Source of the DNA: Eukaryota sp. TZLM1-RC
Lineage: Eukaryota > Protista > Metamonada: BaSk clade
Direction: 5' to 3'
Assembly: GCA_040285825.1 (NCBI GenBank)
Contig: JAUPSS010000004.1
Coordinates: forward strand, 1,716,550-1,780,549
Length of the DNA stretch: 64,000 nt
Part shown: piece by piece, positions 1 through 64,000 of the stretch
Numbering within the stretch: the first letter of the stretch is position 1
How the letters are laid out: every line of letters begins with the position of its first letter
Notes under the pieces: generated by a model
Told to the model about the DNA's origin: nothing
Databases searched by the model: none
What the model saw: only the letters and a program-made list of their open reading frames with translations
Made by a program: the position numbers and the translations under genes

Positions 1-211
1 TTGAGAGAATTAATGCTAAACATAAACATAGTAAATTCAAATAGCTGTTGTTGAGAATAAGCAAACTCAACAATTACCATCAATTAAAGATGATCAAGTT
101 ATACCAAAGTTTCGATTAGCAAGACTTTATTTAGAACAGAGCTGTGAACTGCTGTGATTCCGTCCGTGGACGATAAAACAAAAACAACTATATGATTATG
201 ACATTATTGGA

Positions 212-750
212 TTACCAGACTTCGCTATAGGCAACGGGGCGGACTTCTATGACATCAGTCACGTTGGCATCAACAATTTCTGCTGGTCTGGGGCCTTGAG
301 GAACACGCTTCAATTGATACTTTTCTAGGATTAATGATTTATATGACAATACGTTTAGTGTCCTTTGATTGTTCAGCCAATCTAAGGTTTTCGACACATC
401 GTTGACGGAATTCCTGAGCGGACTTCGATGGACGAATATGTTCTACACGAGCATGAATTCTCTTGCGGATGATACGGTGACGGACTCTTTTGTTTACTTC
501 AATACCAATGGCACGGCGAGAGATGTTCCAGACACGGCCAGTCTTACCATGGTAGTCCTTGTGAGGCATACCCTTTTGGATAGCTCCATTAACCTTAATA
601 TCAACGAGATCACCAAGGCGATATCGCTGCATATAGTTGGTAAGTGGGATTACACCATTCTTCTTGTAATCACGCTGGAACATGTAGCGAGTACCGCGTC
701 TGACACCTTGATGTTTCGTCTGAGGTGATCATATGGATGTAGCAAACCAT
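212..750 (-). CDS. RPL21: 60S ribosomal protein L21 (eL21), 3 exons
   Basis: Spliced product M|TKHQGVRRGTRYMFQRD...GDLVDIKVNGAIQKGMPHKDYHGKTGRVWN...RVEHIRPS...LKRVPQGPRPA. GT-AG introns at 720-747 and 325-352 (28 nt each) restore the frame. Confidence 0.96.
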
Positions 751-1193
751 TGTGGAAAGCTAAAAAAGGAGGAAAAAAGGGAAAATTACTTTCAGATCAA
801 ATACATTATAGTAAAATGATTGTCATAAAACAACGATTATTCTATGGGATTTTGGTCTTCTCCTTTCAGCATAAGATCAGGTTTGATGTCACAATAATTT
901 CTCCCATTGAAGACTGCTTAAGTGTTCAAACAGTGGTTTAGTGGTTGATTAGTGAAGACGAATGAGATAATACATTTATGAAGTCGCTGGTCCTGACCGA
1001 TTATGATGAAATGAAACACAATGTCATGTGGTCTCAACAATAAGGATGTGCTAAAAACAGGACACATTTCAAAGAGAACCTTTATACACATCTAAAATAC
1101 AGAGAAGTAAAGATAGTCAAAATTACACTATCTTAAACAGGAGATATTAAGAAAAGCTAATATTGCAGAAACTAAGGAATCAATCAATATTTT

Positions 1194-1514
1194 CTATGAT
1201 TCAAAGGCATCAACTTCAGCATCAAGTTCACCTTCAAAGGACTCAACTTTAGACAAAACAGATTTCAATATATCAATGTCTGATGCATAAGATTGAATAA
1301 GATTTTCGACTTCAAGCACTGTATTGGATGCTGCAGCTATATCACTTTCATGATGGGAAAGTTGAAGCGAATGAAACAAAGTGGAGAGACAATTAGTCAG
1401 TTGGAGTAATTCCTCCACTGAAACAGGTGATTGAGCTGTTGCAAAGAGAGTAGCGTCAATGCCACTCACTGTAGATAATTCATTCTCATTAAGAAGTCTG
1501 GGTTGCTTATCCAT
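1194..1514 (-). CDS. small helical/coiled-coil hypothetical protein
   Basis: 106-aa ATG ORF, divergent from the CDF gene, with an acidic heptad-like C-terminus. No recognised motif. Confidence 0.55.
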   Translation of the reverse strand: MDKQPRLLNENELSTVSGIDATLFATAQSPVSVEELLQLTNCLSTLFHSLQLSHHESDIAAASNTVLEVENLIQSYASDIDILKSVLSKVESFEGELDAEVDAFES

Positions 1515-1537
1515 TACTGAAAAGAAGAGAGGTTTGA

Positions 1538-2734
1538 ATGCAACAAAAATCCAAATTTATAATGCCCGACTTAACCCCTACAAGATCTAATTCTCGGGTC
1601 GATATTGGTGTACATGAGTCTAGTGGAGTTGTTGTAGATTTTGCTGAAATCAGCCCGGATGTTGATGAACATCTTACTGTTTCACCATCAAAACTGCTAG
1701 CGGTGCGCAAAGACGATGAGGAACTCTCCAAGATTCGTGATCCATCTATTCGCAAGTTTTACTCTCAACAAAACTGTCAAGTTGATGCCCTATTAGAGGC
1801 TCATCAGGTCACGGTCACTGACCAATCTACGCCTAATGATAACAGTGACACTGGTGGTGTCCGAACCTCCAGAGTTTCTCTTATAGCTAACATATTCCTT
1901 CTTCTTATTAAGTCTTTTGTCTTTTACGTTTCCGGCTCTTTGTCTATTTTCGCCTCAGTTTTGGACTCGTTCCTTGATTTGGTATCTGGCACGATCCTAG
2001 CATTGACTACACGAATCTCCCGTAACCATGATAAGATCAAATACCCTGCAGGAAAAAAGCGAGCTGAACCACTTGGTGTTATTGTCTTTGCCACACTCAT
2101 GGGAATTGTTTCTGTTCAGGTAATTATCGAAGCTATTCAACGTCTAATCCAATCAAGTTTCGAGGTTCAGTTTTCTATTTTGGATTTACTATTAATGGCT
2201 AGTGTAGTTCTTATCAAGCTTCTGCTTTGGCTCTATTGCCGTCAGTTTGCTTCCAAGTCCTCAGCAGCTGAAGCCCTAGCTCAAGATCACAGTAATGATG
2301 TACTTACTAACATTTTTGGTACAACATGTGCTTACTTGTCGACCATTCTCTATGGTTGGGTTGATCCTGCGGGTGCCATTGTGTTTTCTTTGTACATTCT
2401 TTATACGTGGGTTTCAACTCTATTTGAGCAAATTTCAGTTATGATGGGCAGATCGGCGTCTCCTGCACTTGTCAAGAAGTTGACCTTTGTTGCTCTTAAT
2501 CATGATCCCAGAATCACTCAACTCTGTACTGTTCGAGCCTTCCACTTTGGAAGTAACGTTTTTGTCGAGATTGATATCGTTTTGCCCCCTGAAATGCCCC
2601 TTGAAGAGGCTCATGGCATTGGAGAATCTCTGCAGAATAAGTTAGAAAAGTTGAGTGAAGTTGAAAGGGCTTTTGTTCATATCGATATTGACCCACATCA
2701 CGATGTTGAAGATGAACATGGTATTCAGCTGTGA
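1538..2734 (+). CDS. cation diffusion facilitator, Mn-CDF/MTP8-11-like
   Basis: SVLDSFLD and AQDHSND (DxxxD) metal sites, YPAGKKRAEPLG, and a C-terminal dimerisation domain VEIDIVLP...AHGIGESLQ...VERAFVHID. Confidence 0.93.
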   Translation: MQQKSKFIMPDLTPTRSNSRVDIGVHESSGVVVDFAEISPDVDEHLTVSPSKLLAVRKDDEELSKIRDPSIRKFYSQQNCQVDALLEAHQVTVTDQSTPNDNSDTGGVRTSRVSLIANIFLLLIKSFVFYVSGSLSIFASVLDSFLDLVSGTILALTTRISRNHDKIKYPAGKKRAEPLGVIVFATLMGIVSVQVIIEAIQRLIQSSFEVQFSILDLLLMASVVLIKLLLWLYCRQFASKSSAAEALAQDHSNDVLTNIFGTTCAYLSTILYGWVDPAGAIVFSLYILYTWVSTLFEQISVMMGRSASPALVKKLTFVALNHDPRITQLCTVRAFHFGSNVFVEIDIVLPPEMPLEEAHGIGESLQNKLEKLSEVERAFVHIDIDPHHDVEDEHGIQL

Positions 2735-3003
2735 TTGAGTTGATAACTATCAGTTGTGGCACTCTTTGTAGTGTTTCTTTGAGCTTACTGTAACAATATT
2801 CAACTCAATTACTCCAAATGATGTTAATTAAATTTCTTTATTGTTTTTATATTTTCTTTTTCGTTTATTTAATCAGTAAACAAAACAATCATATTTGAAA
2901 GTTTTGCATTCATAATATCTCATTGTAATGAACATATCCCCCAACAAGTTCAATTATCAACTCAAACATTTAAAAAAGTAACTATTTTTATTTTTGGTTG
3001 ATT

Positions 3004-4383
3004 CTATTTCAACATATTCAACAATAATGACGTACCCGGTACAAACAACTGCTGAATTGAAACTGGTTCTTGGTAAATTATGATATCATTTGAAGTGATC
3101 TTAAAACCAAACAGAATATGACCTTCTCTCTGTCTATCAGGGTCGTTTGCTGTGGCAGTGTAATGGATAATATCATCTACTGAACATTGCATCAACACAG
3201 CTAGTTTTGAAGTGGTGATTTTCTTAAACATTTTAACAATTTTTGAAATCTGTTTTGCTTTCAGAGAGAGTCTGGCATCTGCACAGAGTTGTTCAATCAA
3301 GGCGCTTTTGCTTGCAGTTGGCATAGTATGATTTGCTGATGATTCATCAAAAAGTTGGACTATATCGTCTTTTGCGATAACCGAAAATATACATTCTTGA
3401 CACATAGATGACACAATCCCAAGCAAGGTATTGTCCTCTAGTCTATGAATTTTAGGGGAAAGAAGCTGTGATCCTTCGCCCATCAAAGGATTCACATTTC
3501 TTGGAACCATCTTGTGTTTGTTCAGCAATTCCAACTTTCCAAGCAAGAAGTCCGTAAATTGGCAATTATCAATCCAACACGAGTAAAAAACTGCCAAGTG
3601 TAGCATCTTACCCACCCAATAAAAATCATGAAGTCTAAAATCAATGCAGAAAAGAGACAACTTCTTCATGAATAGAACAATAACATTTGCTCCTTCGATA
3701 AATTTCATTTCCATGATGCAAGTCCATATGTAAGCAAACGAAGCAACAGAAATAATCTCAAAATTGTGACGTGTCCAAAGGTCATTAGTACTAATAACAT
3801 CGGACAGTACATCATGACATTCAACATAATTCTCAGTAATCAAGTAACAGTACGATAATGAGACTGTAAAACTGAGCTTAAAAGGGAAATCTTCAGCACT
3901 GTTGAGCAGATCTTTCAAAACAACAATAAGGGACTGTAACGAAATCTTTTGAAACTCACCGTGATGGTCATGGGTGAATGTGAACTGAAGAGGATTCACA
4001 GTAGTAATTTTGTTGTGTAACTTTGTAACAAAATCTATTGCACTTGTAACTATTTTCCAAACAATACCTTCAGCGAAACAGTGGCCATATTCTTGTAACA
4101 TAGTTAACATTGATAAGAGCATTTCCCAATAGATCCTAGACTCTGATGCTGAAAATTCCTTAGATTTAAAGAGATGATTGAATAACACTATTGACATGGT
4201 GGATCGTGCCATCTGTTGTACATCCTCCTTTTCCTTACCAAACTCTACATTTAGAAATGTGTCAAGCATTTCTGTTGAGTTAATTAATTCATCAAGGTTT
4301 TCTGTTATTTTGAAATATGCAAGCGACACTGCTTGTCTGTCATGGTTCCTGATACCGTCAAGAAGGTCATTATAGTGCTGCAT
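3004..4383 (-). CDS. divergent PCI-domain protein, eIF3 subunit L-like
   Basis: 459-aa helical ORF. The C-terminus ISKIVKMFKKITTSKLAVLM...FGFKITSNDIII resembles the eIF3L PCI winged helix. Confidence 0.5.
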   Translation of the reverse strand: MQHYNDLLDGIRNHDRQAVSLAYFKITENLDELINSTEMLDTFLNVEFGKEKEDVQQMARSTMSIVLFNHLFKSKEFSASESRIYWEMLLSMLTMLQEYGHCFAEGIVWKIVTSAIDFVTKLHNKITTVNPLQFTFTHDHHGEFQKISLQSLIVVLKDLLNSAEDFPFKLSFTVSLSYCYLITENYVECHDVLSDVISTNDLWTRHNFEIISVASFAYIWTCIMEMKFIEGANVIVLFMKKLSLFCIDFRLHDFYWVGKMLHLAVFYSCWIDNCQFTDFLLGKLELLNKHKMVPRNVNPLMGEGSQLLSPKIHRLEDNTLLGIVSSMCQECIFSVIAKDDIVQLFDESSANHTMPTASKSALIEQLCADARLSLKAKQISKIVKMFKKITTSKLAVLMQCSVDDIIHYTATANDPDRQREGHILFGFKITSNDIIIYQEPVSIQQLFVPGTSLLLNMLK

Positions 4384-4482
4384 GTGGGGAAGGTGAAATT
4401 AAAAGTGTACCAAGCAACCATCTAAATGGGTTTCTTTCACGATGAATAATGAATATTTATACAAGACAACAAAACTAAATTT

Positions 4483-5043
4483 CTAACACAGAGGGTCAAA
4501 GTACGAACTGAAGAAGAAAACACGCTTGTGATTGAAGAAGTTGAGACAGCTACCACCAATACAATATTCAAACACAAATCCATTCCTCAAGCACCAAGTA
4601 TTATTGCCAGAGGAATAAATCATACAGTGCCGTGTTCCAAATAAGGATGGTATCTCATTTTTTCCTGTTTCGACTACATCATTTGGCATTGGTTGTAGAA
4701 TGCTGCCTATTATATTTTTACAAGAAGTTGAACTCTTAACACATGGAGGTAAAGTGGTCAACACATCGTCAATACACAATGTTTGAACACCACCAACCTT
4801 TCTATATAGAGATAGATATTCCAAGTCAAATGCACAAGAGAAAGAAACGGCTTGGAAGCCCGAATCATTGACATCTGCATAAAATTGCTGCTTCATTGGA
4901 CCTCCCCTGTCAACAAAATAGAAAAGTAGCCATCCAGTCCATAATATGAAAACAACGGTTAAGAATATGATTAAATTACGTCTAGTGTAAAGGGAAGGTT
5001 TAATAGCTTTAAGAGGAGGAGGCTTGGCACTGGAAGGGCGCAT
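4483..5043 (-). CDS. hypothetical type II membrane protein
   Basis: N-terminal basic stretch, one TM segment (LIIFLTVVFILWTGWLLFYF), then a Cys-containing luminal part. Confidence 0.55.
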   Translation of the reverse strand: MRPSSAKPPPLKAIKPSLYTRRNLIIFLTVVFILWTGWLLFYFVDRGGPMKQQFYADVNDSGFQAVSFSCAFDLEYLSLYRKVGGVQTLCIDDVLTTLPPCVKSSTSCKNIIGSILQPMPNDVVETGKNEIPSLFGTRHCMIYSSGNNTWCLRNGFVFEYCIGGSCLNFFNHKRVFFFSSYFDPLC

Positions 5044-5122
5044 CTTTTAGCATTACTCCTTATTGTTCTGTTTTTTGCTCTTGTCTCAAAGTTATCACTG
5101 CCTCTCAACTTTATACAACTTT

Positions 5123-6139
5123 ATGACCATTGTGGGCAAACTTAGGTCCATGGTGTCTAAAACCCATCGTAGATATCAAGATGGTGAGTTTGATCTTGAC
5201 TTAACTTATGTGACCCCATCCATTATAGCAATGGGCTTTCCTGCTGCTGGACTGCAAAGTGCGTGGCGTAACGACCTTACTCAAGTCTCCCAAATGCTCA
5301 ACAAATACCATCCTAATCATTACATGCTTTTCAATCTCTCTGAAATGACCTATCATTATGAAGCTTTTGGAGACTGTGTGCTAGAATTTGGTTTTCCTGA
5401 TCACCATCCCCCCACGTTATCTCAACTTTTCTCCATTGTTTCTTCCATGCATCAATGGCTTAAAGTAGATCCTCTCAATGTGGCCGTGGTTCATTGCAAG
5501 GCAGGGAAGGGAAGGACTGGAGTAGTCATCTCATCTTATCTCTTATTCTCTCGTCATGTATCTTCATCTGAAGATGCTTTACTAGCTTTTGCCTCAGCCC
5601 GCAGTTGTGCTTCTGTTGGTGTTCAAAATCCTTCCCAAGTCCGTTATGTCAAATACTTTGAAGATGCACTTTGCAAAAGAATTTCCCTTTCTCCGAAATC
5701 ACTTTTACTAAATTCAGTGGTCATGCCCTTACCCAAACGGTTGAATGATTATAAGCATTTACTTTTAGAGGTGTACGAAGGGTATACATTAGTGTCCAGT
5801 ATACCTGTTCAATTTGTCAATAGTGGAGAAGTTTGTTTTTGTCAGTTCTTCCCTACGAGTTCTCTGGTTTTGACTAATGATCTATTGTTTAAAATTTATG
5901 ATGTTAAGAAAAACAAGAAAATTTTGAGAGTTGGTTTGCACACTTCTTTCATATCGGAAAGTGTTCAATCAGGTACGTTACCAGTTATTTATAAATGTGA
6001 TCGGTCAGATCTAGATGGTCCCCATAAGTCTGATATTTTTGATGTTGATTTTTATTTAGAGCTTAGATTTACTCGTTGTGACTCTAATGACACCCAGAGT
6101 GATCCAGAATGGTTTACTAGTGTGTTATCCAAGAGATGA
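5123..6139 (+). CDS. PTEN: PTEN-like phosphoinositide phosphatase with C2 domain
   Basis: RRYQDGEFDLDLTYVT, IIAMGFPA, FPDHHPP, catalytic HCKAGKGRTG, PSQVRYV. Likely ATG at 5123. Confidence 0.9.
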   Translation: MTIVGKLRSMVSKTHRRYQDGEFDLDLTYVTPSIIAMGFPAAGLQSAWRNDLTQVSQMLNKYHPNHYMLFNLSEMTYHYEAFGDCVLEFGFPDHHPPTLSQLFSIVSSMHQWLKVDPLNVAVVHCKAGKGRTGVVISSYLLFSRHVSSSEDALLAFASARSCASVGVQNPSQVRYVKYFEDALCKRISLSPKSLLLNSVVMPLPKRLNDYKHLLLEVYEGYTLVSSIPVQFVNSGEVCFCQFFPTSSLVLTNDLLFKIYDVKKNKKILRVGLHTSFISESVQSGTLPVIYKCDRSDLDGPHKSDIFDVDFYLELRFTRCDSNDTQSDPEWFTSVLSKR

Positions 6140-7224
6140 TTGATTATTTATTGATTATTTGATTGATTATTGTATTTTTGTTTATTTAGATTTTTTTATT
6201 CTTGTTTGTATATATTTTTAATTCTAATTATGCGACTTTCAGATCAGAAAGTAAATCAATTACAATTCTTTTGTGAATTTTTTTCAAAATGCATCCACCT
6301 TTTCGATTATCGGAAACAAACATTATAAATTAATATATTTATATTTTGTACCATGTCAACTAACTTTGAATTTTCCATCAAATAATCATTATTTTGGAAT
6401 TTGAGGTGAACTTTTCGCTTATTACAATCCACACCAAACTGCAGTTTAAATAGATTTCTCGATTGTTAAGCGAAGAAAGCATTGTTGCTTGGTAACCAGA
6501 ATTTCTTCAGTGTTTCCCCAAAATTTCAAATCTGTACGTTTTTTTTGATTTTTGCAATGTATTTTTTGAGTGTACTAGTTGTATTGTTGACACTCTTGCT
6601 GGACGAATTGTTGAATATATTGCATTAAGTACTTTTTATCAAAAAATTTCCGTTATTTGTTAAGTTAATAGTTTATTGACAACATTTTCGGAAACAAAAT
6701 AAATGAAAATGGGTGAACAATTGAGAAAACACCAATGAACATAAAATGCGTTTTGTGGCGTTAGGGTTAGATTAAGGGGTTTCCCTAATTTTTCTTATGA
6801 GGAACTTGTCCGCATTTCAGAGGGGATTTTCTATTTTTGAATCAAGATGTTTAGATCATTCATAGAATTGTAAATAAAAAGTGTTAACAAAAATTCAAAA
6901 ATGGCTTGTACAAGAGCTGAAGTAGAGATATCTCTATCAGTACTGATTGAAGGAAACCCAAAGTTAAAATTTTGGGTTATAGTTATCAAGTTCATAAGAA
7001 CTGATTCAGGTTGAAAAAACTGTTTTTAGGATTAAGCAAATTAATTTAGGGAAAATTAGTTTTGTACCATTAAAAGACTTTTAAAATTACCTTCATACCA
7101 CCATAATTGTTTTTATACCACCGCTGCTCTATAATGTATTCTTTAAATATCGCTTCCTTGAAGAAAGAGTCTACATTCAAGGATAAGAAAAGCTTTCCAC
7201 TACGACTTATACACGACAGTCTTC

Positions 7225-7689
7225 TTGAAAGTGGTGAGATCAAATACACTCATAGTGACAAGTTACGATGTCGAGCTTCTTGCTGCCAAATGTCCTGTGA
7301 ATTCTCTGTTACGACTGTTAGAAGAACAACTGTTCCCTCTTGCATATGCGATTGTTGATATTGAAAACGATGTCAACTGGAAGTATTTTCTTCATTTATT
7401 GAAGGAAAGCCTAAAAGAACCTCATCTTGTTATTTTGTCTGATCGTCACCCGTCTATTTTAAAAACTGTAAAAAAGATGTTTGAAAATGATGTAGCGCAT
7501 GCTTACTGTCTGAGACATTTGTGTGCAAACTTTTGCAAATATTACAAGGAAAAAGGTCTGGAAGGTTATATATGGGAAGCAGCAGAGGCTGTAAAGGATG
7601 CAGACTATTTTGTAGCGCTGCAAAAGATCGACAACGTCAAAGCGCGAGAAGAACTCGATTCAATTAGGGAACATAGTATAATATCATAG
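7225..7689 (+). mobile_element. Mutator (MULE) transposase fragment
   Basis: LFPLAYAIVDIEN...WKYFL..LK...ILSDRH..I...AHAYCLRHL is the MULE DDE core. The flanks are degraded. Confidence 0.8.
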
Positions 7690-8181
7690 GATAACATCAT
7701 TACAGACAGAGAAAAGAGATCAGTGTCAATCAATCAGAATCTCACCATGGTAGAAAACCAATTATAGTCATGAAAACGTGCAGTGATTTTCTATACTATT
7801 TCAAACAGTAGTACAAAAACAATTTTGATTTAGAATGAATGGTATAAAAAATTGCCCCATTAATTTATTTATTCATTCATCATTCAGAAAAAGCAGGAAC
7901 GAGATTTTGAGTGTAACAAATTCAACGATTTGACAATAGGAAGTATTTGACATGCTTTTCAGGACTAAGGTGAATCAAATTCGTTTTTCATGACATCAAA
8001 ACCCCTTGTGCTTCAATCACATTAACGAATCATGAGTTATGAAGGACTCGCTAATGTACTCCGTGGTAATAGGATTGTTTTGTTCACTATGTAACATCAA
8101 TATGTAATCTCTTGTTCAACTGAAAGTAGGAAACTGACGAATTATAAAACATTGTCCAAGAAAGTACCAATTATGTGGATG

Positions 8182-8260
8182 TGTTGCCTAAAGTCTATTG
8201 TAGTAAAGAAAAGTCTGATTTATTTTCTATTCATATTATATAAGCCTTAGGGCGCCAACA
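8182..8260 (-). repeat. 3' LTR (79 bp)
   Basis: Direct repeat of 12024-12103 with TG...CA ends. Confidence 0.92.
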
Positions 8261-11200
8261 CTGCTTCTTCCCTTTTTCAAAATAAATCAGTTTATATGAA
8301 TATGAAATAAAAACTATGTACAAATAACGAAATAACTATAATAAATGCCTATAATCGATATACTATAAATAATCGATATAAACTAAGAATTAGCTCCTTT
8401 TCCTAATTTTACTACTACGTCTAGGCTTCTTAGAAGGCGTAGACTCATTGGAGGTACCTTGTCGTCGACTAGTGGTACGTTTTCCCATTTTCTTATTATC
8501 CTTACTAAATAACTTCTAAGCTTCTGAGTGTTTAACTGAATGGAGTGGCTCTTCCGTTGTCTCACCGCCAAACCACTGAAAAGTACAGAAACTACTGAAT
8601 CAGAGTGGTATTCTGAGAGGATTTTCTCTATAACGTGTTTTTCGGAATCGCCTGCAGCGACTGCCTTGAAGAACTCAATGTCCTGTGGATTTTCTGCGTT
8701 ATAGATTTTGCAATCTTTCTTGGCAGCTTTTAATTCTGTGCCAGTAAGATTCTTCAATAATAAAGTGGTTCTGGAAGAAAGGTCAATAACTAAATATGGT
8801 CAATTCCAAGATCCATACAATTTATTATTTTGCTTGGTTTTACGTAAGACGTAGTCACCAATATTAAATGCTAAAAAACACAAATTAGTATTATCTACTG
8901 CAGACGGAGTATTTAATGTTTGGTGACGCTCTGCTTCATCCCTTTTTTCTTGTAGACGAGTGTTTTTCATTTTGGTGTCATCTAATAAGGGGATATTAGT
9001 TTCAAATTTGGATAAATAACCTAATATATTAGCAGGGTCTGTTCTTGGGCTAATCGAAGAACCGAACATGAATTCGTATGGGGTAAAACCAGTTTTTCTG
9101 CTTTTAGTAGAATTTATTAATAGTTGGAATATAGGTACGTATGTAGACCAATTTCCGTAATCGTTGAAATCTATTAATAGTTTCCTTAAGCATTGAAGAA
9201 CGTCTCTATGTTTGCGTTCTACAAGTCCATTACTTTCTGAATAGTGGGGAATTGAGTTACTTATCTCAATTGCTAATCTGTTACACACTATTTTGAAAGT
9301 CTCATTGGCGAACTCAGGTCCATGATCACTATGAATTAACATAGGTATGCCAAAGATAGCGCAAACATTCCAAATTAAGGCATCTGCGGTTTCTAAGGCA
9401 TTAGGTTCTTTTAAAGGGACTAAAATTGTATATCCAGTAAAAGAGTCTAAATATACTAATAGATATTTATTTCCTTCGTTGTTAGAATTTAGGGGTCCAA
9501 TTGTGTCGACGTTTAATCTGGCAAAAGGACGATCTGCCTATAGAGATCCTGTGGAAGGTGTTTTTGATCTTTTAACTGGAGCCGTTGTTTGACAAGTTGG
9601 GCATCTTTTGACATGATTAATTAGGTCCTTTCTCTTATTGGGCCGGTAGAAATCGCTTTTGGATAGTTTGTGCAAACTATCTTTTTTGCTAGAGTGACCA
9701 GATTGAACCAAACCATGTATTAATAATAGTGCCTGTTTTCTGAGGCTCTTTGGAATCAAAATTTTATTTTTATTATTTTTCCAAATTTGAGTATTTTCAT
9801 CTAGAATTGCAATTTCAAATAAAGAGTCATTGTTGTTTTTGGCTATTTGTTGTTCAGATCTTATTTTAGAGAACCAAGAAGAAAAATGGGTAAGTCTTGG
9901 TGTCTACTTAAAGATGAAATTGATGGGATATCTTCGAAGTCCGAATCAGAATCATCCTCTAATGGAGGTATCTCGTAATTCGAAAGTAAAGTATCTGGTA
10001 TGTTTATACTACAAATAGAAGGAGTTTCCTCGTTTTGATCCAAATCAATATTTCTCGATAACATATCTGCACAATGGTTATCTTCACCAGGTTCATGGAC
10101 TATGTCAAAGTCGAATTCAGATAGTATCGGCAGCCATCTCTTTACAATTCTATTTTTCCCTTGGGCTGTGGCCAGGAATGCAATGTTTTTGTGATCAGTG
10201 AAAACTGTTAAATGTCTAGTTAATAGGTAGCTTTCTGAACAACTTTCAGTTAAGATCAAGAGTATTGCATATAGTTCTTTCTGTAAAGTGGACCATTTTC
10301 TTTGTGTTTCTGTAAGTAATCTACTATAGAATGACAAAGGTTTCACTTTCCTTTTATTTAGCGGGGTTCCTTCAGGGGAGTAGGGTTCAATTTCTTGCCA
10401 AATTACGCCTCCTACTGCTACATCTGAAGCGTCAGTACTTATTAATACTCGCTTGCCCGGAGCTGGTAATTCAAGGGGCATGTGGTTTACTATTAAGTCT
10501 TTTATTTGATTTAAGTAATCGTCATGCTTGCTAGTCCATTTGATAATTCTAGGTTCTCCTTTTATTAACTCGTTAATGGGAGCTATTAATTCAGCAATTC
10601 CAGGAAGCCAATCTCTTATGTAGTTAATTGATCCGACCAAGGAGCGAACCTCTTTCACTGTTCTTGGTCTGGGTATTTTCTTAAGGGCTTCAATTTTTTT
10701 CTTGCTGATGAACCTAGTTTTGTTCTGGAAGGTACTTCCGCATATGTCAATGGGGTGTTTGGCTGTTACGAATTTGCATTTTCGTTCACCAATGTTGACC
10801 CGTCTTTTCCTGGCGCATTCGAGGACTCTTTGTAGTCGTTTGTAGAATTCATCGAATGAAGTACCGACTATTATAATGTCGTCTATGTATATGACAACGC
10901 CGTCTATTTGACAAATTTCCATCATTACATTATGAAATGCTGCTGGGATATTCTTTAAACCCAAACAGCCTCTTTTGAACATAATGGACCTTCCAGGTAT
11001 TGAAATTGATGTTTTTTAATATCTGTTTCTGCTACATTCATTTGCCAGAAAGCTTTTGGTAAATCAAGTGTGGCAATGTAGTCAGCTCTGCTTAAAAATT
11101 TTAATATGTCACTAACACCATTCTTGTTGAGCCCAACCTTCCAAGGATCTCCGATGTGCTGGTAATTCTCTCCTAAGCGAACTACATAGGCACCCTTGAC

Positions 11201-12023
11201 CTCCCCAAAGCCTTTTGGCAACTCAAAATTGCTGAAAAGGATTGGCAGAAAACGGCCCTGAGCATTCCCGGCAAAAGCATCATGTTCAAACGTGCAGCTT
11301 TTGGCCTCAAGAATGTCCCAGCCGTTTTTCAAAACGTCATGGCTGACCCTTTATGAGTTCATTCCTTTCATTGAGGGGAATTTCCAATACCTTTTGGGTA
11401 TCCCCAATCATTCCGAGGGTCTGGAAACCAACGTTTCTGCCTCTTTTTTGAATGTAACTCCATAAAGGGGGAAGCTGCTCGAACAGACAGAAATCTGTTG
11501 GTTCGAGGTAAGCCTCTGCATCCTCTCTTAATAACTTGTAGAACCCGTCGGAAGAGTCGTCTTCTCCCTCCATTTCATCCAGTTGAGATTGAATTTCTTC
11601 ATATTCTCCTAATGGGGAAGACGTGTCTAAGGTGGGATTTCCATCCGTTTTTTTTTGAGACAGGTTCTGGAATTGGGAGGGGAGAAGGAGCCGGGTCCGT
11701 TCTCGTTGCCTCTTCCATTGCTTTGAGGGGAGAGGGAGCTGAGTCCGTTCTCGTAACCTCTTCTGTTGCTGAAGATGGAGGGACCTCGTCCACTCTTTCA
11801 TCTTCTTCTATTTTAAGGGAGGGGGAGGTGGGATCCGGGTCCGTTGCCTCGTTACCCTCTATATCATGTATATGTGTCGCTGGTACCTGCTGCATAATAA
11901 GTGGGGGATTAGAGTCAGAGATATCTTGTTGGAAGATGTCTGACATGCTGTAAAGTGTCTGGGGATGTTCACTAATGCTGAAGTTATGGTATACCTTTTG
12001 ATTTTAAAATGGCCAATAATTAT

Positions 12024-12103
12024 TGTTGCCTAAAGTCTATTGTAGTAAAGAAAAGTCTGATTTATTTTCTATTCATATTATAAAAGCCTTAGGGGCGCCA
12101 ACA
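12024..12103 (-). repeat. 5' LTR (80 bp)
   Basis: Direct repeat of 8182-8260, followed by the GATG TSD. Confidence 0.92.
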
Positions 12104-12449
12104 GATGTACTCAAATCGAATCAAAAACATAGAACAAGCAGTTAGTTACTGGATGAGCTAAAGCATATAGAAATCGGATACTTGTCATAGTTGTTGATCC
12201 ATTGTTTATATTTCAGAGAACATCATCAGATACAGGACGTTTTTGTTGAATTAGTTCCAAAAGTTTGTTGAAAAAAACAGTGAAGAAATGGGTTGGAGTG
12301 ACAGTCTTTCCACATTTACAAATTAAACCATGTGAAAATTATCAGGCCAAATCAAAGATCGAAGACGCATAGATAATAAAAAGCAAGGGTCAACTAGAAA
12401 CAAACCATAAATTCTTGGAACTTGATTAATTAAACAAGACGCAGAACTA

Positions 12450-13330
12450 TCACAAACATCCAGTAAAAAATTTGGAAAAGCTGATAGTTTCTACTGATAG
12501 TTTTCCGTTTATTGAAAATGGAAGAGCAATAAAAACAAGTTGTGTGTTTCTATCAGCATTAGCTTCTTCTATATCTTTGCTGTATTTTCTATGTTTTTCT
12601 CTCACTTGTCATCATAAGTATCTACATGACTCAGTTTTCTTCTTTGAACCAAGATGTTATACGTAACATGACAGGAGACAAAGTCAAGTTAACACAATTT
12701 AAGGCATTTGACGTAAAGTAAGCTGTCATGAATTAGAACAAATATAGGTTTCTTTCAATAGAAGTTAGACAATTGGAATATTCTGATATAATCTTATTTT
12801 TGCCACAAACGCTTCATTATCAGCACATAGCCCAAACCGTCGTGGCACAATGGTGACAAAAAGTGAGGAATCTGATGACTTATTCTCACAAACACCATTT
12901 TCCAATAACAATGAATGAAGATCTTGATCTACAACAGCCGAGCTGCTTAAAAAATTAAAAAGATCATCTTCATACATTTTGGTCACTCGTTTTTGTAATG
13001 TTCGAAGTGTGTATTTTAAATCCAAATATTTTTTTAGGTATACTGCCATTGATTGATTGAAGGAAAACATCAATTCAATTTTTCAGTATCAATCTTTAAA
13101 ATTTCTTCATTTAATGCAAAAATAGTTTTTTGCGTTGTCATTGATAAATCCTTCCAATCAGCAAATATTTCTCAAAACTCAAATATGGCACCTCTGCATC
13201 CACCAATAAAAGCACATGAGGTAAGAATTGAGGCTTTCTGTCCAATCTAAACCACCATGTTGTGGACTTAGATAAGCAAGATTAGAAATTTGGGACTTTT
13301 ACATCCTGGTACTTCAACACTTTGGTACAC
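12450..13330 (-). mobile_element. degraded non-LTR retrotransposon 3' fragment (family B, RLE)
   Basis: DNA similarity to 28429-29045 (the IAFPFSINGRLS region) and a GGL-type post-RT motif. Confidence 0.65.
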
Positions 13331-13593
13331 AATTCATTTGTAGTTTTGGTTTTGTGTACATAATTATAAAATCCTCTTTCACCACGCCACTTCTTTCACC
13401 AACACTATTCTTTTTACCAACACTTGAACGAACACTATAATAAAACATGAGTCGATAATATTTTATTTTGGAACTATTAGTTATGTGGTGAGTATTAGCA
13501 CTTTTAGTTCCAGTTTAAATTACCTATAATACTACAGTCGCTAATTATTATATTATTATATTATATAAATATTTTTTTATAACTGAAATCTAT

Positions 13594-15895
13594 CTAGAAT
13601 TCAATATCCTCCAAACAAGTTTCACTATTACTAAACCTACTCACAGAATTACGTTCATATTCTACACCAATAGCTAAAAGTGCCTTTGAAATCATTGTTG
13701 GAATAGACTTGTAAATGCAAAAAATAAATTCTATTAAATAAAAAAATAAATAAAAGTAAATTCTATTTAACCAGAAAGTGGAATTCATTGTTTTACCAGA
13801 CCTATTCAGTAACACTATTTTCAAATTTTCAAAAAAGTGTAACCCTGAAGGTCCAATATTGCCAAAAAGAGAAATTGCAAACGGCACAAACTGATATTTC
13901 ACATGTTCCACTCTACCTAACTGTGCCAAAGGTTCTTCATATTTTTTATCTTCATTTTTTTGGCATTAGATAACGGCGAATCAGCGGAATACACTAAACG
14001 AGCAGCAGAATTTTTGCAAACATCAACTGAGACAACATCTACAACATTGAGAACACCATCGATCCCTGGAGCTACTAAATCTGCCCTTCTTTTACCAAAG
14101 GAATCATCAGTTTGATCTGAAGACAGCTTACGAACTAGTGGCTCAATAAATGCCTCTATAATGGAACTTTTGCACGTGGCATATAATTGATCACGAACTG
14201 AGTCATGAACAATTGAGCGATAAGTTATAAAATACTTACAGTTCAAAATATGGGAAAGCGTAACAACACTCTTGCAGCGACAAATTAAATCATTTGGTAA
14301 AGAACAAGGCCATAGAAAACATCTCATTCTCATTGCAGTGGTCCATTGGTGATCATTGAGTAGAAGGCCATAAATGTTGGGAATTTGGGAGATTAGGCAA
14401 CTTGAGCAACTGTCTTCAAGATCAATCAAAAAGTTTGCAAAAACGGGATTTTTTCTTGAGCCAAGCCAAGATGTACAATATAATTCAAGTTTTCTAATAC
14501 TTTCAAGATTTTTTTCTGCAATTTCGCAAAAGTCAGTGGTAAGGAGAGCAAGCTTCTTGGAGGAAGTTCCACAATATCAGAGGGGAAACATTTAGACCAA
14601 ATATTGGGTGAAAGAGTTTCAATTTCCTGTTGCAAAGAAATAAGATAAGAGCTGCCACAATTTTCAATGAGATCAATTTTTTCAGGAAAACGATTCGCAA
14701 ATTCATAAATAAATTTTTTACCACCTCCAATAAAGGCAGCTTTACAAAGGTAGCTTAATTTATGAAAATCAACACCTCCAAAATTTGTACCACAGAAAAT
14801 GTGACTTCGTAACTGATGCATCAGATGCATCAATTTCCAATAATGTTGCTAAATACTTGGTTCTTTGTTCATTAAAAATTCGACAAAACTCCAAAGAAAT
14901 TGGTGGTGATGTTGATCTCAAAATAAGAGTAAACTTTGCAGAATGACAAATTTTTAGGAAAGAATTTCCAATGTTTCTCAATATTTAAATTTTCTATTGA
15001 TTCTAATTCATTTCCAAATTGAGTCAACAGAGTCGAAAGTTGGCCTTTGACTTCTTCAATATTTCCGTGATAACAACCCAAAAAACGAAAACCAGACTGA
15101 TCATAATTGATAAAGGGGACATTGACATCATTAATGAAAAAATCAATTGGTTCATGGCCAATAATCAAACATTCGGAGATATTCAATGAGAGACCAATAA
15201 CTTCATAACGCTGTTGAATAAAAGTTGCTATTTGTTTGAGAATTGTAATAGGAGCAATTACAGAAATGTCATCCATATATGCTATAATATCTATTTCTGG
15301 GAATTTTTCTTTTAATTCGCACATTAAAGGATGAATGGCCAGACAAAAGAAAAAAGAACCAAGTGGATCGCCTTGTTTAACACCTGAAGAAGGAAGCAGG
15401 TCAAAGTTTTCATAGACCAATGTTGATGATTTTCCATAAAATGAAGAGAAAAAAGACTCAACTTCAGGAAAATGCTTTCGCAGCAAAGACAAAATGGAAA
15501 AACGTGATATAGAATTAAAAGCATTCTTAAAATCTAAATTGAAGATGTAATTAGAATCACTAGAATTAAAAAACACATCAGACGAAAGAGCAGCAGATGA
15601 AGCACCATCAATTGTCTTAATTCCAAATTGAAATGGACTGAAAAATTCTTTGGTTTTTTCTCAATTCTATTAAAAACAAGAGACGCAAGAATTCTTGAAA
15701 ACGATTCTCCAAATGCAATTGGACGGATTTTGAATTGAATTTTTTGGAGGGCAATTAAGCGAGCACTGCTCATCTCAAAAGGGACTTTAATTTTTAACGT
15801 AAGAAGATTGTTAAAAAAAAGAACAAGATCATCAGCAATTTCAAAACATTGTCCAACAGCTGATTTGATCATGTCAAAATTTAACAAAGACGGCC
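13594..15895 (-). mobile_element. non-LTR retrotransposon (RT + CCHC + restriction-like endonuclease; CRE-like), frameshifted
   Basis: IRPIAFGE, LDFKNAFN, GVKQGDPLG, YMDD, CRC...HILNC, RRADL...VDV. Confidence 0.9.
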
Positions 15896-17479
15896 TATAA
15901 ATATTATTCCCTAGTATTTACACATATTATTATCAACCATGCACATTCAAAACAGTGAAGGTTCAGAGATAGGTTATTAACCAGAAAATCTGCTTTCTCA
16001 AGAGTCCGAAGCGGAATTCAAGGGGACAGGTTTCACTCATAGCAGCGTGGATGTCTTCAGACTCATCATCGTATCAGACTACATTAATGTAAAATTGGTC
16101 AAAATCAATCTCTGCAAGGAAGCCATGTTGACTAACATTACAAGTGTCTTCAATGCAGTTTCAATTGGAGATCATTGAGTTCTAAAATCATCTGCTCATT
16201 AGACTTTAGAAGTTCATGTATATCAGGAGTAGGTTAGACTGGAGTAGATCAAGATTGGAGTGAGTTGATTCGTAGAGAGTGAACAAACGATACCAAAGGT
16301 GTAAGGGTGTACATGGAAAACTGATGGAAATACGAGTGAAGACAGGAGGAACATCTTCTATGGAGGAAAGATGAGTAGAAAGAGGGTGAAGAGGGCGAAG
16401 TAGAGAGACAAGGTAATAATAAGCATTCAGATGTCTAGATGTCTAGTTTCAAGACAAGAAAGACAGCTGAAGGATGTGACGCAGCAGAAGTTGTTGGAGC
16501 AGCTTGGGATGGACGATCTGCAATAGACTCGAGTTTAGACTCAAGAATAGCCAGTAGTGCCTCTACAGACTGTCTTTTGTTAGTCTATTTTATGGGATCC
16601 AATTTTTTATAGTCAATATGTGAGCGCACTAAACGAAACCTATAATCGCTATAATAGAAAAGCAAACAGTTCCACAAAGATCCATGGCGAACTCAGATAT
16701 AGTTGAACGAGGAGCAAAAAGTTCTTTGTCAAAGAGGGAAAGAAATGGGAAGGAAGAAATGGGTGTTGTGACTTCCTTTGGTAACATGTTTGTACTGAAT
16801 AATGGAATTAAATTGTGAAACTTTACGAATTTTTTGAATATACAAAGACCCTTGATTAAACGAACAATTGCTTTGACTAACAACAATTTCATCAAATTTC
16901 ACATTAGTTTACTATTTTTAGGAAAGAAAATGCTTAAAGCATGTCCAATATCTATTATAAATGTGTCCATTCCTCAGTTTGTCCATGTTTTATTGTTTTG
17001 TGGATGCACTACGCACTAGTAGGCCTCTACAATTACTAGTGGATGCAAAGTGCCGTTAGTTGCAAGGCAACAAACAGCAGCTTCTTGCTGATGGTCTTGT
17101 GTCGTGGAAGCTTAACTTCTTCCGCTCGTATGCAGTAGGTCATAACTGCCCTGCACCAACCACTTATGCTGGCTCTTTACTTCACAACAACGCGAACTTT
17201 CGGGAACCTCTTCTTTCTTAGTTCAACACACACAATCTTATGGCTCTCACTCTGTTTAACTCCTTGGTTGGAGATCTGCAAAGGTACAACACCGAAAAGT
17301 GACTCTCAATCAAGGGAATTGTACCTACATCTTTCGTTGAGGATTAACAAAGCAAAACCACACCTTTGCACATACCTTTAGACGACAAAGACTCACCCAT
17401 GTCGCTAGTTTGAAGCACGCTTTTGTTTCTGTTTCCATGTGGGTTCTCAACCATTTTATCTCCAAAAACACATCGCAAA

Positions 17480-19590
17480 CAATTTTGAAAATACGCCCAA
17501 TTGCTGTGAGTGAATCTTTTTCTCGTTTGCTAGCATCAATTGTCTTCGATCGTGTCAAAGACAAAGCTTCTACATTTTTGAATCCTCATCAATTTGGAAT
17601 CAAAACAATTGATGGTGCTTCTGTTGCTGCTATTGCCTCTGATACCTTTTTTAATGCAGAGGAAAATAATTTTATTTTTAATCTCGACTTTAAAAATGCT
17701 TTTAATTCTGTAAAGCGAGGAGCAATTTTTGAAGTAATTAAATCTGATTTTCCTGAGCTATCAAGTTTTTTCTACCATTTTTATGGGAAAGAATCAGATT
17801 TAATTTTTAATTCACTTGGTCTTAAATCATCTTCTGGAGTGAAGCAGGGAGATCCTTTAGGCCCATTATTGTTTTGTTTAGCTATTCACAAAACTTTAAA
17901 TATCATTAAGCAAAAATACCCTTCTATAAAAATAGTTGCTTATATGGATGATATATCCTTGATTGGTTCATTTGATTTACTAGAATTGGTTGCTCAAGAA
18001 ATTGCCGATTCATATGAAAATATTGGGCTTCATCTTAATGCCAGCAAATGCCTTCTGATTGGCTCTTCTGCTCAAAACCTCGTGATAAACGATTCTATTA
18101 TCCTTTTTACTAATTATAGTAGTGATGCTTTTAAGTTCCTTGGTTGTTGGTTAGGAAATGTGCCTCAAATTCAGAATGAATTGCAAGTTATTTTGGAAAA
18201 AATGAAAATTGAACATGATTCAATTTCTTCTTTAGATATAGAAAAGCATATTAAATTTTTCATGCTTAAAATTTGCTACACTGGGAGAATAACCCACATT
18301 TTGAGATCTTGTGCTCCTTCCATAGCATTAGATTTTTGTCGTTCATTCAATTCATTGAGAACAGAATTTTTTGCTGATTTATTGGATGTAGAACCAGGAA
18401 TGTTGAAAAGTGACTTATTTTCTTCAGCAAATTTGGGGGGTATTGGATTTACTAAATCATCAATTTTGTGTCAATCAGCATTCTTGGGTGGTGGCAAAAA
18501 TTTTATTTATGAATTTTCTCGTAGATTTCCTGATGATTCTCCTCTGTTAGTCCCCAATTGTAGTCCCTATTTGTATGAGTTATCTTGTGAACTTGAAAAA
18601 TTACCGCCACAAATTTGGACCAAATGTTTTCCTCAATCAATTCAAGAAATTCCAAACCGATCTCTATTTAATTTATTGTTTTGCTGTAAAAAGCTTCAAC
18701 AAAAATTGCCAAAGATTTTTGAAAGCTTGGATTTTGATGTTAGACTTGGCTTGGCCAAGAAAAAGAATCCCGCTTTTGCAAATCTTTTACAAGATATGTG
18801 TGACAGTACTTCTTCTGCCTTAGTAACAACAATTCCCCATGTTTATGGTAATATCTTAACTGATTCTGCTTGGACTCTGAATATGAGATTTCGTTCCTTT
18901 ATCTGGCCTGATAATTTACCTCATAATTTAATTTGTAAATGTTCTCGAGAAATTACAACTACTCATTTGTTAAATTGTAAACATTTTATTACTTTTAGAA
19001 GCAAGGTTCATGATGCTGTAAGAGACCAGTTATATTGTATGTGTAAATCTCATAGAATTGAATCCTTCTTGGAACCTCTATTGTCAAATCTGTTTGATGC
19101 TGAAGATGATTTTCATAAGAATAATAGAGGTGATGTTATATTACCTGGATTAGATGGAAGTTTCATTTTATTGGATGTAATGTCTGTTGATCCTTGTAAT
19201 GCCTCAAATGAAAGGCTAGTTAATTCTGAAATTCATAATCCCCTTTCAAATGCTGAAAATTTCAAATTCAAAAATACAATGAACCTTTGTCCAAATTGGC
19301 CAGTCTACAGCATGCAAAAATACAATTTGTATCCATTTGTATTTTCCCTTTTTGGTTCACTTGCACCAACTGCGTTACGTTTTTTGGATGATTTTGAAAT
19401 GATTGTAAAGAGAAGAACTGGCAGAAATTTCAACAGATTGTTTTGGCAAAACAGAATTGTGTTTTCTATTTTTAAGGGGATGTTGAAGATGGTTTCTGAT
19501 GCTTTGCTTTCTCTTGGATCTCACTATGAGAGAGTTGCATCTAGTGTTTTTGTTCTGGGAGAGATGGATTTTTTAGATGTTGATTTATAG
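17480..19590 (+). mobile_element. non-LTR retrotransposon RT-RLE ORF, 5'-truncated (family A)
   Basis: IRPIAVSE, PHQFGI, LDFKNAFN, GVKQGDPLGP, YMDD, GGIG, CKC...HLLNC, RGDV...LDV. An aataaa follows the stop. Confidence 0.93.
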
Positions 19591-19609
19591 GTTTTGAATA
19601 AAATTCAAA

Positions 19610-20640
19610 TTTTGGTGGAAAAAAAGTTGAATCAAATGTATGTATGTTGTTGGATTTTAGCAATGCATTTAGCTAAAACATTTATTTATTTTTCAGGACA
19701 AAAGCTAATGACTACACTATGTCTTCAAATGGTGATAGTGTCCGTATAATTTTATCACCCCATTCAAACGCAACAAAAGAGAGTTTGTCTGGAGAAGCCT
19801 TGGCTGATAAGAGATCCAGAGGGAAACTTGATTACTACGAAACCACTCGGATTAGAAAACATACCCTGCAAGCCCAGGTTGAACGGCCAAGACCTCACCA
19901 GAAAGCAAAAGCTACTGAGTGGCAGGCACCTGATGACGAAATGGAAAAGGTGTTCTAGGCCATCAACCACTCAAATCTATGTGGTTCCAGCATTGGAACA
20001 CGTTCAGGGCCAACTGTATCCAATATCTTCTTGGCATCAAAGTGACGAAAAATCAATCACTCCGCTTCACTGACCCACTCATCAATAGATGTTTATGACG
20101 AGCAGAAATTGAACCATTATCTGCTTGAAATATCAACTATCGGTGACTATAAGGACTATGAAGGTAATAACGTAAGACGATCATTGCTAAAGCAGCAATT
20201 ATATCTGAGTGGTCGAAAAGCATTGAGGAGAAACACATTGGACTTCTTTAAGAAAACAGTAAAGATTCAGCTCCATTATCAATAAAGTGAAAAAATTTGC
20301 AGACGGTCGAGAAGCAAAACTGTGGTTTGGCAATGGAGGTGGTGGTACATCACGTCAAAAAGTGAAAACACCACGTAAGGCGTTTCTCAAGTTGTTACAA
20401 TGTTCATTTGCTAATGTGAAGATCGGAAATGAATATATGACATCTGCAAAGGTAAACTGCTGCAAGATGCCACACCAAAAGATCTATCGGGAAGTTGATG
20501 GTGAAATTAAAGTTCACAACACCTATTTCAGTTGTCCGGAATGTAATCAAGTATGGTCTAGAGACATTTCTGCATCACTAAATCAGCTAGAAATTGCAAT
20601 TTGTGAGCACTACTATGGAACAAGACCAGAAGCATTCTAG
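19610..20640 (+). pseudogene. Fanzor1 (TnpB-like RuvC nuclease) C-terminal remnant, family Fz-1
   Basis: SNGDSVRIIL (TDG-like), WFGNG, GNEYMTS (RuvC-II), CC...CPEC zinc finger, WSRDISASLN (RuvC-III), GTRPEAF. Contains stops and frameshifts; RuvC-I is not recognisable. Confidence 0.8.
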
Positions 20641-20742
20641 AGACCACAAAGAAACTAGCTCCAAAGCTACGAATTGTTCTAGAGGAGAAATAGGCTCACT
20701 GAGATTGGTGGCCAATTATTCGAGGATTCTAGAACGTCTGTG
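20633..20742 (+). ncRNA. candidate Fanzor omegaRNA scaffold / element right end
   Basis: Directly follows the Fanzor C-terminus. Stems TAGCT/AGCTA, GTTCTAGA/TCTAGAAC, CTCA/TGAG and ATTGG/CCAAT. A second copy lies at 33397-33506. Confidence 0.6.
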
Positions 20743-20870
20743 GACGATCTCACCAAGAATGAAAGTTCTTGGAGTAAGATTGAATGATGCTTGCCGAAAG
20801 TATGCATTTCAAATAAAATCCACAGAACTCATTTCATCTTGCATCAACTCATCCTTAATACTATTATCAC

Positions 20871-22201
20871 ATGGACAAAAACATTGAAATCTATCGTATC
20901 AAGCGTCTTGTTAAGCTACTTTCTGACGCTCGGGGAGCAGGAACCTCTATGTATGCAAATCTATATTCTCTAATCCCATGATCTCTCTCATCATTCCTCA
21001 TTCTGCTGATTCCATCTCCAGAGTCACCAAAATGCTCAATGATGAAATTGGTACAGCTTCGAATATCAAATCTCGCGTCAATCGTCTTTCTGTCGTCTCT
21101 GCTATCACTTCAGCTCTAGGACGCCTTAAACTTTACAACAAAGTTCCCAAGAACGGACTAGTCGTTTATTGTGGAACCATTCTAACTGCAGATAACAAGG
21201 AAAAGAAAGTCACCATTGACTTTGAACCATTCAAGCCAATCAACACTTCTCTATACCTTTGTGACAACAAATTCCACACAGAAGCCCTTTCCGAGCTATT
21301 GGAATCTGATGATAAGTTTGGTTTTGTGGTCATGGACGGTAAATGTACCCTTTTTGGTACTGTTGCCGGCAACACCAGGGAAGTTCTCTACACTCTCAAT
21401 GTAGATCTGCCCAAAAAGCATGGCAGGGGAGGCCAATCTTCTGTTCGTTTCGCCAGATTGAGAGTGGAAGCCCGACAAAACTACGTCCGGAAGGTGGCTG
21501 AGCAGTGCATCCATCACTTTATTACCAACGAAAAAGCTAATGTAACTGGTCTTGTATTGGCTGGTTCTGCTGAATTTAAAACTGACTTACAAGATTCACA
21601 ACTGTTTCATCCAAAGTTAGCCGAGAAGGTCGTTGCTGTGGTTGATGTTTCTAATGGTGGTGAAACGGGTTTTAACCAAGCTATTGAGTTGGCTTCTGAC
21701 GCATTGTCCAATGTTAAATTTGTTCAGGAAAAGAAAATTATCAAATCCTTTTTCGACGAAGTTGCAGTTGATTCAAAGAAGTATGTCTTTGGTGTTCGTG
21801 ATACCATGGCTGCTTTGGAGATGGGTGCGGTCAGTACTCTTTTGGTTTGGGAAAACCTTAGTGTCAATAGAATCACTTTAAGAGATCCTCAAACTCAAGA
21901 AGAATCTGTTCTGTACCTAAACCCAGAAGAGGAAAATGATCGATCTCACTTTGAAAATGCTCAAGGTGTGGAGTACGAAGTCATTGATACAGAACCACTT
22001 TCTGATTGGTTGATCAATAACTACAAAAAGTTTGGTTTAGATTCATTAGATTTTATTACTGATAGGTCCAGTGAGGGCGCTCAATTTGTCCGTGGGTTTG
22101 GTGGTTATGGCGGCATTCTAAGGTACTCTATTGAGGCTCTAGGTCTCGAATACCTTGATGAAGATAGGTTTGAGGATTCCGATTTGGATGATTTTTGGTA
22201 G
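20871..22201 (+). CDS. eRF1: eukaryotic peptide chain release factor 1
   Basis: [26 protein letters not shown]|MISLIIP, TASNIKS, YLCDNKF, GRGGQS. Requires removal of 20951-20979 (a GT...AT intron). Confidence 0.96.
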
Positions 22202-22389
22202 TTTTAAAATAAATTATTAGGCTGTTTGTGTCCAACTTGTTAGTTCAAAGTGAATATCTTTTACTTCAAATTAACATTGTCAGTTTGTTGGTACCAGAAA
22301 GAACGGATCAGATTTGAAAAAATCAGAACAATAGAACCAATGTTTAGCAATTGTTGTTCAACTATTGAAGTGTGTACGTCGAAACTGGT

Positions 22390-24285
22390 GGGTCTTGCTA
22401 GTTTAAAATCTCTTTTCTTTTAATAAAACTTTGCGTGCAAATCATGAACAAAAATTTTACAAGACTAAGATGTGTCATGAAGCTTCTTTATTGCTTCAGT
22501 CTTTTCTTCTGAATTTTCCGTTGCCATCTAGAGCTTTAGTGGAACAGGATGTATGGTGTCTTTTTATGACTGCCATCACCACTGGTTCTTTTCCACAGCC
22601 ATCCACCTCTAAAGGCCAACGCCAATTACTCCATATCTTATACAGTGGATTTTTTCCTGAATGCCCACAAGACAGGTCTCCTGTTTCTACATGGGAAAAT
22701 TCTTTAGTTCCTTATAGAAATTCATTCAATATTTTCCTCAATGATTGGCTGCAGTCACAGAGATATAATTGTACTAATAGAAAAGGACTCTTTCTTTACC
22801 TTGCTTCTCGGGCTCGTCAATTGGCATCTAATATTAAGACAAGTCAACTTAAAATTTGTCAATCCTGGACAAAAAACTTCATTCGTGCTCATTGTAGAGC
22901 CATGGATAAAGCGAATGTCTTTTACAATTATCTTCTCTCTCTTATACCAGATGAACCCTTAGCACCTCTAGAAGCTAATGCAATAACAGAAGGTAAGCAA
23001 CCCGATGAAGTAGTTATTCATTCTATTCTCGAACCCTACATCAATTTCCATTTTAATAATACAAGAAACAGATTCTTTCTATCAAATGCATGTAGTTTTA
23101 TCTTGAATCTTTTTAACAGATTTCCTGCTACTGCTACTTTATTATCTTCAAGTGATAGAATCCCCTTTTTATTAAGGAAAATTGGTGAACTTTTTTTCTT
23201 TAATCTTAAAATTTCACAACACTTACTCACTTTTTTTTCTCATTTGCATTGCTGGAAGAAATTTGAAATAATACCTTGAGCTTCTCATAAAGGTTCTAAA
23301 ATTCTTGAGGTTCCTTACGTGTCTTCCACTCTGTGAAAAAATTTCCACTTATTGAAGGATCATCTTCCAAAACAAAGTTCATCAAAAATACATGTCTGAA
23401 ACGAATATTTAAACAAAGCTCTTACCAGAAATTTAATATCAACAGAAAAAAGTTTGAACAAAAGGAAAAAATAATGACTCAAAAAACACAGATGAGCTGG
23501 ATGAATCACCAAAGATGAAAAGAAGATTAAAAAAAGAAATGAAACGTGACCCTCATGCCAACAAAACCAGAGAAATACAGTTGAAGGGTACTAAGAACAT
23601 TCGCCGTCAAAGACGCAGACACCCAGTCGAAATTGTACCTGAAAGACCCCTTATCGGCATTGATCTGGAACAATCTAGATTATGTGGTTACTTCTTGAAT
23701 GATAATCATGTGGAGTTATCCCTTGTACAACTGGCAGAATACATGACAGAACCTTAATCTAGTGAACATTCTCCCAACCAATATTCCGTTCAAAATTTCA
23801 ACCAATATTTGAACCATTGGAAGTAGGTCAGGAGGAAAATGTACTTGAAAAGTAATCGCCAGAAATGGAAAATAATTTAATTTGATAACCGCAGACGAAA
23901 AGAGAGACGGTTCCGAGAGAGTCTCAACAAATTTCAAAGGCTGGCTGGACATCCTGAAAAACTCTATCTTGCCGTGGGTTCTGCTAACTTTCCGTCTCAT
24001 TGCCGAAAAGTCAATCGATATGGATCAGCAAGGGCTTTCAGAAAATGGTTGTGTTATCAAAAGGACGGGAAGCACTTGTCAACCAGTGAATTTAATACAA
24101 GCAAATTGTCCCGTTGTTGCATGGACGAGAATATTCAAGCAGGCTCATGGCAGATGTGTGTTTGTGCTGAGGGTCAAATAGTATATGACAGAGATAATTG
24201 CGCTGCAAAAAATATTCAAATCAAGAAGACAGCGGAATTGTGGCCGGAAAGATACATTTGCCCAGAAGCTCTGTTTAGGAGATGA
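22390..24285 (+). pseudogene. near full-length Fanzor1 pseudogene, family Fz-2
   Basis: SLKSL...MCHEASLLL N-terminus, LIGIDL (RuvC-I), AVGSANF, SEFNTSKLSRCC (RuvC-II), YDRDNCAAKNI (RuvC-III), CPEALFR. Several stops and frameshifts. Confidence 0.8.
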
Positions 24286-24612
24286 ATAGGGAACCTGAGC
24301 ATACAGAAACTAAAACTTTTGAAAAACTTAAATTTTATTTTGAGTTTTTTATTTCATTTTTTATTTTTTTCAAAACGGTTGAGGCCGATGTACAAGCGCC
24401 TTAGTAGCATTTGGTAGATCAAATTCAGATACGTCAAGTCGTGAGGCTTTGTTCTGTGAAAGCAGTAGGTGTATTTAAGTGAGGTAGCCCATTGATGAAC
24501 ATCATGATTGTTTTTGTCAAATGACGCTACATGTCTCTCACAGCTTGTGAGTAGTTATTGAGAAAGTTTAATACAGGAGTGAATTTCACACAGGAATACA
24601 TCTTCACTCCAC

Positions 24613-25536
24613 ATGTTTGGTAAATTGTCAGCTTGGTTCAGCAAAGATATTGACAACGATCAGAACAACGTTGTTCCAGATACCTCCAACAGGTCTAATG
24701 TTTATGTAAAGAAAACTCGACATACACTCCTGGAACTATTAAAAGACCAATTTCCTCACATTCCTCCAAATGAGGTTGAGAAGGTCTACACAGAGTGTAG
24801 TTGTAATAGCCAAACTGCACAGACCATCCTTGCTAAGCGGCTACCAGCGAACCACGACGATGATGTCCGCGAGTTGAGGTCAATGTTTGCTAATGTTCCT
24901 CAGTCTTCCATTCTCCAAGTTTACACTGAAACAAATTTCAACTTGGAGAAGACTGTTAATCGATTGGAGCAACAACAACAACAACAACCCATCCCACAGC
25001 AATCCATTCCCAGTTTCGACATCACCCAGAACGAAGAATCAAAATCTGCAACGACTGGAGCTATTCACCCTGAACACACTACATCTTCCACAGACTTTGC
25101 GCAGAGTAACTCACAACAAGAACAACTTGAACCAGAACCTCAAGCTTCACCTTCTGATCTCTCTGATATGGATTTACCTGCTTTGGTCAAGTTGCACTCA
25201 GATCTTCATGCAACAGCTGCATGCTTAGGATCTCACCCCTCAGACCTTTCCGAGAAGGCAATTATGGATAGAATAAACGTTGAGAGAGGTATAAATTCCT
25301 CACTAGACACAATCAAAACAATTTTGAACAACAAATCCTTGGGTACTATTGACTACTCTAGTCCTCCTGAAGAAGAAGACTTTAAGACAATGTTTGAGTC
25401 ACTTCGAGGCAAAAGAGCTGTTGTTCAGTTGTATTTTGGTGAAGTTAATGTTGCACGTTTTGTAGAGTTACTCGAAAGTTTAAGAGTTCAGCATTTTGTA
25501 GATAGGACTTCCGCTACTGTTTATTGTGTTTGTTGA
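24613..25536 (+). CDS. tandem CUE-domain protein with possible C-terminal Smr-like domain (Cue2/N4BP2-like)
   Basis: LKDQFPHIP...TAQTIL and LRSMFANVP...NLEKTVNRL CUE motifs. The C-terminal alpha/beta domain is weakly Smr-like. Confidence 0.6.
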   Translation: MFGKLSAWFSKDIDNDQNNVVPDTSNRSNVYVKKTRHTLLELLKDQFPHIPPNEVEKVYTECSCNSQTAQTILAKRLPANHDDDVRELRSMFANVPQSSILQVYTETNFNLEKTVNRLEQQQQQQPIPQQSIPSFDITQNEESKSATTGAIHPEHTTSSTDFAQSNSQQEQLEPEPQASPSDLSDMDLPALVKLHSDLHATAACLGSHPSDLSEKAIMDRINVERGINSSLDTIKTILNNKSLGTIDYSSPPEEEDFKTMFESLRGKRAVVQLYFGEVNVARFVELLESLRVQHFVDRTSATVYCVC

Positions 25537-25817
25537 TTTGTAAATAATGGAATTTTTGATTGAAAGCAAGTTGTGAAAGCAAGTTGTGAAAGCATTGAAC
25601 ACAACACATAAAAAAGAACAATTTCCTACAAGGCAAACAGATGAACTAAATCTCACTTATGTTATACCTGTAGTCAAGGTGTTTGCAAGATTGTACTGAT
25701 TCTGTATGCTGATGCCGTCCATGTTGATTTCCTGTTGTTTACCGTGAATAATAGACAGTTATGTGGTGAAAAAGCTCAAATAAGTAGGAAAAAAACATTT
25801 ATACAAGAAACAACGCT

Positions 25818-27317
25818 TCAAAAAGAAGAGACTTCAGATAAAGCACTATCTAGAGCCTTAGACAGCTCTTTAAAGGTCACTACCACAGAATTATTATGCT
25901 CAACATCCTCTAAGAATATAGACTCCTTTGATTGGTGAAACAACTTGAATAAATTAAAATAGACATGTCCCCAATCAATATCGAGTTTTGGATTGTCAAA
26001 CAGAAAATCCCAGAAGAGTTTCAAGACATAACATTGGGGATTGCAATAAGTTTGAGACTCGCTTACACAGAAATTTAGCTTAGTTAGAGTCTGTAAAATG
26101 TGAATATTGGCAAGCTCAACAGATAAATAGTCTCCAAGTAAAGTTTCTTGATTGATTGACTTAATTGTGAAATCTAAAAGAAAATTTTTAACAAGTGGAT
26201 CGCCCAAAACATCATCAATGTTACCAGTCTTCATTAACAGAGTAACTAGATTTGCTAAAAGGACTGATCCTTTAGTTTTAATTGAATCTAGGAAATCCAA
26301 AGGGTTTTCTTCCAATGAAAATTTAATTCCGAGACATTCAATAACTAAAAAAGCTATTTGTTCAAAATCAGACCTCTGTATTAAACCTAGGACTTCAGCC
26401 ACCCCAATGGAGTGAATTACTACCTTGTGACCATCAGTAAGAATCCTTGAAGAATCAACCAACCCTATCGACTTTCCTTTCTGATGAACTAATCTGCAAG
26501 CTAATAAAAGATTGATAACAATATCGAAAATTTGTGATTCTAATAATATTTTCTTATTCTCAATCATTTTTTTGAGAGAGAAACCATTTGAGTACGCATG
26601 GATGAACAAAACTTCCTTCGTATCACCATCAACATCATGACAAAGACAGTCAATAGGTGCTGCTAGTAATGATTGTTGGGATGAACAAAGAAAACTGAAC
26701 TGATGAAACAAATTGACATCAACATCAGTATCCACACTCAACAAGAATCTGCGACAGACAAGAGGCTTACCATTGGACTGACAAATGAACTTATAGATTA
26801 AACTATCCGAAATAGGAGACTTTGGAAAGGATAAATGTACAGGTAATGGTGCCCAATCATGAGAATAACCAAAATGTGGAATCAAAAACATCTTCAATGA
26901 CTCAACAACGGCTGAGGGAGGGGAGCTTGATGCCAGTTGTCTATTTTGTTCAACCAATGCTGATCTCAATGAACTTGGGACAGTGAAGTGCCTCACAGTG
27001 GATGATAGATAGCTTAAACATGTCGATCTTGGAGGTTTTTCAACAGTGGGCAGAGCCGAGCTGGGCCGTTTGGGGATGAATGGGGCCACATTAGTGTCTA
27101 GAGATGTGGAACGTGATCTGGACGGAGACGAAGGTACAGATTGAGATCTTCGAGGTGCGAGAACTGTGGGTACAGATCGGATGGCAGTCAAGACATCATG
27201 GTTGAATGAACAACTTGTTGTTCTACAATAACCATATGTTTCTATGTTTCTGCAAGGTATGAAATTTTTTTGAAGTCTTCGAAGTTTCTGTCGTGTTGGA
27301 GGGACAGTTTGGTGCAT
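25818..27317 (-). CDS. PAN3: PAN2-PAN3 deadenylase subunit PAN3
   Basis: N-terminal CCCH finger (CRNIETYGYC...CSFNH), PAM2-like VAPFIPK, a pseudokinase region, and C-terminal LKLFWDFLF...DWGHV...LFKL. Confidence 0.85.
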   Translation of the reverse strand: MHQTVPPTRQKLRRLQKNFIPCRNIETYGYCRTTSCSFNHDVLTAIRSVPTVLAPRRSQSVPSSPSRSRSTSLDTNVAPFIPKRPSSALPTVEKPPRSTCLSYLSSTVRHFTVPSSLRSALVEQNRQLASSSPPSAVVESLKMFLIPHFGYSHDWAPLPVHLSFPKSPISDSLIYKFICQSNGKPLVCRRFLLSVDTDVDVNLFHQFSFLCSSQQSLLAAPIDCLCHDVDGDTKEVLFIHAYSNGFSLKKMIENKKILLESQIFDIVINLLLACRLVHQKGKSIGLVDSSRILTDGHKVVIHSIGVAEVLGLIQRSDFEQIAFLVIECLGIKFSLEENPLDFLDSIKTKGSVLLANLVTLLMKTGNIDDVLGDPLVKNFLLDFTIKSINQETLLGDYLSVELANIHILQTLTKLNFCVSESQTYCNPQCYVLKLFWDFLFDNPKLDIDWGHVYFNLFKLFHQSKESIFLEDVEHNNSVVVTFKELSKALDSALSEVSSF

Positions 27318-27509
27318 AGTAAGGTGTTAACTACTGAAACTGAACAAGATATCCTCAACACTGGTTCATTTTGTGTCTAACTTATAAACGGATAGCAATC
27401 ATATGTGTATTGTCATCAACAAACCTGAGTGCCTGCAAACAAGAAGACCAATTTTAGTTAAATAATATGAATGGTTAAATCAAAGAAATAAATCTTAAAA
27501 TCAAATAAA

Positions 27510-28337
27510 CTATTTACCATTTGCAATGTCAATTTTCGCAAGTAATTGATAAGTAAAATCTATTGAACAACTAAAAGTAATTACAGACCTATCCAAAGAG
27601 GAAGTGAGGACCTCATTTCCTAATAGATTCCATTTAATGTCAACAACTTTATCCCCGTGGCTAGCTGGATTATTGACGATTTCCATATAATTAGTTGTAA
27701 AGTTAACCAAGCAAAAATAGACTGATCCATTTTCTAAACCCACACAAACATTTCCCTTTTCACCTTGATCATCGCTTCTTACCAAGGGAGACCCAGACAT
27801 TGATGAAATATTGTTAGGAAGGTCTATAATATGAAGTTGAGAAAGTGTGCCCGAAGAAGATTCACCAAGCAAATGTAATTGGGGTCCACAAGATACCAAT
27901 GCAAAGTTGTTGTGAAGAGGGGAGATCGCAGAAACAGGAGTCCTAAACTCGATTTCGTCCAGCAACGACCACTGAACATCAATGCCAAATACCAATAGAG
28001 TGTGATCAGTGGAGATGAAAAGTTTGAAAGAATCAGGAGCAAAATGAAGACAGAGACCAGGTCCTGGGATTTCGAGAGATACTACAAAAGTTCCATCAAT
28101 TTTGTATAACAGAACTTCATGAGAAGTAGAGGGAATAATTGCCACAAGAGAACCGTATTCAGGTGGAGACAGCGCTATGGAGCTGATTGAACTGTCTGAA
28201 TAAGCTATGAAAGACGACTGATAGACATAACGATCGAGTTGTAAAGAAAAAACATGAACATTGCCCTCAATGTCAGCCACAACAGATCTATCACCACAAG
28301 AAGATGTACATGAAATCGAAATTGAAGGTAGAGACAT
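27510..28337 (-). CDS. WD40 protein, Seh1/Sec13-like
   Basis: PPEYGSLVA (compare HPEFG), and WNLLGNEVLTSSLD. Confidence 0.65.
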   Translation of the reverse strand: MSLPSISISCTSSCGDRSVVADIEGNVHVFSLQLDRYVYQSSFIAYSDSSISSIALSPPEYGSLVAIIPSTSHEVLLYKIDGTFVVSLEIPGPGLCLHFAPDSFKLFISTDHTLLVFGIDVQWSLLDEIEFRTPVSAISPLHNNFALVSCGPQLHLLGESSSGTLSQLHIIDLPNNISSMSGSPLVRSDDQGEKGNVCVGLENGSVYFCLVNFTTNYMEIVNNPASHGDKVVDIKWNLLGNEVLTSSLDRSVITFSCSIDFTYQLLAKIDIANGK

Positions 28338-28428
28338 CAAGATTTTTTCAGAATTTTTGGATGTCTATAAAAATATTTATTGAATTTGCACAATTGATCA
28401 AATTAACTCATAACTAATGGGACGACTA

Positions 28429-29045
28429 TCATTGAACCAAGATTTCCTCTACAAAATCTTGATCTGCTTGCTGTCTAGCTAAAGCTTCTCTAATTCGATT
28501 GAAAAACCGAGGTAATCTATTAATAATGGCAAATTGAATCCGTGAACGCCATAACAAAATATCAAATCTTTTCATTGTTTTTTCTTGAACCATTATTGGG
28601 AAGTCATTCAAAAAAGTTTCTGCTTCATCTGATAATCTTCCATTTATCGAAAATGGGAAAGCAATAAAAACCAACTGTGTATTTCTATCAGCATTAGCCT
28701 CTTCAATATCTTTATCATATTTTCTATGTTTTTCTTTTGCTTTAAAATCAAGAGCACTCACAGGATTTAATTTTCTTCTGTGAACCAAAGTATCATTTGC
28801 AACATTATATGAGACAAAGTCAACAATCGCTTCAGAATTATCAATCCAATCACAGTATACATCACCTCTATTATCAGAACCAAAATTATTCAGAGAAAGT
28901 GTTTCCTTCAGCAGAGGCTCTTTGATACATGATATTCTTGCAGTTTGTGCCATATTGAAAACAATGTCTCTATCAGCATCATGTAATGAAGAACGATAAG
29001 TTATCAATTTAGAACAATTGAGAGCATGGCGCAAAGTGAGTTGAT
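28429..29045 (-). mobile_element. non-LTR retrotransposon 3' fragment (family B, RLE)
   Basis: HALNC...HD, RGDV...VDF, K..KY, FPFSINGRL. Confidence 0.85.
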
Positions 29046-29629
29046 GTCTATTCAATACTTTTTTTAATATATTTTTATTTATTCCAACAAAAACTCCAAT
29101 ACTTGAGCTGAATTGTCCAAAATCTTCAAAACTTTCAATTTCCAATTTTTTCATGTTTAAATTTTTTCAAATCCATACAAATTCGCTATGCAATTCCTAT
29201 GTTTAGAGAATGTACAGGCCTTAAGTATACCACACACACTGCTTGTTAAATGTCCGTCTGCTGAACTGTTCTTGTTAGCTATAGTGCTCTTATCACATTC
29301 AACCACTTTCAGAACACAAAGGTTATGTAAATTCACAAACAATGCTGTATTGGTGTTTTTGATTTGGAAATAAATATTTTAGATTTGAGAACTGAGATTT
29401 GCGAATCCAGAAATTTATGTTTGTCAATACAAAACTACCACTGATTTCAAGACTATTGACTGACTCGTATATCAAAACCAAATTCTTCAGACATAATCGA
29501 ATGTTATCATAGCCATTTTCACTGTTATCCATCCGCTCTTTGATAAATATACAGCTTTATACATTATTTGATTGGATGATCAAAGATTTTGTAGAGCAAA
29601 TCTTGGTTCAATGATAGTCGTCCAATTAG

Positions 29630-31270
29630 TTAAAGCAAAGAAAAAAACAAAAGGACATAAATTATATTGGGCATGAGAATTTTCATTAACTGGGGAAATG
29701 GGTTTCGCAGATTTAGCAATTTTGCATTTTTCTCCTGCAAGAAGAGCATTATTTACATCCGAGTTAATGAGATGTTCGTTAGAAGATTTACAAGGGTCAG
29801 GTCAATAGACATGGCGTTTAAAATAGTAAAACTACCATTTAAACCGGGAACAACTAGATCACCTCTTGTCCGACCCATAAAAAGCTCTGTTGTAACGCGT
29901 ACCATCAATTTTGGGGTCATCAAGAATTAATTTTTATAACAACGGCTCTAAAACGAAATCTACTCGATATGATTTGCACATTACAGAAATATGGTCCCTG
30001 ACATTATTATGCACTTTGCTTCTAAATGTAATGAATTGTTTACAGTTCAAAAGATGAGTAAACAAAAGAGGTTTGCCACATTCACAAGTTAAATGATGCG
30101 GCAAATTGTTTGGCCACAGAAAACAACGAAAACGCATGTCAAAAGCCATTCAATGTTTTCTAAAAGAAGTCCATTAACAGATGGAATTTGATTAACTAAA
30201 GATGCAGTAGAACTATTACGAATATCCTTTAAAAAATTACCGAAAGCGGGATTTTCAGTTTTGGCCAAGCCAAGTCTTATTTCATGAACCAAGATTTCAT
30301 ATAATTTAACCAGATGGAGTTGATGCTTTTTCAGGCAAAAACATAAATTTAGGAGTGATCGGTTGGGAAATTCTTGAACATTCTGAGGAAAACACTAAAG
30401 CCAGATATCACTGGGCAAATGATCTAATTCAAATTGAAATTGATTTAAATAAGAATTTGATTCACCATGGATCAAATGAACATCATAAGGAAACCTTTGG
30501 AAAAATTCAAAAATAAAATTTGTTCCACCTCCTAAAAATACTGCTTTACACAAAAAAAATGAAAATTTAGTGAAACTAATTCCACCCAAATCAGCGGAAC
30601 AAAAAACATGACTTCGAATAAAAGATTCATTTACTTCCAATAAAGAGGAAAACAATTTGACCCGAAGTTTGTTGAAAGATCTACAAAAATCAAGAGATAC
30701 TGAAGGAGAAGTTGACCTTGATATATGAGTGAATTTTCCAGAATAACAAATTGTTTTAAAAAAATTGATGTGTTTTTCAATATCACATTCAGCAATAAAA
30801 CTAAGATCCATGTCAAAATTCTTTCAACTAGGAATAAATTTCATCCAAATTACCTAACGAACATTAAAGAAATTTGAACGCTGGTTGTTCATAATAGATA
30901 AAGGGAATTTAAGCACCATCAATCAATAAAAATTGTTTTGTTCTTCCAATCAAGAGACATTGAGCTGGATTCAAGGTTAATGCAATGTCTTTGTATTTCG
31001 CAGCAATGCTTTCAGAAACGCTACAAATGCTTTCATAAGAACCGATAATAGAAATGTCATCCATGTAAGCAACAATACGTAATTCAGGGATTTCTTTCTG
31101 GGCCATTTCAATAGTATTATGGATGGCCAAACAAAAAAGCAATAGACAAAGAGGATCACCTTGTTTGACACCAGAAGAAGATTCAAGAGTAATGGTGTCA
31201 AAAATTAAGTCCGACTTTTTTCCATAAAATAAGTAAAAATAAGCTGAAAGTTCTGGAAATTCTTGAAGAA
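29630..31270 (-). mobile_element. non-LTR retrotransposon RT-RLE fragment (family C), frameshifted
   Basis: GVKQGDPL, YMDD, CEC...HLLNC, RGDLVVPG. Similar to 47020-48043. Confidence 0.85.
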
Positions 31271-31490
31271 AGACATCGTCATTGCAGTTACACTTTTCTG
31301 AATTAAACACTAATTAAATATTAGTTATTGCTTTTTTTGATAAAACTTTTGGAACAAGTTTGTCTTTAAAGTGACGGTGATAGAATTCCAACAATGGCGC
31401 AAAACGAGAAATTTGCAAAGCTGTTTTTGTCTTTGCGTTAAGGGAACTTTTTGGACTGTAATTTTATAGAAATGAAATTCTGTCTAGTAT

Positions 31491-32872
31491 TCAATATTTT
31501 CCAAACAAGCAAAACCTACTTACAGCATTTCGTTCATATTCTATACCAATAGCCAAAAGTGCCTTAGAAATCATTGTGGGAATAGACTTGAAAATGCAAA
31601 AAACAATTCTATTTAACCAGAAAGTGGAATTCATTTTTTTACCAGACCTATTCAGTAAAATTTTTTTGAAGTATTCAAAAAAGTGTAACCCTGAAGGTCC
31701 AATATTGCCAAAAAGAGAAACTGCAAACGGTACAAACAGATATTTCACATGTTCAACTCTACCCGATTGTGCCAATGGTTCTTCATATTTTTTTATTTTC
31801 TTTTTTCGGTGTTAGATAGCGGCGAATCAGCGGAATACACCACACGAGCAGCAGTATTTTTGCAGACATCTACTGAGACAACATCCACAACATCGAGAAC
31901 ATCATCGGTCCCTGGAGCTACTAAATCTCCCCTTCTTTTACCAAAGGAATCATCAGTTTGATCTGGAGATACACCGCCAGAGGTAATTAGTGTCATTGAG
32001 ACTAATTCAGTATTCAAGATTTGAGGCTACTTAGACATTATTGGTTTCACTGAGACTAATTCTGTACTGAGACTAAATTTGTCTGAAAACTTTATGGATC
32101 AATTATTCTATAATATAACACTCATGGTCATCAAAAGCTTCTAAAGCGAGTATCTCTTCTTGAGACACCAAATCTACAGATTCTTCCTCTGATGATGTAT
32201 GCGCATCTTCCTCAAATTCTCCATTGTCTTCAACATCACTCAATTCATGCCATAAATCTGCGTCATAATTTGCTGGTCTTTCACCATCGAAATCATCCAA
32301 ATTATCTGGATCCCAGAGTTTTCCCATTGTCAAGGTTAATTCGAAAGTGGGTTTCATCGAAATTGCAAACCAGACTGTCATCAAATCCTTCTGCAAACAT
32401 TCTCGAAACATTTCCTAAATGAAAGGTAACTGACCTTTCAATCTCTTCTTGTTCAGTACTTTTGACAGACAATGTTGTTCATTTGAGGTAGATAATGGGT
32501 TTGGGGAAGTTCAATTGCTAATAAACACAAACAGGATATTTTATTCATAATGAGTGCTCAAAAAGTATCACCCATTTGTTTCTTAAGACAAAATTAGTCT
32601 CAGAAATGGATTTTCCAATGATGTCAGGACATGATTACCTCCGCCGGTGTAGCTTACGAGCTAAAGGTTCAATAAATGCCTCTATATTTTAACTTATGCA
32701 CATGGCATATAATTGATCACGAACTGAGTCATGAACAATTGAGCGATAAGTTATAAAATATTTGCCGTTTGGAATATGGGAAAGCGTAACGCACTCTTGC
32801 AGCGACAAATTGAATCATTTGGTAACAAAAAAGGCCATAAGAAACATCTCATTCTCATTGCAGTGGTCCATT
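31491..32872 (-). mobile_element. non-LTR retrotransposon 3' fragment (same family as 13594-15895), interrupted by a DNA transposon
   Basis: High DNA similarity to 13594-14345 on both sides of the 31972-32649 insertion. Confidence 0.85.
31972..32649. mobile_element. non-autonomous Tc1/mariner-type DNA transposon (678 bp)
   Basis: TA target duplication (31970-71 and 32650-51). TIRs CACCGCCAGAGGTAAT and CACCGGCGGAGGTAAT (14/16). Subterminal TGAGACTAA repeats. The empty site is visible near 14115-14130. Confidence 0.85.
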
Positions 32873-33011
32873 CTCAGTGTAGGGGTTTTTCCTCGTCACT
32901 TTGGGACGTGATCACAAGAAAAGCGTCACGGAAATAATTGCGTTTCAATTTTTGCTAAAATACTATTAGAGTTTAAGTCAAAAAGTTGCAAATAATAACC
33001 TGAAATGAATT

Positions 33012-33356
33012 CTAAACCAACAATAAAATTTCCTGGCCCCCAATTACTGTTCCATCGATCACATCAATCATTTTCGGATCTCTGATGACATTATGAAGAA
33101 TGCCCCCATAACCATCATAAGGTTTATGTTTAACAGTTTCCATGAATTGGCCATTGTTAATGAATTCAAATAATTTCATCGTTAAATCTGTATTCCTTAA
33201 ACAATAAACTGCAACTGCAGTTCGTCTTTGGGTTGAGAAACAATGTGAAAAGGAATCATCTTCATGAACCTTCCGATACTTTACAATATACTGAGGACCA
33301 ATGTCAATTTTACTTTCACCTAATAATATTTTAGAAACTGTTTTTGATTTGCGTGG
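33012..33356 (-). pseudogene. fragment: PolB-type exonuclease ExoIII running in frame into a Fanzor-like N-terminus
   Basis: Manual translation (not in the ORF track): KTVSKILLGESKIDI...TQRRTAVAVYCLRNTDLTMKLF...ETVK...ILHNVIRDPKMIDVIDGTVI. Confidence 0.65.
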
Positions 33357-33396
33357 TCAATAATTTGTGTACAACATTCCGACCTTGATCCTTTAA

Positions 33397-33506
33397 CACA
33401 GACGTTCTAGAATCCTTGAGTAATTGGCCACCAATCTCACTGAGCCCATTTCTCATCTGAAACAATACGTAGGTTTAAAGCTAGTTTTTTGTGGTTTCGG
33501 GAACGC
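33397..33506 (-). ncRNA. detached copy of the Fz-1 right end / candidate omegaRNA scaffold
   Basis: Its reverse complement aligns with 20633-20742 and ends at the same TCTAGAACGTCTGTG. Confidence 0.6.
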
Positions 33507-33879
33507 CATTATTTCAATTGTATCAATAATTTTTATATTGTTAGTTATTAATCACGAACCAGCTGATCTTCAACAATAACATATAAACCTAAGACTAAGG
33601 CCATGTGAAGAAGGGGGAAGCAAGATAAGCTCTTTTAAACCCTTGATTTATTTTTGAATAATAGATAACATTTGTGTTTCTTAGCTTGACAGAAAATAAA
33701 CTGTTTTAGTCACTAAAAACCCAAATAAATAAATATATATAAAACCCCCGAAAACTATACAAATTAAATCGAATTTCCACTTTTGTGTTCCATTTTCATT
33801 TCCATTTCTACTTTTGAAAACAATTTCGTCCAAAATGTGGAAATGGAAAATCTGCAATGTCATCTCTTATCATTCATAT

Positions 33880-34902
33880 ATGAAGTGTCTGCCCTTATGC
33901 TTTATTCTAGTTAGCCTGTGTTTCGCTGGTTCTCAGGCACTCAACCACTCTACTATTTCGCTCAAGTCCATATCATCCTCATCTCATGTAACTGTGTCAG
34001 GCCTCTCTGCAGGAGCTTTCATGTCGACTCAATTTCATGTTGCCTACTCCAAAACAATTAAAGGTATGGGATCATTCTCTGGAGGACCATATTTCTGCTC
34101 TAATAGCAATGTTGTCACAGCTACAACATCCTGTATGACTAGTCCCTATCTGATCTCCGTAACCGAACTCATCGGTGCGACCACTTATGCCAGAACATTG
34201 TTGTCCATTGATTCCACATCCAACCTGAAGTCTGCTAAGGTTTACATTTACTCTCCCAAGGACGATTCTACTGTTGTCCAGGGAGTATCGAAAAAGCTCC
34301 ACACCTATTATGAACATTATGTAGGCAAGAACAACATCAAGACAGTGTTTGGTAATCGTGGAGAACACGCCTTCCCGACAGACAACTATGGGTCCTCTTG
34401 TCTCTTGAATCAATCTCCATACATTAATAATTGTGACTATGATGGTGCCAAAGACGTTCTTCAATGGTTAATCGGTGGATTACCCTCCAGTAGAGCTGAA
34501 TTCAATGATTCGAATCTATATTATTTCAGCCAGTCTTCGTTCATGCCTGGAGGAGTTTCAACTGCCTCTCTGTCTTTTGCACCAAATGGAATGGTTTACG
34601 TCCCGTCTCAATGTAAGAACAATAAGAAATGTAAACTACATGTCGTTTTCCATGGTTGTCATCAAGGAATGACTGAATTGGGAGAAACATTTGTCCGACA
34701 CACTGGGTACTGTCAATGGGGGGAAGCTGCTGGAATAATTCTGTTATTCCCACAAATTCAAAAGTCCAGTGTAGTTCCCTATAATCCAAAGGGCTGTTGG
34801 GATTGGTTTGGCTACACTGGCCCCTCTTTTGCTTGTAAATTAGGACCCCAAATGCAGGCTGTCAGAAGCATGGTTGAATCTATTACCGGAAATAGAATGT
34901 AG
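33880..34902 (+). CDS. secreted poly(3-hydroxybutyrate) depolymerase-like esterase
   Basis: Signal peptide, VSGLSAGAFM nucleophile elbow, EHAFPTD, LHVVFHGC, NPKGCWDWFGY. Confidence 0.85.
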   Translation: MKCLPLCFILVSLCFAGSQALNHSTISLKSISSSSHVTVSGLSAGAFMSTQFHVAYSKTIKGMGSFSGGPYFCSNSNVVTATTSCMTSPYLISVTELIGATTYARTLLSIDSTSNLKSAKVYIYSPKDDSTVVQGVSKKLHTYYEHYVGKNNIKTVFGNRGEHAFPTDNYGSSCLLNQSPYINNCDYDGAKDVLQWLIGGLPSSRAEFNDSNLYYFSQSSFMPGGVSTASLSFAPNGMVYVPSQCKNNKKCKLHVVFHGCHQGMTELGETFVRHTGYCQWGEAAGIILLFPQIQKSSVVPYNPKGCWDWFGYTGPSFACKLGPQMQAVRSMVESITGNRM

Positions 34903-34993
34903 TTTGTGTATAGAACAAGTTATTAAAGTTGTTTCAAAAATAGTCTACACCACAAGCACCTGAAAAGCAGAATTTTTATTAATATCAAATCCT

Positions 34994-36525
34994 TCAAGAG
35001 TACCACTCAGTATGGAAATTTTCTTCAGTGTTTTTGTCAAGACGTTTGTATGTATGGGCACCAAAGAGATCTCGTAACCCTTGAATGAAATTGGCTGGTA
35101 AATTTTCAGTGTGCATAGCTTCATAATACGTGAGGATAGATGATAAAGCAGGAAGAGGGATACCAGATAGCTGAAATGAGAAACTGTATGAAAACATACA
35201 ACAGCATTGGGGACAATCCTACGGAGATAAGGTACACCCTCAGAAATTAATTCGTTAATCCTATTATCAAGGAGAAGATGGGAAATTGAAGGATTGCGGG
35301 TATATGCATCAGTGAGTTCTTGTAGAAGAAACTCTGAACGGATAATACAACCATTTCTCCAAACAGCTGCCACTTGAGTCATGTCTGTACCATAGCCTGA
35401 CTCTTTGCAGACTTCGGCGAGCATATCCATGCCTTGAACATAACAGCATAAAAACGACGTTAGCAGTGCCTTTTCCAGCATAGGTACTAAAACTTCTGGG
35501 GACATTCTTTCAACAGGTGTTTCAACTCTTTTTGAAGCTAATTTGGTGCGAACATCTTTAAATGAACTGACAGAGCGTGTGGAGGTGGCAATGTTGATTG
35601 TTGGGATCGGATAGCCTGCATCAAAGCCTATTTGCGAAGTCCAAGCACCTGTTCCCTTAGCTCCTGCTTTATCAAGAATGATATCAACAACATTTTTTGT
35701 AGGTATGTCGTCAAGTTTCTTTTTTAAAACTACAACAGAAATTTCTACTAAATATGATTTTAAGGGCCCTTCATTCCACTTTTGGAAGACATCAGATATT
35801 TTGTCAGCAGACATATTTGCAATCTTACGCATAAGATCTGTGATAAATATTCAAAATAATCAAACCATAAGCCTCAGCAAGTAGTTGTAATAAGCCGTAT
35901 TCAATTCCATTGTGTACGGTTTTAACCAAATGTCCAGATCCTTTAGGTCCAAAATGACCAACACATGGCCTTTGATCTTGAGGAGCATTTGCAGCTATCG
36001 CTTCTAGTATGGGTTTAAGACTTTTCCATGCTTCAACTGAACATCCTGCCATGAGAGAAGGACCGTACAGTGCACCAAGTTCACCTCCACTTATGCCGAG
36101 TCCTACAAAGTGGATACCGAGAGGTTGGAGTAAATTAAAGCGCCGATCACTGTCCTTGTAGAATGAGTTTCCACCATCAATGACAATGTCTCCATTCTCT
36201 ATCAAAGGAAGGAGTTTATCGATAAAAGAATCGACAGCATTACCAGCTTTCACCATTAGTAGAATCTTTCGAGGGCGTTCTAAGCTAGAAACAAACTGCT
36301 CAAGGGTTTTGGCAAAGACAATGTTTTTGTCCCCATGAGATGTTTCAAAGGCTGAAGTCAGAGTACAAGATCGACTAACCTTCTGTTTTTGAAGTAGTGC
36401 GATTGAATACAGAGGTTTTGAAACCGTTTCGTTCAACATTCAAGGCAAGATTCATGCCCATTGTCTATTGTGAATGCATGATTATCAAAACATACAGCTA
36501 AGCCTATAACACCAAATTGTGACAT
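34994..36525 (-). CDS. PGD: 6-phosphogluconate dehydrogenase, 5 exons
   Basis: GVIGLATMGMNLA, DGGNS, SGGELGA, KTVHNGIEYG, KGTG, WRNGCIIRS, RDLFGAH. GT-AG introns at 36465-36495, 36352-36379, 35838-35865 and 35171-35199. Confidence 0.95.
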
Positions 36526-36611
36526 TGAAGTAAGTAGTATTTTTAGAATTACAAAGAATGGAAATCGACATTTTAGATTTTGATACAGCTACAATAACTT
36601 CCTTTCTGGGA

Positions 36612-38791
36612 ATGAGCAACTCTGTTACAATTGTTCTGTTTGGAGCTAGTATGTTACTCATTGTATTTTGCTTATAATAGGTGGAGATCTTGCCAAAAAG
36701 AAGATTATTCCTGCCATTCACTCACTGTTATGTGAAGGTGTTCTGGATCCTGTAGTGATTGGTACTGCACGAACACCAATGAGTGATGAGGATTTCCAGT
36801 CTCTAGTTTCGGATGCTGTCAACGACTATGCACGATTGAAAGCTGGAGCCACCGATTCTTGCAAGAACTTTAATGACATTGCTTCCAAGTTTCGTTACTT
36901 GAAGGTTGATTCTTATGATGATCTCTCAGGATTCAAGAAGATTGCCGCAGCAGTCAACTCCATTGGTTCTCAAAACGTAATTTCTTATCTTTCCGTTCCT
37001 CCCCAATCTTATCGCTTAATCGCTGAAACTCTTGCCAAAGCTGGACTTAACTCTCCCCATTGTAAACTCTTGCTGGAAAAGCCTTTTGGATTGAATGAAA
37101 ATGATGCCTTTGATCTGAATCAATTTATTCAAGGTTTTTTTGATGAATCTCAAATCTATCGAATTGATCACTATGCCGCTCGGCCCTCAGTAATGAATCT
37201 CCTCGCCTTTAGGTTTTTCAATAGCATATATGAACCTCTCTGGAACAGAAATCACATTAAACATATAGTCATTACTATGGAAGAAAAAGGACTCGTTGGT
37301 AAGCGAACTAAATACTACGAACAATCAGGTGTAATCAGAGATATGGTGCAAAATCATTTACTTCAAGTTTTAGCGTTTGTCACAATGGAGTGCCCAGTAA
37401 GCATGTCTGCTGATGATATTCGGGATGAAAAGCAAAAGGTTTTGAAGTGTGTCCAACATCCCAGTTGCCAGAACGGAGGATGCGTTCTTTTAGGCCAATA
37501 CAAGGGTTATAGACAAGAGCCTGATGTGAAGGAGGACAGTATTACCGCAACTGCTGCTTGTTTAACGGTGTTTATCAATAACTGGCGTTGGAAAGGTGTA
37601 CCCATCACGATTCAAACATGTAAGGGAGGTGATAAGGATTTGAATATTGTTGAGGTGTTTTTTGACAAGAGTCCCTTGTCCTCTAAGAGTTGTTCTTACC
37701 GTGTTCACACTTCGTCATGTCCTTCTAACAAGCTTACTATACATTTGAAGCCCGAAAACAAGATAGAAATGTCAATATTTGCCCTTACTGCATCTCTTTC
37801 AGAGAAGAGTGCTCAAGACGATACAGTTATTGCTGAAAAAACAATGGTAGTTGACGTTTTTGAAGGCAAATCTACACCAGATCCCTATGAAAAACTGATT
37901 ATTGATGCAGCTCGCAGTGACCAGACCCTGTTTGCTCGCTCAGATGAAGTTCAACAAGCCTGGAGGATTGTGGATTCAATCATTACCGCCCATGAGAAGC
38001 AGAAAATTGATCCTATTCCTTATCAAATTGGTCTTGATCTCACACATTCTGTGGCCTCCTCTCATTATGCTCAATCTAGAAGATCTGTCATTAGAAGAGT
38101 TCACAGTTCACAAGCCGAGTTGGCTAATGCCGGAGCTCTTGTGTTTTCTAGAGCCGCTCACTCTGCTTTCCTTCAAGGAAGAGATTTCAATGCTATTCTT
38201 TCTGGTGGTGACACACCCAAATCAACCTATCGCCGAATTGCAGAATCTTGCAAAGATTTGGATTGGAACAAAATTCACATTTGGATGGCAGACGAACGTT
38301 ACGTTGGCTCTGATTCCAATAGCTCTAATTTCAAGATGATCACTGAATCTCTTTTGGACCATGTGAGTATTCCTGAGGCCAATGTTCATCGCATGCGCAC
38401 AGATATTCCCTTAATTAAAGCTATAGAGGAGTATAATGCTCTTGTTGCCCAGGTTGAACAGTTTGATCTTGCGTTCTTGGGACTTGGAACAGACGGTCAT
38501 ACTATGTCCCTGTTTCCCGGAGCACCAACAGTTGTCAATACTGAGCAGTTCTGTGTTGATGGATCTGCAATCAATGTTGATCATCCTAGACTTTCGCTCA
38601 CTTTCAGAGTGTTACTCAAAACTCGTCTTTTAGCCTTTTTGGTGACAGGGGCAAGGAAGAAGCTGCGTGTAAACCAAGTACTAAATGGGCCATTGCAGCC
38701 TAGCCTTTTGCCTGCACAATTGGCCCTTTTAACTGAACGTTCCCAAGACGAAGTAGTATTTCTCATGGATGAAGATGCTGCGGTGCTGTGA
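36612..38791 (+). CDS. G6PD: bifunctional glucose-6-phosphate dehydrogenase::6-phosphogluconolactonase
   Basis: GASGDLAKKK (after intron 36649-36680), EKPFG, RIDHY, RDMVQNHL. C-terminal 6PGL domain with LSGGDTP, DERYV, LGLGTDGHTMSLFP. Confidence 0.93.
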
Positions 38792-40189
38792 AGTGTCTTT
38801 CAATAAATTTTATTATGACTTCTGGACCATAGCTTTTTGTATTGTGTATTTTTAGGGTCACAACCATATCTCAATAGCAAGTACATGGTCGGAATTAAAA
38901 TAAACAATACAAATACAAATAAGAATGCAGCAATTAACATGGTGAATCAATTTGGGTCGGACATATTGCAATACTAAATAATGGAAACCGAAGGTGAAGT
39001 TGTAATTTCGAGGTTCTGGTGTTATGTAGCAGAAAATTGATGACTGGAAAGTTGATCTATGTTGTTGACCAGTCACAACCGGTGGCTTCAAAAAAATTCA
39101 AATTTAAAGTAGACAGAAAATCAAATTTTATTGAACTACAACAGTTAACAAAATAGAATCAGAACTAGGCTGCATTATTCAACTCTGAGTTACTTTGACA
39201 TAATCAATATTCATGTATGTATTGTTACATATTATTTAACAAACTACTCGCGTTAGGCAGGCTCTTGAAAAACTGCCTGGTCTTTCAATTATACAATAGC
39301 TATCATTAGATAAAGATAGTTATGAATGCAAGTTTTCACACAAAATGCAAATGGAGTAAGGTGAACTATGAACTCTGAACTCAGGTAAAAGAGTTCTGGA
39401 GTCGAGAACTAGAGTTTTGGACACCCCTGATGATGACACTATCTCTTTGTAAATCCCATCAGAACGGCTCGTCAAATTTAAGCCTGTATGGACCAATGAA
39501 TTTCTATTGTTATATAGAAATTTGACAGAATGAATTTCAGTACATCATTTTTGATTGTTGGTCCCTCTGAAGCTATTTTGAAGGGAGAAATAGGAATTGT
39601 ACAGGCTTGAGTATTTATTGTTGTTTTATTCTAAACATACCGTCGCATTTAATGGGAGCGAAATTGGAAAGAATAGGCATTTAAAAGAGGTGATAGGAAC
39701 AAAATTTCCTATCACTGGAGACTCAACAACCGACATCTGCGACACATTATACTATTTTCAAGAGAGAAAATCAGTTGGAGTCTACTATTTCGATAGATGT
39801 ACATTCAGTAAACAGTTTTGACAAGCACAAGTCGAAAAAGACACTGACAAGACAACTAGATTTCAAAGGTAACTGGCAGTAAACAATCCATTATTTTTGA
39901 TTATTTTTTGTTATGCGCTGTTCCTTCTGCCGAGTTGAATAACATACCATACGTACCTTTCCTTTGAGGGCACAACAAGTAGCCGCCGACCATGTTCGAT
40001 GTATTGGTCATGGTGGTCCGCTTGATCCACCACCCGCAAACCTCTATATAAACTATAACTGGGGGCGATTTGATGGAAGAAGCTGAAGTGCATGTAGCTA
40101 TTTGTTCTAACCCATTTGGTTCAGTGAGTCCGCTACGTACAATGGAACGTATTGTTGTACCAGAGAGAAAACAGCATAGAACACATTTC

Positions 40190-41616
40190 CCCGGTTTTGT
40201 GGTCTCAACTCTCTGCTCACACCTGATGCAGTTAACGCCATCTCAATTGACATTCCAAAAGTCACTGAAATGTGCCACGAGGTCTCTTTGCTGTTGCAAC
40301 TGTTTATTCTGAATTTTCTTCTATGTAGACGACCAACACTGAAATTTGATGTTTGGTATCTATTTATGACTATAACAACCAAGCAATATGTTTTAAACAT
40401 GGGCAAATCAAAACGCCGAAGACAGCTGCTTCAAATTTGGTACAATGGTTTCCTTTCAATTATGCCAGAAAAGGCCAGTTTTGGCTCCCAAAAAGCCCGC
40501 AATATTGCCACGTCCATTATGATAAAGAAATCAACATCATCCATCAGCAATTTTATCTATTTTTCCATAACTGTGTGACATTAAACAACAGCTCCTTGGT
40601 AAATGTCAAGGCCATCACAAGTTATTTATCTATACACTCAAAAGTCCTTGTTCCACATTTCAAATCATTTCTGCCAAGAATGTGTTCATTTTAGTTGAAA
40701 AATTGTATAAGGGCTTTTTGTAGGGCACTGGATTCAAAAACTGACTTCCAAAATGAACTGATTTATTTCTTTTTCAATCAACGTACAAATTTTAAATTCA
40801 TTACAGAGGTTTATCTGAACCTCTTATTCGATTTCTATCCTACAGAAAAAGTGATGTTTCAGGTATTGTGCTACTTGAACAACTGCTTAACGAATTTCCC
40901 ATTGTGCAAAAAGTATTGACGGGATCAAATCATGGGGATCTCTCCAGTCAGCAAATTGATGACCTAATGGGATTCAACATGCGACTAGCCGAGCATCTTA
41001 GTACAGAAATTAGATATTTCTGCTTCTGTTGGCGGAGGTGTAGAATCATGTCATTAACATCCCACAAGGCTAGATTTTTACAAGTTAGTGACATCAGATT
41101 CCGGAATGAGGGCGAATTTTCTATTGTAGAAGATCAGATCTACAATTCAATTCATTGTACTGATGTGAATCTGAAAATGGTATATAAAATTGTCCTCATT
41201 CATTCTTTGGTATCAATAATGTTGATGAGAAAAGGAAGTACAGTAAGATAACAATTAGAACTAATGCTACGGGATTACCTTGTCTTTTTTTAGTTACCTT
41301 GTCTGAATTTAAAGAAAGGGCACCAAGGATTAGAAGAACCAAAGCAGAGATGAGCAATGATTCGTCTGCTAATAAGATCACTGAAAGTGTAGACCCGAAG
41401 GCTGATGCAAAGAAGAGGAGACCTTTGAGGTCTGCAAAACCAACCCCATGTGAGCACAATCCAATTTATCCTGTTGTTGGAGTTGATCTGGGACAATTTC
41501 GTTTATGTGGTTATTGGGGTGAATTGGAGAAGGCTTTGTTCCTTCTATCAGAAGGAACATTGAACAATGATGATTATTTAACCATGATGATGAATATTTT
41601 TAAAAGACAACCTTAG
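40190..41616 (+). pseudogene. Fanzor1 pseudogene, 3'-truncated, family Fz-2
   Basis: CGLNSLL...MCHEVSLLLQLFILNF...DVWYLFMT is homologous to the 22431 ORF. RuvC-I VVGVDLGQFRLCGY is present; no RuvC-II/III. Confidence 0.72.
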
Positions 41617-41941
41617 AATATGCATAGCCCTGATCTATCCTGATCGGAATGAGGCATCGGAAGATCACGGTGTATCCACAAGGGTAGGACCTTCGATGTT
41701 GACTTTTTAGTCCTCGTCAAAGAACATACATCTTACTGTCTTACTACAACTCTCTTACTGTTGATTTGCAACTTGAGATACTGGAGAGGAGGTTGGTTGT
41801 TAATTTGGTAGTTGGATGTTGCCAAATTGAAAGTAAGCACCCGAGTTGTAATCCACTGTAGGAACAAGATTTAATTCAGTGACCACCGATCAATTTTCCC
41901 ACTATGTGGTAAAATTCCGAACCTTGATTTAATTTCCTGCA

Positions 41942-43195
41942 ATGTTAGCCTTTTTATTACTTCTACTTACTGTTTCTGTTTCTACAAGCTCTGTTGGTAC
42001 TTTTTGGGCCATTAATGATATTCATTATGATCCTTTTTACAACACAGGATCAGATGAGTCAAAAAGCTGCCATACTGGAATAGGTAATGCTGGCCCATAT
42101 GGTTCTATTTCATGTTCTGCACCAAAGCTTCTTGTTGATTCTGCTCTGGATTTCATGGCAAAAAAACACCCTAATCCTGACTTTGTTGCTTTCTTAGGCG
42201 ATGTCATTGCACATGAGATTGGGGGGTATGATCGACACGAAATTAGCAAGCTTTTAAAAGGCATTACCTCTGACATAAAAAGTAGGTTCAATGCACCGCT
42301 TCTTCCAATGATTGGCAATCACGACTTTCTTCCCCTGTTTCAGCTAGGTCCACTTAATCGTTGGATCTATTCCGATAGCTATGACATTTGGTCAGATATC
42401 ATTCCACAAAAGCAAATTTACTTGAAAGGGGGGTATTATTCTATTGATTTTAACAGCAAATTGACCTTTATAGTTTTAAACACTAATCTTTATTATAAGC
42501 TAAACTTGGAGTCTCTACCTTTCAAAGATCCTGAAGGTCAGTTCAAATGGCTAGGTCAGCAGCTGAAACGGTTGGAAACTGAAGATCGTTATGCCATGGT
42601 GTTTATGCACGTTCCTATTGGAGTCATTGAATGTTGGCCGACTCCCCTCGGCAACATGCACAAAGGCTTTAATACTCGCTTAATTGAACTGATACGCACT
42701 GCCACTAGCCATGGTAGAGTTGGCTCAATGTTTGCAGGGCATGAACATTCGAGCACTCTTAGGTTGGTAATGAAGGATGAAAAGCCAGGAACAGTTCAAT
42801 TCATTAGCCCTAGTTTGGTTTATTCCAAGAGTTTTCCTTATGGAGGTAATCATGCAGCTGTCCGTCTTTATCGATATAATAAAACTACTGGAATAGTTCT
42901 GGATTACGATCAGTACTATCTCAATGTCACTGAGGCCAACTCTAATGGAAAAGCTGATTGGAAGCTTGAACACAGTGGTAAGAAGTTTTTTGGTGTGTCT
43001 GATTTTTCTGCAAAGAGTGTTTTTTCCATATACAATTCTCTTTCCCGTGATACAAAGTTGCTAAATTCCTTTATAAGGATGAATTCAGTGGGTCTTGATG
43101 AGAGTCCAATTAAACCCATCACCAAGAAACGTCACCTTTGTGCATTGAGGTGGGCATTGTTGGATGATTACAATAGATGTATTATTGAGTCTTGA
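41942..43195 (+). CDS. acid sphingomyelinase-like / Ppn1-like metallophosphoesterase (secreted or lysosomal)
   Basis: Signal peptide, DIHYD, LGDVIAH, GNHD, HVP, FAGHEH. Confidence 0.88.
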   Translation: MLAFLLLLLTVSVSTSSVGTFWAINDIHYDPFYNTGSDESKSCHTGIGNAGPYGSISCSAPKLLVDSALDFMAKKHPNPDFVAFLGDVIAHEIGGYDRHEISKLLKGITSDIKSRFNAPLLPMIGNHDFLPLFQLGPLNRWIYSDSYDIWSDIIPQKQIYLKGGYYSIDFNSKLTFIVLNTNLYYKLNLESLPFKDPEGQFKWLGQQLKRLETEDRYAMVFMHVPIGVIECWPTPLGNMHKGFNTRLIELIRTATSHGRVGSMFAGHEHSSTLRLVMKDEKPGTVQFISPSLVYSKSFPYGGNHAAVRLYRYNKTTGIVLDYDQYYLNVTEANSNGKADWKLEHSGKKFFGVSDFSAKSVFSIYNSLSRDTKLLNSFIRMNSVGLDESPIKPITKKRHLCALRWALLDDYNRCIIES

Positions 43196-43600
43196 CATTT
43201 ACGTTACAGTTTATTTTCATTTTCACAATTTGTTTATTGTTTTAGCGATTTTAGAGATCAAATAAAGCTTATATTTGGAGTCTGTGGCTGACCTTTTCTT
43301 TTTATGCTCAATCATTGTCAACAAAAAAACAACAATTAGGTTTTGTGTAGGTAACACAGGTCAAACCAATTTTCAAAACCACATCAGTACAGCCATGACT
43401 ATGAATGATCAACTCCAAAGAGAGATGTTCTGTCTCAGAGATATTGGTAGCAATTTGTAGGTGTGTGTCACTATCTCATAAAAGATCTTAAAATCGCCAC
43501 GTAGTATTTGACACGTCACTACTACTTCATCATGACTCACCCTCCTCTCTTCCTCGCAGAAACCCTATAGATCCTGTTTATTTTCACTGTTTGATCAATA

Positions 43601-45577
43601 ATGCCTTACGCTGTTGGTATTGATTTAGGTACTACTTTCTCATGTGTTGGTGTTTTCCTCAACAACAATGTTGAAATCATCGCCAATGATCAAGGTAATC
43701 GCACCACCCCATCTGTTGTAGCATTCACTGATTCTGAACGTCTTGTTGGTGATGCTGCCAAGAATCAATCTGCTCGCAACCCCGCTAACACTGTCTTCGA
43801 TGCTAAGCGTCTTATCGGCCGTAAGTTTTCTGAACCTGTGGTCCAAGCTGACGCCAAGCATTACAGTTTCAAGGTTGTCTCTGGAGCCGGTGATAAGCCT
43901 AACATTGAAGTTACCTGGAAGGGGGAGACAAAGACTTTCCAAGCTGAAGAAATCTCTGCCATGGTCTTGACCAAGATGAAGACTATTGCTGAAGACTATC
44001 TTTCTGAACCAGTCACCAAGGCTGTCATTACTGTTCCCGCTTATTTCAACGACTCCCAACGTCAAGCTACCAAGGATGCTGGTCAAATTGCCGGACTCGA
44101 AGTTCTCAGAATCATCAACGAACCCACCGCTGCTGCTATTGCCTATGGTCTGAACAACAAGTCTGATGAGGAACAAAACATTCTTGTTTTTGATCTTGGT
44201 GGTGGTACATTTGATGTTTCACTCTTGACCATTGAAGATGGTGTATTTGAAGTCAAGGCCACTGCAGGTGACACTCATCTTGGCGGTGAGGATTTTGATG
44301 ATCGTCTTGTCCGATGGTGCTGTGATGAATTTAAGAAGAAGCACCGTGAAGACTTGACTCAATCTGCTCGTTCCATGAGACGTCTCCGTACCGCCTGTGA
44401 ACGTGCCAAGAGAACTTTGTCTTCTTCTGCTCAAACCACCATCGAAATTGACTCTCTCTATGAAGGTATTGACTTCTTTACTACCATCACCCGTGCTCGC
44501 TTTGAGGAACTTTGTATGGATCTCTTCCGTGGCTGTCTTGATCCCGTTGAACGTGTTCTCCGTGACTCCAAGATTGACAAGCATCAAGTCCATGAAGTTG
44601 TTCTTGTTGGTGGATCAACCCGTATTCCCAAGATTCAAGAATTAATCAAGAATTTCTTTAACGGAAAAGAACCCTGTAAAACTATAAATCCTGATGAAGC
44701 TGTTGCTTATGGTGCCACTGTTCAGGCTAGTATTCTCACTGGTAACACTTCAGAAAAGACTAAGGATCTCCTCTTGATTGATGTTACCCCTCTTTCTATG
44801 GGTGTTGAAACTGCTGGTGGTCAAATGACTGTCCTTATCCCCAGAAACACCACCATTCCTTGCAAGAAGTCTGAAATGTTTTCTACTTATTCAGACAACC
44901 AAGAATCTGTCCTCATTCAGGTATTTGAAGGAGAACGTGCTCGTACTCGTGACAACAATCAACTTGGTACCTTTGATCTCAAGGGTATTCCTCCAGCTCC
45001 TCGTGGTGTTCCCAAAATTGAAGTCACTTTTGAACTCAACGCCAATGGTATTCTTGAAGTTACTGCTGAAGAAAAGGGAACCGGAAAGAAGAACCAAATC
45101 ACCATTACCAATGACAAGGGTCGTCTATCCAAGGAAGATATTGAAAGAATGGTTCGTGAAGCCGAACAATTCAAGGAAGAAGACGACAAGGTCAGAGCTA
45201 CCATTGGTGCCAAGAATGAATTGGAAAATCTTGCATTCTCAATGCGTTCCAGTCTCAATGATGACCAAATGAAGGACAAGTTTTCAGAGGAAGACAAAAA
45301 AACTGTCGAAGGTAAGGTTGAAGAAGCTCTCAAATGGCTTGAATCTAATGCTGAAGCTACTAAGGAAGAATTTGAAGCCAAGAAGAAGGAACTTGAAGAA
45401 TCTTGCCAACCAATCATGATGAAGGCATATGCTCAAGCCCAAGGTCAAGGCGGTGTCCCAGGAGGTGTTCCTGGCCAAGGTGGAATGCCAGATTTTGGTG
45501 GAATGGGTGTTCCTCCCCAAGCTCAAGGTCAAGGGGCTCAACCAACTCCCAATGTCACTGTTGAAGATATTGATTAG
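43601..45577 (+). CDS. HSP70: cytosolic Hsp70
   Basis: [27 protein letters not shown]-type repeats, C-terminal VEDID. Confidence 0.98.
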
Positions 45578-45679
45578 ATTTTCAGGGAAAATTTTTTGTA
45601 TAGTTTTGTATTTTTGTCTCATAAATTCACTTTTTGAAATTTATTTATATATTAAATTTTTCAGAATGACAATTATATC

Positions 45680-46300
45680 GGTTGCATTTAACATTTTATT
45701 ACTTTTAGAACCACGGCTCACGATGCTGTAAGAGACAAATTATATTGTTTGTGTAAGTCTCATAGAATTGAATCCTTTTTGGAACCTCTGTTGCCAAATC
45801 TGTTTGATGCAGAAGATGATTTTCATAAGAATAATAGAGGTGATGTCTCATTACCTGCATTAGATGGAACCTTCTTTTTATTGGATGTAATGTCTGTTGA
45901 TTTGTGTAATGCCTCAAATAAAAGGCTTGCTAATTCTGAAATTCATAATCCTCTTTCAAATGCTGAAAATTTCAAAATCAAAAAATACAATGAACCTTTG
46001 TCCAAATTGTCCAGCCAACAGCATGCAAAATACAATTTGTATTCATTTGTATTTTCTCTTTTTGGTTCACTTGCTCCAACGGCTATACGTTTTTTGGCAG
46101 ATTGTGAAATGATTGTAAAGAGAAGAACTAACGGAAATTTCAACAGATTGTTTTGGCAAAATAGAATTGTGTTTTCTATTTTTAAGGGGATGTTGAAGAT
46201 GGTTTCTGATGCTTTGCTTTCTCTTGGATTTCACTATGAGAGAGTTGCATCTAGTGTTTTTGTTTTGGGAGAGATGGATGATTTAGATGTTGATTTATGG
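45680..46300 (+). mobile_element. non-LTR 3' fragment (family A)
   Basis: Near-identical to 18980-19600. Confidence 0.9.
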
Positions 46301-46492
46301 GTTTTTGATAAAAAAATATTAAAAAAAATATCGGTTGCAGTTGTTAAAACTTTTCTTTTATTTTGCAACGCAAACGAAACAACTAAACAAAAAACCTAAT
46401 GTTATTTATTAAACATACACACTTAATCTAAGGTATATAAATATTGAACATGCACACTTAATTGAATTAATTCATAACTAATGGGACGACTA

Positions 46493-46930
46493 TCATTGAA
46501 CCAAGATTTCCTCTACAAAATTTTGATCTGCTTGCTGTCTAGCTAAAGCTTCTCTTATTCGATTGAAAAACCGATGTAATCTATTAATAATGGTAAATGG
46601 AATCCGAGAGCGCCATAAATAAATATCAAATCTGTTCATTGTTTTTTCTTGGCCCATTTTTTGGAAGTCATTCAAAAAAATTTCTGCTTCTACTGATAGT
46701 CTTCCGTTTATCGAAAATGGGAAAGCAATAAAAACTGGTTGTGTATTTCTACCAGCATTAGCTTCTTCGATATCTTTGTCATATTTTTTATGTTTTTCTT
46801 TTGCTTTAAATTCAAGAGCACTTACAGGATTAAGTTTTCTTCTTTGAACCAAAATGTCATTTGCAACATTACATCAGACAAAGTCAACAACAGCTTCAGA
46901 GTTCTCAATCCAATCACAGTATATATCTCC
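46493..46930 (-). mobile_element. non-LTR 3' fragment (family B)
   Basis: Near-identical to 28429-28870. Confidence 0.88.
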
Positions 46931-47019
46931 TCTATCAACAAAAACCTAGAACTCAATATCCTCAATTCATCTGATCCATGGTGAATCAAATTTTTAGTTA
47001 AATCATCTTCGATTTGATT

Positions 47020-48043
47020 TACATCATTTGCCTAGTAATTTCTGGATTCAGTGTTTTCCTCAAAATATTCAAGAAATTCCCACCCGGTCACTTCCAAATT
47101 TACGTTTTTGCTTGAAAAAGCTTCAGCACCATCTGGTTAAATTATATGAAGGCTTGGATTATGAAGTAAGACTTGGCTTGGCCAAAACTAAAAATCCCGC
47201 TTTCGGTAATTTTTTAAAGGATATTCGTGATAGTTCAGCTGCTGCTTTAGTAACTCAAGTTCCCTCTGTTTATGGACTTTTGTTAAAAAACAATGAATGG
47301 CTTCTAAACATGCGTTTTCGTTGTTTTCTGTGGCCAAACAATTTGCCCAATCATTTAACTTGTAAATGTGGTAAACCTCTTTTGTTTACTTATCTTGTGA
47401 ACTGTAAACAATTCATTACATTTAGAAGCAAAGTGCATAATAATGTCAGGGACCAAATTTATGTAATGTGCAAATCATATCGAGTAGATTCCTTTTTAGA
47501 GCCGTTGTTATCAAAATTAATTCTTGATGACCCCAATTTTGATAGTACGCGTTACAACAGAGTTTCTATGGGTGTGACAAGAAGTGATCTGGTTGTTCCC
47601 GGTTTAAATGGTAGTTTTACTATTTTAGACGCCATTTCTGTTGACCCTTGTAATTCCTCTAACGAACATCTCATTAACTCGGATGTAAATAATCCTCTTT
47701 TTGCAGGCAAAAATATAAAATTGCTAAATATGCGAAACCCATTTCCTCAGTTAATGAAAATTCTCATGCCCAATATAATCTATGTGCCTTTGTTTTTTCT
47801 TTGTTTGGATCGCTAGGTAAGGCTGCTATGGCTTTTCTTGATGATTTTGTTGTAGTTGTATAGGAAAGAACTGGAAGAATTTTCAATCGCGTTTACTGGC
47901 AAAACAGGATTGTATTTTCTATTTTTAAAGGAATGGTAAAACTAATTTCTGAGTCACTTTCTTCTTTTGGGAAATTTTCTGAATCTTTAGCAATTAATTG
48001 TTTTGATGTAGGGGATGCAGGTTTTGAGGATGTGGAGTTTTAA
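47020..48043 (+). mobile_element. non-LTR 3' fragment (family C)
   Basis: CKC...LVNC, RSDLVVPG, YWQNRIVFSIF. Confidence 0.88.
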
Positions 48044-48089
48044 TTGTGTATTTGATGTTTTCATATTCGTTGTTGAATAAAATAAAGAT

Positions 48090-48755
48090 TCAATATCCTC
48101 AATACATGCATCAACGCTTTTCATGCTCTATTCCTAATTGTAACAGTGTTTTGGTTATCACTAGCGGAATTGCTTTAAGTAAACTAAAAACAATTCTATT
48201 GTGCCAGAAATTAAAGTTCAACTCTTGTCCTGCTCGTTCTTGTATTAAACATCTGAAACCTTCGAGAAATTTAATACCAGATATTCCAATGTTACCAAAA
48301 AGAGAGACATCAAATGGTACCAGCTGCTACTTTACATGCTCAACACGCCTAAGCTAAGATAAAGACTCTTTATACTTTTTGATTTTGCTCATTTCAACAA
48401 AGCAAAGTGTAGTTTCATCTTTTTTAGCAAAATCAATTGCTGATTCTTTACAAACATCAACAGTGACAACATCAACAACTTTGATTACACCATCAGACCC
48501 AGGGGTAATTAAATCAGCACGGCGCCTCCCAAAAGTATTATCATCTTCATTTTCAGGTGATAAATTAGGCACCAGTGGTTCAACAAAAGCTTCAATATGG
48601 TGGCTTTTCCACATGGCATACAGTTGGTCCTGAACAGCATCATGAACAACTGAGTGATATGTAATATTAAAATTGCAATTAAATAAATGATTCATATCAA
48701 TAAGCTGGCCCAAACGAAAAATCAAATCATTTGGCACACTGCATGGCGACCTCAT
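48090..48755 (-). mobile_element. non-LTR 3' fragment (family D)
   Basis: HLFNC...HDAV, RRADL...VDV. Similar to 58870-59280. Confidence 0.82.
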
Positions 48756-49144
48756 TATTATTGCAGTTATTGAAGAGATTTGACGTTTTTCAGAAATGTT
48801 CAGGAATTCAATGAATTAGCACTGTTTTTCAATAAAATCAGAAAAGTTATAGCAATGCAACAAATATATGAAGATGTGACGGCATGAAAGCATTAGTAGG
48901 TAAAGATAGTACAACGAAAATCACATCGTTCATTGTTTCCTAACATCTTCAGCATGCATATTTTATGTCATCAACGTTAGTTGTGGTCATTTCATCAAAG
49001 AAGTCTGACAAAAGACAACTAAACTACGGTCACATATTCACAACAATCAATGAGCATTCAAGAATACTCTACAATGGCAAATGACAGATTATGACAAAGC
49101 AGCGAATGACATCATGTATTATAGTGCTCACATGAAAAAGCAGT

Positions 49145-49226
49145 GCGGTCGTCGTCTAGTGGTTATGACGTTGCTTTGCTAAGGCAATGGGCTTTGCCCG
49201 CGTGAGTTCGAATCTCACCGATCGCG
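49145..49226 (+). tRNA. tRNA-Ser(GCT)
   Basis: Acceptor GCGGTCG/CGATCGC, anticodon loop TT-GCT-AA, long variable arm GGGC-TTT-GCCC, T-loop GTTCGAATC. Confidence 0.95.
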
Positions 49227-49447
49227 TATTTTCGTCGTTTCGTTATATTCCATTTAGGTAGAAAAGTCTACGTAAGAGTATCAAAGCTTCGGTTATATCC
49301 TTTGAACATTGTTTAATTCCATTAACAAAATTATTTGAGTTTTATTGGGCCAGATTAATTACCCTGAAGAATTGAGATGTTCGGGATCAATCAAAGACAT
49401 ACAATCTTTCTACGTGGTCTTTTACAATTGACAAAATGTTGGAAAAA

Positions 49448-49529
49448 CGCGATCGGTGAGATTCGAACTCACGCGGGCAAAGCCCATTGCCTTAGCAAAG
49501 CAACGTCATAACCACTAGACGACGACCGC
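49448..49529 (-). tRNA. tRNA-Ser(GCT), identical second copy
   Basis: Exact reverse complement of 49145-49226, followed by a T-run terminator. Confidence 0.95.
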
Positions 49530-50211
49530 ACTGTATATTGAAGTGAGTGAGCACTATAATACATGATGTCATTCGCTGCTTTGTCATAATCTGTCATTTG
49601 GCATTGTAGAGTATTCTTGAATGCTCATTGATTGTTGTGAATATGTGACCGTAGTTTAATTGTCTTTTGTCAAACTTCTTTGATGAAATGACAACAATTA
49701 ACGTTGATGACATAAATTATGCATGCTGAAAATGTTAGAAAACATTGAACGAAGTGATTTTCGTTGTACTATCTTTGCGTACTAATGCTTTCATGCCATC
49801 ACTTCTTCATATATTTGCAGTATCCATTAATAATCAATAGCATTATCTAAAGGTAGACAGTCTTCCCAATTGATCAAAGGTTTCAATCAGAGGTGTTCAT
49901 AACCAGTGTCATACAACTGGTTTGACTCTAAATTACAAATTTGATTATATAATTTGATCACCAGATGATTTAGTAAAGTTGGAGTTAAAGAGTCAATGTT
50001 TCAACCCAATCAGGGTAATCAGTGGAGCAATACCTGAAACAAATATTAATAGATTCACAAGTCTGGTGAAAAAAAATAATTTATTGCGACGAACGACCAG
50101 TTTAAAAAATATTTCAAGAAAAAGGATAAAACACAAATTATTGTACAAAAAAGGATTAAATTAGATAACGAAAATAATTCAAAACCACAAAAATAAAGTG
50201 TTGAACAGCAG

Positions 50212-51435
50212 TCATGATTGAATCATTGGGAGCATTGAACTCGAACGGCCTCCTGTCGCCTTACCCCATTGGATATCATTAAGCAGTTTTCGAATAATTA
50301 CCTCCTTTTCAGTAAATGATAAAGACTTGTAATCAAAGTTACCAAATTCAAACACTTTTTTATCAATAAATTCAACATCTTCCATAACAAAAGGAGAAGA
50401 AGATCTTCTATTTGGTTGGGGTTTCTGAGAGTCTTGAATGGCGAGTAAATGGTCCAAAAGAAACTGTTCAACAGCAGATCTTTGGTCAATCAAGTGCTCT
50501 GCTATTGTTTTAATTTTCACTAATTTCTGTGATTTAAATTTTAATAACCGTTTCAGTGCATCATTTTCTAATGTAAGTTCTTCCAATAAAGCCTGCAATT
50601 TATCAACATCTTGTTTTCTAGAGTCTTCAGCCTTGGCGATTAATTCTGAAACTTGTCGTTCTAGTTGGCTGATCTTGTTATTAAGAGAAGAAATTTTACG
50701 TTCGTCTTCTTGACTTTTTTTGACTTGAGTGTCAATGATTGCAGTTTCTGACCATTGATCACGTTGGATTAAGCTTAGTTTCCTTTCAGCTTCTTCAGCC
50801 CTCTTCTCCAAGTCCTGGGAATGTTCCACATGGAACCGCAAGTCCTCAGCCAGCTGAACATTCTGCTCAACCATGTTTTTGTACAACTTTTTCAGTAACT
50901 GCTCAGCCTTTTGTTGGCAAAGATTCTCTATTTTCGCCAAAGATTCAGAGTGCTTTTGGTCTTTTTTCTTGTTTGCTTTCAAGAATGAATCTTCCAGGTA
51001 CTGAACTTGTTCTTTCAGATTCGATTCATGGTCAATCATTTGTTGACGCAGCTCCACTACGTCTTGATCGTACTTTTCCTTATGTTCCTTGTAATCAGTA
51101 AGGGATTGGAGTTGTTGTCGTAATTGTTCTACATCTTGGTTGAGTCGCTCTCTTTCAGATTCTACCTCATTTCGTTTTAGTTCTACTTCCTTTAGCATAT
51201 GTTGACGTTCATCTTCAACAGCAATCTTTAATTTTCCAATTTCAGTTTTGAGCTGAGCATTTTCTGCTTCACGCTTAGAGAGTTCACGCTGGAGATAGTC
51301 GACTGCTACACCGTGACCACGGTCTTGTTCATAAAAGGAAAGTTCAAGTTTGTAAAAGCGATCTTGTAAGTCAAGATAGTCACGTTGTAAAGCATCGTGA
51401 ACAGTACGAGAGACAGAATCAGAAGACTTGCCCAT
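50212..51435 (-). CDS. coiled-coil basal body orientation factor 1 (CCDC176)-like
   Basis: Long coiled coil, with IAEHLIDQRSAVEQFLL and LSFTEKEVIIRKLL matching conserved BBOF1 blocks. Confidence 0.65.
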   Translation of the reverse strand: MGKSSDSVSRTVHDALQRDYLDLQDRFYKLELSFYEQDRGHGVAVDYLQRELSKREAENAQLKTEIGKLKIAVEDERQHMLKEVELKRNEVESERERLNQDVEQLRQQLQSLTDYKEHKEKYDQDVVELRQQMIDHESNLKEQVQYLEDSFLKANKKKDQKHSESLAKIENLCQQKAEQLLKKLYKNMVEQNVQLAEDLRFHVEHSQDLEKRAEEAERKLSLIQRDQWSETAIIDTQVKKSQEDERKISSLNNKISQLERQVSELIAKAEDSRKQDVDKLQALLEELTLENDALKRLLKFKSQKLVKIKTIAEHLIDQRSAVEQFLLDHLLAIQDSQKPQPNRRSSSPFVMEDVEFIDKKVFEFGNFDYKSLSFTEKEVIIRKLLNDIQWGKATGGRSSSMLPMIQS

Positions 51436-52069
51436 GGTAGTAAATAGAATGGTACATTTTCAAAAAATAATCCTTTTATTCTTGAACATCATCAGTCTTT
51501 TTACTTATACAGTTTTGAATACTATCTTTATAGTTGAAACTGCATTTTATTCAACTTCTTTGGCCAAGAAACATTTGAATCCTTATTATTCAAGTGAATT
51601 CAAGGAACTTTCGAGTGTAGATAGGTTTTTTTCAGGATGTGTAAAAAGAAATTTCCAAAATTTAAACGATGAATTGGAGGAGAGAAAACGTGGCCAGATA
51701 ATGCATAGTCTTTTTAGTTTTACTTTTAACTTTATTAAATTAATATATTATATATAAAACAATAATTTGTCATTGATGATGAGATTATTATAGGATAAAG
51801 AAAGAAGTTCTTTTTGTTGTAGTTGTTGATATCAGGTTTGAATGACACCAAAACAAAGAATTGCTTTAAAGTTTACAAAAACCTTTAAAGTTTACCAAAA
51901 CCTTCAAACAATCCACCAATGTTAATCAAAACTTGCGATCCCAAAATATTTAACAATCTTGGAGATTTTGAATTAATAATTAATGTATCATCCAAAGAAA
52001 TTTTTGACGAATTTACAAAAATAAAGGAGTTACTGTGTTGAATGATATGTTAAAGTCTTTGCCAACTTC

Positions 52070-52346
52070 AGTTGATATTTCTGATAAAACTGATTAAATT
52101 CACATCTAATGTGGAACAGACACACGTAGTCGGAAGGTGCAGTGTGAGCCATAGGTTCTTGGTGCGGGCCACAACAGAAGTGAACAAAGGGAGCAGTAAT
52201 ACCAACTTGCTCATAAATTCCCTGAATGAAGGTACTGAATTGGGCTTTTCACGGCTGCTAGACTTCAACTACCTTGATGGGCAAGTAGGTTGGTGGGAAA
52301 TTCCCATAAATACACGATCTATTTTTGTGCGGAATAATTACAAAAA
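52070..52346 (-). ncRNA. candidate omegaRNA region downstream of Fanzor Fz-3
   Basis: A GC-richer non-coding stretch right after the Fanzor stop, with short inverted repeats (GGGAATTTCCC, CTAC...GTAG, GCCGTGAAAAGC). Boundaries are uncertain. Confidence 0.4.
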
Positions 52347-54530
52347 CTATCTACTACACAGATACTGAGGCCTTTCATTACCACTCATCCTCGCTTCAGC
52401 AATCGCAAACATATTCAGACAAGCCAACTTATTTCTATTGAAAAGCTTTGTTGAGCCTTTGTTACTGAGTTTGCAACTCTCGCTATTACAAGCTAATAAA
52501 CCATGACATGTAGTAACAGGAGTCTTTTCTCTTCTATAGAATCTGGGATTTGTTACTCTCAAAAACGTAGCAACCTTTTCAAAACAATCAGGACATTTTG
52601 CTGAAGTGAAAGCTTCATTAATCATCAATACTTCAAATCCATTTCTTTTCAGAAATTGAATCCATCCAATGCCACGAGTAGGTCTCTGATGTTTCAAATT
52701 CTTAAAACCATTTTTACCATAATCACCCATTAGAATTATAGTGTCTTTTGGATTGCCAAACTGCTGAACAAGGCTTTTCAATAACCAACTTTCAGTCTTT
52801 TGCTTGTGAATAAAAGCTTGCATTTTATGAATGCTCCACAAGTCAAGACTGTAAAAGTCAATTGTCAAAAAAACTTACCGAAGTTTGGCAACCACAAAGT
52901 TGGAAAAATCTATAAAAGTTGCTGAATTAGCAGCAAACAAGGACAATTCGGTGTTTGCATCTTCAATTGTCATTTCGTTAGACTCTCTCAATTGGTTCCT
53001 GTCGTAATCCACTTCAGTATACTTTGTCGCCCATCGTTTTTGTTTTTCATTCATTCTATTTTTCAAAGACCAGGACATCTGAGTCATTCTCAACCATTTG
53101 TACTTCGTGTCTTGATTCATCACCCGACTATTTCTTTGATGTTCAGTTTCATGTTCAGGCACCATGACTAGTTCTTGATCAGTCTTTTTACTCCCAAAGT
53201 ATAATAAATCACGTTTTCCAGGATCACAAACAACAATTAGTTTGTCTTGAAAAGCATCAACATCGACATCATCAATATATAAATCAGAAATACTAGCCTT
53301 GTTGTCTGGCTTACATTTCTGACCTTGTAAATCCTGACGAACAAATTCTACTGCAATATTGAATCCATCTGTGTGGATAATGTTGTTGAATTTTTAGCTC
53401 TTCTGTTTGAACATTGGTTGGTGTAAATCTAGAATATTAGACCAAAAGTCAAATTGCTCAGGTGGTTTGAATCTATGAACTTGGGCTTGTGTATTTGCCA
53501 TTTTTGATCTCTGATTAGGCAACAAATCGTCCATCAATGTTTGTCTAATAATTGTCCATATTGTTCTTGTATCAATAGGAAAATCAACAGGGCCTACAGT
53601 GGTTGAAACAGGAGAAATATGATACGGTTTTCCCTCTCTACTGGAGATATATTGGGCAATTGTAATTGCTGGTTTTAGGAATATTTGAGGATCTTTTTCA
53701 ACAGCGTCTGCAAGAAAATGTATAGCCACTGGAAAAATGTTGTCAACTAAATTCTCGTCACTGACCAAATTCTCAATTTGACAGGTTAATGGTTCAATAA
53801 GACCTTCAAATATGTCTCTAAGTTCATTATTTCTAATATCATGTTGTTCATATAAATCAAAAAATTCTTCATTCAGAAGGTCTGAAATATTTTCAGGATG
53901 ATGAAACAAAGAACTCAAGCAATCTCTATCATCAACTAAAAACAAGTTTTTGAATTGACGAAGCCTAAATCTATATAGTGAAATAATTGTAGATAATGGC
54001 GTTGAGTATTCACCCAGCTTGTGCATTTCTGCTAACACGTTTTCCACATTTACTTTGTCAAAGTAAACATTAATAAATCGATTAATATGTTTTTCATAAA
54101 TTAGTTTCAAATTATTCTCAAAATTGGCAAACATTACTGGGGCCATATACTCAGGTGGTCTACTGAAGCCATCAGTTGGAAATTGTGGAAAAAACTCAGG
54201 CATATATCTCAAATGGTCTACATAACTCAATGTTTTGTTCAATTTTTGTTGTTCAAAGGTGGTCGATAATCTATAATCTCCTTCACCATAAACAAAGTTT
54301 TCAAAATCCCCTGGAAATGCACTTTTTGGTTTCACCATTTCTGGCCCTTAATACTCAGATGAAATATAACGAATTCTGGCCATTAATGATTCATATAATT
54401 TGACAGAAATTCGTGGTGTTATAAAATTATGTTCAAAACAAGACTGTAAATACAGCTTTAAGCAACATGTGGTGTGAATTCGTAACTGTTGAAATTTTAC
54501 AGCAGTTTCTCTCAATTTGAATATCACATT
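52347..54530 (-). pseudogene. Fanzor1 nuclease, family Fz-3; one frame with three in-frame TAA stops
   Basis: LRETAVK...IHTTCCLKLYL, FENNLK...HINRFIN, IDTRTI, FNNIIHTDG, LYIDD, VCDPGKRDLLY (RuvC-I), MGDY, INEAFTSAKCPDC (RuvC-II), HGLLAC...C, FNRNKLACLNM (RuvC-III D>N), ERPQYLCR-like end. Confidence 0.9.
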
Positions 54531-55180
54531 TGAATGTTTATTTTCTTTTCATTTATCATTTTATATGCCAGATTGCCTAATCCATGTCCGTAGTGTATTT
54601 TAATAAATTTTTTGGCAAAAACCCAAGTATCTAAAAGAAAAAAGCCTTTTTCCCTGATGACAGCTTCCCTCCATCTTGGTGAAAGTTGATTGAGTACATC
54701 AATTGTTGCATCATCTCGAACAGTGGGAAATGGTGAATCAAAATAATTTAATCTATTTTTTAGAACCTGTAAATCAAACTGCATTAAATAGTGATTAAGA
54801 AAACAATGAGGTTGATGATTACCAATAATGTTTAAAAACCTACAAAGCAAGGTTTTTTCGTCAGAGAAAATTTCTGCCTGAACATGCATATCAATGTCTG
54901 GTAATCTGACTTGAGGACTCATTCTTAATAGAAGTGAATATTTATTCTCCAAGAAGAAATTATGGCGATCAAACTTACCAACAACAATCGAAATTAAAAA
55001 CACTTTTTGATCTGAAATCCACTCACCCACTTGCTTATCAGTTTTCTATTTCAAAAGATTTGCACTCTCCTTTCTCTTTTTGTTGATAATCTCATAAGAA
55101 GGGAGAAATTGGCCATCATGATTTTGATAAAGATGACCATCCTGATAGGTTTCAAGATCAAAGCACATAACAGTGGAAAG
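54524..55180 (-). pseudogene. family-B DNA polymerase-type 3'-5' exonuclease domain (ExoI, ExoII) upstream of Fanzor
   Basis: VMCFDLETY (ExoI), FSDEKTLLCRFLNII...HYLMQFDLQVLKNRL (ExoII), FLLDTW...LGNLAYKMINEKK. The two track ORFs are in the same frame, split by one TAG at 55046-55048. Confidence 0.78.
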
Positions 55181-55456
55181 ATTTTGATTTGAGGTCATTG
55201 ATTTGAATTGAATCAATGGATCAGGCTTGAAGCCACTACGATTGTGCTCAATTCTTTTGACCATACTCGATTTCAATGGTTTTTTTGTCAAAATCATCCT
55301 GTTCTCGATATTCAACATTGTATTCTTAATACAAATTTCTCGGTTCAGTGCTTTTTGTTGTTTTTTTAGCTTACGTTTTGATGTTTGTTGGTCAAAAATT
55401 GCATTTCTCATAATTTTTGATGGAGGAGTTGATTCAAAATTAGATCTTCTCTTTCT

Positions 55457-55498
55457 GGGACCAGCATTTGCTTCAACATCTCCATCCATTGTTAAATC
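55457..55498 (-). other. 2A/StopGo-like peptide DLTMDGDVEANAGP
   Basis: Matches the D(V/I)ExNPGP consensus except P>A (GCT, one base from CCT), preceded by DLTxDG as in iflavirus-type 2As. Confidence 0.6.
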
Positions 55499-55569
55499 AA
55501 CAGTAAATGGGTTTGTTGATAGAAGATGTTGGCAGCTTCTGGATTGAAAAGATAAACTATAAACATAAT

Positions 55570-56012
55570 AACCAAACTCAACATTATCGAAATAACAATT
55601 TAAGACACAACATCCCATATCTAAAGTGCAAGAATCTAAACCACAAAAATGAACAAACTCATAAACATCAAAATAACAATGTAAAACAAAACATAAACAA
55701 AAGAAACTTCCCACATTTATAATACAAGTACGTAAATTACAAAAAACAACAAACTGAAAAATATCAAGACAACAATTCAAAACAAAACACAAACAAGAAA
55801 AACATTCCATATTCAAAGTGCAAGTACCTAAACCAAAACAATCAACAAAATCAAAAACATCAAAGTAACAACAATGTAACACAAAACACAAACAAGAACA
55901 ACATCCCATATCTACAGTACAAATAGCTAAGCAACAAAAAACAACAAACTCAATAACATCAAAATAACAATTCAAAACAAACCACAAAGAAGAACATACC
56001 ATATCTAAAGTG
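55570..56012 (-). repeat. ~4.5 tandem coding repeats of 31-33 aa, Cys-rich and hydrophobic
   Basis: Consensus TLDMxCxSCLCFVLNCYFDVFEFVxFCxLxxC. Length differences are whole codons. Confidence 0.75.
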
Positions 56013-56707
56013 ATTAGCACCATGGTTGATTCAACAGCACCCATATCATGACTCACATGATGCCTCAAAAAAGTGCAATACTCTACCCCCACGGAAGCAT
56101 CAGAACGACGATTTCGATAAGAAATCGAGGCTCTGAGCTTCAGTTTGTTCCTGTAAAACAGGATGACTGTTCCCGACTGAGGAGTTCGGGAAGAAGTACT
56201 CGGCTGTTCTTTGAAGAACAGGTTGAAGGAGGAAATGGGAACTGAGTCCGTAACCTCGTTATCCTTGTTCTCCTTTTGCTGCATGATGTTAGAAGAATGG
56301 GAAGAGTCAAGATAATCTCACTGTCTGACACGATGTCTGACATGTTGATTGCAATTTCCAATTGATTGCTAATTTCCACAATGGTATCAAATGCCTATCG
56401 ACTGTATCTCTACTAGTGGTCATCAACATCAGCTCGATTTACGCTCTAGCTGTTCCGGTCGTTGTTACTCCGTCTAATCTCTATGTTTTTTCCAGCTTCC
56501 TTCTCCTTCCTTTACCTCTTGTTCTCTTCCCATTCAGCTATCTCAACAATTCTTCCTTTTCCTCTCCCTCTCTGTTTTGACGGGACCTAAACAAATGCTT
56601 GTTTCCCTACTTTCTACTCTGTCCAAACCTGAGAATTTCACGACCAGTTGGTCTGACAGTTCAAAGGTACTACTCTGCTTATAACATAGTTCAAATCACC
56701 ATGACCT

Positions 56708-58566
56708 CAATAACCTCTCTATAACTTCTCGCTATATAACTTCTCACTCTCTATAAATTCTCGTTTTTTCTGGTTCCCTTAGTCATTTATAATTGTAACT
56801 TCTCGCTTTATAACTTCTCTCTTTTTCATGTCACAACCACCAAAACCGAAACCAGTAGAGATAGGTGTCAAACAGTCAGCACTCCTCATCCAATATGCTG
56901 ACGAAAATCCTCATCTAAAGAATACTGCTTTGGCATCCTGGGCTAAAGAGACTTTCAACTTGCCCTCAAAACCCCATCGTACAACTATTGGAAAGATTTT
57001 GAAGCGACGTTCACAAGTTCTTGAGCAAGCTCTTGCCCTGGGCAAAAATTTGAGACCATCTGCAAAGAGAGTTCGTTCTGTAAAACACCCTGACCTTGAT
57101 GCTGCTCTTGCACTGTTTGTTGAGTCAAACTCAGCTCTCATGACAATCACTGAAGATGTTATTCTAACAGAGGCAGAAAAGCTTTATGAAGTCCTGGATA
57201 TTCCAAAAAGCGACCAGTTACAACACGGTGATGGCTGGTTCGAATCTTTCAAACAGAGACATGGAATAAAAGTTCTTACTCCTCACGGACATGCAGGTTC
57301 TGTTGATGAACTGGCTGTTGATGACTTTCGAAGATCTCTGGAACCATTATTGTCTCAGTACAAATCTGAAGACATATGGAATTTAGACGAAGCTGCTCTT
57401 TTTGGAGGAAAAACACGTCTGTTAAAACTCACACAACTCAATCATACGTTTCTGGTTTTAAAGATTCTAAGCAAAGAATCACTCTGGTTTTTTGTGTAAA
57501 TGCAGATGGGTCAGAGAAAATGCCTCTCGGTATCATCAACAAGTCTCAAAAGCCTCGCGGTATGAAACCAAACACTGCCAATTCACTGAACTTATTGTGG
57601 TATGCTAACAAAAAGGCATGGATGACTTCATCAATTTTTACCGATTACTGTAAGAAACTGAATGAAAAAATGAGAGCAAAGGGAAGACAAATTCTGTTGC
57701 TCATTGATAATGCCCCATCTCACATTTTAACTGAAAATTTGTCTAATGTGAGGACTGAGTTTTTGTTAAAGAATGCCACTTCACACATCCAACCACTCGA
57801 TGCTGGAATTATTGCAGTGTTTAAGCGCTTTTATTCAAAACATTTTCTAAGAAAAATATTGCCAATTATTGTTACTGAAAGAGTCACACAGGACGAAGCC
57901 CAAAAACGTATAGGCATCGTTGACGTTCTCCCCATTATCTCCTCTAGTTGGTCTATGGTGACCAGAGAATGTATTTCCAATTGTTGGAGGAAAGTTGGGC
58001 TATTGAACTGTCATGATAGAGATTCGAATGAAACCGGACAGATTAACGACAATGAAACTAATTTTGTAGAAGATTTGAACGTAGATCTTGAGGAATTTGA
58101 TGAAATTGTGGCTGAAGATGAGGACATCGCGACCGAAGGTATACTTTCGGTTGAAGAATGCTTGGATACTGTTCGAGACTGTGTTCTGGACGGATTGTGT
58201 GAAAATGACATAAACGAAGACGAGTCAAGACCAAAAGTTTCCAGAATAGAAGCATACAATGCGCTACAGATTATCAAATCTTATGCTATGGACAATTTTG
58301 ACCACAAACATCCTTCATTGTATACTCTTAATGAAGCAGAGAGTGAGTTAGAAACCATTAGACTAAAGAGGAAGAAACAAATTCCGTTGATGAACTTTCT
58401 AACACCTAAGTTGAATGAAATTGCATCTGAAGTTATTGATATCGAATAAACTTGTAATCTCAATAGGTTTAATGATAGTAATCAAGGAATTGTATAAGTT
58501 CTCGCTTTCTATAAGTTCTCGGTTTTAGTTGGTTCCCAAGACCGAGAAGTTATAGAGAGGTTACTG
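56708..58566 (+). mobile_element. pogo/Tigger-type (CENP-B-like DDE) DNA transposon
   Basis: 24-bp TIRs CA(A/G)TAACCTCTCTATAACTTCTCG, TA at the right end, and subterminal TATAACTTCTC repeats. Confidence 0.9.
56828..58449 (+). CDS. pogo transposase, one frameshift in a T-run near 57400
   Basis: CENP-B HTH (GWFESFKQRHGI), WNLDEAALF|W, KQRITLVFCVNADG, KAWMT, LLIDNAPSH, IQPLDAGII. Confidence 0.88.
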
Positions 58567-58869
58567 TAGTTGAAGTCATTAATAGTATTAATAAATTCAA
58601 AAAGCCATTGTTATTGGTTTATGGCAACTCAAAATATACATGTTTCTATCCATGCTACTAAATCTTAATACTAACTATGAACATTCTTTCCCACACTCAC
58701 TGATCGTTTCGGTACCATTGGTCTACAATTATCATGAATATGAGAGTACGCAATCCTGTACAAGTTTAGCGCACTGTTAACATCCATATCTCAATAAATA
58801 AATTGTGGCAACCTTTTTTTATTAATAAATTATATTTACAAACGCAAACAAAACAACTAAACAAAAATC

Positions 58870-59280
58870 CAAAACTCAATTCCCTCAATACACGCATCTA
58901 CATCATCAAATCTCTTCAGTACGCAAATCTCATACTCTATTCTAAATTGTACAGTGTTTTGGTTATCATTTGTGGAATTGCTTTTAGTATACTAAAAACA
59001 ATTCTATTGTGTCAGAAAATGAAGTTCAGCTCTTTTCCTGCTCGTTCTTTTATTAAACATTTGAAACCTTGAAGATATTTAATACCAGATTTTTCAATAT
59101 TACCAAAAAGAGAAACAACAAATGGAACCACCTGATACTTTATATGCACAACGCGGCCAAGTTGAGATCAGGGTTCCTTGTACTTTTTGATTTTGCTCTT
59201 TTCAGCAAAGCAAAACGAAGATTTATCTTTTTTAGCAAAATCAGTTGCTGGATCCTTGCAAACATCAACAGTGACAATTT
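58870..59280 (-). mobile_element. non-LTR 3' fragment (family D)
   Basis: Similar to 48090-48470. Confidence 0.75.
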
Positions 59281-59566
59281 CATAAATTAAATTCAAGTGT
59301 TTCAAATCTCAAGGAAACCAAATTTCTGTGTGAACTTTCTTAAATATCGACAAAAAAGCATTTGGACCAGATGTGCGGAGAGAGGCAATGAATAATGCAG
59401 AGACACAAGATGAGCACTATCTCAATGTTCCATAAAATGTTAATCCTGAATGTTGACAATGGAATAAATGCAAAGCCCAAAGTTTAGTAGAGGTCAACTT
59501 GATTCATTTTTATATCCAGCAATCTCAACGGGTTACTACTATTTAACATTTTTGTGCTGCTAGCCG

Positions 59567-62335
59567 ATGTCCTCTGATGTCTGTTCCTTAAATCTGCAGC
59601 GTACCTTTGGATTTAACTACCTTTTGCCAAATGCTGTACATAATCTTTCAATTGGGGATGAAATCATTGTTGCCTATACAGTCTCTCACAATGTAGTTAT
59701 ACACAATATAACCACAAATCACCAGAGAATCCTGCGTGGTCACAGATATACTATAACTGCAATATCGTCATCACTTGACCGCAAGTTTCTGGCAACGGCA
59801 GATACTGGTCCCGACCCATCACTTATTGTCTGGGATGTTACCACTGCGAGTCCTCTCAGAACTTTTTTCAAACCCAATCTACCAACCGAAGGAACCTGCT
59901 CTCTTTGTTTCTCCCTTGATTCCAGAGTTTTGGCTTCCCTCTCTACCTCTTCCCCTTCCCAATCCATTCATCTTTGGGATTGGACAAATCCTGACCCTTC
60001 TTGCTCTGTTCTTTGCTCAACCACTCTTCCTTCTACTTCATTTCCCTTCATCTACCTCTCTTTTTCCCCTTATGACTCTTCTCTTTTGGTCTCTGTCTCT
60101 CCTTCGTCTGTTTTAGCTTGTAAGGTTTCACAATCATCTCCAAATGATGCTAACTCTACCCTAACCCTAAACCTGACCAACTGTGTCATAGTCCCTTCAA
60201 TCTTTAAACTCCCTCTCTCCACATCACCCTTCTCATCTACTCCCCTTTTCCTCCCTTCCAACTCTCCTCTTGGTGACTTTGTGGTACCTACGGATGACGG
60301 CAGGGGGGTTGTGTTTGGTGCGAATGAGGGTGCGATTCAATCAACAAGAACAGTCAAGCTCCATGAATCCTCTGGTATTACTGATTCGGCCCAAACCCCA
60401 TCCACCTTCATTATCACGACAAAGTCGGGAGTAGTCAGGATTTTTGACCTATCATTTAGACTTTTGGCCTGGTTTGATGACCTAAATGTTGGACCATTAT
60501 TATCTCTATCAACTGCTCCTTTAATTGAATTGGAACAGTTCTTGGAAGATCCTTTACTATCAGTTGATGTTCTTAAGCTCTCTCCATTTGAATTTAGTAG
60601 ATTACTTTCTTCGTTTGTATTGAGCTGTGAAACGGGTCTTGCTGTTTATGTCAATAGTCCTAAAGTGTTTTCTCAAGTTGACCCTTCCGACCGTCATGGA
60701 GACGTGATCCTAGAAGCATTCACGTCACCAGTGAGTTCAGTTGCCAGTCATTTACAGTTTCCTCTAGTATTTACAGGTGATTATAGTGGGTTGATCAAAA
60801 TTTTCAATATTGAAAGTAATGAAATGGTATTCAAATCTCAACATTCAAGTGCAGTTGTTTCGTTATCATTGAATTCTGATTTAAATTTGTTGTTGAGTTC
60901 TTTTGGTGATGGTTGCATTGGATTGTTTAAGTTCGATTGTGATTTGATGGCATTGGAGAGAATTGGTTTATGGGATTTTAGCTCTCCACCTTGTAATCAC
61001 ATCACGTGGTCTGATTGTGGGGGTTACTTTGGTACGATTGACTCTGATGGGGTAGTTTCCCTTTTTGGACAGGTTGATAATCAAGAAGATAGAATTCATT
61101 ATGAGCAGCAGTCAGATTGGTTTTTGATTGGCCGCCATGGAGTTTTTACGGGAACACCAAAAAGTCTGTTGTTTTCCACAGTTGGACCAACAATTTCTCT
61201 TGTTGCTATTTCTGATGACAAGACTATAGTTGAAGTCGATGTCATCAAATCACGTGATCCAAGTCCAGTTCCTTTATCACTGGTTTTGTCAGCAAGGAAA
61301 ATTGTTGAACAATTAGCCAAGCCCCAGTGTTTGTTCAACCATACAGACGAGTCTTATCTAGTGTTTAACGATGAATTTAAAATTAGAATGATTGATAAGC
61401 AGAGTTTTGAACTTAAACAAACTGTTCTGGGACCAGTATTCACCTCCCCAGTATCACAAATTACTCCGGTCAAGGGTTTTCCTGAATTTTTGGTCTTTTC
61501 CACTTTTGATCGTATTGTTGGAGTCCTTCACCTCCCTCTTGATGGAAATCCTGCCAGGGTACTTGGTGTGTTGGCGCACGCAGATTCAGTTCTTGATGTA
61601 GCAACAATTGAAGTTAAAAATAGATCTTTTGTTTGTAGTGTAGGAGGTCCTGCAGAGTTGGTGACGTCATCAGGTCAGAAACAACGAGAAGTTCACGATG
61701 GGTCATTATGTGTGTGGAATTTTGATCCATTACCCCTCAAACAGCAACTGGTCAATTCTGGTCAAGGAATCAAACCTTTTTTGGACGCTCTCAATTGTGA
61801 CGAATCATTTATTGAATTTCTTCACGATGTTTTTACATTTAGCTGCATTCAATCCAAGACTGATAAAGATATGGTGGTGTTGCCCTCAAGTTTGCCATCA
61901 ATGCTTAGTGCTTTAGATGTTTTTTTGTCGGAATGGGAACTTGGTGTGCTGGAAAAGGAAGCTGATGAGCTGGCAAAGGGTCAAAAAGGCTTGACTTTTG
62001 ATGACTTTGTGAAGATTTACTTTAACCATCGCAGAGTTATTCCAATAGATGATTATTTAGCCAACTGTTTACCAAACTTAAATAGAATAATGGACACTCA
62101 AGAACCACCCTCAAGACACGAAATGGCTGAGCTGGTAGAAGATCAAAATCAATCAATTCAAGAGACTTCAATCGACTTTTTAATGAATCAAATAATATCT
62201 AGGGGTGAATCATTTGAAAGTCAAGAAGAATTGGAAGAGTTACTGGAAGGTATCATAAACTGTGAACTTTCAGAGTTACCAGATTCGCTCACTATTGAAG
62301 ACTTAATGAATTTATTGCAGCTTTCTGTAGATTAA
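59567..62335 (+). CDS. CFAP251: cilia/flagella-associated WD40 protein CFAP251 (WDR66)-like
   Basis: TFGFN, LRGH...ATAD.GPD..LIVWD, KTVLGP-like, LPLDGNP...AH, C-terminal EF-hand-like FDDFVKIYFNHR. Confidence 0.8.
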   Translation: MSSDVCSLNLQRTFGFNYLLPNAVHNLSIGDEIIVAYTVSHNVVIHNITTNHQRILRGHRYTITAISSSLDRKFLATADTGPDPSLIVWDVTTASPLRTFFKPNLPTEGTCSLCFSLDSRVLASLSTSSPSQSIHLWDWTNPDPSCSVLCSTTLPSTSFPFIYLSFSPYDSSLLVSVSPSSVLACKVSQSSPNDANSTLTLNLTNCVIVPSIFKLPLSTSPFSSTPLFLPSNSPLGDFVVPTDDGRGVVFGANEGAIQSTRTVKLHESSGITDSAQTPSTFIITTKSGVVRIFDLSFRLLAWFDDLNVGPLLSLSTAPLIELEQFLEDPLLSVDVLKLSPFEFSRLLSSFVLSCETGLAVYVNSPKVFSQVDPSDRHGDVILEAFTSPVSSVASHLQFPLVFTGDYSGLIKIFNIESNEMVFKSQHSSAVVSLSLNSDLNLLLSSFGDGCIGLFKFDCDLMALERIGLWDFSSPPCNHITWSDCGGYFGTIDSDGVVSLFGQVDNQEDRIHYEQQSDWFLIGRHGVFTGTPKSLLFSTVGPTISLVAISDDKTIVEVDVIKSRDPSPVPLSLVLSARKIVEQLAKPQCLFNHTDESYLVFNDEFKIRMIDKQSFELKQTVLGPVFTSPVSQITPVKGFPEFLVFSTFDRIVGVLHLPLDGNPARVLGVLAHADSVLDVATIEVKNRSFVCSVGGPAELVTSSGQKQREVHDGSLCVWNFDPLPLKQQLVNSGQGIKPFLDALNCDESFIEFLHDVFTFSCIQSKTDKDMVVLPSSLPSMLSALDVFLSEWELGVLEKEADELAKGQKGLTFDDFVKIYFNHRRVIPIDDYLANCLPNLNRIMDTQEPPSRHEMAELVEDQNQSIQETSIDFLMNQIISRGESFESQEELEELLEGIINCELSELPDSLTIEDLMNLLQLSVD

Positions 62336-62930
62336 ATAAAATGTATTTTAGTTTTATTATCATTACAAATATTGTTTGATTAAATAAATCTTGGCAGTTG
62401 TGTAGACAAAACCTTCATTAAAATCAGGATTGTTCTGAAAACTGCCTTTAGGGTATCTTGTTTGATAAAGTTCGCAAAAAAATAGAGTACTTTTATTATC
62501 AAACGTCTTGAAACAGCTATGAGCAAAACACCACGAGGTGCCAAGCAGGAAGAACGTCAGAAACCATGTGTACGGGAGATTTCTGATTGGCAGATGGAAC
62601 CACCTGAGGAGGAAATCAGAGAGTTCAGGCGAGAGCCTCCACAGTATAGCAGAACAGTGAACGAAGAAGAAGTCGGTGACACTGTTGAAACTGAAAGGAT
62701 TTACTACGAACCAGTCTTTAAGATCAAGATTCAAAGAGAACCACTGGAACGAGAAGTGGTAATCAGAGAACCTATTAGTGGTGAAGAAGCTGACACAAAG
62801 CGCGAGGCATATGACCTAGAGGAGAAAGAGCTAGATACTGGAACCACAAGATTATGATATTAATATTATAAAATTGATTATTCAAACCAAATTAACTGGA
62901 ACAAAAAATAACAAAAAATAACAAAACAAA

Positions 62931-63515
62931 CTAAAACACATAAGAAACAAAATTCTCCACGCCAACTCTTGATGAATCCTTATACAGCTTGGACATCATT
63001 AGACTCAAGTACTTGGGAACACTTCTGTACAAGGCGAAAATGATACGATTCTTCCATAAATTCCCTGCAAAATTCTTACCACTTGAACGACATAAATTGC
63101 CAAAAACGTTGAGAAAAATCAAAGCAGACTGTCCAATGTTGCCAAAAATCGAAAAGGCAAAAGGAACAAACGAAAACTTCGAGTAAAGATTCTTATTTAA
63201 ATCATTTAATATCTCAGTATATTTATCTCTTTATCTTTTTTTTTTCTTTATCTCTTTATTTATCTCTTTTATGATCTTCAGCCTTGTTTAAATGACCATT
63301 AGCACTAAGTAAAACATCATCACGATAAATAAAAGCAAAGGGATCAACTGTAGTAAAATCAACAACAACTTGAGAGGAATCAAAAAAAGGAGCAATTAAA
63401 TCACCTCAACGTGAATTAAACAGATTATTATCGCTATAATGCTTCAACAACGGTTCTACTTTGCAACTAAAATTGGAACACTTGAACATGTCATATGTCA
63501 CAACACGAACGGCAT
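62931..63515 (-). mobile_element. non-LTR 3' RLE fragment (family E)
   Basis: VEPLL, GDLIAPF...VDFTTVDP, FVPFAFSIFGNIG...LWKNRIIFA. Confidence 0.75.
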
Positions 63516-63734
63516 TAACACTATTAAAAAAGAAAACTAAATAATCCACGATTTTTGGACATATGTTGACGGCCGACTTCAAATGATCATAACTAAAATA
63601 TTTAACTAAAAACTAAATATAACTAAAATGTTTTTTACAGAATGTTTTTGTAAAACAAAACGTTTTACTGAACAAAGACCCTTTACTATCACATTTATTG
63701 AACATGCACACTTAATGAAATTAATTCATGATTA

Positions 63735-64000
63735 ATGGGACGAATATCATTGGACCATTGTTTTCCTCTACAAAATCTTGATCTGCTTGCTGTCTAGCTA
63801 AAGCTTCTCTTATTCGATTGAAAAACCGAGGTAATCTATTGATAATGGCAAATTGAATCCGAGAACGCCATAAAAAATTATCAAATCTTTTCATTGTTTC
63901 TTGTTGAATCATTTTTGGAAGTCATTCAAAAAGTTTCTGCTTCATCTGATAATCTCCCATTTATGGAAAATGGGAAAGCAATGAAAACCAGCTGTGTATT
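63735..64000 (-). mobile_element. non-LTR 3' fragment (family B), runs off the window
   Basis: LWRSRIQFAIINRLPRFFNRIREALARQQADQDFVEE, as at 28429. Confidence 0.85.

Follow-up and report, generated by a model that had tools for sequence, protein, structure and literature searches.

What is encoded on the minus strand between 56284 and 52347 of the 64,000-nt window analysed here, and do its two nuclease signatures belong to one protein? The initial annotation had read the locus as a Fanzor1 preceded by a PolB-type proofreading exonuclease in a 2A-containing polyprotein. We find a dead, decayed copy of a mobile element that is non-autonomous and present in multiple copies in Skoliomonas litria, a protist living in soda lakes. 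In intact form the element encodes a single ORF of leader, 2A, Ulp1 in some families, basic linker, PolB exonuclease and Fanzor1, with both enzymes under selection. The exonuclease-Fanzor1 architecture itself we regard as virtually certain; its function is inferred.

The copy in the window runs from 56596 or beyond to an end at precisely 52294 (minus strand), and its modules follow in the order Cys-rich leader, 2A, basic linker, family-B DEDDy exonuclease and Fanzor1. As had been proposed, its minus-strand ORFs join as two frames, with all motifs in place: frame A (56284–54524) starts with MQQKENK at 56284 and carries a single TAG at 55048, and frame B (54530–52347) is interrupted by TAA at 54350, 53396, and 52877 before its final TAG at 52349. 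The break between them is a 190-nt deletion at 54531/54530, defined by comparison with copies L001, L002, L003, and L005 and showing imperfect microhomology of ~9 nt at the breakpoint. It changes the frame and removes ExoIII (YGLHD), the linker and the first WED strand of Fanzor; the missing ExoIII and linker are present in frame in sister copies, which match it at about 92% of nucleotides. With this deletion and four in-frame stops, the copy is as decayed as first judged, and it provides only one further data point for the family. An alternative genetic code or introns were rejected as explanations of the stops because the sister copies have open frames and sense codons (TAT, TAT, CAA, and ACA) at these positions; removal of an intron-like stretch at 52878 (GTAAG..TACAG) would lose conserved Fanzor residues. 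Stops were read as X in scripts only; for searches, the pieces of the broken frames were treated separately, without a consensus. The 5′ non-coding leader (56285–56596, minus strand) is common to sister copies. By blastn, the window copy is 90–93% identical in nucleotides to L001 and L005; the alignment stops at its left boundary, 56596, and both of these copies continue for ~270 nt beyond it. Coverage on the contig ends at the element's ends, and contig depth is not usable as copy number.

The exonuclease (54531–55171, minus strand) retains ExoI (FDLETY, 55162–55145) and ExoII (NHYLMQFDL, 54796–54770), the latter with its N replaced by Y (NHYL versus NHNL in sisters); the frame-A TAG lies within this domain. 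Its PolB assignment is upheld by profile and fold. The piece 54527–55045 matches Pfam DNA_pol_B_exo1 (PF03104) with an E-value of 2.8e-6, passing the gathering threshold, and a profile search matches Pol delta at 2.4e-12. The model of a sister-copy exonuclease (pLDDT 83) reaches Z 13–17 to PolB exonuclease domains, and in the structure comparison (VIA-align) the best 18 rows are family-B polymerases, with the next family at Z 10.8. The domain is Pol-delta/herpes-like, in the manner of the proofreading domains of Pol delta, herpes UL30, Pol epsilon, and RB69/T4; whether its donor was host or viral is not resolved. Unlike in family-B polymerases, palm, fingers, and thumb are absent and the exonuclease is joined to an RNA-guided nuclease; no match to a polymerase domain follows it in any copy examined, as the initial annotation had observed for this locus. 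In sisters and relatives ExoI DxE, ExoII NxxxFD, and ExoIII YxxxD are complete, and ExoI D/E, ExoII D, and ExoIII Y/D are retained across families of ~30% identity. The dN/dS values are 0.16–0.25 for the exonuclease and 0.15–0.33 for Fanzor. Purifying selection on the exonuclease is the same as on Fanzor (dN/dS about 0.2).

The Fanzor1 body (REC/WED/RuvC/zinc finger; 52347–54530, minus strand) contains HTDG at 53375, CDPGKRD at 53228, NEAFTS at 52619, CPDC at 52595, CNSESC at 52490, and RPQYL at 52373. The piece 52350–52874 matches PpFz1 at 1.6e-21 and SpuFz1 at 8.9e-17, and Fanzor1 homology over WED, REC, RuvC, and zinc finger is supported by sequence and fold, so that this part of the original reading holds. 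Present are the RuvC-I DPG (CDPGK) and, six residues before the CxxC, the alternative RuvC-II glutamate (NEAFTSAKC) that defines Fanzor1 (PMC10711439). The RuvC triad consists of D (DPG, 53225), E (52616), and N (NRN, 52433), a feature not mentioned in the initial annotation. The RuvC-III residue is N rather than D in the whole family and aligns with D606 of SpuFz1 in all three species. A RuvC-dead reading of this substitution was dropped because D-E-N is the active, non-canonical triad of GtFz1; moreover, RuvC-III D-to-N raises SpuFz1 activity (PMC11423790).

Upstream of both enzymes lies a variable, weakly constrained leader peptide (55499–56284, minus strand; dN/dS 0.5–0.7). Its previously noted Cys-rich hydrophobic repeats were recovered at 56012–55609 as 4.2 copies of ~32 aa with a 96-nt period; antisense coding of these repeats was ruled out, the plus frames being full of stops. 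The leader has no match in Pfam or Atlas, and no Gypsy origin was seen among the matches listed; unrelated leaders stand in its place in P0006 and in TZLM3-RCL families. It is followed, in frame, by the 2A/StopGo-like motif DLTMDGDVEANAGP (55457–55498). Set against the pattern D(V/I)ExNPG/P, the window copy reads NAGP where most sisters, and a number of divergent families, have the canonical NPGP; skipping at the motif is inferred from sequence alone. The basic linker (55166–55456) carries PRKRR at 55459 and KRKLKK at 55378, whose role as nuclear localization signals is inferred from sequence only. Ulp1 and leader vary in presence among families, and the family of the window copy lacks the protease.

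If the fusion is real, other genomic copies should carry the upstream exonuclease, and they do. In S. litria, exonuclease and Fanzor share one frame in P0011, P0010, P0041, and P0025, and in Skoliomonas sp. TZLM3-RCL in P0048, P0077, P0085 (KAL0213088.1), and others. In nine predicted TZLM3-RCL proteins a single chain carries the full set of six catalytic motifs, meeting the expectation of copies with ExoI–III and RuvC in one ORF, and three TZLM3-RCL copies (L007, L008, and L009) were confirmed as open frames in DNA. GEM-RC1 has one decayed copy with both parts. Among the S. litria copies examined, none was fully intact; intact natural copies in relatives span 940 aa between ExoI and the stop. 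In every case the exonuclease abuts the N-terminus of Fanzor via a constant short joint. In the AF2 model, ~8 residues join the ExoIII helix (220–242) to the first WED strand (251–257), which would leave little room for a processing site. Foldseek with this model returns Fanzors first (E 5e-24, TM by target 0.77) and then Pol delta (1e-6). The pTM of the full-length model is only 0.53, and the exonuclease cannot be placed relative to the R-loop.

A separate fragment at 33015–33356 (minus strand), spanning an exonuclease-to-Fanzor junction, belongs to a second, divergent lineage. It matches element L003:10973-12916 at E 1.5e-51, and that element matches PF03104 at 1.9e-15. This lineage, which the initial annotation did not mention, has a canonical D-E-D triad and has also kept the exonuclease. 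In a tree of 15 Fanzor bodies, built without SpuFz1 and GtFz1 rows and including three short rows, seven exo-bearing rows group at 97/99 and the position of the D-E-D lineage is not resolved; a single origin of exo-bearing Fanzors is not rejected (p-AU 0.17). Outside Skoliomonas, sensitivity-limited searches found no exo-Fanzor in 1.84 billion representatives, in length-limited word searches or in IMG/VR and phage scans, and a metagenome scan of the same limitation gave only plain Fanzors among the matches listed.

What might a second nuclease contribute? The explanation we favour, by a modest balance of judgement, is RNA-guided cutting followed by 3′-5′ trimming of the cut strand. As inferred from known relatives, 2A skipping would free the exo-Fanzor from its variable leader, and the protein would enter the nucleus, bind an omegaRNA made of the hairpin tail plus ~15–20 nt of right flank, and cut matching empty sites via its D-E-N RuvC like GtFz1. 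SpuFz1 cuts the non-target strand 16–17 nt from the TAM (PMC10432273). After the first cut, the tethered exonuclease, a member of a family with a preference for single-stranded 3′ ends of DNA, might degrade the displaced non-target strand in the R-loop and also fray the cut ends. The trimmed break would then not be cleanly religated, so that repair would copy the element-bearing homologue or leave a deletion, aiding the element's persistence and spread. For its own copying the element probably relies on machinery acting in trans, through a rolling-circle (HUH)-like or retro route in which one end is fixed. Against this explanation, 3′-5′ trimming makes no 3′ overhangs for homologous recombination; a 3′-5′ enzyme cannot perform classical 5′-3′ resection, and host resection is still required. 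The more specific proposal of a single-chain “cut-and-chew” nuclease, in which an active D-E-N Fanzor1 acts with a PolB exonuclease, perhaps captured twice in Skoliomonas, that chews back the cut strand in cis, remains tentative and falls slightly short of an even call. If true, breaks would be repaired with a different result (larger deletions or homing), and the TnpB/Fanzor/Cas12 effectors would thereby gain a new functional class.

The ends of the element bear on an alternative, namely that the exonuclease serves the element's copying or insertion (by trimming 3′ flaps or over-long ends on rolling-circle or retro intermediates at the Fanzor break) and not target destruction. Eight S. litria copies share an identical 3′ end point (52294), followed in 8/8 by a pyrimidine, and their 5′ ends are mosaic; in nine copies there was neither a TIR, with no end-to-end inverted match above shuffles, nor a TSD, unlike in the Spu-1 and SfAV elements, and the hallmarks of a Spu-1-like cut-and-paste DDE transposon are thus missing. 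The absence of a TSD and the hairpins fit Helitron/Replitron-type elements. A|TC-like 5′ starts occur in L006, L013, and L008 and are absent in L001/L005. The element finishes in CCCA instead of CTRR, and a HUH gene was not found. Fixed 3′ and variable 5′ ends fit non-LTR retrocopies, but without a TSD, and the tail lacks the poly(A) or AATAAA-type end of local RLE elements. Helitrons are known to carry Fanzors (PMC10711439), and it has been proposed that Fanzors act as helpers when Helitrons or Replitrons insert (PMC10288648). However, no transposase was found in or adjoining any copy and no empty site could be reconstructed, and we consider this role unlikely, if still worth entertaining.

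Rather improbable is a polyprotein of independent cargo, in which the exonuclease removes DNA derived from the element or acts against host defence and merely rides on Fanzor. 2A and Ulp1 are typical mobile-element cargo, and DnaQ-like exonucleases are accessory domains of LTR elements (PMC6338049). In L006, exonuclease dS is 0.7 versus 0.13–0.17 in the Fanzor part; the exonuclease thus came from another subfamily and modules were swapped. The constant joint to Fanzor, beside a variable leader and Ulp1, and the missing protease in the window copy's family speak against free cargo.

Trimming of the omegaRNA guide 3′ end to mature length appears still more doubtful. The guide would be read-through 3′ flank in need of trimming, and the DEDDy class also includes RNases. 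Yet PolB DNases give the nearest folds and profiles, with scores (Z 13–17) clearly higher than those of DEDD RNases, which stay below 10, and ordinary Fanzors, which lack a domain of this kind, still mature their omegaRNA (PMC10432273).

The conserved 3′ tail (52294–52349, minus strand), with two hairpins and a CCCA end, is a candidate for the omegaRNA scaffold, and the flank 52293–52275 is inferred as guide, both in the absence of RNA data. TZLM3-RCL families share the hairpin layout but build it from other letters. The z-scores of the fold are modest, at −1.1 for the window copy and −1.8 and −2.4 for sisters, RNAalifold on the plain tail alignment gave no consensus structure, and the tail has no Rfam match.

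Chance juxtaposition, gene-model artefact or a neutral polymerase relic, suggested by the break of the window copy exactly at the junction and by chimeric NCBI models, is already refuted by single open frames in DNA, three species with catalytic residues kept, and the shared selection. Chimeric gene models in these genomes include P0076 (with a helicase) and P0021 (with an RT).

Full-text literature searches on exonuclease-Fanzor returned only reviews and engineered fusions, and the word exonuclease is absent from the main text of the main Fanzor papers searched; the earlier statement that no natural Fanzor of this design is described thus stands within the searched literature, which holds no paper on such a “cut-and-trim” fusion. 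Engineered TREX2-SpCas9 and TREX1/TREX2/T5-MmeFz2 fusions likewise tether an exonuclease to a guided cutter, but the exo-Fanzor is natural, evolved under selection and PolB-derived. The comparison works in both directions: editing by MmeFz2 suffered in each of its fusions to TREX1, TREX2, and T5 (PMC12923547), and intact natural copies could show productive coupling where these failed. No role has yet been settled for Fanzors in eukaryotes, and with a second selected nuclease on the protein it becomes testable by one point mutation whether end processing after the cut contributes to the help that Fanzors give their elements. Mobile-element accessory modules also place an N-terminal 2A before an enzyme module and carry DEDD exonucleases and Ulp1 as cargo, with 2A known in non-LTR ORF2 (PMC3708506) and DnaQ-like exonuclease in LTR polyproteins (PMC6338049); unlike these, the element has no RT, integrase or APE and its partner is Fanzor. 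Compared with known Fanzor1 proteins (SpuFz1, PpFz1, and GtFz1; PDB 8GKH, 9CF0, and 9CER), the body and the conserved tail at the right end are shared, whereas the ~245-aa PolB exonuclease on the N-terminus, behind 2A and variable leader, is not, and exo-Fanzors reach 940–1900 aa versus ~640 for SpuFz1.

Translation resolves two minus-strand frames at 56284–52347 in Skoliomonas litria, a free-living anaerobic metamonad whose type is TZLM1-RC (PMC11603281). Frame A (56284–54524) is broken by one TAG (55048) and carries Cys-rich repeats, a 2A-like motif, basic stretches, ExoI, and ExoII, while frame B (54530–52347), broken by three TAA, holds the body of the Fanzor. Against PF03104, the exonuclease piece scores above the Pfam cut-off, and the final piece matches PpFz1 at 1e-21 and SpuFz1 at 1e-16. 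At 54531/54530, the window lacks 190 nt that code for ExoIII (YGLHD/YGLYD) and the first Fanzor strand. Because four sister loci (L001, L002, L003, and L005) carry this segment, the frame break is, judged by alignment, a deletion and not a seam joining two genes. Given four stops, this frameshifting deletion, and altered 2A and ExoII motifs, the window copy cannot produce the protein. The initial annotation had read from the ORFs the two stop-broken frames with this motif order, a PolB-type exonuclease ahead of a Fanzor, the loss of ExoIII and the first Fanzor residues at the break, and the decay of the copy, all of which are borne out.

Seven other S. litria loci (L001–L003, L005, L006, L013, and L014) align at 88–94% nucleotide identity over most of their length, with only 77% in the exonuclease region of L014. 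The predicted proteins P0011 and P0010 run in a single frame from ExoI into the Fanzor REC region; P0041, from L006, comprises leader, 2A, and the whole exonuclease, stopping just short of RuvC-I; P0025 reads without interruption from leader to Fanzor stop codon, ExoI having been lost in frame. No fully intact S. litria copy was found among those examined (15 of the 42 main-cluster members listed). In Skoliomonas sp. TZLM3-RCL, by comparison, nine predicted proteins unite ExoI–III and RuvC I–III in one chain; L007 is a single open frame of 1312 codons, and direct translation of L008 and L009 yields 940-aa proteins. A third Skoliomonas genome, GEM-RC1, holds decayed copies with both parts. The families share only about 30–55% identity, yet the exonuclease catalytic residues are kept. 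Upstream modules differ by family (Cys repeats, unrelated leaders, in some a Ulp1 protease), and a 2A motif ends the leader in most families whose sequence reaches that far. At L014 (P0006), the copy's own 2A is preceded by an unrelated leader. Since the L006 exonuclease (L006:9123–9885) shows a dS of ~0.7 to its sisters versus ~0.13–0.17 in its own Fanzor part, modules are inferred to have been exchanged between subfamilies there.

A 15-sequence exonuclease profile best matches Pol delta (2.4e-12), followed by herpes polymerase (3.5e-11). The AF2 model of a sister exonuclease domain (pLDDT 83, pTM 0.84) compares with family-B exonuclease domains at Z 13–17 and with ExoI, DnaQ, TREX1, and RNases at Z 11 or less. 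In the full AF2 model, about eight residues separate the ExoIII helix from the first WED strand, and Foldseek returns Fanzors first and PolBs next. Pairwise dN/dS (Nei-Gojobori) is 0.16–0.25 for the exonuclease, 0.15–0.33 for the Fanzor, and 0.5–0.7 for the leader; these values are not independent and include neutral decay after insertion. From the exonuclease ratio we infer that the domain was preserved as an enzyme while the element carried it. Sequence, fold, and motifs all identify the Fanzor part as a Fanzor1, its omegaRNA and cleavage being untested. Counterparts of SpuFz1 D383 and E541 lie in DPG and NEAFTS of the window's lineage, while the D606 position is N in every copy from three species. 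The possibility that this N inactivates RuvC was dropped, as GtFz1 works with a D-E-N triad (PMC11423790). Because GtFz1 uses this triad and D606N raises SpuFz1 activity (PMC11423790), the family is predicted by analogy to be an active nuclease, with cleavage untested.

The fusion is not a PolB; as the initial annotation had stated, no polymerase domain follows the exonuclease. Its expectations of profile and model matches to PolB exonucleases and Fanzors, and of relatives with ExoI–III and RuvC in one ORF, are likewise met (three of these relatives, L007–L009, are open in the DNA), and its refuting case, that all other copies would lack the upstream exonuclease, is countered by the in-frame joins of P0011 and P0010. 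It knew of no described natural Fanzor of this architecture, and we found no published report of a natural Fanzor or TnpB with a PolB exonuclease in the literature searched, which did not cover most subscription papers or the accessory-domain supplement of PMC10530073. Engineered exonuclease fusions exist too, those on MmeFz2 being harmful.

A second lineage lies ~200 nt behind the first-lineage copy at L003 (L003:10973–14583), combining a Ulp1-like region, a PF03104 match at 1.9e-15, and a Fanzor that has the canonical NRD; the window holds a fragment of it (33015–33356, minus strand). It is deeply divergent, with a more Pol-delta-like exonuclease and a canonical D-E-D RuvC. In a small tree, the first lineage forms a firm group and the position of the second is unresolved; these sequences neither establish nor exclude a single origin. 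Outside Skoliomonas, only plain Fanzors appeared among the matches listed from representative proteins, metagenomes, IMG/VR, and phages, within the limits of search sensitivity. In NCBI gene models, parts of the fusion are joined to a DEAH helicase or an RT (L007:7938–11873; P0076; P0021; P0023), possibly by in-frame gene capture or as gene-model artefacts.

Eight S. litria copies share a common end base (window 52294), 53 nt past the stop codon and behind two hairpins, and a pyrimidine directly follows it in all eight. The TZLM3-RCL families have the same tail layout with other stem letters, and fold z-scores are modest. With SpuFz1 and SfAV as models (PMC10432273, PMC10711439), the hairpin tail may be read by analogy as an omegaRNA scaffold and the flank as guide, in the absence of RNA data. 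Left ends are mosaic: the 5′ modules are of at least three kinds, and one contains a ~120-nt piece also present behind another Fanzor family. Contig coverage is zero beyond 52288 and near zero above ~56600. Neither TIR nor TSD was found at the copies, and the element is not a TIR transposon. Because one end is fixed and the other carries captured sequence, rolling-circle copying in trans fits best, followed by retroposition, with no partner enzyme identified.

Architecture, catalytic residues, selection, and the fixed right end are demonstrated; the activity proposed here is inferred. 2A would release the fusion from a disposable leader for nuclear import, and omegaRNA-guided cutting of element-free sites would follow. 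The attached DNase would then trim the displaced non-target strand and the cut 3′ ends, blocking clean religation and steering repair towards use of the filled allele as template or towards deletion. We consider this whole chain somewhat better than an even bet. Trimming of transposition intermediates by the exonuclease is an unlikely but serious competitor. The domain could also be independent cargo, and retroelements are known to carry 2A peptides and DEDD exonucleases in this way (PMC3708506, PMC6338049), though we regard this as doubtful; maturation of the guide appears slightly more doubtful still. The observation itself is real, and an artefactual fusion is scarcely credible.

A pogo/Tc1-type transposon (~56707–58568, plus strand; HTH_Tnp_Tc5 and DDE_1 in two overlapping frames, ~24-nt TIRs) adjoins the left end of the window's element. 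Upstream lies the 3′ tail of another Fanzor family, ending in GTTGCCA (window 58622–58799, minus strand; L005:7241–7420), which adjoins the fusion directly in L005 and is separated from it by pogo in the window. Both families end in CCA, and the arrangement reflects either a shared composite or targeted stacking. The ~120-nt segment is found again after one of the Fanzor families (window 20713–20826), in front of the second-lineage fragment near 33 kb (33397–33506), and in the 5′ module of two copies of the fusion (L001:7305–7423; L005:7569–7687), where a chromodomain-like peptide (IKWKGW) lies ahead of it. Other decayed families resembling TnpB/Fanzor, with no match to an exonuclease, occupy 19700–20830, 22407–24282, and 39900–41250 (plus strand). 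A large inverted repeat (48861–49817, ~390-nt arms) contains a pair of identical tRNA genes, one on each strand. RLE-type non-LTR fragments are numerous elsewhere in the window, and a Gypsy-type LTR element (8182–12094) has very short LTRs of ~71 nt that are 99% identical.
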